A stretch of DNA of 63,309 nucleotides, the filler included, from Choristocarpus tenellus KU-1152 (lineage: Eukaryota; Protista; Phaeophyceae), in the NCBI GenBank assembly GCA_964200185.2. It is 13 parts of 13 records of this genome, joined end to end, with 100 filler letters (N's around TTAATTAATTAA, not from the genome) between each part and the next. Parts side by side here need not be neighbours in the genome. Positions count along the whole stretch, not along the records: positions 29,704 to 36,565 come from CAXNAD020007194.1; 12 more parts are not named here. One strand, written 5' to 3'. The notes beneath the pieces are model-generated. The model saw only the letters and a list, made by a program, of their open reading frames with translations. It was not told where the DNA came from and made no database searches. This document shows, piece by piece, positions 1 to 63,309 of the stretch (within the stretch, counting starts at the first letter, position 1; each line of letters opens with the position of its first letter). Both the position numbers and the translations under genes were made by a program.

Positions 1-340
1 GTTCCCCACGCGCGCATACTGTTCGCGCCAGTCAAAGCACGGGAAGAAATACTCGCGCTACTCGCCTGTAACATAAGTAGCGATTTAATATTTGAAATTT
101 CAAACAAATGCACTATCAAGTGTGTAAATAATGAATACTACATATTTTTCACCTGCACATACTGACGCTTTCATTCCACAGGTATATGGATATGTTCTTT
201 ATGAGGTCGAAACAATAAAGTCCAGAGATGATTGCAAAGAGCACTATCTATACGGATACATACAACAACACAACCTTCAACTTTTTGAACACATTCTAAA
301 ATTTTCACATGGAGTGGTCAAATGAATCTGATAGTTGAAC

Positions 341-640
341 TAGTACAAAATGTGTTGGACAAGGTCCGGACATGCCAGAAAAAATGTTAGACTGGCCGGT
401 GGACATGGTCCTGGCATGCAAGAGAATGGTAGACCCTGTCCACCCTGCGAACACCTACTGGTACAATATCAAGTGGGCATGGTCCGGACATGTTAGAGAA
501 ATATTAGATCCGGCCTGGCTGATGGACATGGAGTGGTACAATACCCAGTGGGCATGGTCTGGACATGTTCAAGATTGTCAGATCTGGTCTGGCTGGTGGA
601 TTTGGAAGAGATCAATATATCTAGTGGACATGGACTGGGG
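341..640. repeat. Degenerate ~75-bp direct repeats
   Basis: tggtacaata..cagtgggcatggtc(c/t)ggacatgtt recurs near 459 and 534, with a weaker copy near 341. Confidence 0.6.
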
Positions 641-1622
641 ATGGGACCATTTTTATTTGGTCGATGGTGAAATGCCCGAAGAGAAATTTTAAACTCCCCC
701 CTCGTTAAACTTCATTATGTACTACTGAAAATATCATATACAAACTATTTCTCTACACACCTATAACTCCTTGTAGGTCGTGCATATCAACCTGTGTCAA
801 TTCATGACAATTTACTTCAATAGTTGAGAAAGGGGATTTAAGGTGCCTGTGGAGGCTCTCTCACTCTTGTTTCAACTGTTGTTGGGGAGTCTCACCCTCC
901 CCTTTTTCTTCTGTGCGGACTTGGTCAAGCCATGGTTCCCCACTGTTGATACGAATTTTAGTGTGGTTACAGGAGGGCTTTTGGTTCTTGCTTGCAGTCT
1001 GACCGTTCCTCGGCAACAGCTTAGTTGTAGCTGGAGATTTCACCTGCTTATTGTTTTTTTTTTAAAGAAGTTAACTTCAAATTAACTAGATTGTTTTGTC
1101 CTTACATTTTCGAGATGTGATGGGGAGGGTCAATAACAGAGACCAAAATCTGTTCACCTACATCTGACAAGGATCAAAATTTCAAAGTAACTTGTCCTGT
1201 GTGATATACTTCATGTTAGTAGTGAACGGTATGTGTGTTTTTGGTTGACCACAACCATGCCTTCAAACGATATTTAATTGACTTTTCATTGTTTTTTTTT
1301 CTAGTCACATATCAACAAAAATATGTCAAGGGCATAATAATAAAATATACCCCCACTTTATTGCACCAATACCACAACAATACCAAAAAAATTTATCTGT
1401 AAATCACTCAGAGAAATCGGGGGGTTAAGATCTGACACGTTCGTATGTCTGCGTGTTGACTACCTACTACTGTTCATGTCAGAAGAGAGAAGACGGAAAA
1501 CATCACTGCTCGTTACATCTGTAAACCTTGATCACTTTCCCATTACAAAGACGCCGACGAAAGCCGCGTGGACCACCTGATCTCCTCATAGGACGACTGT
1601 TGTTTGGACTATATCTGAAGTC

Positions 1623-2169
1623 ATGATGGCTCGTCTCAGTACCATTCTTGCCCTTGCAGTCACCTTCTGCGTGAGTGCTTCAGGTTTTGTACTTGTCTCA
1701 CCAACAGCCCGGGCAACCCTAGCTGTTCGACCAAGCTTGGCATCTTCCAGGTGGGCGACGGGGAGGGTTCTTTGCGTGCAATACTTTCAAAATATGTTTG
1801 ACTATTCTGAGGGCATACCAGTTCGAACCATTGTGTCTGTGTTGGGAAGTCTCTGGAACCGTGTTGTCCGTGTCGTTTGATTAAGATTGATGGATGAGGT
1901 TCTTGGCTGGTTTTAGGGTTTGGAACTCTGACCAAATTTTCCAAAGTCTTTTTGTTGCTTTTCCCATGGGCCTGGAGCTATGGACGGATAGTCGCCGCTG
2001 CCTTAGTTGGCACGAGCGAAGGACGAACTGATGACCTAGAGTGGTTGCTGTTTGCTCTCCACAGGACGGCAAGCCTTTCCAGTGGACAAGTCATGCGGAT
2101 GTCGGAAGAAGTGGATGAAGTCGTGGCTGAGACCCCAGCAGATACCCCAGCAGAGGTAGACCCTGCAAG
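1623..2169 (+). CDS. 5' part of a nuclear gene for a plastid-targeted protein (exons 1623-1750 and 2065-2169; continues beyond the contig)
   Basis: MMARLSTILALAVTFCVSAS|GFVL is a signal peptide with an ASAFAP-like cleavage site, followed by an S/R/A-rich transit peptide. GT-AG intron 1751-2064 joins in frame to RTASLSSGQVMRMSEEVDEVVAETPADTPAEVDPAR; donor gtgagc at 2170. Confidence 0.8.
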
Positions 2170-2969
2170 GTGAGCATTTCAGAAATTTTCCATCTCATAG
2201 GACTGGAACATGAGCATATTTTGAAGATCTTCGATCTCCACGTAAGGGAGAAAGTCTTTGAAAGAAGAATAAACACACTCCTTGCGGAGCGTTCGTCCTG
2301 TCCCTTCTGTCGTGCGAATTCGAAAGCGACAATGTCTGGAAAATGCCTTTGTCCAACCGCTACAACATGGCAAATGTTTTAATGTGTATTATCGTCTTAG
2401 ACTACGGAGATGACTTGGAGTCCTTGTCTCGTTCACTTGTTCTGTCCAATGTATTTTCCGTTTCCATTATTCAGAATCTTGCAGTGTATCCCATAGAAGT
2501 GCCCCCCTCCACCCCCTCCCCTCCAATGTCGCCCTTAGTGCGCATTTTGAAGCCGTTGTATGTGTATGTTGTGCCCGTCCTTCTTCGCTCTTCCCTGAAT
2601 GAGTGAGAGTATTTTCTTGGACAATCCTTCCTCTCTGGCCCGTTGTAAATTTTTACTTCTTCGTGGTGATGAATCGGTTTTATTTGGTCCCAACCCCCCT
2701 CGATACATTTCCTATTTGCATTGCATGCTTGCTTGTTTCATTGTGATAAAAAGGAGCATGTCAAGGTGTTGCACCAAAAATGTTGCTCTACGGCCAGAAG
2801 GAGGCAATCGTGAAACTATACTTGTGTTAAGATATTGTAGTCAATGGAAAGATAAAGGGCGGTACACGCTTCTTCAGTTCAGTTATGGACCTCTTCCAAT
2901 ACACCTGTGAATATTGTTGCTACTGTGAGCCCCCCCCCCCCCCCCCTTACCCCCCCTCCCCCCCCCTCA

Positions 2970-3069
2970 NNNNNNNNNNNNNNNNNNNNNNNNNNNNNNN
3001 NNNNNNNNNNNNNTTAATTAATTAANNNNNNNNNNNNNNNNNNNNNNNNNNNNNNNNNNNNNNNNNNNN
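2970..3069. other. Artificial 100-bp contig spacer (others start at 7376, 10824, 14164, 18803, 29604, 36566, 44678, 48811, 53535, 57393, 60307)
   Basis: The same N-run + TTAATTAATTAA + N-run occurs 12 times; the core has stop codons in all six frames. Confidence 0.97.
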
Positions 3070-3419
3070 GGGGGGGACTGAGACCAACATCACGCAAGGG
3101 TGAGAGCATAAGCGCGTACAGAAAACAAACATACAATCAGTCCTCCACACTTCCCACAAGAGCAGAACTGGATCAGCTTCAAGGAGAAGTCAAACTTTGA
3201 GAGCCACAGGTGGCACAATTAATTCAACAAGTAATACAGGTATGAATATTGATATTCGCTGCTGCACCAAGAGATACAAGTACTGCAAGCACGTAACTAC
3301 GGTCAGTACTCACAAAGCTAGAAAGCACACTTATGTGAAGTAGGGCAAACCAAGGTCTTTCCCTTTGCCATTCCGGAGCATCACTATAGCGCAAAGTGAG
3401 GCTACAGCATGCATGTGAC

Positions 3420-4642
3420 AGCAACACGCTTGCCGCTCATCCCTGCATCAAATCCCTTCTTCTCCTCCCAGCAAACCCCCTTGCCTTTGCACCCCCTGCA
3501 CAAACTTGCCAATAGCTGTTCCTGCTCTCTGATGATCTCTCCTTCATCCTTCCCATTTGATTCCTCCTTCAACAGGCGGAGGCGTTCAGCCTCTAAAAGC
3601 TCTTCCTGCTCCTTTCGTGCCCGATCGCGCTGTTTCTCGAGATACTACACAAGAGCGTTTTTTTAAAGGGTTTATAGGCGGGCAGGCAGGGAGGGACAGT
3701 GAGAGAGTCACAAAAAAAACCATAGTCACAAAAAAAAAAACATATTTTCCTCAACGGTAAACAACGACAATTGCCTCTCGCCTCGAGAACGGCAACCATC
3801 AAACCAAAAAACAAAACAAAAAATCTAACCACCTGCGGCATACTGCCAGTTAGGGATAGACATCTAATTACTTGCAAACACGAGACGGATAGACTCTTAA
3901 GCAAGTACTTTGGAAGTACATAATTCACAATTCTGAACTGGGTTTTGCAAAAACAGCACAGACTTCAGACCACAAAAAAAAAAAGTTTCCTCCTTTGACA
4001 CAAGAAGAGTGGTTCGGGATTGACACCTGCGCCATCAGACAACACAGAGACAACCCAGCAAAAAAGGAAACACGGTCCATAGTGACCAGGGGAACTATCC
4101 GTTAAAGGTTTAGGTGTGTAAGTACTCACACCAGCTCTGTCTTGCAATGCTAAGTTTTGTAGTCAAAACTACACATCAATCACACCTCTTCATAAAGTTC
4201 ACGAGAGAGATTCCTGTCGCCGTTGATAGCAAGGATGATACTGTATCTAGCTACTCATCAGGCTGGGGCAACAGTCAACAGAGGTGACACATGTGCCTCA
4301 AAGTGACTACTAAAATTCGTTACAGTTTTAATCCCCTGCCACGAGCTGGTTTCTTCTCCTGAAAAGCGCTTCTGATACTAACCTCACAGATGAAACAACG
4401 AAAAAACACTAAGTACTTGGGTACACAAGAGTGCATATCTTATGTAAATTTTATTCAACAACTGTGCCTCCAATATACTATCCCGTCAACCCTACTCAGG
4501 CTCGTAACTCAGCAAATACCTGGAGGAGCTCGCCCTTGGGCAACTTAATATGTACTGGAGCGGATTCATGTCCCTTCCTCTCTGCCTCAACTACCTCCTG
4601 CCCCCCCCCCTGCTCAACTCGATCCATCAGCTCCTTCCATTC
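3420..4642 (-). CDS. Internal exons of an unknown protein with a coiled coil and CxxCxGxG motif (exons 4642-4520 and 3644-~3420; possible upstream exons near 4975-5026, 5530-5610 and 5840-6030)
   Basis: AG/GT-bounded 123-nt exon EWKELMDRVEQ...PKGELLQ joins in phase 0 to YLEKQRDRARKEQEELLEAERLRLLKEE...LCRGCKGKG. The 3' boundary of the second exon is uncertain. Confidence 0.55.
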
Positions 4643-7600
4643 CTGCGCCAGTTGCACATAGGGTTAGTGGTGCAGTGAGGTGGGGAAAGCAGAGGCTAGG
4701 CAGTGGGATCAGGGGAGGAAACAAATCCTTGTCGGAAAAATTACTCATCCCAGAGAGGTGTACAGGTGTTCGCAGAGATGAAGCTAAGTTGTGAGGGGAA
4801 CAGAGAGAGGAAACGTAGTCTATGGTACACAGCATGCATGTATATCTTCATTCCCATGCTCAAGTAAAGGAGGGAGAACTGTTGAGTGCAAGAGCTTAAG
4901 TTGGGGTTACGGTATGTTGTGGCATTTGCCCTCCACACGGTATAATAGATCCTGGGTCACTCATCAAGACCTACTCTGAAGTAGAAACAGCCAACGGAAT
5001 GGTCAGATCCCGGACCCACACCAAGGCTGCATCATACAATGTGTAAGTCAGCCCGCTACCAAGCCTAATTCTCCACATCCACAAAAAACATGGATCAGAG
5101 CATTGGGGAGTACGGAGAAACTCAGAAGGTTGGCAAAAATCAGAGGGGGACGCGAAATAAGTACTCACGTGTTTCAGCACTTCATCCAACTTGCGACGGG
5201 TGTGCACAAACGATTTACAGCCTATACATGTTTTATTCGTCTTGTGTTGCATCCAGACGCAGGAACGACTACTCCAACCAGACCCCCAACCACGAGACAC
5301 GTGCGACAGAGGTCAAAATGGGGGCAGAAGGAGCACAAGGCAAAAACGATATTAGACCTCGACCAGAAAGTTGTGAAGGAGAAGTCTCAAGCGTGTTATG
5401 TCACAGGGTTCAGTCTACTTATCAGGCACATGAGATTGAACTTGACTATAACGGCATCTTTGCTTCATTGGGTTTAGCAGGTGAACCATCAACAGGGCTA
5501 GGGTAGACAGTGCGGACTATTATTCACGAAGAGAGTGACCAATCAGAAGTAGGCCCTCCGTTGACGTGCCAACATGGCGCCAACGCTAAAATCATCGGTC
5601 TACTGTCAGCTGTACGAGTAGGGAGTTCGAGGGAGGGAGAGAAAAGTACACGAGATGTCCCCAGTGGAAAAAAGTAGAGATGAACAGGTCCATAGTTGCT
5701 TCGTCTCACCATAAGGAATGAAGAAAACTACACAGAAAACAGGAAAACAGACAGATATCTCTCATTAGAGCAAGCAGCAACTATCATCAACACACACCGC
5801 CCCATGTTGATTCAGTGACCGTCGCCCCCATTAACACTCACCAAACCACAGTGTTGCAACAGGGGGTGCAGACCGGGACGCGATCAGAGTAGAAGGTTTC
5901 TCGTGAACTTCCGTTCTGTATAGACACTTCCTTCAAATCTCGACAGTAAGTTTCGGCACATAGAAAGCACTCGTTAGCTTCCTCACACAATTTCCGGGCC
6001 TGGGGGCCCTTATTAGAGTTCATTTCTGATACTTCACCCAGTGTTACCCCTACGATTCACCCTCCTCTCTTCTCCAAAGGCCGGCGCACTTAGCCGCCGA
6101 ACTTTGGGCTCTTGTCAATCAGCAGACTACAATGCTACCTCTTCCTCATTTGTTACTCACACTAATCAACATCTACAAACCCCCATCTCTTTTATTTCTG
6201 TTAAGAATCAAAAATAGATTGAGAGAAGAACAACCAAATATAAGTTTTTACCAAAATAGATTAAACACAACAATGAATACTACTAATATAATAACTACTT
6301 CTTACAAGGTATTGTTCTTGGTTTTTTGGTTTTTTCCTCCCCCTCACACATCAACAAAATGTCAGAGGTGATACAACTATACATTCCACAAATGAAAACC
6401 TCAAACAATAAGCTTCTATTTCTCCTAGTCATTCTAGATCCTAGTAATATTATGGATTATGTTTGAGTAGCTTCAAGAGGGAGGAAACACGAGTTAAGAC
6501 ATATACCACAGATCGTTGTGTCCTTTTCACAAGTAGTGGAAATCAAGGTTTGTCATACATTTCGACCTATGACAAAGACATGTAGGAGGTAGCCAAGGCA
6601 GAGCTCGACAGAGTGGAGAGATTCTTCCTTTATCTCTACCTAGATCACTTCCACTTCTTGTTGCCAGTCTCGTTAGGACTTCCAGAGTGCAATATTTCAG
6701 CATCTATCTGTATACAGTTGATAATGTCTTACTAAACTAGTATTAGTAGTAGGTTTCCTTGCTTGACTGATCACGCATTTTCTTGTTTTTCAAATACACA
6801 ACTCTAGTTAGTTGGTGTATCATAAAGTCTTAACTGTTCAGCAATACAGATTTTTCCTGCTGTGTTTGTTGTATTCCTTGCCTCGTTACTTCTTATTCCC
6901 TCCTTTCCTCCATCAAAGATACCACGTGGGTAATGGGTTTGTGGTCGAGATTCTCGACAGCTTGGTGGGCAGACAAAGGAGTTTTGCGAATCTCAACCGC
7001 TAGGAATGCCTTCCCATATACTGTGGGAAAACCTTTGCCACACCTTTGATATCGAGGAGAAGTTTGTTTTGAAAAACTATGGATTGTCAACATTCTGGAG
7101 CAACATCCGGACCTCCAGGAGCAGCTGCAGGTACGCAGGAAATACTTCTATTTTCCTTTTATGGGACCGCCTTTACTCTCCATTTGCAAAGTGCTATAGT
7201 AAGGACATTGAAGACATGGATGACAGCCAAACTCACCAGGATCTGCAAGACAAGAGCAGAGCGGATTTAGATCAACCATAGGTATGCCTTCAAAGTCATA
7301 GCAAGTAACAGCCGATTTCAAAAATTGAGGATGGAGCTTTTCATTGAGGATGGGCTTGACCCAAAATTGACTGGGNNNNNNNNNNNNNNNNNNNNNNNNN
7401 NNNNNNNNNNNNNNNNNNNTTAATTAATTAANNNNNNNNNNNNNNNNNNNNNNNNNNNNNNNNNNNNNNNNNNNNTTAGTGTGTTTTGGGGTTTGGGGGG
7501 GGGAATTGTTTTTTTGTAATTTTTTTTAGAATTTTTCCAAATTTTGGCCCCCCCCCCCCCCCCCCCCCCACAGCCCTCACCTTTGATCTATTGTACAGTT

Positions 7601-8689
7601 GCAATGGACAGGGCAACCCACCAAGCCCGGAAAGGGTTCCCACAACTTAGTTTCATAGGGTAGAAGTTTTTGAAAAATGTTTTCGGATGAGTTATGCATT
7701 GTTGTGGTGTGACTAGTTTGAGATAGTGAAGGGTAAAGCAATTCCTCTTATTCTGACAGTATTTTGTTTGAAAGCGTTGTCGATCAGTGTTGGTAGATTG
7801 GAAACTTCAATGGATTGGCAACAGATGTACTTCAATTTAGACTGGATGTGACATGCAAATGGTTTACTGCCCCTGACTTTCTTTGTGCGTGGAGTTGTAA
7901 ATAAAGCATTGATGTGGTATTTTAAAGTTACAGCTCCTCTTATCATGTACAGGGTCTCATAGTCTTGAGCTAGAGTATGTCCTTGTAGCTCTTCGGGAGA
8001 GTTGAACCAACAGGTACGATTTTTGAACTCTCAGGAAGGACCGTTTTTTTTATGGTCGTTGGCTTGTTGTCTTAGCTGCATCAAAGAATTTGAGTTCCGC
8101 TGTTGGAGTAGAAATTATTCTTTGGACTGTGGCCTGGGTAGGAAGTTCCTGAAGAACAGCAGTTGTGTGTTTGGAAAAAGTAGGAAGTATGTTTTCTTCG
8201 ATGTGTCAAGATGTGTCAAGATGAGGTGGCCCTCAAGATTTGTGATGTGTAAGGCATAAAAAAATGTAGTTGGAATTTTAGTTGAAAGATTCAGTAGTTC
8301 ATTTTATATTCTGTCCAGTTGATGTTTTAGAGGAATGTTTAGTGATGGGAGGAGGGGAAGGGTAGATACAAGCATCAGTGTGTGTAGGGTGTTTATGTTC
8401 TGAAGCATTTATCCCTCTTTATGTTATATTTTATGGTTTTGATATTGTTTGGGTTGAACTGTCATGTCACAGGGTAGGTGTTTCACATGTTTGAGGGCTG
8501 ATGGACGGTTTTAAAGGATAATAATACCTTTTGGGTGAGAGTTGCCAGTTCCCTTGGTGTTATGATAGGATAGAAGTAATCAGTTACTGTGTGTAGGTGA
8601 TATGTGTGAGCCTACAAAAAACCCTCATGAATAATCCGCTAAGGTTGTATGATGTGTGGGGGCTTGTCTCAACTCTTTGAATATATTAG

Positions 8690-9870
8690 GTATGCATGTG
8701 AAAATGTGAACAAGCTGCTGGTGGGCAATAAGAGTGATCTGGAGGCCAAGCGGGCTGTTACCTTTGAGGAGGCCAAGGTGAGATAACCTATTTGTTCCCC
8801 AGTGAGTTTGAGCCAAAGTATCTTAGAGGGTAGGGTTGCGTCCATTTGGGTACCAAAATCCAATGTTGCTATTTTGATGTAATTTTGGCTATCGCGTTTG
8901 TTAGGAAATGTCAATATCCTTGTTCCGGATACACCTTGTCATAACATACACGTTTTACCTACTCAGAAACATTTTGGAGTAGGAAAATGTAATAAGGAAT
9001 CCCATGGGAAGCCAAGCCCCAAATGGACAAACAGGGCAAAACTCGTACCCTCTAAGATACTTTCACTTTTCTATCCTGCTGTCAACAACCAATGGCAGAT
9101 GTTGGTTGGCCCTTTGTGGGTAGTATAGCCTTTTGAGTAGGGAGTTTGAAAATATAGTCTCTTAAGTGGTGTTGAAGTGATGAGTGCTTTTTACTGATTT
9201 GATTGTTTTTATACCTACGAACATGTTTGAGGAGTTATTATTTGTTTCTGGTACTGGAGGTTTTTCTGGAGGTGGAATGTGATTATTTTTTAGAAGAGAT
9301 CGTCTTCGCAAGGACAGTTGTTTCAGTGAAGCTTGATAGGACTCTTAAACTAAGGTGTATAATAATTTTTATTTATTTTTTCATCTCTGCTTTGTATTTC
9401 AGTGTCTGCGTTTGCTCAGTTGGCACGAATTTAAGGTCTCGATCACCCTTGTCTGTTAGGTATATTGATTGGTACACTGGTGTACTGTCGCTCTCGGTTT
9501 ATCTCCATGTGGTGTATCAATTGTCTTCCCAAGCAGTCGATGTACTTGTTACATATTTATTTACGCACGACTTTTTATTGTGTGATGTTGCTGGCTAAGT
9601 GATGCTATTGTAACTCTTCCCATATCTTTTTTTTTTGCTGTTTCCTCTTGACTTTGATTTTTTTGTAAGGCGTTTGCTGACACCTTGGGCATTGAATTCC
9701 TGGAAACTTCTGCCAAGAATGCAAACAATGTTGAGAAGGCATTCATGATGATGGCCTCGCAGATCAAGTCCACCATGAAGACCCAGCCAACTGGGCCAGC
9801 CCGTGGGGGCACCAAGCTTACTCCGTCCACACAAGTGTCGGGGTCGGGCAGCGGCAGCGGCTGCTGCTAA
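8690..9870 (+). CDS. RAB1: Rab1-family small GTPase, last two coding exons (8690-8777, 9670-9870)
   Basis: [17 protein letters not shown] (G4 box), [16 protein letters not shown] (G5 box), C-terminal CC prenylation motif, canonical splice sites; AATAAA at 10578. Confidence 0.93.
8810..9068 (+). mobile_element. MITE family A (~259 bp) in a Rab1 intron
   Basis: TIR gagccaaagtatcttagagggta ... taccctctaagatactttcact; body shared with 12 other copies in the window. Confidence 0.88.
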
Positions 9871-10923
9871 GATTCAACCCCAGTTATTGCTCGACTCTTT
9901 TGTGGAAGTGTTTCCTGTGTTTCTTACTGCCTCTGCTCCTCTCTCTACACACTTCCCTCTCTCCATGCTCCCTTCCTCCCCACCCCCCCCTTTCCCCTCT
10001 CCCCACCCCCCCCTTACCTTCTCCACCCTAGTTCTGCAACCGGTCATTTATGTGCGAGTGCGTTGAGTGCTTGAACATTGGGGGTGGGTGATGGGGAGTG
10101 CTGTGGGGAAGCACAGATGACACCTGATACCTCCTTTTGCTAATGGTTTTATGGTGTTGGAGGCGGTATCACTCTTTAGTTTGTGTGTGTGTTTTGTGTG
10201 TATGTTGCCCCTTCTAAGGTAGTAACGTGGTGGGGTTAGGTGTTTTGAGGAGCACGCCTTGAGAATGAGGAACACCGGGTTGGTGATGGGGATGAAGGAG
10301 CAGGGGTGGGGGGGATTTCATGCTCTTATCATCTGAGGTTGAGGGTAACAAGGTGGTACTATTGTTTCATCTCTTATTTGTTGAGAATCCTGGTATCAGG
10401 TGTGTGATACAACTGGGCGGATGAAATATGGGATAGTGGACAACAACCAGGGGGCTGGCTGTGTGTTGTGTGTCATGAGAGTTGAGTATCAGGTTGATGG
10501 GAGGAGGGGTGGGAGGGTAGGTGCTTTCATAGCATTATGTCTTTGGAGATAGGTTACCCTCTTTGTTGCACAGGTTCAATAAAGTGCACATCGCTCTCTG
10601 CAGGGTTTGTTGTTGCAGCAGCGGTGAGGGAGTTGTTTCTGTGAGGAGGTAACATGCCTTACATCCCTACCCCTGTTTTTTCTAACTGGATGTGGTTGGG
10701 CTCAGACAGTGCTTGGAAAGTTTTACGTTTGTGACATGATGGCAAAAGGCATTTTGGTCTGTAGGGGGCGAGAGATACTGTGAAATCAAGTGGGTGGGAG
10801 GGGGAGGGGAGGGGAGAGGAGAANNNNNNNNNNNNNNNNNNNNNNNNNNNNNNNNNNNNNNNNNNNNTTAATTAATTAANNNNNNNNNNNNNNNNNNNNN
10901 NNNNNNNNNNNNNNNNNNNNNNN

Positions 10924-11800
10924 CCTCCACGCGGACACAACTGCGTAAATACCTACAGCATGCTGTCCCTGATGCCACTGATCAGAGCTCCATTCTTGGC
11001 ATGATCTTGGCTGCCTCCAGCTGCTCGTACCCTTGTCCAGATATGATCGAGACCAATGACGAAATCTGCAGTGTCCTCTACTGACGAGCAGTACATGTCG
11101 CACAATTTCATCTCTGGAGCTATGAGCTGCATGGACCAATGACTTACAGCGCGCCCTCAATAGATCTGCTCTAATTCGAGAGAAGCTGCCCTCCTGTCGG
11201 GGCTTCCTCCTCTCGTACGTGTTGACCATACAAGCTGACCGCCATAGCTGCAGCACCCTTCGTGGCCTGTCCCAGCAGGAACCACAAGGCTTCGCGATGC
11301 CTGACGTATTCATCGTACGCGCAGCGTTCCTTGAATGATGTATCAGCTGTGGGAGGTGCTGGAATGCAGTGTGCAGGTTGGAGTATCCGGTACAGTCCCT
11401 TGCCACCCGCGTAACTCACCAAAGCCATCCGCCATTCAGCCCACTTCTCCCGTGTATGCCCCCGCGCTCCACTCCATAGTGGCAGCATACGGGAGTCCGC
11501 TTACATACCAATGAGGCTCATAACCTATGCAAAAGAGAGCTACTCAAGTAGAGTATTTTGCTTTGTGTGGTATGGATATGTTTATTAGCGGAGTGAGCAC
11601 TATCCTCAAGGTGGGGTGGTGCTCTCTCTTGTTATCTAATTCATTCGTCATCAAACACGTCCGAGATATGTTTAAACATGTTTGTGACAGTTACACTACG
11701 TCAGTCACTTATAAGTTCAAGTTACACTACTTCAGTCGCTTGTAAGATCAAGTTACATTATTTCATTCACTTTTACACTATAAACCATATAGACTACTAG
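10924..11800 (-). mobile_element. Ty1/Copia LTR retrotransposon 5' end: LTR remnant (~11528-11800), primer-binding site (PBS, 11515-11526), degenerate gag
   Basis: Minus strand reads ...TGCA-T-AGGTTATGAGCC, an LTR CA end followed by a copia-type PBS. It continues into the frameshifted gag-like frame MLPLWSGARGHTREKWAEWRMALVSY...EALWFLLGQATKGAA. Three ~31-bp tandem repeats at 11688-11775 lie in the LTR. Confidence 0.65.
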
Positions 11801-11820
11801 TCTATATTGCTCAGTTTCCT

Positions 11821-14025
11821 CCCGCAGCTATCTGGATGACACGTCCATTTCGGCGAGGGAGATCAACCCTATCACCATAGCTGTGCTTTCGAGCAGTTAA
11901 AAACTAATCTCCATGCGGTAGGCATCAACCTAAACATGGAAAAGACCTTTGCCGCACCTCCCTAAGGCCACCAACTCATGCCCTCGGAACTGGAGCTTCT
12001 CTCTGCAGCGGGAATCAACCTAGCCCCGAACCCCAATAGAACCTCCGGTGGGAACAGATGGTTTTATTCAAGCTCACATGGTGGAGGTGATCGAGAGCTC
12101 TGGGACACGAGCTTTGGGCACACACCTCAGCGAGATGGAGGACAAGCAGATGGCCTGACTCCTCAACTCCTGGTCCCTCTCCTCTCGGCTAGACTAACCT
12201 AGTGATCGTCACCCCCCCCCTCCTGGCACGCTCCACCATGGAGAAGGCAGATAACACCTCGTTATGGACACTAGAGAGGATAATGGAGGTAGCTGACTCG
12301 ACGGAGGTGACGGATTTCTTCGAGAGAGGGTGTAACAATGGGTCTCTTCGCCTAGAGACCCACCAACAACTACAGTCACAGATGCCCACAAGTTCAGGGG
12401 GTCTGGGCCTCTCCTCTATGAAACACCGCCAGCATGCAGCTTTCGTAGGATCACTTGTAGCTACTCTCCCCACCCTCCTCGCAAGGCAGCAAGGGCCTCA
12501 TGGTGAGTCCTTCTCGCAAGCTACCTGCACGAGTCCCACTATTCAGGCCTTAGGAACATCCATTCACTCCCTCCTAGCCACAGGTGTCCCCCCGGAAGAC
12601 CTTGCCGAAATCATTTGGCCAAGGCTGGGTAACCTGAGGGGGAACAACATCCCCTGCACCTGCCCCAGAGGTACATATCCTAGCTGCCCATGACGCCAGG
12701 ATCACAAGGAGGGCTCAACACGAGATCACACGCCTCCTCAACAAGATCCGTTTTGAGGACTTCAGGACACAACTGGCCGGCCTTCCAAGCGAGGCACACC
12801 AAGGGAGGGAAAGCTCCTCATTGGCCCTAGTGCGCCACCAGAGCCAGTGTGGACAAGGGGCAAACGCCTGGGCCTCGACTCAACCTCTGGCCCTATCCAG
12901 CAGCTGTCCAGTGACAGGGTGCAGGAGGCAAAATGTTGATATCAGACATGCCCGTACTTGCCCCAGGGAAGGGGCACAGGTACGACAGCACATTCCAATG
13001 GTGAAACGCCTGCACCAACTATGCAAAGGGATGGGCATCCCTTGCACTACGGAGGACGGTAGCCCTTTCACAGTGGACAGAAATCTCCCCATGGGTCTGG
13101 TGTTTCACGCATGGGCACTAGCGGATGCTGGAACAGCTCCCTACAGGGACAAAGGCCTTCCGCTAGACGTCACCTTCGCAGAGGTACAGGCAACTTCCCA
13201 CCTAACCCATCCACCAGCAATGGTGTAACTGCTGCTGCATCTGAGGCGCGAAAGTGCACCCACAACGAGGACTCCTTTGATCCTCGTAGTTATAACCTCA
13301 ACACCTTCGCGGTGGAAAGTTTTGGGCGGAACAGCAAGCAAGCGGAATGCTTCCTGGATGAGCTGACTACTCACACTGTAGGGGGGAGAGGAACTGGAGA
13401 ATTTAGTAGAAAAGGAGTAGTCAAATCCCGCCAACGTCAAATTGTCTCGGTGACTACGCAGGTGGAACTGTCTCGACGTGTCATGCGTTTTAAGCTAGAG
13501 TCACCAGGGAGATGGGCACGGAGAGGTTTATTGGATTCTTGAGATGCCTCCCTAGCTCCTCCACCAGGAGCGCAGGAGTAGGTAGATTGGAGACACAGGA
13601 ACAGTCAAAGTATCTTAGAGGGTAGGGCCGTGTCCATATGGGAGTCAAAATTCAATGTTGCAATTTTGATGTAATTTTGGCTATTGTGTTCGTTGGGAAT
13701 TGTCAATATCCTTGTTCCAGACACACCATTTCATAACATATACATTTTACCTACTCCGAAACATTTTGAGATAGGAAAACGTCGTAAAAAACCCCATGGG
13801 AAGTCAAGCCCCAAATGGACAAATAGGGAAAAATTCATACACTCTAAGATACTTTCACTCGGAAGGCAGTAGTACAATATTGATAGTGGGGAAGTAACAA
13901 ATGGATGAGTGTTTTTGACATTGATGATATTTTATTTCTTTAGGGTATATCCTGACGTATGTATAATTTTTATTTGTTTCCCCCCTGAAACATCTGCAAA
14001 ATGTCACAGGGCATAATAATAATAA
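11821..14025 (+). mobile_element. 5'-truncated, degenerate CRE-like non-LTR retrotransposon (RT plus restriction-like endonuclease)
   Basis: SYLDD RT motif at 11826, then GINLNMEKT, QMPTSSGGLGL, the Zn knuckle CPVTGC..HARTC, and endonuclease motifs RQH..LDVTF..K..AVESFGR. 3' UTR ends in a hairpin and (TAA)n tail near 14025. Frameshifts and stops present. Confidence 0.85.
13602..13860 (+). mobile_element. MITE family A inserted in the CRE 3' UTR, TSD GGAA
   Basis: GGAA at 13598-13601 and 13861-13864. The empty site (cacaggaaggcag) is seen in the inverted CRE copy near 14078-14090. Confidence 0.92.
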
Positions 14026-14163
14026 ATGTGAAAGACACTAATCCATATGTGACTTCACCACTATCAATATTGTACTACTGCCTTCCTGTGTCTCCAATCT
14101 ACCTATACCTGTACCGTGGGGGGAGGAGCTAGGGAGGCCTCTCAAGGATCCAATTAACCCCTC
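14026..14163 (-). mobile_element. Second CRE-like copy (end of ORF and 3' UTR), inverted
   Basis: Its reverse complement aligns with 13521-13601 plus 13865-13920. Confidence 0.85.
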
Positions 14164-14538
14164 NNNNNNNNNNNNNNNNNNNNNNNNNNNNNNNNNNNNN
14201 NNNNNNNTTAATTAATTAANNNNNNNNNNNNNNNNNNNNNNNNNNNNNNNNNNNNNNNNNNNNGGAGGGGGCAGGGGCAGAGGTCAAGGTTCAAGCGGTT
14301 TACCTACCCTAGCATGTATGCAAGCACCAGGGGGGAGTAGGGGGGGGAAGTCAGGGAGACTATGGTCATTGTTCTGTCCATTGGGGAGGTCAATAAAATG
14401 CCTTTGTATGGCACCATACTCAGCAGGTATGGAACAGTCTTGTTTTCACAGATAATAGATCAAGGAGCACAAGCACATGTGCATGCACACGCAGTCAAAA
14501 TCGTCAAACTACCAGCCCCCCCCCCCCCCCCACCCCAC

Positions 14539-17500
14539 CTGTTGGCCGCCTCCTTGAATTGTCCAAGGAGTTCCATGACAGCTGCAGGGGTGTAGCTTGC
14601 CTGGGAGATCTCACTGTCTCTCGCAATGACAGGGCTCCGTAATGGGAAACGGAAGAGTGTACCTTCAAAACGACTTTTCAAATCACACCCAAAGAACACA
14701 TACGGCGAAAATTGATCCGGAAACTGCGCCAGGAGGTCTGTGTCAGCAAATCGAACCTGTTGTGATGCAAGAACCACCGTGAAGATGTGGGTGTGATATC
14801 ATGTACAGGGATAGGACAGGGGGGGGGGGGGAGTTAAGAAGGAGACTTTTGCTGCGGCAAGGATATTGAAACAGTTTTTGAAGGTGGGACAGGGATCTGA
14901 ACACAGCAATGGGATCAATTGGGAAGGGGGTGAGACAAAGTGATGAGAAGGTGGGTCAATTGCAAGAGGCTCTCTTAAGGCGGAGGAGATGATGTACACT
15001 GTACTGTACCTTTCATCACATGCACAGTGCGCACTGATCACACGTTACACCAGCATAGCACACCACACTGCCTTCAAGTTGGGTGTATTTACATACATCC
15101 AAAGTGATGAGAACTTGATTTGTGCCTTGAAGGGTTGATGATGGCAGTTACATATTGCAACCACAATAACGCCAGTCAGTCGGTACCTAACATCAACCCA
15201 AACCCCGTGAACACATAAAACCCTAGTCCTGTACACTGGATTTGAAGGGTCATGCAGTCCAGGGTGAGAGGTAGGAACAGACACGTCCACACACAGGTGG
15301 GAAGGTAAGGCAAAAAAGGTGGGGCGGGGAGAAAAGGGAAAGGGATAAATGTCGAGCCAAACCATTTCTTCTTTTGTTCTCTTTCTCACCTTGATACCTG
15401 GCTGCGAGGAAGTCGCCCCTGGCAGATACTTTGTGTGAGGGTCAAAAACCACCAGGTGGTCTCCTGTCACAAAGCTGGGCAGGTCCGTGAAATGGTAAAC
15501 AGCATTGAACCCCAGTCCAAACCTTCCCGTGGCCGCCAGCTTGTCCAACTTTGACCCCTGCAAACAAATCGGGGTGGGGAAGTAAGGTAGGGAGGAAGGG
15601 AGGGAGGGAGGGAAGGAGGTACGCATGGAGATGTCATAAGTGCACACATAAGTGCATTCCAAGGAAGAGATAATGGGGGTGGAGGATGAGGAAAAGAGGG
15701 GTCATTCAATGCACCATTATTGGGGGTATGCAACACATAGACAATGAAACAGTCGCACAATCCAGCAAAGGAGAAAGAAGGACTCGCTCTTGAAACAGCA
15801 ACTGAACGACAAGCACACCACAGCAAGCATTCAAAGACCGATGCGATCAAGGCAACTCAACAATAGCAACAACAACTAATACTCCACACCGTGCCTGCAT
15901 GCTACCATTGTCATAAAATAAAACCCCCAAAAAAAAATTCTGCACAGAAGTCATAGTTATTCACGAGATGAACTCTCAACCATACTCAAGTCCTTCTACA
16001 GATAGTCCAGAACATCATCACAGACTGCCATCCAGAGAGTGCTTTGGCCCCAAGAACCAGCCGAAACCTCCAAATAACAACACGAACTTCTGGTACCGCA
16101 GACCAGTACCAATCACGTACCTGTCCAACTTTGGCAAGGTTCTGGAAATCCCTCTCTGTGAATGTAGCATCATTGTACACATACAAACTAGGTCCCTGCC
16201 AGGATTCAAGGGCCGGTCCTAGCAAACTCCCATTGCCATACTCCTGTGCATTATATGTAAAGGCGTTGGTCATTCCCAAGGTTAGAGTAGTTTGGGGGGG
16301 GGAGGGGAGTAACAGCATGATTGCCAGCGGCACAAAATCATATTGATCGAGAACACCCAACCATTTCTTTGGACCTTCAACATAATTGTATCACCAAGCA
16401 CAAAAAAACGGCACTAGGTTTGGAAAACCTTGCACAAACATGGGGAACACTGCTTGAGAAAGCCTTACCATCCTGACCACTGTAAAAAGACCCACACCTA
16501 AAAGCAAGTATATCTTTCAGAAAAATAACATCAACAAAAGTAGGATTTGGGTTTTACTTTTTGGAAAAAAAAACCCTTCATGTGTAATATGCATTGTTGA
16601 TCCTGCAACACTTAAAATTGTATGTTTCAACTAACAATAGAACTCTTAACTCCACACCCACCATATATATATATATATACATGTACACACACATATATAC
16701 ATATGTTTACGTATATAGATTTCCACCAATACATAAAGGCATCACTAAATGACAAGGCCCATCTGCACACAGAGCACTTTCCTGTCAGTCGACAAGCCAA
16801 CTAAAATAATTTTAAAAAAATCAACACATTCTTACATCATCAGACCACAATAAAAAAAGGAAGGTTACCGAAACAAAACAACTCCCTCTGGTAAAAAAAA
16901 AAAACGAAGAAGAGAGTGAAAAAAAAAGCCACGCTTGTAGAAACCCCTTGCACCCAAGGAGTCCTCAGTCCGCACTAACCCTAAACCTCAAAAACAAAAC
17001 CATGCAAAGCAAACAAAAACCAGTTGCGGTCGCATCAACTGAGGTAAGCCCAGCCTAAATTAACAATACGCCATCCACGGTGCTTATCGTTGCCAAGCCA
17101 ACACAACCTCACATACAGCATGTGAGCACTGGAACCGACCCATGTTCTACACTACAGTCAAAGCAATAGATAGCACTCAACCTCTTACATGGACGAACCT
17201 TCACATCCCATAACTAACAATTTCGCTAACTCACAGAACAGCAGGGAGTCATCACGACCTCGTGATCCCCTGATACACACTTACAAACATACACATAAAC
17301 ACACAGTATTGAAACATAGGTTACACCCAATGCACACTAGTTCACACTACTCAACAATCATATCTGATCCAACAATCATATCTGATCCAACAATCATTAC
17401 ACCGTGTGTCTTAACAGATACCAAGTCAAATATGCTTTAGTGAGGGGGGACATAGGCTCTACTAAATAAACAAACTTGTGCAATTACGACTCAGCACTTG

Positions 17501-18134
17501 TCTCACACATGGTATAGTTCAGACAGTTACAACTATAATTTTTTTTGTCCAATTACAACTCAGTATTCGTCTCACACATGGTATAGTTCAGACAGTTACA
17601 ACTATAATTTTTTTTGTCCAATTACAACTCAGTATTCGTCTCACACACGGTATAGTTCAGACAGTTACAACTATAAAATTTTTTGTCCAATTACAACTCA
17701 GTATTCGTCTCACACACAGTCTAGTTCAGACAGTTACAACTGTAAAAAAATTTGTCCAACTACAAGTCAGTATTCATCTCACACACAGTCTAGTTCAGAC
17801 AGTTACAACTGTAAAATTTTTTGTCCAACTACAAGTCAGTATTCATCTCACACACAGTCTAGTTCAGACAGTTACAACTGTAAAAAAATTTGTCCAACTA
17901 CAACTCAGTATTCATCTCACACACGGTCTAGTTCACACAGTTACAACTGTAAAAAAACGCCTCCTTGTTGAGTTCCATGACCTACCACACAGCAGGGATG
18001 ACCCTTTCTGTTTCAACACACAACCTCCCTCCCCACCACCCCTGCCAGGCCATGCCCTCACCCGAGTGTTGAGCATGATCTTCACAGTACAAGCCCCTGC
18101 ATCATCAGCATTCTGCACCAGCTCGCTCAGGATG
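14539..18134 (-). CDS. SACS: Sacsin-like protein, HSP90-like ATPase repeat region (exons 18134-18062, 16243-16121, 15557-15390, 14756-14539; partial gene)
   Basis: ILSELVQNADDAGA, WQGPSLYVYNDATFTERDF, TGRFGLGFNAVYHFTDLPSF, VFDPH and GTLFRFPLR are sacsin-repeat motifs. All exons are AG/GT-bounded and in phase. Confidence 0.92.
17477..17958. repeat. 60-bp minisatellite, ~8 copies, in a sacsin intron
   Basis: Unit tgtccaa(t/c)tacaactcagtattc(g/a)tctcacacac..tagttcagacagttacaact(a/g)taaaa.ttt recurs with a period of about 60. Confidence 0.95.
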
Positions 18135-19279
18135 CTAATTATCAAACAACAAAGGCCAGGGAAACATCAACAACGATGAATGTGTTCCAAGCAGGTAGCC
18201 AAGCACCAAGCCAACCCACAGGACGCACAGAGCGGATGCAACAGAGGTTTGTTTGTTTGTTTGTTTGTTTCTTTGTTTTAAAAGAAGAGAGGTATCGAAT
18301 ATGGAAGTGAGGAAAAACAGTAACAGGAACATTTTTTTTTTTTTAGAATGACGAGCGGGGGGGGGTAGTTTAGGTCTGTGTCAGAGGAAAGGATAATACA
18401 TTTCGGGTAATATTTTCTGCGTGTGACTTGGAAGGCGTTTGGTGTAGAGCAATGGGTGCAAAACCAAGAGGTGTACCTCACAGCGACAAAATGTGGGTTA
18501 CGCATGCGGCTTTCGTTTTTCGATATTGACAAATTCCATGGGGGAGGGGCTCTGGTGAAAGAGGAGATGTGCTGATGGACTTACAGCACCGCAAAGTCTG
18601 AACAACCCTAACCCTAACCAACAACTGACCATAACGATCGTCCAGTCGCCTAGCCCATCCAACCAAAAGCCCTGCAAAAACAGACAATTTTTAAAACGTC
18701 CTCTGCATCACCGTGCACCTCATCAAGCAACCACAGCACCCCCACCACCCTTTTGTCCCTCTACTCCTCCCATATCACCCCTCACAAGAACACCCCCCCC
18801 CCNNNNNNNNNNNNNNNNNNNNNNNNNNNNNNNNNNNNNNNNNNNNTTAATTAATTAANNNNNNNNNNNNNNNNNNNNNNNNNNNNNNNNNNNNNNNNNN
18901 NNCAAGCGAGCAATCCAACGCAGGGCATACATGTGCACGACGATCAAACGAAATCATTGCTGCCCCCCACACACTGTCCTAGCAGGGCCCTTAAAAAGTG
19001 CAGCAGCATTTACAAAAAAAAACATATGGACACTTTCCGCGCACCATTTTCGGTCAAACCCATCCTCCATAGTATGCTCCATCCTCAATTTCGGCGATCG
19101 GCTGTTATTTCAAGGCTAATGAACTACCTCTAGAAGTAAGATAAGACAGGAGAAAAGCTATAGATGAGAAATCTAGAATAAATGAAGTTCTGGAAGGAGG
19201 ATGTAGTTTTGGGTGCCGTACCCTTGCGATGATATTCACTTCTAAAGCCTCACCAAACTTACACACTTTATAATCAAGA

Positions 19280-19527
19280 ACCGAAACAATCAAGGGCACA
19301 CCCTGGACTGAGAGAGTATCTCACTACTAGGGAGAAGTCCGTGCCAAGGAGTGACTGTAGTGGATATTTGTATGGGAGGCCATGGTGTCCTGAAGGTATG
19401 CTTGATCATGTGATTTATGACTCTGTAATCTACACCAAACACACCCGTCGTAAGACTGTAACTGCCTATGGATGTGATGTATGTCCTCAAACGCCAGGGC
19501 AGCACTTCGTACTGTTTCAGAGGCTAC
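19280..19527 (+). pseudogene. H4: Histone H4 pseudogene
   Basis: Frameshifted pieces TIKG(T), HGVLKV, VIYDSVIYTKHTRRKTVTA and MDVMYVLKRQGSTSYCFRG match H4 [54 protein letters not shown]. Confidence 0.85.
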
Positions 19528-20152
19528 ATCTCCACCACCCTTCCTCTTCAAATCCGTTGTACCGATTGCACCCTCGTGTTGTACTCGATCACAACACATG
19601 GTGTCTTCTCAACACCACCTAGTAGGGAAGAAGCTTTAATACTAACATGAAAAGGGTGCTTGTGTCCTCTTTGTGGAAACCCATTGTTGTCGACTCTATT
19701 GCTAGCCACTGGAGGCTGCACAGGTAATGTAACTTTTCGGATTTGAGCCTGGGCATACGAAGATACCACCAGGTTGGTCTACACATCTGCAAAATCCCAA
19801 TTTTGCAAGGTAGACCCCTAACATTCAAGAAACAGTCTTCATTCCAGGGTGTAAAGATCTTGGAGTGAACGTTTCTGTATTCCTTTTCAAATGTGTGTGT
19901 ATGGAGTCGTTGCTGAGTAGTTGACAAGTGCTTACCTCCTTTCATATGAAAACCTTCCACCAGCAGATTATCTCTCCAGTCAGACCACTTACTGTTGCAC
20001 AGTAGCTCATTCCATACTATTATGAGTCATGTTTCCCCCAAATATTGTCCTCTCGTCACCTATTGAAAAAACTTTGTTTGCTTTATTCCAAGTTTTCCTA
20101 CCTAGTATATTTAGGTTGATTTGTGCTAAGGTTATGGATAGCTCATATTTTT

Positions 20153-20458
20153 AGCTCGAAGTATCTGGGGGGGGGGGGGGTCTACACCAGGATGTCCATT
20201 TGGACCCAGNNNNNNNNNNCTCTTTTTTTTTTTGTTTTGTTTTTTTTTTATTTTGAGTGGTCTTCTTTTTTTTAGGCTAAAGTTTCGGGGGGGGGGGGGG
20301 GTCTACACCAGGATGTCCATTTGGACCCAGACCCGGAGAAGTGCACTTATATAATCCACCCGACACATGCAACCATATCACCCAAAAATCGTGACATACA
20401 AAAAATTAAAAATGGCCCCTGAATGGGCAGCCGCCACCCCCTCCAGATACTTGGAGCA
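20153..20458 (+). mobile_element. MITE family B (5' part duplicated across a small N gap)
   Basis: gctcgaagtatct-polyG-tctacaccagg...gccacccc..cagatacttggagc. Confidence 0.8.
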
Positions 20459-20660
20459 AGTCTATGTTCAGAGTTGTATATGAGAGGTGTGGTTAATGAC
20501 TATCCCCAATTGATACTTGAGTTGCGGCCTTCACAGCAGATAGGCGGTGTATATCCAGGCATTTTGTTGCTTAAAATGGGATTTCAGTGATGTTCATTTC
20601 ATACTGTTTGCCCTTCAAGGTTAACCAAAATGTTATATGTGATGGGTTTGTTAAACGGTG

Positions 20661-20917
20661 GAGTCAAAGTATCTTAGAGGGCAGAGCCGCGTCCATTTGG
20701 GGGCCAAAATCCAATGTTGCGATTTTGATGTAATTTTGGCCATCGTGTTTGTTAGGGAGTGTCAATATCCATATTCTGGACACACCTTTCATAACGTATA
20801 CATTTTACCTACTCCGAAACATCTTGGAGTTGGAAAGTGCCATTGAAAACCCATGGGAAGCCATGCCCCATATGAACAAACAGGGCAAAACTCGCACCCT
20901 CTAAGTTACTTTCATTC
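20661..20917 (+). mobile_element. MITE family A
   Basis: TIRs gagtcaaagtatcttagaggg ... ccctctaagttactttcattc. Confidence 0.88.
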
Positions 20918-21729
20918 TGTACTATATATCTGCATTGGGTACGACCCTTCTAGTGGCATATGTCACTTGAAACCTACCACAGCAAATGTTGGGCACTCTT
21001 ATCCACAGGGAGAAGTGTGAAGGTTTAGTGGTGCATCTCTGGTTCTTGAACGTGGTTTCTGAATGCATTGACGTAATCCTGTGGTTTCCAATCCACTCTT
21101 GGGTGTTGAATTTGAGATAACGCTTCCTACAACAGGAAAATAATGATACAAAGGGGAACCCTGTTGCCGTACAACCTATATCTGCCCCACTCCACCTAAT
21201 GTTACACCTATCTCACCACTCTATTCTCACCCTCCACTACCGATCCTTGATTCCTCATTGCATCGTATTTATGATGAAAGTTGTAAGCAGTGGACAACCC
21301 TGTCTAGCCCTTGATGTGAAATTTGGTATTGCAATAATAGGCTTTGCCAGGAATGCAAAATACAATGGAAGGTGAGAAAAAGTCGCTCCAAGGTCGAGCC
21401 AAGACTTGTCAACTTGTTCCACTGATATTGAAGGGGCTGGATGGAAGTGACAGGAGATGTTGAGCAGTTATTAACATGAAAGAAGGGGCACTTGATCTTC
21501 CATGCAATGCATTCATTGTGTTTGTAGCACTTTTTTGGAGATACGTCATTCAAGATTGACGATAATGGGATATGGTAAACGAAGATCAACGTTTGCACAC
21601 ATATAATAGAAAGAATCAAAATTTACTCCGGAAAAATGAGACGTATCACCCCGCAAACTTCCTCAAAATGTTGGTATAGCTCTGGTCACTGTGGTGATCT
21701 TTGGATAAGACAAAATTGATATGAACTAG

Positions 21730-21915
21730 GACCCAAAGTACCTGGGGGGGGAGGGGGGGTCTACACCAGAGTGTCCATTTGGACCAAAACCAGGAAAACT
21801 GCACTTTCAATATCCATCCAACGTATGGAACCAAATAACCCAAACATCGCGACATGAAAAAATTGAATTGACCCCAAATGGACAGCCGCCACCCCCCTCC
21901 CAGATACCTTGAGCC
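21730..21915 (+). mobile_element. MITE family B (~185 bp)
   Basis: gacccaaagtacctggggg ... cccagataccttgagcc. Confidence 0.85.
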
Positions 21916-23578
21916 TAAGGAATGCGACATACATTAAGGAGCTCTAGTCGGTAGTGTTGCGAATTGTAGCGATCGATAAATGTATCAGTTGGGATTAATT
22001 AAGGAGTAATCTGAGTTTCGTGAGCGTGAGAATTCGCTGTGGTAGGGATGCAAACCAGCTGACATTTGTGAAAAAAGAAAATAAAGTAGGGGCGACAAAA
22101 GGTTAGAAATTGTATGGCTTAAGAGGAGACCTGGTAGTCAGGAAATTGACAAAAAAAAGTAGTGGCACTAGGGGACATGGACTAAGGATAAGTAGACTGA
22201 GAAAGAAACCTCAAAGTCTAAGTTTTCAAAGTTTGAGGAAGGACTAGGGAGGCAGGACAAAGGCAACCTCTGATAAATCTTTCCCGACCACCTAACCTCT
22301 CAATTTCCTACAATGGACTGAGATATTGGTGGACGGAGGTCAAGGTCGGGTGGGGTGGATTCCTTCTAGTTCAATGGTATAGTAAAAGAGCGGATGGTGT
22401 TAGGGTGCTCTTGAAGGAACATGGAGTAGTGCGGAAAATTGGGAACGTTTTGGAGGAATGAGGAGTGTCAAGAATGGAGGTGGAGCGTTTTGGAAGGATT
22501 GATGTTGGAGGGGATTCCCGGAAATTGGCTATAGTGACTGGTGATTGGATACAGGGAAATTGGTCATACAGTTGGTTGTTATGGAGTGGGGTGACGCCAG
22601 TTAAGGTGTCAAGTGGATTTAAGACTAGGGGTGGCTAACTAATTAATCCAGAATTCGTGAACAAAGCAAAAAAATTCGATCTTAACCAAACAGAAAGAGG
22701 AGGGAATCGCGCGCTGCTTGCACAGCTTCGTAATTTTGCGTTCTTCAATTCGTGTGATATATATCTTTGATTATAATCGAGTGGATAGAAGCTTTTTGAG
22801 CCAATTAATATTGTACTCACATTGACAAATGCTTTTAATCCATAACACTACTATTTCTGCTTTTAGGTTGCAGTTTGCTCAAACCACCCATGCTATCTGC
22901 AACACTCTGCATTACCAGGTGATGAGATGAAGATAAAAAATACGATCACAGTATCACCTTTGGTCTAACATGCTAATGCATGGCAATCATTTTGTTGCAG
23001 CAAGTAATGGAATGTAACGGTCCCACCGTAATACACCACTTCTTGGGTTCTGTAGCTAAGAGGTATCAATCACTCATGTTCGGTCATGGACCATCAAGGG
23101 ATAAACCTCTTGAAAGCAATCCCTACATAAAGAATCACAGATGTCTTTATGCCGTGCTGTGGTGATGTACCGCTGTGTGTACATTTGGAGCACTTTGCTC
23201 GTAGAACTTTGATTACTTGTCACACTGTACACCTCATCTTGAATGTCAAGCGATGCAAACGTCAAGCAAGAACTAAACAAGGGAAGGCTGCTGACACACA
23301 CATTAATGGGATTGTCCTTGTACCATTGAATGTGCTGTGTCGTGTGCTTGCCATTTCATCGTCACGTAACCAAAGTCATGTTTCTGACACGACTCTAATA
23401 CTGCTTTTTCGCATTGACTGTGCACTATCTACTAACCCTTGTTCACCAGAGCCTTTTATCTCCTCTTTTTTGTGCTCTGATCAGTGGGACAAAGGTATAC
23501 ATTCCAAGTCCGTTCGTCATCATTGCGACTGCAAGTTGCCTTCATGTAGACTTGCTCGGTGCATAAACTGTCCTTAAA

Positions 23579-23760
23579 GGCTCAAAGTATCTGGGGGTGG
23601 GGGGGGGTCTACACCACGGTGTCCATTTGGACCCTGACCAGGAAAGGTCCACTTACATTATCCATCTGACACATGCAACCAAATCACCCAAAAATTGCGA
23701 CATGGAAAATTGGGCCCTAAATGGACAGTCGCCCCTCCCCCCCCCAAGATACTTAGAGCC
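23579..23760 (+). mobile_element. MITE family B
   Basis: ggctcaaagtatctgggg ... ccaagatacttagagcc. Confidence 0.87.
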
Positions 23761-25112
23761 AAAGCCCTTCCTGTACACAAAATAATATATAATTTAGTTC
23801 GTAATTGGTTACCCAACATCACTCAAATCGGTCATTGTTGTAATACTGTACAAGGTACTTTTATGCTGGCCCTGATAATGTGCTATTACTCTAGCTTGAA
23901 CGAAGACTCCACATGTGCTGTGTATATACCCCCTTCATAGTTTTGTCCAATGTGTTTCTCCAGGACACATATGCACATCACCAAGGCATGACATTTTGGG
24001 CTATTACTGTCGTTGTCTTCCCTCGCAACCAATTTTCAGCCGTTCTCTTACTGTATCCTCGAGCTGGAGCATCCTTTTCAAAGACATCACAAATGCTCAA
24101 GTGGATATGAAGAACTTCTGAGGTGCATGGTAGCGAGTGTGAGAATATCTGGGCTGTTTTTCTTCTTTAATGTTGATTTTGTCCACATTTCAAAAAGGAA
24201 TATTCCTCAAGTGGTGAAAGTAGTATCATCACACGATGTAGAAGCCACAGCTGGCATCTAATTCAAAATCATAATGTTGACCCTTCAATTTCAGTCTTCC
24301 TTATCCACCTTCTCACTTCATATACCTTAGGTTGATATCTAGCTTCGTGTTACTATCTGGTTTAGTGATCCTATGGAGATGACAAAACCACGTCAATGTG
24401 ATTTACCCATTTGTGGTTTTGTTTTTGTTGTAAAAGTGCGTTTGTCTCTATGAAACGCTGTTTCTCTATTTCTACCTGGAATACGGTGCTGGTGTCCTGC
24501 GCGATGTATGTATATGCTGCATTTTTCTGAACGTGTCTAGATATTTGATTGGATCGATGTACACTTTGATAGTAGGACGCTAACTGCAGTCTCAAGCAGT
24601 ATTGCAAGTCTATCTTTCTTTTGTTGTTTGAGATGTTCGTATGGTAGTCCCTAAATTCATCTGAAGAGCACCATGCCCATTCTACAAATATGGTTCTGCC
24701 TCCTATTTTTTTATTCTCGTCCTGAAAAGATAGATACAACAGCTCCCTATCACGAGGTTGCTCATGAAGGCGAAAAAGATCTCCAGGCCTTAGATATATC
24801 AACCAATTTCCACAGCAAGAGATGGAAGAACTTGGATGGACATTCTACAAGGGAACAGTGGGAGAAACAGACGAGGGAGGAGGAGACTCTGTTTGGAAGA
24901 TTGAAGACAATGAGGAACTGGGGGGTTGAGGGCTGGTGTATTCCAAGAATACAAGGTAGAGAAGTTGAAATTTGAGGCAGTATCAAAGTCTGAGACTTGA
25001 CTATTCGTAAGGGGAATAATTTTCCGGAATTGAAGGGGTGAAAGGGAGTAAGAGGTACTCAAGGCAGATGATGGTGTGTTGCAGAGATATTTTTAAATGC
25101 ATGGGAGGGAAA

Positions 25113-25371
25113 GAGTGAAAGTATCTTAGAGGGTACGAGTTTTTCCGTGTTTGTCCATTTGGGGCTTGGCTTCCCACGGGTTTTTAATGACATTATACCT
25201 ACTCCAAAATGTTTCGAAGTAGGTATAATGTATACGTTATGAAAAGGTGTGTCCGGAACAAGGATATTGACATGTCCTAACAAATATGTTGGCCAAAATT
25301 ACATCAAAATTGCAACATTGGATTTTGACCCCAAAATAGACGCGGCTCTACCCTTTAAGATACTTTAACTC
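25113..25371 (-). mobile_element. MITE family A
   Basis: Reverse-oriented full copy; flanks GAAA/AAAA. Confidence 0.88.
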
Positions 25372-25630
25372 AAAAATACTTTCGACGGGGACACCTGTGA
25401 AGGAGGGTAGATTTCTAGTGAGAGGTACAACGGTTTATAGTCAGGTGTTATGAGAATGCTGCTGCAAGGCCAGTATGTCTCTTCTCCCACAGTCCCTTTG
25501 ACTCGGGTGTGATGTTAGCCCTGATACTCCCCTTACATTTCACCCCTCCCCCTCCTCAGCTCAAAGGGCCTGTCCCGTCTATGCATGCGCAATAGTTGAC
25601 CAGAAGAGTCCCCAGTATTCCCACATCCCT

Positions 25631-25885
25631 GGGTCAAAGCATTTAAGAGAGTATGGCCTCATCCGTTCGGAATCATATATCCAATGTTGCGACTTTGATG
25701 AATATTCTTCATCGTGTTTGTTGGCAAGTGTCAATACCCTTGTTCCGGATACACCTTTCATAGGCGTATATTTTAGGTAACTGTGTTCACACAGAAAACC
25801 GAAAAATGGCTCAAAAACCGGCGAGAAGCCAAGCCCTAAACGGGCAAACAGGGCAAAAATCCTACCCTCTTAAATGATCCGGGTT
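25631..25885 (+). mobile_element. MITE family A, divergent subfamily A'
   Basis: TIR gggtcaaagcatttaagagagta. Internal variant aggtaactgtgttcacacagaaaa is shared with 38808-39065. Confidence 0.8.
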
Positions 25886-26424
25886 TCCTGTTTCGTTTTG
25901 GACACCTCCCGCTTCCTCTCCTCTCTCTTGAATTCCTGCAGGTGATCACTCTCTACTTCAAACTAGCAGTCAGTCCAGCAAGCCCATTGTTCCTCCCCTA
26001 CTTAACTCCGTTGAGCTAGATTGCTGCTTTTCAAAATACTGCATAGAGTGACTACCTGTTGCAGACCCAAGCCAGGTCCTCCTGTAACACCTGGGCCTCA
26101 TCCTAATTCCTCCCTCCCTTCACAATTCCACTCCTTCTAATCCTTGATCATTAGACCTGCACCAGCCTCGACTGGCCTCCAGGAGGCAGCATTTGATATT
26201 CCAACCTGGTCCAAACGACATTGGAATGAAGCAGGATAACTTGATGTGCAATAATATGAGGAGGTTAGTTCACAGGTGAGAGTCCTGATGCTGACATTCA
26301 CAAATATGCAAACAAGAAAATTTGAAAAAAAGCACTAGAGCTCTATAGCACCAACACCCATGCTATCCTAATATTGCATTTGCGCACACTCACAGGCTGC
26401 AACACAGTAATAAGTCTTACCTAT

Positions 26425-26654
26425 GAGCCAAAGGTATCTTAGAGGGTAGGGCCTCGTCCATTTGGGGTCAAAATCCAATGTTGTGATTTTGATGNNNNNN
26501 NNNNCTTGTTCCGGACACACCTTTTCATGACTTACACATTTTACCTACTCCGAAACATTTTGGAGTAGGAAAATGTAAAAAAATATGCCATGGGAAGTCA
26601 GGCCCCAAATGGACAAACAAGGCAAAACTCGTACCTTCTAAGATACTTTCACTC
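26425..26654 (+). mobile_element. MITE family A (internal N gap)
   Basis: Both TIRs present. Confidence 0.82.
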
Positions 26655-27093
26655 TAATTGTTACTCCTTGAACATTTATCTGTTCAACCCTAAAAATCTC
26701 AGACCCTCTGTTGTCAACCTTGACTGCAGAGTGTTGTGCGGTGGAAAGTATATTCGTTGTGATATTTTGAAGCAAATAGTGCTTCACTTCTAATTTACTC
26801 CGGAGCAATCCTTATATGCTGCATGTACACTGTAAGAAAGCAATGCCGTAGAAGTTTGAGCAATTGAAGTGGGTGTGTATATCGACTAAGAAAAACATAA
26901 TATCAATCGTACCTAGTCATATTGACCATTGGCACCACCCATGGTGACAGTACTAATATCATATTGTGACCTTTGTCATGTCGAGTGGTGGTAATTGACA
27001 GGGGTACATATTTTACAAATTAATCTCATGAGAACAAAGGAATATATATATATATATATATATATGTCAGTAGTCATGCATGTTATTTTAGTA

Positions 27094-29029
27094 CTACCTC
27101 CGTGCCATAAGTCTGTACCGCGTTGTCCATAAATTTTGGAGATGTTGGTGAAATTCATTTCTGAAAGAAGATTTAGAATCCTTGACGAAGTTCTGGTTAG
27201 GATCAGCTCTATTATTATTGATACCCATCCATCACAATTTTACCAGCCGCAGAAAAAGTCTCCATGTCTACCTTCGACGTGTTTTCAAGTCCACCAGAAA
27301 ACTGCCTCTTCCTTACCCCTGTGAGCTCCACACTGAAGACATTCCCCCCTTTGTATCTAAGTACTTGATTGTACACCACAAAAAGGAGCTGCCAAGCCCT
27401 CTCAAGCGTGGTTTCATCATACTCATCATACTCTTTCTTAATGACCTTCACCATCTCCTCCACGGACCCAAACAGCTTCCCCATCATCCAGCATTTCAAA
27501 GACCTGAAGAAGCACAGGTTGATATTGAGGTAAGGGGAGTTAGATGACCCCGTCACAAGCCCAATCGACCACCGAGACAAAGTATCTTAGAGGGTAGAGC
27601 CACGTCCATTTGGGGGCCAAAATCCAATGTTGCAATTTTGATGTAATTTTGGCTATCATGTTTGATAGGAGATTTCAATAACCTTGCTTGTTCCGTACAC
27701 ACCTTTTCATAATGTAAACATTTTACCTACTTGGGAACATCTTGGAGTAGGTAAAATGTAATTAAAAACCCGTGGGAAGCCAAGCCCCAAATGGACAAAC
27801 AGGGAAGAAATTGTAACCTCGAAGATACTTTCACTCCACCCCTCAGTCTTCCCTGCCCCTGACAAGATTTCTGAGTTGCCCTTGCCCATGTGGGGGGTGG
27901 CGCCGTTAGCTGAACGACAACGTGCTTCTTCTGCAACCAAGGCATCTTGGTCAATAACTCCTCCGTATACCACTTCCTGTACCACAAAAGATCTATAGTA
28001 CAGTCCTGTTCATACACATTCCCCATTTTTTGGTTGTTGCTTGTCCTGCCTGCTGTTTTTGGCGCGCACACATGCCAAACACCAAGCTTTCCATCAAAGC
28101 TGTGGGCCGAACCTGGGCGGGTGTTGGCTGCAATGATCATGGTCTTGGGGATGTGACTCTTGTGCTGCACAGTAGGGGACCCTGGAAGGTCGCTATCATC
28201 CTCGTGAGGGAATACCCTAACCCTTTCACCATCAGCCATCACGTAAAACCAGGTTTCATCCACATGGGTAGTGTTCACCATGGAGGCGTACACACCACAT
28301 TTCTGGTCCACTTGATCGCAAACAAAGTCCATTCCCCATTCCTTTTGCCACGATTTAAGCTTGTGTTTGATCCAGCTGCGATTCAGCATGGCCGCCATAT
28401 CATCCAACCACCTGTTTATGGTGCTTGTGATATAATTCAGCCCCTTGGCGGCCATCTCCACTGTCACCTGACGCACTGTGGATTATCGGAGTCGATACTA
28501 TGTATCGCAGTCATCTTGGTCGGTTTGAGCTCCGAAGGCCGCCTACTACGTGCCACAACCCCTAGGTCAAGTGTGTGGCCACGGGCGAGCTGATTGGCGA
28601 TGTCCTCCCAGAGCCCTCACATGAAACGCTCGGACACTCAAAACTCCGCGGCGAGGGTCGGCCCAACACGTCATTGCAGTTGTACACTTACCAGGGACCA
28701 TCGCGAGGGCATGCCGCACCGTAAGCACAACCCTGGTATTCAGGAACACTTGGGCACCCTTCCTACGTGGGAGGGTCGACAGGGGGGTTGCCATGTCGAC
28801 ATTCTGAACCTCGACGTGCCCAGTTCTGGCCTCAAAATCTCACCAAAAGACCACTGCTTTGACAATTTGATGCACCTCGAGTTTGTACCAGATGACCCTC
28901 GATCTCCACCTTTTGTGAAAGCTGAGATTGTCAACCCGATTTCATTGTGTGAGGTTATCGTCCGATTCGGCGCCGTTCTAGCTCGGCAAGCCCAGATGTT
29001 CGTGGCACAAACTTACGGCACAGAGGTAG
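27094..29029 (-). mobile_element. Complete but decayed mariner-type transposon (plant/oomycete DD39D-like group) with ~29-bp TIRs and TA TSD
   Basis: TA|ctacctccgtgccataagtctgtaccgcg ... cgtggcacaaacttacggcacagaggtag|TA. Transposase motifs HVDETWFY, HKSHIPKTM, FDGKLGVW, NGATPH and NSPYLNINLCFF. Confidence 0.9.
27574..27836 (+). mobile_element. MITE family A inserted in the mariner transposase, TSD CACC
   Basis: CACC at 27570-27573 and 27837-27840. Removing the MITE restores ...KTEGW-SIGLVT... Confidence 0.93.
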
Positions 29030-29399
29030 TAGTTGGAATACCAATACTTCTTCGATGGATTGGAAAGTGAGACACTTCTCGTGTGTTGCTCCATCCATGA
29101 TCACACTTGAATGACACTAGTACTTCTTTCAGGGTTTGTTTGTGGGTCAATGTCTTCCTGTTCAGTCGTTTAAATGGGGCTTCGGTTAGTCAGTAGTAAC
29201 GTATGACTAAGAATGAAACTGTTGACGCTATACTTGAAATACGATTTGTTTTGCTCACGAATTCTGGATTATTATTATTAGCTTATTCCTTGTTTGCCAT
29301 TCCCCTATTCTCCTTTCCTTTCATAATCCATGTATTCTTTCCTCTGACCAGCCCCTTGCGACCCCTTCGCCGCCGGTTTCCTATTTACTCCCCCCATGA

Positions 29400-29560
29400 G
29401 GTGACCAAACAGTGCGAATGCCCTTCGTCACCGATTTCCAGTCACCCTCCCCATTTGATGACCAACCAGTGCGAATGCCCTTCGTCACTGATTTCCAGCC
29501 ATCCCCCACATTTGATGACCAACCAGTGCGACCCCTTCGTCATCTATTTCCAGTCACCCC
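29400..29560. repeat. 57-bp tandem repeat, ~3 copies
   Basis: tgaccaa(a/c)cagtgcga starts at 29402, 29459 and 29516. Confidence 0.85.
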
Positions 29561-29703
29561 CCCCCCCCCTCTCACCCCCCACCCTTCCCCCCCCATCAAC
29601 AAANNNNNNNNNNNNNNNNNNNNNNNNNNNNNNNNNNNNNNNNNNNNTTAATTAATTAANNNNNNNNNNNNNNNNNNNNNNNNNNNNNNNNNNNNNNNNN
29701 NNN

Positions 29704-30060
29704 CGCCTCAGCTGCAGCAGCACCTACACCTTTGCTGGTGGATGAGTTGGTGAGGTGGGAGGTTGCCTGTACCTCTGCGAAGGTGACGTCCAGCAGAAGA
29801 CCTTTGTCCCTTGTAGGGAGCAGTTCCAGCATCTGCTAGTGCCCCTGCGTGAAACACCAGATCCATGCGAAGATTCCGGTCCACAGTGAAATGGCTACCG
29901 TCCTCCATAGTGCGAGGGGTGCCCATTATCATACCCTCTAAGATTTTAGAGGTATGTCAGAAGAAAAGCCAAGAACCCCTGAAAAAGTAACAACATTATA
30001 CTTTATTAGTTGATTTAACTCCCCAACCATATCATTACAATAATACATAATAATAATATA
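29704..30060 (-). mobile_element. CRE-like fragment (29704-29927) abutted by the 3' tail of another CRE-like copy (~29927-30060)
   Basis: MEDGSHFTVDRNLRMDLVFHAGALADAGTAPY matches 13050-13250. The stretch 29927-29995 resembles the 3' end at 59648-59745. Confidence 0.75.
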
Positions 30061-30796
30061 ACAATTGGTGTTGGTAATATGATGTATGACGAGTTGAGGA
30101 GGGTGTACATAGGAGATTGGAGATCTGTTAGAGTGTTCTGCAGGGTTATTTGATTCTTTCTGTCAGTTCACAATTGAGAGGACAAAATTATGAATTTAGA
30201 GTTATTTTGTCAACACTTTATTCTGAATCACTACAAAAATAATATATATTTTCCTATTTCAGTCTACAAGAGATGTACTTGAAATTGTTCCTTGAGACCT
30301 CAAACCGAAAAAATTACAGAGTTTGAACTAAAACTATTCAACGATTTGGAACTAATATTTGATGGGCAGTTGATCACTACAGTTACGCATAAATATTTAT
30401 ATTATCATTCTTTAGATGTATTGTCTATTCTACCTGAGTTTGCAATTTAAACATTACAGTGTATAAAAAAGATACATAAAACAAAACTCTACATTATTCT
30501 ACATCACTGATGAAATCTTTCCGGCATTGAAAACAAATGTATTTTTCTTGGGTTCGGTATGATCCTATGAATAGCTATGGTTAGAAATGTAGCGTCAAAT
30601 TTATATCATACCGTCATATCGTATGAAGGAGGATTTAATGAGGAAACACTGACTTATTTCAAGTGGGAATGGCTTGTTTCAAGCGGAGTGGATTTATTTC
30701 ATGACGGCTCATCTTGATAGTTCCCCTACCTCTTAAAACACTTACAGGGTTCTAGGTACAACAAAGAGATTGAGAAGATATTTGGGGTATGATAGC

Positions 30797-33700
30797 ATGT
30801 CGTCCATCGCGCGTGTGGAGGGAGGTGCTATGCAAGCACATACTTCCAAGAAGCGCCGTATGCCATCGCATTGGATTTCGGAAGACAGGACTTTTAGTGA
30901 CAAAGAGGGTGAGAAGGGTATTGACAGATATACTAAGAATGATATCGAGGACAACGGCTTGAAGGAAGAAAATGCAGTGAATGTGCAACAGCGTAGGGGG
31001 CCTCAATTCCCCAATCGACCCACCGGCATTGGGGTTTGTAAAAGGGACTTCTTGTCTCCTGAGCGCCATCCACGTGACGTGATTCCATACAACCAGGATA
31101 TGGTTGTCAACGGTGGAATCGAGGTAGTGCATTCTGCAAATCAATACGAATGCACGAATGGTCCACATGCGAGTGATACTATTCTACGGACACCGGATCC
31201 CGAACTTCCGTCTGTTGATCGTCCCGCAAACACAGAGGCATCACCAGTTCCTCTTTCACAAGGTGTGGAGGCATCCCGAAATGTGAAGTTGGAGAGAGAG
31301 AGCAAAAATGTCAGTTTCCCATCGACAGAGTCTATTGAGGCACAGGCAACACCTCGATCTCAGCGAAGGGGAGCTGCAGCAGCACCTGCAGTGACTGCAG
31401 CAGTCAGACTTACAGGGCAGGGGGGTGCACCTATGTCTCCTCCATCTGAAACTGGGTACGGGGCAATTCGTGTGGAAGACTTACGATGCCCTGGAGGTAC
31501 GACGTGCGACTCAATCCATGAAAGTATATGCAGGACACCAGCAGGACTTTCGACCGCGGTACGGACGGCATGCCACTTCTGGAGGATGGTGGTGGATCAG
31601 GTGTGTTTGTGTGTGTCTGTGTTTGTGTGTGTTCAATTTTTTTATCGTGGATTTGCTCATCCAATAAATATATTGTTAAAGTGTTGCGAGAACATATTGC
31701 CCTTAAAGTGGAAGGCTCCCTTTTGCTAATCTTTAGCATTGTTTCTGCATAACCCATCAACTGCAAGTTATGGCTAACGGTATACTACATATCATCATTG
31801 TTCGAGTCAACCTTAGCTACCTCTGCATTGCTCTTGAACTCCTCCTTTCCTGTTAGGCACAGGGGAAATCTAAAGTATCTCCCGTTTTTGATCATGTGCC
31901 TAGACTGCATGACCTTTGCATGAAGTGGGGAGCAGTTCCATTATGCCTTGCCATTGGGTACGGCAACATGCGGACATCGGATGTGGGCACTGTCCTCGAA
32001 GCTTTTGCTCTGGCCCACCGGACTCCATACATGGGCGATGACTATGATGGAGCTTACATTGGTGGTCCAACCATTGTCAACTATGTTGGATCCTTGCTGA
32101 CCTATCGACAGAAAAAGTATCAACAGCCCTCTGACACTGATGCAATGTGTATGGAGGCATTGCAAGGGACCAAGTGGAAGCTCAAGGGTGCACATCCCTT
32201 CCTTAAGAGGATTTGGGAGGCAGTCAATGTGCGAGTCAAGATCTTTCAGGAGGATCAAGGACTCGGGAAAGAGAAGGCTTCACTCAAAGCAGACATCCTC
32301 GATCTCAAGGATTTTGAACGAGTGCAGATGCTGACAGATGAGAAGATGCGTCAAGCAAGAGAGAACAAAGATGTTCGTACATTCATCATTCATCTTACTG
32401 AGGGGATGGTGCAGGAACTCCTCTACTACGGAGGCAGCAGGGCTTTGGCAGAAATTGTGAACATTAGGGTCTCAGACTTCACAGTGTTTCCAGATGGGAA
32501 GTACTATTACTTCAATGGACATGTAAGTATTATGTCTTCATTCTCCTTGGTTTCTGGGTATGGATGTTGATTTGATTTTTGTTGTAGACCTCTGACTGCC
32601 TATTGCATTTCATTGTTGTTCTTGCCAATTGGCTGTGATACTGTTGCCGTAGAAAGTAGAAATGTGTACTGCTATGCAGGTATCACTTCTTATTTCATCT
32701 TACCGCTGCCATCTGTCCATTTCTTCAGGGGGAGTACTTTTATGAGCTCACACCATCATGTAGTGGGAAGTACACCATAGGAAGTAACACCAACACCAAC
32801 GAGCATCTGAAGGATAGGCAAAGATGCCTTGTCACAGGGCAACGCTTTACACATCTCTTCAACATATTGATGTCCCATCGACCTCGGGGTGCAGTGGATC
32901 GCCTCTTCCTTAAGGCAGCACGTGACTCAAATAGAAAAACTCTCACATTTGACGAGGATTCTCCCCCATGGTTCACCTGCCAACCCTTGGGTAAGACTTC
33001 TTCGCGCATCAAGTGCATTGGGCATTATGCTGAGGAATTGGGGATTCAGGGACACTTCAGCAACACCTCAGTGCGGCATCTGGTGCAAACCAAATTGACT
33101 CTCGGCAAAGTCCCCACTGCGTTGACTACCATTGTTGTGGGCCACATGTCCGCGAAAGGTCACATATATGTTAAACCGGAGGGGCGCCACAGTGCAGACA
33201 ACACTATTATCAACAATGCCATCTATATGGAAGGGATGCGTAGCCCTGTAATTCGTGAACTGGTAGCATTGATACTTGCTGGACAGGGTTCATGGGACTC
33301 TCTGCAAGGCAATAAACGCATCCTCAACATGAACAAGAGCAAGTCTGGCTTCCCTGCCACGTGGAGGAGCTTTTCCGCCAGCAGGACCAATAGTCAGCAT
33401 GTACACCAAAACCAGCAAACTGTTGCTGTTCCATCATCCCCTTTTCACACTGTTGCCCCACCTAATTGGCTCGAGGCTTGTAGTGATGATGAAGACTTGG
33501 AACTCTCTTACCGGAGCAAAGGGGTGGGTTCTTCGACCCCTAGTGCTAGAAGCAATGACCTCTTCAGCCAATTGGGAAGCCCACCTGCATTCACCCGCCT
33601 AGGACCCGAGGAAGAAGACCATAATGTCTCGCCATCCTGGGGTACGGCAATAGCAAGGAGGGATGGCCTGGGGTGGAACAACAGGGTGGCACCGTGTGGT

Positions 33701-33805
33701 CCTGAGGTAGCGTTAACTGTGTGCCCTTCATGCAGGTACTACGTTGCCCTGTCATATCCTCACTCCACTGCACATACCTGCCCAAGGTGTGGGGGAATGA
33801 TTTGA
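30797..33805 (+). CDS. Intact three-exon tyrosine recombinase, Crypton/DUF3504-like, ~848 aa (exons 30797-31600, 31857-32522, 32729-33805)
   Basis: Two phase-0 GT-AG introns join three open frames with no stop. Motifs: LEAFALAHRT..DGAY..PTIVNYVGSL (core-binding region), GSRALAEIVNIRVSDF (first catalytic R), LFLKA..WFTCQPLGK, FSNTSVRH (HxxR box), VGHMSAKGHIY (H and Y), and C-terminal CPSC-x15-CPRC. Confidence 0.8.
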
Positions 33806-36545
33806 GTGATTTGATTGGTTAGATTGAATGCTTTCAGCAATTTATGTTGATCCACAATAGTCTCTACCACGCACTGCCACTAGAGGCATGTGTGATGAGT
33901 AGGGTGGTTAGAAGGCATGTTTTCATTGTGCTGTTTGATATTTTCCATGTTTAATAGGCTGATGTGTGGCCCACCTCTTCAATGGTCTAAATTATATATT
34001 TTTAATAACCCGTGATCCTCTTCATGCCAGGCACAACTTTTTCTTTCACCTTTTTAGTATATGCCTTCATAAGAATGCTGAAGACTAATTTGAATTTATT
34101 GTGACTTAATGGCAGGGCTTGTTTGCTACCATAATTTCTTAGGGCTGCCCCAACTACGGATGGCTCATGTGGAATTTTTTGGACTGCTGTGATTTCATTA
34201 TACATGGGGTACTTCTGTAGTATCTACTGCAATGATATCAACTTCAGAGCGTCCTAAGCATAGGGTCTTTGTACAGAAAAGTGTTTTGGGGACTTTTCAG
34301 CACCTCCTGAAATGTACATCCCAGGCATACCCCATGTTTTCCATGGTAGGGCTATTCATCTGCAGACTGTCATATGTTTGGTCAATTATTTTGTCTTCCC
34401 AAGATCATTATTACTCTTACCCTCTCGAAAAGGTGGAGGGTGTAGTATGATGCTCAAGGAACGGTAGGGTTCTAGCCAATAATACTTGATTGAAGGGACC
34501 ACATGAACTTTTTTTAGGGGTGTATAGCGTGATTGGTACACCTGGTCTGCGGGCAGGCAGTAAGACCGTTTTTTTTTTTTTTGTAGGAGACAGAAAACAT
34601 ATATTGGGGTAGAGGGTCAGTGTGATATTTTATCTTGTGCAATTGTAATACTTCATACTTCGTGGAGTGTGTGGTTGGAAATTTTGTAAAGAGGTGTAGA
34701 GGGATGGTTAAGTCTAGGTGGCAAGGTCACAATGGCTGTTCCGTCAGGACTAGGAGTTGATGTGAGTGTGTACTGGGCGTGTATTCTGTGGGAATTAGTG
34801 CTTCTGGATGGAGTGCGATATTGGAGTACAAAAAACAATTGGGACAGAATATTTTACCTGTTCTATGGTTTGACCGAGGAAGTGAGCACACCTGATACAT
34901 GATGGAAGTGCTTGTTTGTATGTTTGTATTTGCTTATGTATATGGTGGATGTAGCTCTACTAATTTGGGGAGACGAAATTCATGTTGGGGTAGGAGGCAG
35001 TGTGAGTTATGTTTGGATGCTTTAGTGCATATATCTGAAATATTTTTGGTTTGGAGTGTAGTATGCTGTTAGAGTTGCGTTATAGTACAGGACAGGTAGA
35101 CATAGACCAGTACCTGAACACATAACACAAAATGTAGAAGTAGTGTTGTGAATTGCAATGATTTAGTGGAGTCGATTTGATCATTCAAATAATAATTGAG
35201 ATTGTATTACCTTTTTTCATCGTGCTTATGTGCACTGTGCGATATATGTTCCTTGTGGTGCTTAGCACTTCCTCATTGTCGCCTAAACAGCCACACTCAT
35301 GCTTCGATTCATTTTGTTCATGGACTCGTTTCAATACAGCCAAAAATATTATCGTAAGGGTTGTTTCTCAACACAGAGGTCTGGCAGAGATGCAAAAGGG
35401 ATATGTATGAAGAATATGAACGTGAGACCATGTGTGTAACTTTATTGAAGAGTTGTTTGATTGTAGGTTGGGGACTGCATTTTATTGAGGTGTTATATTA
35501 CTGTAAATCGGTTTCACTATTATTACTGATCCATGAAGAGGAGTGATGAACGTTATACAGCACACATGGGTTCATTTTCTTACTTCTTAATGTAGATCCC
35601 AACCATTGGGAGATGGTACCCATTTCTTCTATAAAAAATTGCTCTGTGATGTACTAAATATCAGGATACGAGTGTGAGACTCTTGGACTCCTTTTTTTTA
35701 TGTGCCACATTCCACAGCAACATACAGATATATACAAATGCACACACAGATATATATATATATATATATATAATATCAGAGTCATAGGGTGGAGAAATGT
35801 CACTCCCTGACTACCGCAGCACAACTCACACTGCCACAACCTCTCATAGCTAAACACCAAACAGAAGCAGTGCAGGTGGTACCCCACTGACTTCTGGCAC
35901 CTCCTCCTCCTCCTGTCTCTCGTGTGGACATCCTCGCTCCCTAGGCACCACCCATGATATAGGTAAAAAATAATATTTTTGTTTCTCCGCCTAAATGGAA
36001 CGAGTTCATGTAGAGACGAAAGTACGGATTTTCAGGAAATCCTTCGCATTGTACTTACTTCCTACTGTGAGTATTATTTAATTCGAGCATCGGTTCAGTT
36101 TTGCAGGCATAAATTATGGAAAAGGAAAATGTTTGGAACTGGACAAGAGGATAGTACTTCGGTTAATTAGTAGTGCTGCATCTATATCGCAAAAGTGGCA
36201 ACAATATTAAACCCTGGATCACTGATGGTGTGTACATTTGCATTCAGGTTGTTGGCAGTGTGTGGTTGGATCAATCCAATTTATCCCACTGTGTGATGAT
36301 TGCTGTTGTTGATCAAAATACATTAGTATGACCTACCAACAGGTAGCCAAAGGAAGGGAACTACTTGCGTGTGTATCTCATGGGGTTAAAGAAAAAAAGA
36401 GAAAGAGTACCTATAAAAATCGCCTGCTTTGATCCTTAGGAGGTGCACTTATGTCGCACCAGAACAAGGTGTATTATTCATATCAAGTAAATATGCAGTG
36501 TGCTTCAAGATCCTGTATCGACTGTGAATCCTAGAGGGTGTATTT

Positions 36546-36859
36546 GGGTCGAAGTATCTTGGGGGNNNNNNNNNNNNNNNNNNNNNNNNNNNNNNNNNNN
36601 NNNNNNNNNTTAATTAATTAANNNNNNNNNNNNNNNNNNNNNNNNNNNNNNNNNNNNNNNNNNNNGGGGGGGGGGGGGGGGGTGGGGGGGGGGGGGGGGG
36701 GGGGGGGGGTACACCAGGGTATCCTTTCGGGCCCTGACCAGGAGAAGTGAACTTACAGTATGCATCCGACGCATGCAACCAAATCACCTAAAAAATACAA
36801 CAGAAAAAATTGGGCCCCGAATGGACAGTCATCACTCCCACACCCAGATACTTTGAGCC
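36546..36859 (+). mobile_element. MITE family B ends on both sides of an assembly spacer (36546-36565; 36666-36859)
   Basis: gggtcgaagtatcttggggg before the gap; poly-G, body and cagatactttgagcc after it. The two pieces may not belong to the same copy. Confidence 0.7.
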
Positions 36860-38217
36860 CAGCTCAATTCCTTTTCCTTTCCATCTGGTGCTGCTGGAGC
36901 ACTGTGACTACAGCTTCTCCTCCTCTTGCCCCCCATTTATTGGCCGCAAATGCCCTCTTTGTGCCTCTCCTCCAGGTGCTGCTAGAGCACCGTGACTACT
37001 TTATGGAGGATGTTCTCCATTTCTTCTTTTCCCCCTGCACAATCCTCACGGGTTTTTCAAGGCACAATCCCCCGCTGTTCCTTTCCTCATTGAGCTGGTA
37101 GAGCACAATGGCTACTACCTGGTGGGACTTCTCCTTTCCTTTCTCTCCTGGCGCAGCTCCCTCATGTTACCCACACACAGGAGCATGCCCTGCGTTACCC
37201 CATTCTGAACATAAAATGTCGGCAGTGTTGAAGCTTAGCGCATGAAAGACTCCTTGCCCAAAGCCGCTGGATGAGTTACACGGTAAACATACACTGAATA
37301 TTTGTTATTCGCGGGGCCTTTGTCTTAGCCATCAATCATCTCTGACGTATGACCAAAGACTGACCCATCATACTGCTATGTACGTTGCTGCTTTGTGTTG
37401 TACCGAACTAAAGATAAACATGCATGAAAGAGTGTTATATACTTGTATCAGCACACAAAACGCAAGGATAACACTAGGATATTTTACAGGCAGTATCCCA
37501 TTATGGTTGTTGGAACCGAGACACTGGAGTACTTGACAGGATTTTGCTCAATAGCATTGTTGTGATAGTTTCCTCAGAGTGCATGTGGCTCTCTAGACAG
37601 GTGTATTTTTGCTGACAAAGAGTATAGAAATCATGAGGTGTAGGGACCAACCACACGAGAGAAGGTTTCAAGGGACACCCAGGAAAGAAAGGAAGAGTAT
37701 CTCCACTAGATAATCGTCCGAGGAACAGACATGAGCACAGTAAGACATTCCAACCATTTTCCCTCTGGTTGGGTTGAGTAGAGTCTGGATCTAACAGTTT
37801 CCATGATCAATATTTTCCTTGCATTGAAGGACTGACGGAGGAAAATCTTTATCCCCATGGCCCGACATAGACTTTATTATTTAGAGTGGTAGGAGGTTGG
37901 TTGTAAAGTACGTTTTGGGGGGTTTATTGCCTACAAATCTCACTTACTGGCACATGGAGAGAGGGGCTTCTTTGCACTGCGAGCAACGAGTGTGAATAAA
38001 TGGAAAACAGTGCCAGACTGCCAAGGAACATCGGTTGCCGAAGGTACCGAATGCAGACCAAGTTGAATATCCCTCAGGGATACTCCCCTGCACAGTTTGT
38101 GGCGAGGGGTGCAAGTGAAGGCAAGTTGTCCTAAATGATGCATGTGGGTACGGCAATGGAAAAGTGACGAGATCATGCAGCTTGCTGTTGTGCAATTTAG
38201 TGTGCAACAGTGGTACA

Positions 38218-38475
38218 GAGTGAAAGTATCTTGGAGGGTACGAGTTTTGCCCTGTTTGTCCATTTGGGGTTTGACTTCCCTCGGGGTTTTTCATGACATT
38301 TTCCTACTCCAAAATGTTTCGAAGTAGGTAAATGTGTATGTTATGAAAAGGTGTATTCGGAACAAGGATATTGACACTTCCTAACAAACACGATAGTCAA
38401 AATTACATCAAAATCGCAACATTGTATTTTGGCCCACAAATGAACACCGCTCTACCCTCTAAGATAGTTTGACTC
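38218..38475 (-). mobile_element. MITE family A
   Basis: Full reverse copy flanked by ACA/ACA. Confidence 0.88.
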
Positions 38476-38807
38476 ACAGCTAACGAGGTGAACGGGACAA
38501 AATTGTATTGTAGGTACATACATTCGCAGGTCTAGAAAGTATGCAAAAACCCCCACCAACAGTGCACATTCCCATCACCTTCTCATTGATTTGAATAGGT
38601 CAGGTTTGATTCATCACAATGATATACTGAGTAGGAACTAGTATTACTATAAGTTGCAATTGCTAGACGTGAAGTGAGGGATATCCGATACTATCATCAT
38701 ACTGTCACCCTTTCGTTCCAAGTAACTTGGAGGAGCGTATAGTTGTGACCACCTATCTACCATTCTCTCCCTGTGGATATTGATGATGAGGAGTGAAGCT
38801 GCTCAAG

Positions 38808-39065
38808 GACTCAAAGCATTAAGAGAGTAGGAGTTTTGCCCTGTTTGTCCGTTCAGGGCTTGGCTTCCCCATGGGTTTTTTATTCCCTTATTCGATTTTC
38901 TGTGTGAACACAGTTACCTAAAATACATACGACTATGAAAGGTGCGTCCAGTGCACGGATATTGACATTTGCTAACAAACGCGATAGTCAAAATGAATCA
39001 AAATCGCAACATTGGATTTGTGATCCCAAACGGACGTGGCCCTACCCTCTAAAATGCTTCCACTC
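38808..39065 (-). mobile_element. MITE subfamily A', TSD CAAG
   Basis: CAAG at 38804-38807 and 39066-39069. Confidence 0.88.
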
Positions 39066-39464
39066 CAAGTTGCCTTTTTCGGGTGGGATGGAATGTCGTT
39101 CATGTTTCCTTTGTGAACCTATTAACACATATGATTACAAGGATCCCAAACGAAATTGTTGCTGTGGCTGGCTAGGTTGGCAACGTAACTGGTTAGCTGA
39201 CATGGTAGTCAGTTGTTGTTGTCACACCATGAATTGTATGATCTGTCAATTTTTGCATTCAACACAAAAACACTAATGATAAAAAAGTTTTATACTTCAT
39301 ACTTACGCCATTCAGAATTGAATGTAACGAGATTTTTGCAGCCACAATGAAGAAGCAAGATTTTTATTAATTTGTTCAGATTTTATGGGTGTATTTTTCA
39401 GACACTAACAGGTTGCCCACCAAATCTCAAGCAAAATGAGGCAGCCTACACCTATCTATGATTC

Positions 39465-40590
39465 CTAAGCCCTCCAAAACTCCATTCCAGCACAGTATAT
39501 CGTTGCATCCACCTTCTCAGCCCTTTCCTTCCTAGGATGGAGAATTTTGAAGATGTTGCCATCCTTAGATCCCACCACTTCACCGTAGACTGCAAAGAGG
39601 CTCTGCCAGATGCGCCCTAGTGTCTCCTGGGGGTACACATCTAATGGCTCCATTGTGGCCTCCACGAGCTCCTCTGTGTTGGTCACCCCCATGTCTTCCA
39701 TCAGTTGCTGGATGGAACATAAGAAACCTAGGTAAGTGACATTTAGATCAGGTGAGTTGGCTGGCTGGATCTCTATAATAATGTTGTCCCCTGTGACCTC
39801 CATGGTTCTCCTCTCGGTGTATGGGTTTGCCCCGTCTTGTTGCACAAAGGTGGTGTGTCCTTCTGGGCTAGGCATGCAGGCCTTCATTGCCAGAATGACA
39901 TCCTCGACCATGGGTTTCCTATATGCCTCCCTGTCCACCATGGTGGGCACAAGCACCTTGGGCCCTTGGGGCAGTGTTTGCTGGAGCACTGAGCAACCTT
40001 AGTGTCCACGATTGGTCAGATCTCGATCTTCCTATCGAAACACATCCCGTTGGAGAGCCTCCTAGGGCAGGCCAGAGCTGCAAGGAACATCACCTTCGTA
40101 ATGTAATCCTTATTCTGTGCCTGTGAGGGTCTGGAGGGGTCCTTAGTGGGTTGCAGGTACACACCTTCCTTGCCCATCTTTGAGGATGTAAAACCACTTC
40201 TCGTTCACATGCACCCAGTAATAAAGATTGTCCACTAATACCCCACTTCCTTCCCTCTGTGCATGTGGCTGATGGCAAAACTCACCCTATTGGCTTCCTG
40301 CTGGACTGATAGGACTCACTTAATCCATTACTTGATCCTCTTGACCTTCTTGCGCTTGCGTAGATCCCATAACGAGGCAACGGAGACCCCAGCATTGACC
40401 GCCCACTTGCAGAAGGATGTGTTGGGGCATACCAAATTTCGAGGGTACTGGTATGAAGCCGCATAGACCTCGCAACATCATACAAGTTCATAAATTCACC
40501 CCTCACGATCTGGTTTATATACTCCTTTAGATGACGGAACACACGGTGATTCAGGAAATTCTGGAGTCCTCCATGGTGGCTGCTGCCGTC
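39465..40590 (-). mobile_element. Decayed mariner-type (DD39D-like) transposase
   Basis: VHVNEKWFY-like sequence near 40190-40215, then FVQQDGANPY and QPANSPDLNVTYLGFL, with many frameshifts. TIRs not found. Confidence 0.85.
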
Positions 40591-40596
40591 CTTCAA

Positions 40597-41990
40597 GGCA
40601 TCTGAGTCTTGCGCCCAACTTGGGCTGCCTTACCTGCTGCGCTAGCTGCTACACTAGGATGAGGTATGTCAGCTATCACAACTTCCCTGAAATGCCACTC
40701 ATCCATGAAGCTCTTTGTGCTGTCAACTGCACACTTGTACCACCTATCTTGTTTTGTTGCCCTTGTACTCCATCCCTCAACTGTGATCCCAAACTTCTCG
40801 AGGTTTTCTTTCAGGAACATCCACCAGTGCTTATCCTGTCCATTTTGCTTCCATTTTCCATCTGCAAGTTCCCCAAATATCAACGGCTACGGAAGTTGCT
40901 CATCCCCTGTATGTACAGCTGACCCGACCAACAGGATTTTTTTCGCACAGTCCCCTTGATACCATCACGGTCAGTGTTCACAAGCGTATCTTTGTAGGAA
41001 GGCGTATGATCTGTGCATCCCCTTTCGTGAAGTCCAACGCAGCATAGGAGGAGTTTGTGATGATCAGAGCAAAACTTCATACAGTGGACCTGTTAGTGTG
41101 TCAATGTCACACAACCTTACAACCAGTCCCTCAAGTACATCACCCTTGACCTTTTGTCTCAAGCTCAAGTGATACTCCTGTTGTCCTGTCACGAAGCACT
41201 TGACTGTACTTGTAGGAGCAGCCCCAGGTGATTTGAACACATCCACTGATCTCGGCAATTTGACCACTGATGGGGCCTGCAAGGTAAACAGACTGTGTAT
41301 GTCTGTGGTCTTGCTGGGATGTCAAAGGCGCATGGACTCCGTCTTCAACTGTGACATGGTCAGCCTGAATGTCCTAGCCACCTTCACAATAACTGACATC
41401 ATCCTGGTCAGACTTCCTTGGGTCTTAGACACAATATCTGCATCGCCAACATTGAGAAATATCCTACAAGCATCACTCAAGTGTTATCCCACTCTCTGTG
41501 GCCTCTCCTCCTCTGACCTGGTTGATTCTTGCAACTCCCTTGATGACGACAATACCCTCTGGAGTTGGCCGAATCACAGATGAAATCCATAATTGTCATT
41601 CTCAGCACGCCAGTAAGAAGATATTGAACAGGATGGAGCAAGAACACACCCTTCCCGAAGACCCTGTCCAACCTCAAACCAATCCATACACTCTCCATCA
41701 ATGCGGTCGCATGTCTGCATTCATGGACCTGGCGGACGAATGACACCATCTTCTCAGACACTCCAAACCTGGCAAGCATAGTCCAAAAGAGATCGCGGTC
41801 AACACAGTGATTCTTTCTGTAAGTCAACACAACACATGACCAAAGAAGTTCATACTTTTCCTGCCCAACCTCCTGGAAGGCAAGTAACCTGTACACCAAG
41901 TCCTCTGTGGACCGTCGGGACCAGAAACCAAACCTTTCTTCATGAGTTATGTTCTCCTGGTTCCCAGTCATCGTGTAGCGAGGTGGAGAA
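40597..41990 (-). mobile_element. Decayed RTE-clade LINE (RT domain and C-terminus)
   Basis: GFWSRRSTEDLVY, VDRDLFWTMLARFGVSEKMV, a GLxQGC-like stretch near 41640-41670, YADAD-like near 41435, and MIFGELADGK..WWMFLKENLEKFGI..W. Confidence 0.85.
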
Positions 41991-42289
41991 GCACCTTGGA
42001 AGTGTAGACTGTGTTAGAATTGGATAGTGTAGAAGGTAAAATGATACCGACATACCAGAAGAATTCTGTATGGAGTCGTCGGTATCTGGAGCAATTTTAT
42101 ATCAAAACCATAATATAATAATTATATTTATGGGTATTGTGATTGTGAGTTTGTCGTTCGGGGAAGTTGAGTGACTAAAGGGCAGTTGGGGACTCGGGAC
42201 ACAGGAGAGGTGTGCTTTGTGGTTGTGTTCAAGAACTGACCAAGTTAAATCTTCATATAGTTGAGCAGGTGCTCAGTTGCTGGGATTAT

Positions 42290-43200
42290 TAAGCAGTTTC
42301 TTTTGTTCGTTCGACTCGTTCCATGTTGGACGGACATGGTGGTCCAAAAGATGGAGGATAGTGTAGAAACGAATGGGGGGTCAAGGAGTTAGAATGAACT
42401 CTCGGAGGAATCGGAGAATAGCATTGCTTTTTACTGAAGCGTTTCGAGAAACTGGATGCATTGTGCCAACCTTTATGATACTCGACTGGAACGAACTGGT
42501 GATGGAGGCAGAACATTCGTGGGAACTTTCGTGTGCGGACAGAGAATCGTAATTGATGTATTCCAAAGCTTCTCATGTCACCCGATCTAAGCGAAAAATT
42601 CTCCCGTGATCTATCAGGATCGATTCCGTGAGTGTCAGACTAAAGGGTGGGCTCCGTGGGGGGAGCGTCTGTTCGCAACCTCTACATCCTATACACCCGT
42701 ACTAAGCAGGTGTACCGATCTCTTGCAGGATGGACAAGCTTGGACAGCTTTCACTGGATAAACTTTCCTTGGACAAGATCAAGAACGTCGTGGGTGAAGT
42801 GTGAGCAGTACGGCTCTCTCGTTTTACTGATGCTTTCATGGCTATAGTCGACAGAGAAATTAACTTGCAAATGGTGGACAGTTAAAAAGAGTGCTTTCTC
42901 CCACCACTTTGAAGTTTGCAATATGATAGCGTTGTTTTAACTTAATACCGCTTGCCGCACTTTGGCACAGTGACCCTTCTTCGCGGTGGTGCAGTACATC
43001 ATGTCGACACGGGCTTGACTCCGACCAAAATGATGGAGATGACATGATGATGCAGAACCAATTCGGTCCTGGTCTGGGAGATAAATTACATCACGTTGTT
43101 GCTGTGAGCGGGCGTTGGGGTCAATGCCATCTCTTGTAGCGCCGTCCACTATGTGAAATGTAAAATGAAACAATGCTTCCTCCCACCTTCCCAAACTTTC
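42290..43200 (-). mobile_element. Possible integrase-like relic (Zn-binding HH-CC region and decayed core)
   Basis: HHREEG..IKLKQRYHIANF..NCP resembles an integrase Zn domain; FGPP downstream. Heavily disrupted. Confidence 0.3.
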
Positions 43201-44777
43201 CCTACTTACCCTATTGATCTTTGACTACGATTGTCTTACTCGTGCAGGCGTGATCGGGTGGCTCCTAGAAATGAAACAGAACGGGCTGTTTACGATGCTT
43301 TGTCTAACAAGAACTGGGGGGCCTCTAGCACAGCTATGAATGACATAGCGAGAGATACCTACGACTAGTAAGCACTTCGACAACTAGAAAGCACGTAGAC
43401 AACTAGTAAGCATGAAGAGAATCTAAGAGACAGAGTAAGGCTTCAAATCCACCCCTCAGACCTAGCACATGCACACACCACACGCATAAGAGTAAATCAG
43501 ATGCGCATGATTTATCTCTTTCCCACTGATGTATCAACAGGTGATCATACATCCCTCATGTTTGAGTTTAATGATTGAAGGATACCTTTTCAACAACCAC
43601 AATTGTGTAGAGAATATACCTTTCTCTGTGTAAATATGTACGGTTTTATATCCAATGCATTGGGATCATGCACTGCCTGTTACCTGTGGGCTGTTGAGCA
43701 GGAGGTTTCCATGGTTCAACCCTGTCCTCCCAATGTCATTTGCTTTCAGTGCACTATCTGCATAGTATAAGCTAATTGTATACATTACAAAGACCCTATT
43801 TCTGCCTTTACTTGTTGCCCGTGAAAAGCACATCATTATGTGCTTTTACCCTTTGCATTGATGAGCGTTGGGAATAAAGGTTAGGTTAATGGAATTTCAA
43901 CAGTCACAAACGGTTTTGAGCCCTACTTAAAAACAACTATTAGAGTAATTCTAATGCAATATTGAGTTATTTCTCCCTTAGACACAAACAATTTGTTTGA
44001 GGTTGGACAGGCACAAAAGAGTCAACGGCACGTGATGGTGCTAGTGTCAGTGAGGTCCATAGTGGACTGGAATGGTTGGGAATGTGTTGTGCCATGGTGG
44101 AGCATTTGTGTAATGTATGAGTTTGAGTGTGTGTGGTATATGGGGCTAAAGATTGAGTGTAATGTATCTTCTTCTTGCACTTTTTCTTATGTATATTTTG
44201 TTAGTGATTGTGTGGTAAATTTTTAAGTGTGGGGAGAAAGTTGTGGAGTGCAAACAGTCCAATCTCTTCGATGGCAAGGCATGGAGTATCATGATGGTGG
44301 AGGGTGTGCTCTGAAACACATGCCTCTTGAGTGACGGGTCCTTTATCTAAAAGGGAATTAGAGAGGAATGGCAACACTCGTTGTTGTAAGCAACTTTCAA
44401 AATTCTATGTAGTATGTTTCGCTGGAGATAATTTCCGCTCAGAAAAGGGTTGAAGAGTTTCATGCTCAACAACGCACCCACCCTTGATATGACCATCTAG
44501 TCTGGTCCAATTTTCCAGCTGTCCTTCTATCATCTTCCTGGGTTGCACTCCTCCGTCTCCTTTTCCCTTGTTTCCTACAAAACTTGCAGATTTTGCGATG
44601 ATCTGTACTCAAATCATAATGTGATCCCCACCCTCCGTTCCTTTTTTTTTTTTCACCAATAGCGAGAAGTATGGCATNNNNNNNNNNNNNNNNNNNNNNN
44701 NNNNNNNNNNNNNNNNNNNNNTTAATTAATTAANNNNNNNNNNNNNNNNNNNNNNNNNNNNNNNNNNNNNNNNNNNN

Positions 44778-44852
44778 TTTATCCCAGTCAATTTTGGGTC
44801 AAGCCCATCCTCAATGAAAAGCTCCATCCTCAATTTTTGAAATCGGCTGTTT
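44778..44852. repeat. End of a third dispersed repeat family, C (also at 7308-7375 inverted, ~19045-19105, ~49178-49212)
   Basis: Shared gtcaa.cccatcctc....gctccatcctcaatttt....atcggctgt followed by (T)TA. 7308-7375 is the reverse complement of 44782-44850. Confidence 0.75.
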
Positions 44853-45099
44853 ATTTCTAAGACAAATTTTAGAGATGTATAACTTGTAACGTTTGGACTA
44901 GACCCTCAGAAGGAACAGGTGTGCGCTATGATTAGGCTAGATACAAACTGAGTGTGATGTATCCTGTGACTATTAGGAGGGACATTCCTAAAGGGCGCAA
45001 AGTTACAAAATGCTCACACTTGTGATTGGGAAGATTGGAACTGGCGACCCACTATTTGTAGGCCAAGTCAAAAATGTGTGCTTTGCTACTTTGAAAGTG

Positions 45100-45700
45100 T
45101 GTTTTTTTTTTATTTGAGTTCGTCCAGTGCCGCTGGGAGGCCAGGGGCAAGAGATATTGGCTGAGGATTTCCGCTCGTCCACAAGGCTAGAAGGGGGAGT
45201 ATGTTGGACAGGTTAAGGGGATAAAACATAATTTGCAAGAGAGAGGGTTTGTTTATCCCAGGGATGACCAAGGATGGGGGCAAGGATAGGAATAAGAGCA
45301 TGAGTATGGCGTACGTTCTTGGGGAGCAGTCGGATTTCAAGGTGGTAGAACTGAGTCTTAAGATTCTGGTTGAGCGTTTTGGAGGACACTGCTTGATGCT
45401 TCCAAAGTACCACTGTGAATTGAACCCGATAGAGATGTTTCTGGGGGCGTGTGAAGCACTATGTACGAGGCCACTGTGACTACACGTTGCCTGAAATGAG
45501 AGCCAACATATTCCTGTCAGTCTTAAGGAGGAAGGGGGGCTGTCCAGAGTAATTTGTGGAGAGGTACTTCAGGACGAGTATTGCTTACCACCTGATATAT
45601 TCCAACAAGAAAGGTATGGAGTGCACCAAATTGGACAGGGTGTACAAGACATTTAAGTATCACAGGAGGCCTGCACCTTCAGAATATCTCAATTGACTTG
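45100..45700 (+). mobile_element. Tc1/IS630-like DDE transposase relic (C-terminal part)
   Basis: GHCLMLPKYHCELNPIEMF followed, in a shifted frame, by KHYVRGHCDYT. Confidence 0.75.
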
Positions 45701-47302
45701 GGGTTGATTGTCTGGTTCAGAGAGGCCTGGGCCCCCATGAGTGAGCCCTAGTCAGCAGGTGACAACATTGCATATAACGGGAAATAATGGAAGGGTAATG
45801 GAGAGACAACAATGCCCATGGTCTCTGGGTGGAGATGGCCTCTTCTGGCGTCAAAATCGTCCTTAAGTGCACGTTTCGCGCGCTCCGTGCGGCACCCCGC
45901 GCGTACTACTTGATTTTAGTATGGTCCTGTATTTCTCACTTTACTGCAGGTTGACCAACCGAGCCCTATCAGATAAGGTTAAGTACGATTGTCGATTGTA
46001 ACAAATTATTTTTCATGGAGAAATTCGTTGTTGAACAAAAGTTATGGCACAACAGAGTTGATACAGGAGGCGACTGCCAACAGTATAGTGTCAAAATACA
46101 TGTTAGAACTCACAAATCAATCACCTGTTTAACCTCAACATCAAATACATAACAAGTATTTGTATTTCAATGGAAATATTAAATTGTCTCTTAAATAGAA
46201 AAAACATGTATGTATGAAATAATGTAGAAATATCAATAGAAATGTATGTAATGTATTTTGTATTTTACACAACTAGTGTAAGGTACAATATTTGCATCCA
46301 ATTACTTCTGTTGTTATACCTCTTAGACAATCAAAAGCAGTTCTGAGTACATCGCAATTCACACATATTTCTAGGAAGTTCTAACTTTGACTCTGAGAGC
46401 GTTTTTTCTCCGTTATTCGAAAATTGTCCTACACAATTCAAATATATCCTATATACACATTTATATAAAAGTCGAATTTTGCACATATTTCTGGCATCCT
46501 CAAAATGCAACTGTGGGGGCACCTCTCGTTTACTTTGACTCTGAGGTAGATTAGAAAGGGGTAAATAGTGAACCAGATCCAATACCATGCGACATCCAGA
46601 TTGTAACATATCGCACACAAAGTTATCTGTTACAAATAACACAAGTAATCTAGCACCAAATATAAACAAGAGTCCTGTATGAAGTTCGAACCAATGCATG
46701 AATTTTTGTGTTAAGTGTTTTCTACTTTCTGCTACAGATGAGCTCCAAAAATCTGGTAACCTGCTGCCAAGAACGGTATAATATCACTGAGTACATCCGT
46801 GAAATAGTGAGGGCAGTGGTTGGCGTATTGGAATGAGGGGTTTGACTGTTCTGGATCGAGTTGAATTGCCATTTTCAATACTTGTGTCATTATCTTGTGG
46901 TGTAGCAGACAGGAGCACTGTTCGACATCACCCATGTTACACCACACTTACCCACACATCCACAAGATGACCTTAATATAATACTTCGCAGGTTTATCAT
47001 GGCTAGAGGCCTATGAGGTCAAGTCTCTAACTTCAACAAGTAAAAGTACCAAGTCAGTGATGACCAGATGTAACACTCCCTCCAACAGCACCCTCACTCT
47101 GTTTGGGTGTTCATGCTGCATTTTCAATGTACTCACTGTAAAGAAATATAGACAATGCTCTCACAATGGCTGACCCTTCCCAGGTCTAGATCATACTCTT
47201 AGTATCCTGTCGGGAAGGGAGATCATACGCGAGGTAGAGGCTGGTTGAGTAGTCAAAATAACTCAGTGAACATTCTCCATCACGCTTGTGTTGCTTGTTA
47301 GG

Positions 47303-47482
47303 TCAAGTCTTGTTGTTCTCAGTCGCAAGCACAGCTTTCTTCAGTCGCTCCACTTGATCCTGACGACTCATCTGTTGATTCACATTAATACCCACGATTT
47401 TGTACACATCCACTGCTCCATTGGAACCTCCTATAATCAACAAGGTGGGCAACAAATACGCAGGGTAGAGCTGATGAGCAGT
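47303..47482 (-). CDS. Terminal exon resembling the C-terminus of an axonemal dynein intermediate chain (WDR78/DNAI4-like)
   Basis: AG-bounded exon ...PTLLIIGGSNGAVDVYKIVG..MSRQDQVERLKKAV* looks like a last WD blade plus helix. The family call is from recall only. Confidence 0.4.
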   Translation of the reverse strand, partial: TAHQLYPAYLLPTLLIIGGSNGAVDVYKIVGINVNQQMSRQDQVERLKKAVLATENNKT

Positions 47483-48300
47483 CTGAGTGGAAAGGGATGA
47501 TAGGAAGATTATGATACATAGAAAATTGAAAGTATAGAGGAACCACAAGGACGTGAGGAGTGTACTGGTGAATTGAGTGCAAATGTATGTCATAGTTGCA
47601 AGCAAGGACAACTTATTTTAAGGTCTACTTGACTTCAATAGCTAATTGTCACTCCAAGCAAGGATATCTTGCAAAGTGAGACCTACCATCTCTTTTTGTA
47701 GGTCTTCCTCAGTGGGAAGAGTGGTTGTGGAAAAACTCTAGGAAGACTGACTCTCGGGTCCTGGTCAGACAGATGACTATGCAAGGGGGTTCCAAACAGG
47801 TGGATTGGATCAATACATCCCCCTATATCAAGCTTGAAGCCCTAGTGCCAGGGCACTATTCTCAGTTTCATTGTCCTGAACAACGTTTTGATTAACAGGG
47901 TATTTCCAGGTGCTTAAATTCCCAACAACCTATGCAATAAATAGATGCGGAGGCGGCTTAGGCAGCTATCGTCAAGGAGATGCTACGTACTGACTGAGGT
48001 CTCTTATAAGGGATATGCGTGTTCCACGTTGAACAAGCAGTAATGGACTGTGTACTTACACAAGAAAAATAACACACTGAGTCTGTGCAGATGAGCACAC
48101 TTGTCCTTGGATTCTTTTTGCAGTTGTATCCAATAATACCATGCAACTGCTGTGTTTGCTCAGGGAGAAAAAGCACTAATATACAACAACCTCACAAATC
48201 AAGCAGTTGGGGATCAGCTTGAATAAGAAATTTATTAATGGTGCTATAACTGAAAGAAAGGTACACAAAACCTTGGATTGTCATGTGGGCATATTGAGAT

Positions 48301-48559
48301 GACCCAAAGTATCTTAGAGGGTAGCGCCGCGTCCATTTGGGGGTCAAAATCCAATGTTGATATTTTTATGTAATTTTGGTTATGGTGTTTGTTAGGAAGT
48401 GCCAATATCTATGTTTCGGACACACCTTTCCATAACATATATATTTTACCTACTCCAAAACATTTTGGAGTATGAAAATGTCATAAAAAGACCCATGGGA
48501 AGCCAAGCCCCAAATGGACAAACAGGGCAAAACTCGTACCCTCTAAGATACTTTCACTC
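48301..48559 (+). mobile_element. MITE family A, TSD AGAT
   Basis: AGAT at 48297-48300 and 48560-48563. Confidence 0.92.
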
Positions 48560-48617
48560 AGATCAAGTCCTCGCTAATGACCTAGTTGTCCACTGTATAC
48601 ACCCCATTGTCACAATG

Positions 48618-48795
48618 GGATCAAGTACCTGGGGGGTGGGGTGGGGGGTCTACACCAGGGTGTCCATTTGGGCCATAACCAGGAAAAGTGTACTTAAATT
48701 ATCCATCCGACGCATGCAATCCAAATCACCCAAAAATCGTGACATGGAAAAATGGACCCCAAATGCACAGCCACCACCACCCCCCCCCCCCCCAT
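48618..48795 (+). mobile_element. MITE family B
   Basis: Body matches 23579-23760; the 3' TIR is degenerate. Confidence 0.8.
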
Positions 48796-51408
48796 ATGCT
48801 TGGTGCCATCNNNNNNNNNNNNNNNNNNNNNNNNNNNNNNNNNNNNNNNNNNNNTTAATTAATTAANNNNNNNNNNNNNNNNNNNNNNNNNNNNNNNNNN
48901 NNNNNNNNNNCAGAGAGTCATAAACGTATTCTTCGAAAATATTAGTCAGTTTGTATACATACACACACCGCAAACAACGGATTCGATAGGAGTAACTGTA
49001 AACACAACATATGATTTAAATAAACCCTAAACCACTAAAGATCGTGTTTAGGGTTTATTTAAACCATAATCATGGTCTTTACAGGTCTCAAATGTTTCAA
49101 ATAAAGAACGTAAGAGCCGCTTCTTTATGCTACATACGGTTTAAATAAACCCTAAGCCACTAAATTAAAACCATAGCCCCGCTCCATCCTCAATTTTTAA
49201 AATCCACTGTTAAAGGGACACCACAATTATTCAGCAAAGGGTCTTTTTACAATTATACAAAACGGCATTCTTTGATCTTTTCGAATATCCTTAAAATGTA
49301 ACCCTGCCTTCCTCCTCTCTGTTGGTTTGCCTCGTTACACGATTATCTTTTCTCAACACATAGGTACAAATCATAATACATATATAATACATACATTATT
49401 ACGTTCTATGGCATTTTGCAGATAGATAGATGTGTCAGGGAAGAAACCAAACCAGTACCACAAGGACCCTCGTAAGAGTAACACTTGTCGTAAATTGAAA
49501 GATACCTTTCCAAGGAGTAGTATTATTTGAACACCAGCTAAAAAACTACAACACATTCCCCCCCAAAAGTTGGTAATTACAATGTTATGTATACACTATT
49601 GAGATGGTGAGCTTTTATCTACAAATCATGTGTACATCGTAACCAACAAAGGTTATGACAACAAACCGATATATATATTTTTATCATTCCTAATTGAATT
49701 GTACTCGGTACATGATTTGTGGTACAAGATTCCTGGGTAAAAATTATTTGTCCATCTTCACTACTTCAGCCTTCACATACAAAATTTAATTATAGTTGTG
49801 CATCAAATTTCTCTACCGATTTGTGAAGCAGAAATGAGTTAAATAATGATTTGTCCGAAGTGTGATTGGTTCGGGTCTTTGTTGTATTGCATCCCTCAAC
49901 TGTGATCCTGACATGTTCACTTACCTACGAGGATGCCCAATACATGTATCTCCTGGATGGGGGAAAAAGAGGTGACCAAAATGTGAACCCAATAAATGAC
50001 CTTGCGAGCTTTGGTCATCATAATACGCTCTACCGAAGCATCTTTTATGTATCAAAAATGATATTTAGAGAATGATGTTTGTTTATAATTAACTACAGTT
50101 GTGCACTCCACAACACATCATTGTGGTAGGAACAAGACGTTTATACTATGCAAGAACAAAAGCAACAAGTGACCTGGGCCGTCGTCCCACACCAATCATT
50201 TCCTCATCCTGCTCCCTCCTCTGCCTCTCACTTTTCCCCTGTGAGTTTGTGATCTACAACCATACGTCGATTAGCACATCACATACATGCATACACAAAC
50301 AGTTGAAGCTGGACCACTCAACGTTTGCAAAAAATATCCTTGCTTCATCATCATCAGTACTAGTAATAACAAAAACAATCTCGACACAAATTAAGGGATA
50401 TTCCCCTCCTTCCTGCCCTATATGCCTCTCAACATAAAAAGGTAACCAAGAAACACAACAATGAACCCCCCCCCCCCCTGAACAGTACCACCTCGAAGTT
50501 GGTTGGCGTTTCTAACCTGGAGTTGTATTTCAGCACATGCAATATCCATGAATCGAGGGAGGATAAAAAACAATCAAGGTTACAGCAACAAGAACGATAA
50601 AATATCGAATCAGAAATTTTCTGGAGTTTTTTTCTCCTTTCCTGTACTACACTAAGACCGGGTGAGAGCTCCTTCTTGCCATAATAGAGTGCAATTTCTA
50701 ATTCAAGTGTACCTCAGGAGGAATATGTGTTGGATTCTTTCTACGGTGTTGTAGTCCTTACATCAGAGCTGTGAGAGCACATCCGACTGGGCTTGGCTGC
50801 AAACCAGTAAACCCTTCTAAAAGCCGCTGATATCTTCTAAAGACATTCTCCATCAGGAGAGGGAAAAACCAACACAATAGAGCATAACATGAAGATGAAA
50901 ACTACACGTAAGAATGTTCATTTTGCCCTGCCCACATAGTCGACTGATATTATGATGATTGGATTGCTCTGGTTGGCCACAGGAAGAAAGCACACCTACA
51001 ACAATGCTGCTACTACTATCTGTCAGCAAAAGATGACAAGCAACTAACACACACAAAAGGCTCTTCTTGTCTATGTTGGATTTCTTCTCCTGGGTCAATG
51101 TGATACCTCCTCAGTTTTTAGTATAAGTGGGCAGCAGCAGCAAGCAGCCTCTCTCTCTCTCACACACACAGACAAACGCACAAGGAAACTGAAGGATTAA
51201 GTGAAACTAGTCCATCAAAAATGAGAGCAAGATCCACCCTGCATCACTGTACAAGCTGCCACACCAAAGCACCTTCCACTCTTCCAGAGCCCTACAAACC
51301 CACTCCTCATCACAAACAACTAGTCCCTCTCCCCAATGGACCCTGTTTATCCCAGGTATCCCACAAAACAACTTCAACCCTCTGGCAATCTCCCCTCCAG
51401 GGACTACT

Positions 51409-53504
51409 TCACGGCTGTGAGTTGGTAGCCCCCGGTCCTCGCTGCACAAGAGTTATGCGGTCACCAAGGGAGAGGGCAATGCCTTGTGTCTTGCTTCTGA
51501 TCCGAACATGCCCGCTAAGCTTGCCATCCGCATCGTTCTTCTTCTCAACGCTTACATTAACAAGTGCGTCCTCCCCAAAGACGCTCACCGCATACAGGTT
51601 AGCAGCCTTCGAAGACAAGACAAGACAAGACAAGACAAGACAGACAAGCCGCAGCAAGTGATCAAACGGTAAACAATTATGGTAGTCAGTTGGTTGACTC
51701 AATGACTCAAGTTGGTCCAGGGCAAATGTGCTGAAAGATCATAATGCCATTCTTGTCTGCAGAGCTGTAACTCTAACAGGCTCTCTTCTTTCCAACCTCA
51801 AAGTTGAAACGATCGGCCCTGCCGTGAGGACTTCCACTTGTCCCAACTTGAAATCTCAAAAAGTAGTAACCCATTGGTGTGAGTGTATACACCTTTTCTC
51901 ACCCCAAAATCAACACTTCACCTTTGACGCTGTTTGCAGAGAGGAGAAAAAACCACACCTAAATGAAACACGTCCATGCAACAGACAGATTGAAACTATT
52001 ACTCAAGCTGAGTTACAACTACCAGCATCTCACTCATGCCGATGCCTCATGCTAACGATACATGGGTCAACACCAAAGACAGCCACAACGCCAACCTCCC
52101 AGGCTCTACATATTCCGACATCTAAAACAAACCCTAACCCTCAGAATCACTGGAAAACACCCCTCGTAAAACCTAAGAGACAGATTCTGTGCGGACTGCC
52201 TGACTGATGTAAAATTTCCGTCTGCCTCCCGGAATCACTCCTACACCATGCCCCCAACCTCACCTATGCTTGTCCAAAAAGGCAACAACAGTGTCGTCGA
52301 TTACATCACTAAATAAAATATGAAAAGAACTTCAAAAACTACAAAAACGTATCACCTATCAGGCAGCAGCGGCAAGAACCACTTCAACACAGCTCACTAC
52401 TCAAAACTTAACCCGCGGGCAGAAATGGGCTATAGTGTCAAGGCTAGGCACCTACCAGGAAGGAGCTTGGCCCATCCAGTGACGACATCGGTGTCAGGCA
52501 GTTGGTGTTGGTCTTAGACACCATATGTGTCAGGAAATCATTGAGGTCCGTGAACGACGTATTCACCGCCACCTGGCATAGGCATAGGGTTAGGGTTATG
52601 GTGGTAAGGACATGGCGGTTGTCATTAACGCAAACAAGCTGAACCTTCCTTGCAAGACACGGTACGCTTCCTTTCACAAACATCACAAAAAAGTATCCAA
52701 CGGTGTAGGTGTACGCTGTGACAGTCTCTTTTCTTTGCCTTTACCTCCACAGGAAACCCCCCCCCCATCAACCATGAATGCTGACCAAGCCATCAACCCC
52801 GGACAGCTGTGTGATGTCGAAGACTAACCCCTCCATCAAACGTCATCTGCCTCCTCAACTCTATCCACTCTATCCTCAAACGTGGTACAAACTATGCAGG
52901 GCCAAAACACCAAAACAATGCACATAACAATCCTCCAATATACCATAACCATGACCAGCACAAAAACCCTGTTTTGACCGTAACCATGACCGTTTCGCCA
53001 GTCAAATGGTTCAAGGATATACCAAGGCACACCCGACCAAGGACAACCTTCAAACAAACACACACACACATACATACAATACACACAATACAATACATAC
53101 ACACATACAATGCAATACATACACCATACACCAATATTGCAAACGGTAGCGTGAACTAACTCTACTCATCATACCCCAAAACACTGCCATCTGAAGTCTA
53201 ACACAAGACCCGCAGCAGAGTCAATCCTGCGCCCATAGCTATGCCCATAGCTGTCCCACCCACTGTGCCACACACCAGTGCACAAAGGTCACACTGGCGT
53301 AACAACACGATTGGGGGTTACCTTGTTCTCCCACTCAAACTCAGCCCACATTGAACGGAAGGCTTCCTCGGTACAGGTAGCCGGACTGATGTAGTCCATG
53401 ATGTCCAAGTGAACATCGTTGAGGTTGATGTACGTTTTTTCTGCAGTAGAGCTATTCTCGTACACAATAGTCCCAAAGATGTGACCAGTTTCTGTGCTGC
53501 TAAC
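51409..53504 (-). CDS. COPB1: Coatomer subunit beta, last three exons (53504-53322, 52572-52456, 51606-51409)
   Basis: [40 protein letters not shown] / [15 protein letters not shown] / [42 protein letters not shown]. Phase-0 canonical introns. Confidence 0.95.
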
Positions 53505-53634
53505 CTGTACACAGAAAGGGGCGGCGGCGGGGGGNNNNNNNNNNNNNNNNNNNNNNNNNNNNNNNNNNNNNNNNNNNNTTAATTAATTAANNNNNNNNNN
53601 NNNNNNNNNNNNNNNNNNNNNNNNNNNNNNNNNN

Positions 53635-53775
53635 GTGTCCATTTAGGCCATAACAAGGAAACGTGCACTTACACTTATCCATCTGACGTATGCAACCAAA
53701 TCACCCAAAAATCGCGACATGAAAAAATTGGCCCCAAATGGACAGCCGCCACCCCCCACCCAGATACTTTGAGCC
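53635..53775 (+). mobile_element. MITE family B, 3' part
   Basis: Ends in cagatactttgagcc; another 3' end lies at 57493-57515. Confidence 0.8.
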
Positions 53776-54274
53776 TAAGGGTTTCAGCTAGAGTCTCTAA
53801 CCCTACACAGAACAACACAGGTGGGTGCAATCTTCCCATCCTCTATGCACAACAGCGCTGTATACATAAAAGGAAGGGCAGTTGAGACACATAAGGATCA
53901 CAGCCGATAGTCAGAGACACCATTCATTGCCTGGGTCCCAGAGGAGGTTTCACAAATGAGAGAGAGTTCCCTCTTCTAAAGGGAGTTGCTAAATATACCA
54001 GGGAGTTGCATGTTGCATGTCAAAGCAAACGGGAGAGAGTTGCATGTTGAGGATGCCGACGAGTGGTGAAAAATTCGTTTGTTTGATATTAAAAGAAGTG
54101 TGCAGGATTGTGTTGAAAAGGTTTTTAAACAACAGAGAAATGAACCCCCCTCAAGTCAATCTTAGTTAGCACTTCATACATAGAAAGAAAAAAAACCCCG
54201 ACTTGAAATGCAAAAAAACAGCCAAAAACTGGGTACCTCTAGTTTACTTTTGCTCAGTATTGTCGCTGAAGTAA

Positions 54275-54298
54275 AGGGTTAGGGTTAGGGTTAGGGTT
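54275..54298 (+). repeat. Interstitial telomere-like (AGGGTT)4
   Basis: Direct reading. Confidence 0.85.
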
Positions 54299-54445
54299 GT
54301 ACATTCCGAGAGACTTTTTGATAGTAGTGCTACATAGCACAAGTCTTGACCTTTCATACACTTCTTCATTACTATCTTTTTCTTAATCTGTGTGGAGTGC
54401 ATCGAGGTCGATGTAAAGCGAGCATTTCAGAGACAGTCCCCTTAC

Positions 54446-56465
54446 CTCCAGAGCCGCTGCAAGAAACATTTTGACTCCATTTCCAAGAATTTTCTCCACT
54501 TCCTGCAGTGAAAATCGGTGGGGAAGGTGGAAGTAAACACAGGTTTTGTGTCCATCCTCAAGCAAGATCTAAGATCCTTCACTGTGTGACAGAAAAAGGG
54601 TCCAATGCAAGAATGTTTCCAGTAATACTATACCCCCTCCCCACCATACGCCTCATCCTACCACTCTGGCAACCCTTCTTGCTTGCCATCTTCAGCCCTC
54701 CAGACATCACCACCACCACCCTCTACTCCCCCCCACTTACCTCCATGCCTTTACGCTCACATCCCCTCTCCGTTGGATAGTTCCCACCCACACCAAAATG
54801 ACACACACACCCTATCCTCAATCCTGATCTTCATTCTCTGACAAGTCTCTTGTGGTTTTGAGCGACTCTTAACTATCTTTTGGCATGAAGAAATCACACA
54901 GACCAACCTGTAGTTCTAGTTACTCTTAACTACCTTTTTGGCATGAAGAAATCACACAGACCAACCTGTAGTTCTAGTTACTCTTAACTACCTTTTTGGC
55001 ATGAAGAAATCACACAGACCAACCTGTAGTTCTAGTTACTCTTAACTACCTTTTTGGTATGAAGAAATCACACAGGCCAACCTGCAGTTCTAGTTACTCT
55101 TAACTACCTTTTTGGCATGAAGAAATCACACAGGCCAACCTGTAGTTCTAGTTACTCTTAACTACCTTTTGGCATGAAGAAATTACACAGGCCAACCTGT
55201 AGTTCTAGTTACTCTTAACTACCTTTTGGCATGAAAGGATCATGCGGGCCGAACTGTAGATTCCCAGGTAAGTGGTGACGTCCTCTCTGGAAGAGATCCA
55301 CTCCTTAAGATCCTCTACAGTAACCTCCTCTGTCTCTGTCGACCTGGAACAACATTGGGAAGTGGTTTGGAGTGAGAGTATCTTGGAGGGTACGAGTTTT
55401 GCCCTGTTTGTCCGTTTGGAGCTTGACTTCTCATGGGTTTTTAACGGCATTTTCTTACTTACAAAATATGTCGGAGTAGGTAAGATGTATACGTTATGGA
55501 AACGTCGTGTCCGGAACAAGGACATTGACACTTCCTAACAAACACAATAGCCAAAATTGCACCAAAATCGCAACATTGGATTTTTTCCCCCCAAACGGAC
55601 GTGACTCTACCCTCTGAGATACTTCGGCTCAGTTGGAACTGGCGGAAGTTGAGGCTAAGAACAGGGGGGATGAAGTCCACGTATCTATTCATCATGAGCC
55701 AAGTTGCACAGAATCTGAACTCAATCAATTTCGTAACTGCCATTTTTCTTGAATCACATGTATAACTTTAAAAATACGTTCGTCAGTTACATTTTTTTAC
55801 CGTCTGGAGAGTGTTGCAGTTTTGTGCTCAAGGATGGATAGATTGCCCCCGGTGGAGTTAACTGGTTGCCCTTTCTCAACTATCGACCCTAACCCTAATA
55901 ATTATCAGTGGCACTTATGACCCTAACCCTATCAAAACATTTCTCCCTTTTCTCTCTCTGGCTCACTTCTTCAAGTCAGCAAAGAAACTTGGCACCAAGT
56001 TGTCCAAAGAGTCCAGAATGTCGTCCGGCAGAGGCAATAACGCCGCTCTGGAAACCCTGTGCTTGTGAGAGGTGTCGTAGAGGTGTCGCACACAAACAGT
56101 AGGATAGCAAATCTATACCACAAGTGGAACAAACAAATGTGGGAAAAACAACTTGCTTCAAAAGCTCTCGCTGTGGAGCCGTAGCAAACACGTAAGCCTG
56201 TGCAATCTGGTTGGTGGGAAAACTTAACCATGGATTTTCATGTTGTGATTAAGAAAACAGTTCAAACACGCGCATGCACATGGACATGCAAGAGCGCGCG
56301 CGGTACATTCTTTTTCTTTATTCTTCTGACCGTGCTCTGTGCAAGCAACCGCTACGCTCGCTGGCTCACTCACCCCCTGACCACGCTCTCAAACATCATC
56401 TCAACCTCCACACTATTGAGATGACAGGAGCAATCAAAGTCGAACAGTGAAAACAGTCTCTCCAA
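54446..56465 (-). CDS. EF-hand protein, internal exons (56465-56374, 56056-55967, 55343-55223, 54502-54446); possible first exon from the ATG at 56992
   Basis: LERLFSLFDFDCSCHLNSVEVEMMF is an EF loop (D-x-D-x-S..L...E). It is followed by phase-consistent exons VSRAALLPLPDD.., STETEEVTVEDLKEWI.. and EVEKILGNGVKMFLAAALE. Confidence 0.7.
54864..55258. repeat. 58-bp minisatellite, ~6.5 copies, overlapping an exon/intron junction
   Basis: Unit ttactcttaactacctttttggcatgaagaaatcacacag(a/g)ccaacctgtagttctag. Confidence 0.95.
55370..55630 (-). mobile_element. MITE family A in an EF-hand gene intron
   Basis: Full reverse copy. Confidence 0.87.
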
Positions 56466-57515
56466 CTAGCAGCGTAAGGAGGAGATCGAGTAGGGGCGGG
56501 GGCGGGGGCGGGGGCAGGAGAGGGGGAGGAGAAGGAACTGTTCTATCAATAGATCCAGAGGTAATCCATAACAATGTCACCCAGAGCTATGGACATCTGT
56601 TGTTGTTTTTTATTGGAACGGTGTATGCGCCTCAAATAAAACAAAAATGACGTATCTACTCATCTGAAATTCGTGATTCTTTTCTCTGAGAACGTGCGTT
56701 AAGGCAGAGGAGAGAGTGCATCGAGTATCCCCACCACAGCACCAAAACGCCCGCCTGCAATATCTATTGGAACTGGCTCTATTGTGTGTGTACATGTCTC
56801 TCTATACCAGCTAACACTTGCGTTGGTGACAAGCCCTTCAGTAGTTCCAATCGAGATGATTGATGTTACTGCATGAGAAACTTCTATTCTAGTAGAGCCT
56901 GCGATCACACTGCTGGTGTTACCGGGGTGGTGTTGTTTGTTAATGGGCAGGCGTTTCTGAGAGCGAGTAAAATTTGACTCAACAAATTTCATTTCCCACG
57001 TACTCTGTTGTTATACGAATCAAGATATGCAAGTGCAGTAGTGTACAAACGAATGCGTGCGAAAACCGCTGTGGGCAAACGCACGTTCACTCAAAAAAAA
57101 TATATATATATATGACTCCTCGATTTTTCGGTTCCAACTAGCTATTCGCCACAATTTTACATTTTTCATTTGAATCGCATCGATTTTTAATCAAATCTAT
57201 GCGGCAGGCAGGCAGGCAGGCAGGCAGGCTTCTCTGCCGTTCCTGATTGGCTAAAGGGTGCTGCCTTGGCCACTTTTCTATCATGTGCATGGGTGATGCA
57301 ACACGTCCACCGGGTTAGGAATAATAAAAAAAAGAGGAAAAATCGGGAACAATACTTCTTGGACTGCCCTACGATGTCTAATTAATTGCCACNNNNNNNN
57401 NNNNNNNNNNNNNNNNNNNNNNNNNNNNNNNNNNNNTTAATTAATTAANNNNNNNNNNNNNNNNNNNNNNNNNNNNNNNNNNNNNNNNNNNNCCCCCTCC
57501 CAGATACTTTGGGTC

Positions 57516-58450
57516 AGGAATGCTGCTTGCGTGATACACGTCAATAAAAACATCCAATGTCATTCATTGGAATATTGCGAAAGGTTTGACGGGTGGCAGG
57601 TGACCTATACACTTCACTCCTTCTGCAAGCGCTTCCAATTTCTGTTTTACATTTCCATACCGACTGCTTACTTCCCACTGAAATGTTGACATGCTCTGCG
57701 GTTGACCATAAATGAATGTTCTCGTGAAGAAATATGGCAGATTTGAGGCACAGGAAGCGGTCCACCACGGACTAAGAGGACCGCCAACTAGTTGGTACAT
57801 CTTGCGCATAAATTCCGTCGGTCAATCCTTGACATTCTTCATTTTTTCCCAGCTACTCCTTGCCCTGGCTAGATTTTGAATTGGCGCCAACAGTTACCCG
57901 AGCTGATTTAGTGTTTTTTACCCTTTGCACATTAAATACTGTAGTAGCTACACACTCCAAACAGTGATCTATGTGGTAGTGGGTTGTGATACGGTGTTCT
58001 TCCTGGAGGATTCCAGCAAGCGACCCATCTTAGTCGTTTATGGCAACCTGTTTTCCTTAAAGGCAGGTTCTGCGTCTTTATATGACCCTTCACCTTCCTT
58101 GCCCTCATCCTCGACGCACTGAAAGGCATAATCAGCAGATGTGTTGACTCTATATTGTGTAGGAAAAAATGGGATTTTAAAAGAGTGGTGCTATGTAACA
58201 CTGGAGTGCACGATGCTGGATCGTTTCCAAATCCTTCACCTACCACGCAAATCGTGGCAATCGCCTTGAGTTACTACACGCATATACAAAGATGAGTACT
58301 AGTATTAACCGATGTAATTTTAACACCTAGATTGTGTCAACTGTCAGATTTTCACACGTATCCAGAGATGTACTGGACTCCGAAGTATTTCCTAAATTCC
58401 CCTAAAAATGAAACTGGGGGCGATTCGTATCGAAGATGGTTTCGCTTCCT
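57516..58450 (-). mobile_element. hAT transposase relic
   Basis: QDVPTSWRSS*SVVDRFLCLKSAI resembles the hAT motif QDVxTRWNSxxxMxxRxLxLKxAI; W..LEALAEGVKCIG lies downstream. In-frame stops present. Confidence 0.55.
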
Positions 58451-59183
58451 GTGTCTATAGAAATAAATCTGCGCCAAAATATTAAAACTCTGACGTTTAA
58501 ATGAGTGTACTAAAGGTCAGAGGATACAACCCTTCACTATAACCAAGTTGTTGCTGCTAGGTTAATTTGGGAATACGCTTAGTCAAAGAAAGGCTACACT
58601 AGTGCATCATCGTTTGTAGCCGTCCTCATTTCCTATAGACAGGGTCACCGGAGCATGATGGACAATGGCAAGTGGGATAGGGTTTAAGGGATATATTTTT
58701 GGGAAAAATCGAGTTGTATGAGAATGCAGCCCGAATTTCAATTGTACAAGGACCAAGTCGTGCTATAACACATTGCTCTGTGAAAGTTTGCATATGGATA
58801 AGCAGTTGCACACATACTCCCTGCTGACAATTTCTCGGGGTATGTCACCAACATTTGGATTACGTTGCCCTTGTAGAGCCTCCAATCATGGAGTAGGTCA
58901 CAGACACGGAGTGTCGTCAGGGTGTAGTGGAAAGGACTGTTGGGACGCTTGGAGGATGATTGAGACCCATTGCCACTTCTGACTTGTAGGGTGGACAACC
59001 CTCAGCGGGAGCCTGTGCTTTCCCTTATCTTGAGCGTGGTAGCTAAAGCCTTGCAGCACCACTATCAACCGTGTTCGGAGTATCTGGGTACACTCATGGC
59101 TTATTTTCAGTGCGAGATATTTTTATGGTGCTTGCTTGGTTGGTTGTGAACCTCTGTTTTCCCCTCTCTCCCCTGAACATTAG

Positions 59184-59431
59184 GAGTCGATATATCTTAG
59201 AGGGTAGAGCCGCGTTCGTTTGGGGGCAAAAACCAATGTTTCGATTTTGATGTAATTTTGGGTATCGTGTTTGTTTGGAAGTGTCAATATCCTTGTTCCG
59301 GACACACCTTTCATAACGTATACGTTGTAAGTACTCCGAAACATTTCGAAGTAGGTAAACTGCCATAAAAACCCCGTGGGAAGCCAAGCCCTAAACGGAC
59401 AAATAGGGCAAAATTCGTACCACTTCCACTC
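59184..59431 (+). mobile_element. MITE family A
   Basis: Flanks TTAG/TTAT; small deletion in the 3' TIR. Confidence 0.85.
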
Positions 59432-59644
59432 TTATCGAGAAGAAAAATGATAAAAATAACCGTTTATTTGGTCGGAAGGTATTCGGTTTCAATTAAACTG
59501 TAACTTTATCAAATCTGATCTGTTCAATCGGTACGATTCACAATACCTTCGGCCATACAAGCAGTGGGATCCTATCACATAGCGTACACAGTGTGTAGAG
59601 GGTTACACACAACAAGTCAGAATAATTTCCCTACTAACATATAC

Positions 59645-60266
59645 TCCGAGTATGTTATTATACCTTCTGACATTTTGGAAATGTGTCAAGGGAAAAACAA
59701 TGAACAGTCAACACAATATCATAAGAACCCCTGTAAAAGTACAGTTTTTTTGTCATAAATGTTAAAGGTATTTTCCATCATCTGTTTACTGTTGTTGGAT
59801 TACCGGCTATACTACTCCACTCCCCTCCTATGCTTCCAACCTGGCCTAGCAGTACACCACAGGGTGAGGAGGTAGGGGAGCATCTCAAGAATCTGACAGG
59901 CCCCTCCTTGCCCATCTCCCTGGTATCTCCACCTTAGAACACATGACGCGTCTTGATAGAGCCAGTTGGCTTGTAACGGACACTATCTGTCGTAGACGGG
60001 ATCTGACAGCTCCTTTTCTTCTGTAGCCTCCCGTCCCTCTCCCCCCTACCGCGCGCATAGCCAACTCATCCAGAAAACTTTCCTGCTTGCTTACCGAGGA
60101 GCCCAAACTTTCCACCGTGGAGGTGTTGAGGTTATAACTACGAGGGTCAAAAGAACCCTCGTAGTGGGTGTGCTTTCGTGCCCCAGCCGCAGCAGCAGCT
60201 ACACCATTGCTGGTGGATGAACGTGGCAGACGAGAGACGGCTTGCACTTCTACAAATGTGACATCT
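59645..60266 (-). mobile_element. CRE-like retrotransposon 3' part (endonuclease end, 3' UTR, tail), with a MITE B end at 60267-60306
   Basis: ARKHTHYEGSFDPRSYNLNTSTVESLG..RWARRGLSDS* is nearly collinear with 13230-13542. Confidence 0.87.
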
Positions 60267-60715
60267 GGCTCAAAATATCTGGGAGGGGGTGGCGGCTGTC
60301 CATTTGNNNNNNNNNNNNNNNNNNNNNNNNNNNNNNNNNNNNNNNNNNNNTTAATTAATTAANNNNNNNNNNNNNNNNNNNNNNNNNNNNNNNNNNNNNN
60401 NNNNNNGTACCTCATGGAAAGCAAGGCAGTGGGTTGATTTGCTCAATTACGAAAAAAAAAAAAAGATACAGGGAACTAGTGCATACCACGGCAATGAAGG
60501 ATGCCCTCTCTAAAATCTCTGTTGTATTGGATGCTGAAGAACCACCTCTTAAAGGGTCATCTCTCCCCCCTATTAGCACACTGCGCCCCTCAGAATTTTA
60601 GCTCCCTTCAACCCGGATGCTCATCATTTCACATGAGAAGTTGTGTGTGCGTTGGTGTGTGTTGGTGTTGGTGTTGGTGTTCCACTTGCATGTGATACCG
60701 TCTTCTTCCCAGCAG

Positions 60716-60862
60716 GACTTTGCGTCAAGCCCTTTTGTCAAGGCCATGCTATACCGGACCAACATTGTGAACAACAGGACCAAGGAGCTGGTGCAGACAC
60801 CACGTCCCGAGCTGATAGCAGACTACAGAGATGTGGTCATGCAGGCTCTGGTATTTGCACAG
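60716..60862 (+). CDS. Isolated internal exon of an unknown gene (possible further exons at ~61540-61770 and ~62913-62956)
   Basis: 147-nt open frame DFASSPFVKAMLYRTNIV...VVMQALVFAQ bounded by cag and gtacac. Confidence 0.5.
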
Positions 60863-63023
60863 GTACACACTAGTATTGCTGATATATTCTAATAATCTAT
60901 ATATTGGAAGTAGTGTGTTTTATGGAATCACTGCACTGTACCTGTCAACATTGTCTATTACTCTGCTGTTCTTGTAACTGTTTTTGTTATTTTTTCTATA
61001 GCGACGGTCATGGACCGGTCCGTCTGTCACTCTAACACCCAAAAACATCCTCTGGAGTCTGATCTGTGCCTGCTGTGGCTCAGGTTGTTTGCAGACCACC
61101 TCTGACGACGAGATCAATTCAATTTTGGTTTTGGTTTTTTTTTCTGGTGAATTGAACAACACTGGTGTGAAGGGGGATTAGTTCTTTTTTTTGTGGAATG
61201 TGTGTTAATCTTTTTAGCTGAGGTCTGCTTGAACAATTGGTCTGGAGAGGGTGGATGACATACGCGTTGATCAGGTGTTGTTTGTGCCCTGTGGCTGTAG
61301 GTTAGTGCTCCAGGGCTGTGAAGTTTTTTTCTCTGCGGCAAGCGAATGTTGATAATACTGTACCAGAGGGTTGGGATAAGGCACAGCTGTGTGAACAATA
61401 GTGCCTGATCCCCGGCACACCTAAGCTTGGAAATATGTATGAGATTGATTGCATTTTGTTTTCCTTTATTGGAGGGTCCTGCCATGGCCATCGAGAGCCT
61501 CTTTAATGCCGGCAGCTTCGCATCATATATTTTCCTCAGCACCACCTCTCTGCCTTGAAACCCATTATACAAGTCTTCAGTCACATTATTGTGCTATGGC
61601 ATCCTCCAATTCCTCAAAACGGCCCCCGATCGAATCCCCCACTCCAACTCCATACCACCTCAGACTCACAATCAATTGTCTGGTCGTGCTGTGGACACTG
61701 CTGTTTGAAAAAATTGAAACAGGACGCAACAGGACAACCTCTGGTGCAGCTGACACCGGTGTCGCTTGAGGTTAAGAAGCTTCTAGAACTAGGAGTATTT
61801 TTGTGACGGGTGATATCCTATAGAGGTGATTCTATTTGCTGGTTTTGCTGGTTTTGGAACTCACTGTCACATTTGGTATTGTTCCAGAGCCTGGTAACAT
61901 GTATGCTCTCTTACTAGTCCAGAGTGCTCTCTGAGAGACTCTTTTAAGCAGTCATGGTGATAGATAGTGTAACGCGTTTTTTGGTGTGTCCTTAGTGTTA
62001 GTGAACAATCAAACGTATTCAACAAAGAGCACATCTGACTGGTACAAAACAGCGCAGCCTGTGGAGTGAAGAGGCTATCATAATTCTTTTTGTGGGGAAA
62101 GGAGAGGGGCTATGGAGTTGTTAAAGTTGAGGTTTCCCCCCTGTCTGGTCTCTATTTCTCTCTGTGCATGGATGTTTCTTTTTCAAGAGTGTTTATTGTG
62201 TGGAGGTTGTGTACACACAAGATTTGGACTTCACACACAGAGATTTCTCTGGTTTCTTTCCACACACACAATACATGCATATATCTAGATATAGTTGATA
62301 GTCGAGCACAATTTTTGATGGATAAGTGTGCAAGTGCAATAAAAAATAAAGCTCTTATCTTGTCCAATCATAAACTCTGGTCGGCTGAGTGTGAGGCAAC
62401 CTTGACTCCACTATGCATATTTTCCGACAAGAACAACTCTGGATCATGCATGTCACTGATAATTATCATGTTAAAGTGATTGACAGGTGAAGTGTTTAAT
62501 ACTTGTAGTCGTAGGGCAGGAGGGGTGGTTTTGGCACATTGATGACCTGCCTCCAAGTTTATTGAAGATTTTATATCCAGAACTGATGGTATTCCTGCTG
62601 TTAAAAGGAATTAAAGGTATGTAACAACGGCAACAACAGAGAAATAACCATACCTACCTGGTACATGTGGATAGAGAAGGCATACTGCTCAACAGACAGA
62701 CAAGATAAGCAAAGGTTAACCCCAAACAGACGGAACAGCTGTCCCCTCGAGTGTATTGTGGCTGCGCTCCAGAAGACGTGGCATCCTTGTCAACAGTTTT
62801 TTACATCATATAGCGTTTGCTCCTCGCATCCCCATTCTTGAGTATCCTCTGCTTATATAAGGTACTAGAGACCTATATACTGGCCCCATAAACCTCTCGA
62901 CTCTTATTCAGGCTGACCGCATTGCTGATCCCATGCACTCAGACCTTGACCATGAGGTTGATGCGATACTGACCATATCCCATCAACCTCACTCGTATTT
63001 TGGATAACTGATACGCTAATCCC

Positions 63024-63209
63024 GGCTCAAAGTATTTGGAGGGGGTGGCGCCTGTCCCTTTGGGGCACATTTTTCCATGTCACGATTTTTGAGTGAATTT
63101 GGTTGCATGCGACAGATGGATAATGTAAGTACCCTTCTCCTGGTCAGGGCCCGAATGGACACCGTGGTATAGACACACACACACACACACACACCAGATA
63201 CTTTGAGCC
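63024..63209 (-). mobile_element. MITE family B, TSD TCCC
   Basis: TCCC at 63020-63023 and 63210-63213; termini ggctcaaagta...tactttgagcc. Confidence 0.9.
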
Positions 63210-63238
63210 TCCCGTACACTCAGACCTCATAAGCTTGA

Positions 63239-63309
63239 GAGTCAAAGTATCTTAGAGGGTAGAGCCGCGTCCATTTGAGGGCCAAATTCCAACGTTGCGA
63301 TTTTGATGT
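63239..63309 (+). mobile_element. MITE family A, truncated by the window end
   Basis: gagtcaaagtatcttagagggtagagcc. Confidence 0.85.

Follow-up and report, generated by a model that had tools for sequence, protein, structure and literature searches.

A spliced gene for a divergent tyrosine recombinase, possibly of Crypton type, in the brown alga Choristocarpus tenellus

We found in the brown alga Choristocarpus tenellus a genuine nuclear gene, in three exons, that is transcribed, correctly spliced and encodes a protein whose catalytic domain is predicted to have the tyrosine recombinase/topoisomerase-IB superfamily fold. Our preferred reading, to which we give about an even chance, is that the gene encodes the recombinase of a Crypton-type DNA element, old and low in copy number, belonging to a putative new and divergent lineage, with catalysis and mobility that we infer. 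Positions are given along the window, the whole 63,309-nucleotide stretch of DNA that was analysed, and are collected in Table 1. Residue numbers follow P0001, a protein of 837 amino acids that starts at 30830.

The initial annotation had joined three open reading frame fragments into one frame through two phase-0 GT-AG introns and had called the resulting gene intact. We reproduced its exon coordinates, and the exons (268 codons, 222 codons, and 358 codons plus the stop) join in frame to give 848 amino acids counted from the first in-frame ATG (30797). An unnamed public C. tenellus protein, CAM9620771.1 (P0001), is the same model read from the second ATG. The gene is moreover expressed, as both proposed splice junctions, 31600/31857 and 32522/32729, are carried by contigs of the RNA-like public run X2. 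A 57-nt contig (depth 35.4) is made up of 29 nt of exon 1 (31572-31600) and 28 nt of exon 2 (31857-31884), and a 3111-nt contig (depth 62.6) joins 32522 to 32729, skipping 206 nt bounded by GT..AG. Another X2 contig, at a depth of 11.6, retains intron 1, the start of which is a (GT)n-like microsatellite (31601-31632, identified with TRF). The depth of X2 is zero over intron 2 and beyond the transcribed region. A chance open reading frame or an annotation artefact was ruled out by the spliced transcripts together with the conserved paralogue described below.

Table 1. Features of the recombinase gene and its flank, in window coordinates.
Feature	Position	Strand	Remarks
Flanking repeat, start of repeated ORF	29704..29932	-	Runs off the left contig end; outside the recombinase gene
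Transcribed region	30713..35171	+	84-nt 5' leader, three exons, ~1.37 kb 3' UTR; extent of run X2 contigs
Exon 1, coding part	30797..31600	+	Poorly conserved N-terminal tail (probably disordered), KKRR stretch, Cys/His motif
Intron 1	31601..31856	+	256 nt, GT..AG, phase 0
Exon 2	31857..32522	+	Helical core-binding-like domain, then start of catalytic domain including Arg452
Helical N-terminal domain	31857-32306	+	aa 258-407; resembles recombinase core-binding domain; in exon 2
Catalytic domain	32307..33325	+	P0001 aa 408-678, split by intron 2; tyrosine-recombinase fold in the AF2 model
Arg452 (Arg-I, in GGSRALAE)	32439..32441	+	Kept in every family member covering the column
Intron 2	32523..32728	+	206 nt, GT..AG, phase 0
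Exon 3	32729..33805	+	Remaining catalytic domain (to aa 678, 33325), disordered linker, C-terminal zinc ribbon, stop
Lys493, candidate beta-hairpin lysine	32768..32770	+	Shared by at least 90% of family members
Thr592 to Arg595 (T-S-V-R)	33065..33076	+	Thr at the His-II position; Arg595 is Arg-II
His618 (His-III, in VGH)	33143..33145	+	Invariant in the family
Tyr645, candidate nucleophile (NNAIYMEG)	33224..33226	+	Invariant in the family alignment; 27 residues past His618
Zinc ribbon	33722..33790	+	C-x2-C ... C-x2-C (C811, C814, C830, C833); C-terminal

Five regions follow one another in the encoded protein: an N-terminal tail that is probably disordered, a helical domain of core-binding-like type, the tyrosine-recombinase catalytic domain, a disordered linker and, at the C terminus, a zinc ribbon. 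The product of exon 1 matched nothing in Pfam, and its Cys/His motif (C220, C226, H230 and C248) is common to P0001 and the paralogue. For the product of exon 2, the language-model neighbours, in line with the fold, include the QRICH1/DUF3504, DUF3435 and Phage_int_SAM_1 clusters (0.94-0.96). Matches of the zinc ribbon to Pfam models are weak in both P0001 and the paralogue.

We modelled residues 408-690 with AF2 from a shallow alignment of 17 rows, where two of the five models folded, and obtained a pLDDT of 69.6 and a pTM of 0.70; an earlier 461-residue model built on nine rows (pLDDT 38.9) was left unused. Using VIA-align, the catalytic-domain model matched XerA (PDB 4a8e) at Z 12.1-12.2, across 167 residues at 3.6 Å, XerH at Z 11.3-11.5 and Cre at Z 10.5-11.4; lower scores went to QRICH1 (9hjt_H, Z 9.0) and Ndc10 (Z 6.2-6.8). 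When 48,161 chains were searched exhaustively, ranks 1-29 were all of the recombinase/topoisomerase-IB fold, and the first unrelated chain appeared at Z 4.1. The list returned by Foldseek against the PDB consisted entirely of recombinases, none of them at E <= 0.001, and the top Atlas shape match was a DUF3504/Phage_integrase cluster (TM 0.52). At the top of the BFVD fold matches were phage integrases, not phaeoviral ones. Structure prediction therefore agrees with the tyrosine-recombinase fold proposed in the initial annotation. The initial annotation also leaned towards the DUF3504 type; a closer link to DUF3504 than to other recombinases was not supported, the predicted structure being no more distant from Xer and Cre (Z 10.5-12.2) than from QRICH1.

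A closer examination of the active site shows that the expected motif order stands in part: GGSRALAE, PPWFTCQPLG, NTSVRH and VGH are all present, but the set is not canonical, having Thr in place of His and a gap of ~26 residues between GH and Tyr. The N-T-S-x-R motif, in which Thr replaces the His-II of H-x-x-R, is invariant in 13 of 13 family members, and those columns read N-H-S-V-R in P0007, a canonical relative. The GH-to-Tyr loop spans ~20-26 residues across the family against the usual ~8 and is modelled at low confidence. Tyr645 was assigned as the putative nucleophile on account of its conservation and its place in the last aligned helix (model helix 228-242, which the XerA and XerD alignments cover); Y626 (GHIY), a tyrosine nearer to the GH, is not shared by the paralogue. 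Lys493 falls within a loop that the model places with low confidence (pLDDT below 50). Arg452, Lys493, Arg595, His618 and Tyr645 are invariant or nearly so at ~25% overall family identity, which is the pattern that would be expected under selection for chemistry, and because all five are retained the protein is probably able to cut and rejoin DNA. The Thr at His-II and the long, low-confidence insert before the tyrosine leave catalysis unassured.

Sequence searches placed the recombinase in none of the described families, in keeping with its earlier designation as a candidate new lineage. No Pfam model was reached at threshold. DUF3504 (PF12012), to which the gene had been likened, matched at 13.9-16.0 bits (E 0.013-0.056) and over profile positions 90-151 only; the match in exon 3 (residues 19-90) scored 15.5 bits against a gathering cut-off of 29.7, so that membership was not supported. 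Weak DUF3504 matches were also found in four of the 13 family members. P0001 did not match PF00589 (Phage_integrase, gathering threshold 27.1 bits), and the best family member, at E 9.8e-4, fell below that cut-off. Among 1.84 billion proteins, exon 3 matched P0007 at E 8e-4; the family profile aligned to P0007 with an hhalign probability of 95.9% (E 5.7e-9), and P0007 itself scored 38.3 bits against the Phage_integrase model, above the cut-off. Running through P0007, the link from P0001 to PF00589 is transitive only. Exon 3 drew no match in a word-index protein search, and searching the PDB by sequence and by profile yielded only non-significant rows for XerH and XerA (E 0.4 and 1.2) or unrelated ones.

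The recombinase belongs to a small family, made up of one 47%-identical C. tenellus paralogue (P0002) and unnamed metagenomic proteins. A phmmer search of the 1.84 billion proteins with exon 3 recovered P0001 (100% identity) and P0002 (48%). The introns of the paralogue lie at positions homologous to both introns of the P0001 gene, with the phase kept. Across the core, P0001 and the paralogue differ at a dN of 0.49 with dS saturated; the core-binding-like domain is 48% identical (dN 0.47, dS 2.3), and the tails have a dN above 1.1 (1.13 for the N-terminal tail). Judged from these alignments, the recombinase core is under purifying selection. A word-index protein search with P0001 residues 258-690 matched only two proteins, both from Choristocarpus, and found no full-length relative in other annotated genomes. 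The metagenomic relatives are carried on 2.4-kb units that are 98.8-99.7% identical to one another and have differing flanks, and a search for related loci with the family alignment turned up a single metagenome locus and none that was viral. A 42-residue cluster 'member' on a phage-like contig (P0032) was judged to be a spurious cluster assignment. On present alignments the family appears very divergent and is unrecognised by Pfam, with N-T-S-x-R and the long GH-Tyr loop as its signature.

In the DNA runs X1 and X3 the recombinase locus is colinear with the genome, at single-copy depth, and it is single-copy at >=90% identity. The other copies are the 47%-identical paralogue and hints of a third. 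At least two diverged paralogues lie on short contigs that have repeats at their bounds, and on the 6.9-kb contig of the recombinase no other gene is recognisable. Pfam searches of the exons and of flanking ORFs of at least 60 aa revealed no reverse transcriptase (RT), RNase H or methyltransferase, confirming the earlier observation for the first two; the contig likewise has no viral core genes, and Rfam matched nothing on it. The flanking repeat at the left contig end, in the opposite orientation to the recombinase gene, shares 86.5% identity with L002 30-251 over 223 nt, and its ORF has no Pfam or PDB match. Crypton ends carry short (4-6 bp) terminal direct repeats, TATGG for most CryptonS, and no terminal inverted repeats (TIRs). 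No TIRs were found at the recombinase locus, and the direct repeats around the one copy examined are short and AT-rich or at chance level. TATGG occurs nine times on the + strand, about the chance expectation, and comparison of the flanks found no non-coding ends common to the paralogue contig and the recombinase locus.

Crypton DNA transposons (Goodwin 2003; Kojima and Jurka 2011, PMC3212892), above all CryptonS of oomycetes and a diatom and the CryptonA/DUF3504 type, resemble the locus in several respects: a eukaryotic nuclear gene that codes for a tyrosine recombinase alone, no RT or TIRs detected, introns, very low copy number, a stramenopile host, and a C-terminal extension after the catalytic domain. 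The likeness to the CryptonA/DUF3504 type lies in the weak Pfam DUF3504 matches and the Atlas shape match. The Choristocarpus recombinase differs in having N-T-S-x-R rather than H-x-x-R and a long pre-Tyr insert, its locus is without detected ends, short terminal direct repeats or a second near-identical copy, and sequence searches gave no significant match to a named Crypton protein. Cryptons are present in other stramenopiles at very low copy numbers (Kojima and Jurka, PMC3212892). A Crypton-type origin is suggested by a recombinase that is alone on its contig, has introns, lacks RT, RNase H and methyltransferase neighbours and has diverged paralogues on repeat-bounded contigs, as well as by the missing full-length relatives in other annotated genomes and the 2.4-kb metagenomic units in different flanks. 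The enzyme of such an element would break DNA by way of a 3'-phosphotyrosyl intermediate and then rejoin it, as Cre and Xer do; the element would excise as a circle, which would reintegrate at short homologous sites. Against a mobile element, no hallmark of transposition turned up: the locus is single-copy and has no convincing terminal repeats or recombination sites. Two copies, each single and intact after an ancient divergence and with their introns at identical positions, together with a long 3' UTR of ordinary kind, have the look of host genes too.

A serious rival, if a distinctly less probable one than the Crypton-type element, is that an old Crypton-like recombinase gave rise to a host-retained (domesticated) yet catalytic family of two to three paralogues that has lost its mobility and whose tasks may include programmed rearrangement, DNA-structure resolution or the handling of integrated viral or mobile DNA. 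Put as a small, catalytically competent host-gene family, domesticated with its active site kept for programmed rearrangement or for acting on integrated viral or mobile DNA, we regard the idea as rather doubtful. Host retention would account for a locus that is single-copy both at >=90% identity and by depth, for two paralogues that remain intact past synonymous saturation (core dN 0.49) with both introns kept in position and phase, for steady spliced expression with a long 3' UTR, and for the lineage-specific tails and zinc ribbon added to the core. The DUF3504 genes (ZMYM2-4, QRICH1, KCTD1 and KIAA1958) and yeast Ndc10 and Gcr1 offer a parallel, being intron-containing, expressed and single-copy, with the recombinase fold inside a longer protein that has disordered regions and zinc-binding modules. 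They differ in that no conserved orthologues of the Choristocarpus recombinase were found in other taxa; the lack of a full-length orthologue in other annotated genomes weighs against a host gene, since the age implied by the saturated dS should have left one, and the metagenomic relatives appear multi-copy. To our knowledge, moreover, eukaryotic recombinases of this fold with a full active site ride on mobile elements, viruses or plasmids. The known domesticated derivatives (DUF3504 genes, Gcr1 and Ndc10) have lost their catalytic residues (PMC3212892). A further rival, which we consider improbable, is a domesticated, non-catalytic DNA-binding or scaffold protein like ZMYM, QRICH1 or Ndc10, its fold kept only for binding DNA or partners. 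The Thr in place of the His of H-x-x-R throughout the family, the odd, poorly modelled GH-to-Tyr spacing, the weak DUF3504 matches, and the presence of QRICH1 and Ndc10 among the structural matches would fit it, but both Arg, the Lys, His-III and the Tyr are invariant or nearly so at ~25% identity, and the DUF3504 genes have lost the Tyr and Arg-II (PMC3212892) that the Choristocarpus family retains within its R, K, R, H, Y set.

Xer, Cre and the phage integrases (PF00589) are the best structural matches and share the same order of active-site residues; they differ in that identity is 12-16%, PF00589 is unmatched by P0001, and the Choristocarpus gene is eukaryotic and spliced, its protein having Thr at His-II, a zinc ribbon and tails of some length. 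DIRS, Ngaro and PAT-like retrotransposons and phaeoviruses are known sources of tyrosine recombinases in brown algae, and share the host group and the fold with the Choristocarpus protein. Ngaro and PAT-like families are numerous in Ectocarpus (PMC12477816), and phaeovirus integrases, at about 800 aa, are close in length to P0001 (PMC13236599). In DIRS, Ngaro and PAT retrotransposons the recombinase sits beside RT/RNase H and the ORFs are intronless. An origin from such a retrotransposon or from an integrated phaeovirus is nevertheless very unlikely and already largely refuted: RT, RNase H, methyltransferase and viral core genes are all missing from the contig, two spliceosomal introns are spliced out of the transcript, phmmer found no DIRS-like or phaeoviral match among 1.84 billion proteins, leaving no detectable sequence similarity, viral contigs gave no relative, and the BFVD matches are to phage rather than phaeoviral integrases.

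A curated Ectocarpus transposable element library lists no tyrosine-recombinase genes outside retrotransposons and viruses (PMC12477816), and a kelp annotation has 111 bp of them. Cryptons, and tyrosine recombinases that are not part of retrotransposons or viruses, are essentially undescribed in brown algae, and as a putative Crypton-type element the Choristocarpus locus extends Crypton-like recombinases to the Phaeophyceae. The family was missed by sequence profiles and recognised by structure only, which suggests that protist and algal genomes hold more such elements than have been counted. Its invariant Thr at His-II and long insert before the candidate nucleophile represent a natural active-site variant worth biochemical testing. 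Should the gene prove immobile yet catalytic, Choristocarpus would be a rare eukaryote that retains an active site-specific recombinase to serve its own needs; as a host gene, it would be the first case in a eukaryotic nucleus of a recombinase of this fold that is domesticated yet catalytic, and its active site, R-K-T-R-H-Y, would be an unusual one.

The studied range (29704–36565) is the entire 6862-bp contig CAXNAD020007194.1 of assembly GCA_964200185.2 from the brown alga Choristocarpus tenellus, and its features are listed with those of its relatives in the table below. Three ORF pieces splice into one frame, as the initial annotation had proposed, and the first in-frame ATG (30797) gives an 848-aa product. 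A public protein, CAM9620771.1 (P0001; 837 aa), entered as 'unnamed protein product', has exactly the sequence of the gene model begun at the second ATG, 30830. In database searches the exons were queried separately, followed by the complete P0001; exon codons were concatenated solely for the identity check against P0001 and for substitution rates. An out-of-frame ATG at 30789, 8 nt upstream of the first in-frame ATG, begins an upstream ORF of ~59 codons (30789–30965) that overlaps the start of the recombinase CDS and could influence the choice between the two start codons.

Coordinates of the gene, its flanking repeats and related features (unlabelled positions are those of the window)
Feature	Position	Strand or orientation	Details
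Exon 1	30797–31600	+	ORF piece, from sequence
Intron 1	31601–31856	+	GT..AG, phase 0
Exon 2	31857–32522	+	ORF piece, from sequence
Intron 2	32523–32728	+	GT..AG, phase 0
Exon 3	32729–33805	+	ORF piece, from sequence
Repeated ORF	29704–29932; L002 30–434 (+)	-	starts at 29932, runs off left contig end
Right-end match	36542–36565; L002 7247–7270	same orientation	24 nt, 91.7% identity
Exons of paralogue P0002	L002 (7280-bp contig) 2976–3677, 4208–4888, 5325–6581		two GT..AG phase-0 introns
P0012-type unit (metagenomic relative)	L003 76–2486, L005 246–2645, L006 1–2311		2.4 kb; 668 aa, intronless
Perfect 65-nt inverted repeat	L004 89–153 and 1864–1928		flanks gene of a 443-aa relative on a 1.9-kb metagenome contig

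The stretch is present in three public sequencing runs of a single study (X1, X2 and X3). Contigs of X1 and X3 are colinear with the genome and retain the introns, which is DNA-like behaviour; coverage in X2 is RNA-like and limited to 30713–35171. We infer from the splice joints that X2 is an RNA run, the run type not being on record. In X2, a contig of 3111 nt (depth 62.6) passes directly from 32522 to 32729, skipping 206 nt bounded by GT..AG, and extends to 35171, and intron 2 has zero X2 depth, with no retention. A 57-nt X2 contig (depth 35.4) consists of exactly 31572–31600 and 31857–31884; its pieces as aligned are 26, 1 and 30 letters, with an 'AG' that is ambiguous between the sides, and this fits the predicted junction. 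The intron-1 joint has no row in the alignment output because of a GT-repeat at 31598–31636, and a GT-rich microsatellite (31601–31632) opens this intron. Retention of intron 1 is also seen in X2, more weakly (depth 11.6 against 35.4 for the spliced contig). Both junctions predicted in the initial annotation (31600/31857 and 32522/32729) are thus supported by X2 contigs, and the gene is expressed and spliced. The 3′ UTR of the mRNA is ~1.37 kb, within which 34500–35100 is GT-rich, with a strong G-over-C skew (GC skew 0.43–0.47) and a T13 run near 34567, and contains no ORF or family match. At the transcript 3′ end, a short dispersed repeat of 40 nt (35140–35179), where the X2 transcript contig stops, recurs with 4 mismatches on other contigs of X1, X2 and X3.

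Judged by its sequence, the protein is scarcely recognisable. Pfam matched exon 3 to DUF3504 alone, at 15.5 bits against a cut-off of 29.7, and gave no match for exons 1 and 2; the protein falls below threshold for both DUF3504 and Phage_integrase; PDB sequence and profile searches returned nothing significant. Searching 1.84 billion representative proteins with exon 3 (phmmer) returned seven proteins: P0001, its C. tenellus paralogue P0002 (879 aa) and five short, unnamed proteins from metagenomes or run assemblies. One of these five, P0007, exceeds the Pfam Phage_integrase threshold (38.3 bits against 27.1), and a thirteen-member family profile aligns to it (hhalign probability 95.9%, E 5.7e-9); the aligned stretch begins at RLFL, takes in WF..QP.G and NTS.R, and ends at GH. 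By language-model similarity, exon 3 falls next to Phage_integrase and DUF3504 clusters, and the neighbours of exon 2 include QRICH1/DUF3504, DUF3435 and Phage_int_SAM_1 clusters.

The predicted structure places P0001 in the tyrosine recombinase fold, as initially annotated. An initial model (461 aa, 9 alignment rows) reached a pLDDT of only 38.9, and a second model of residues 408–690 (17 rows) reached 69.6, with a pTM of 0.70. The Foldseek list comprised recombinases and type IB topoisomerases, all at E 0.014 or worse. Using VIA-align, the best match was archaeal XerA (4a8e; Z 12.2, 167 residues, 3.6 Å), alongside XerH (11.5), Cre (11.4), S. aureus integrase (10.9), XerD (9.7–9.8), Flp (9.6) and QRICH1 (9.0). 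In an exhaustive structural search of 48,161 representative chains, independent of Foldseek, ranks 1–29 all have the recombinase fold (Z 12.1 to 5.9), and Z drops to 4.1 at the first unrelated chain; the fold assignment follows from these values and this gap. The top ESM-Atlas shape match is a eukaryotic DUF3504/Phage_integrase cluster (TM 0.52). The model gives no sign that the domain is closer to DUF3504 than to Xer or Cre, and with the sub-threshold Pfam score the original DUF3504 assignment is not supported.

Family alignments show Arg452 (GGSRALAE), Lys493, Arg595, His618 (VGH) and Tyr645 (NNAIYMEG) to be invariant or nearly so. The annotated motif order stands for the Arg of GGSRALAE, NTSVR, GH and the tyrosine (Tyr645). 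Where canonical enzymes have the H-x-x-R histidine, P0001 has Thr592; 13 of 13 family members carry N-T-S-x-R, against N-H-S-V-R in P0007. In Cre, Xer and P0007 the tyrosine lies ~9 residues past the histidine, whereas His618 and Tyr645 are 27 residues apart; the insert between GH and Tyr has low model confidence. Tyr626 (GHIY), closer to GH, is missing in P0002. Conservation of the five active-site residues at ~25% overall identity argues that selection acts on the chemistry.

The intron positions of P0001 and P0002 are homologous (...TVTTQ/VVAIE against ...VVDQ/AQGK, and RNRF/GEEF against FNGH/GEYF). Over P0001 residues 212–678 the two share 45% identity, and their tails are practically unalignable save for a short APPNWL motif and a terminal zinc ribbon. 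In the core, dN is 0.49 with saturated synonymous sites (third-position identity 0.37), and in the tails dN is above 1.1; the duplication is thus old, and purifying selection on the two structured domains has kept both paralogues intact. In a catalytic-domain tree, the two algal proteins form a separate long branch beside two metagenomic groups. Immediately N-terminal of the core-binding-like domain, a Cys/His motif (C220, C226, H230 and C248; P0001 residues 212–250, window ~31463–31579) is also present in the paralogue; it is matched by no Pfam model and may be a small zinc-binding module.

At the left end, 223 nt are 86.5% identical between the paralogue contigs, inverted relative to the recombinase gene, with similarity starting from the ATG of a repeated ORF. 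This ORF begins MIMGTPRTMEDGSHFTVDRNLRMDLVFHAGALAD in the window, spans 134 aa in L002 and has no Pfam or PDB match; it probably belongs to a dispersed repeat breaking the assembly. The right-end match covers the contig's final 24 nt and lies 10 nt from the right end of the paralogue's, and both contigs may terminate at one repeat family. A separate 6294-nt contig (X1 and X3) matches 31894–31931 with 3 mismatches, its flanks not being in L002, and a 40-nt unitig at 32403–32442 has about double depth (41 against 16–20), with contigs breaking there. Both observations hint that a third family member exists, one more similar to the studied gene than P0002 is.

Metagenomic relatives form clusters of 62 and 87 variants at at least 90% identity, on contigs of ~3 kb or shorter. 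P0012-type units are 98.8–99.7% identical across samples within differing flanks and end in a poly(A) tract whose length varies (10 against 21 A), so that they look like retroposed copies; an imperfect palindrome of 89–103 nt lies upstream of the ORF, and the P0012 N-terminus is a CCHC zinc knuckle (C-x2-C-x4-H-x4-C). L009 starts TTTTTGAAAA and finishes TTTTTCAAAAA; the inverted repeat of L004 and the ends of L009 could be real inverted termini or an assembly artefact.

We put at about even the chance that this is the gene of an old, low-copy Crypton-type element. In its favour are its position as the sole recognisable gene on the contig, the introns and at least two diverged copies, the repeats shared by the ends of both paralogue contigs, the seemingly multi-copy metagenomic relatives, and the lack of a full-length relative in other annotated genomes (5.8 billion clusters). 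RT, RNase H and methyltransferase are absent from all flanking ORFs on the contig, the first two as the initial annotation had observed. Kojima and Jurka describe Cryptons as typically very low in copy number, with CryptonS known from oomycetes and a diatom (PMC3212892); a curated Ectocarpus TE library includes Ngaro and PAT-like elements and no Crypton (PMC12477816), and a kelp annotation includes 111 bp of Crypton (PMC12595068). Against a mobile element, the locus is single-copy at 90% identity or above with a depth equal to that of neighbouring unique contigs, the locus shows no conspicuous terminal repeats or recombination sites, and the paralogue contigs share no non-coding ends. That the host has retained a catalytic recombinase is a serious but less likely alternative.

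A purely DNA-binding, non-catalytic derivative of the ZMYM, QRICH1 or Ndc10 kind, which the threonine in the histidine position would allow, is improbable and hard to reconcile with the conservation of Arg, Lys, Arg, His and Tyr. Origin from a retroelement or virus, as a DIRS/Ngaro recombinase or a phaeovirus integrase (~800 aa; PMC13236599), is very unlikely, since the gene has introns, adjoins no RT or viral genes on the contig, and has no such sequence match among 1.84 billion proteins or viral contigs and no phaeoviral fold match. The gene first noticed here is real, on stronger support than a reader of the sequence alone could have known, and the family it belongs to forms a divergent and unnamed lineage of recombinases whose signature is altered.
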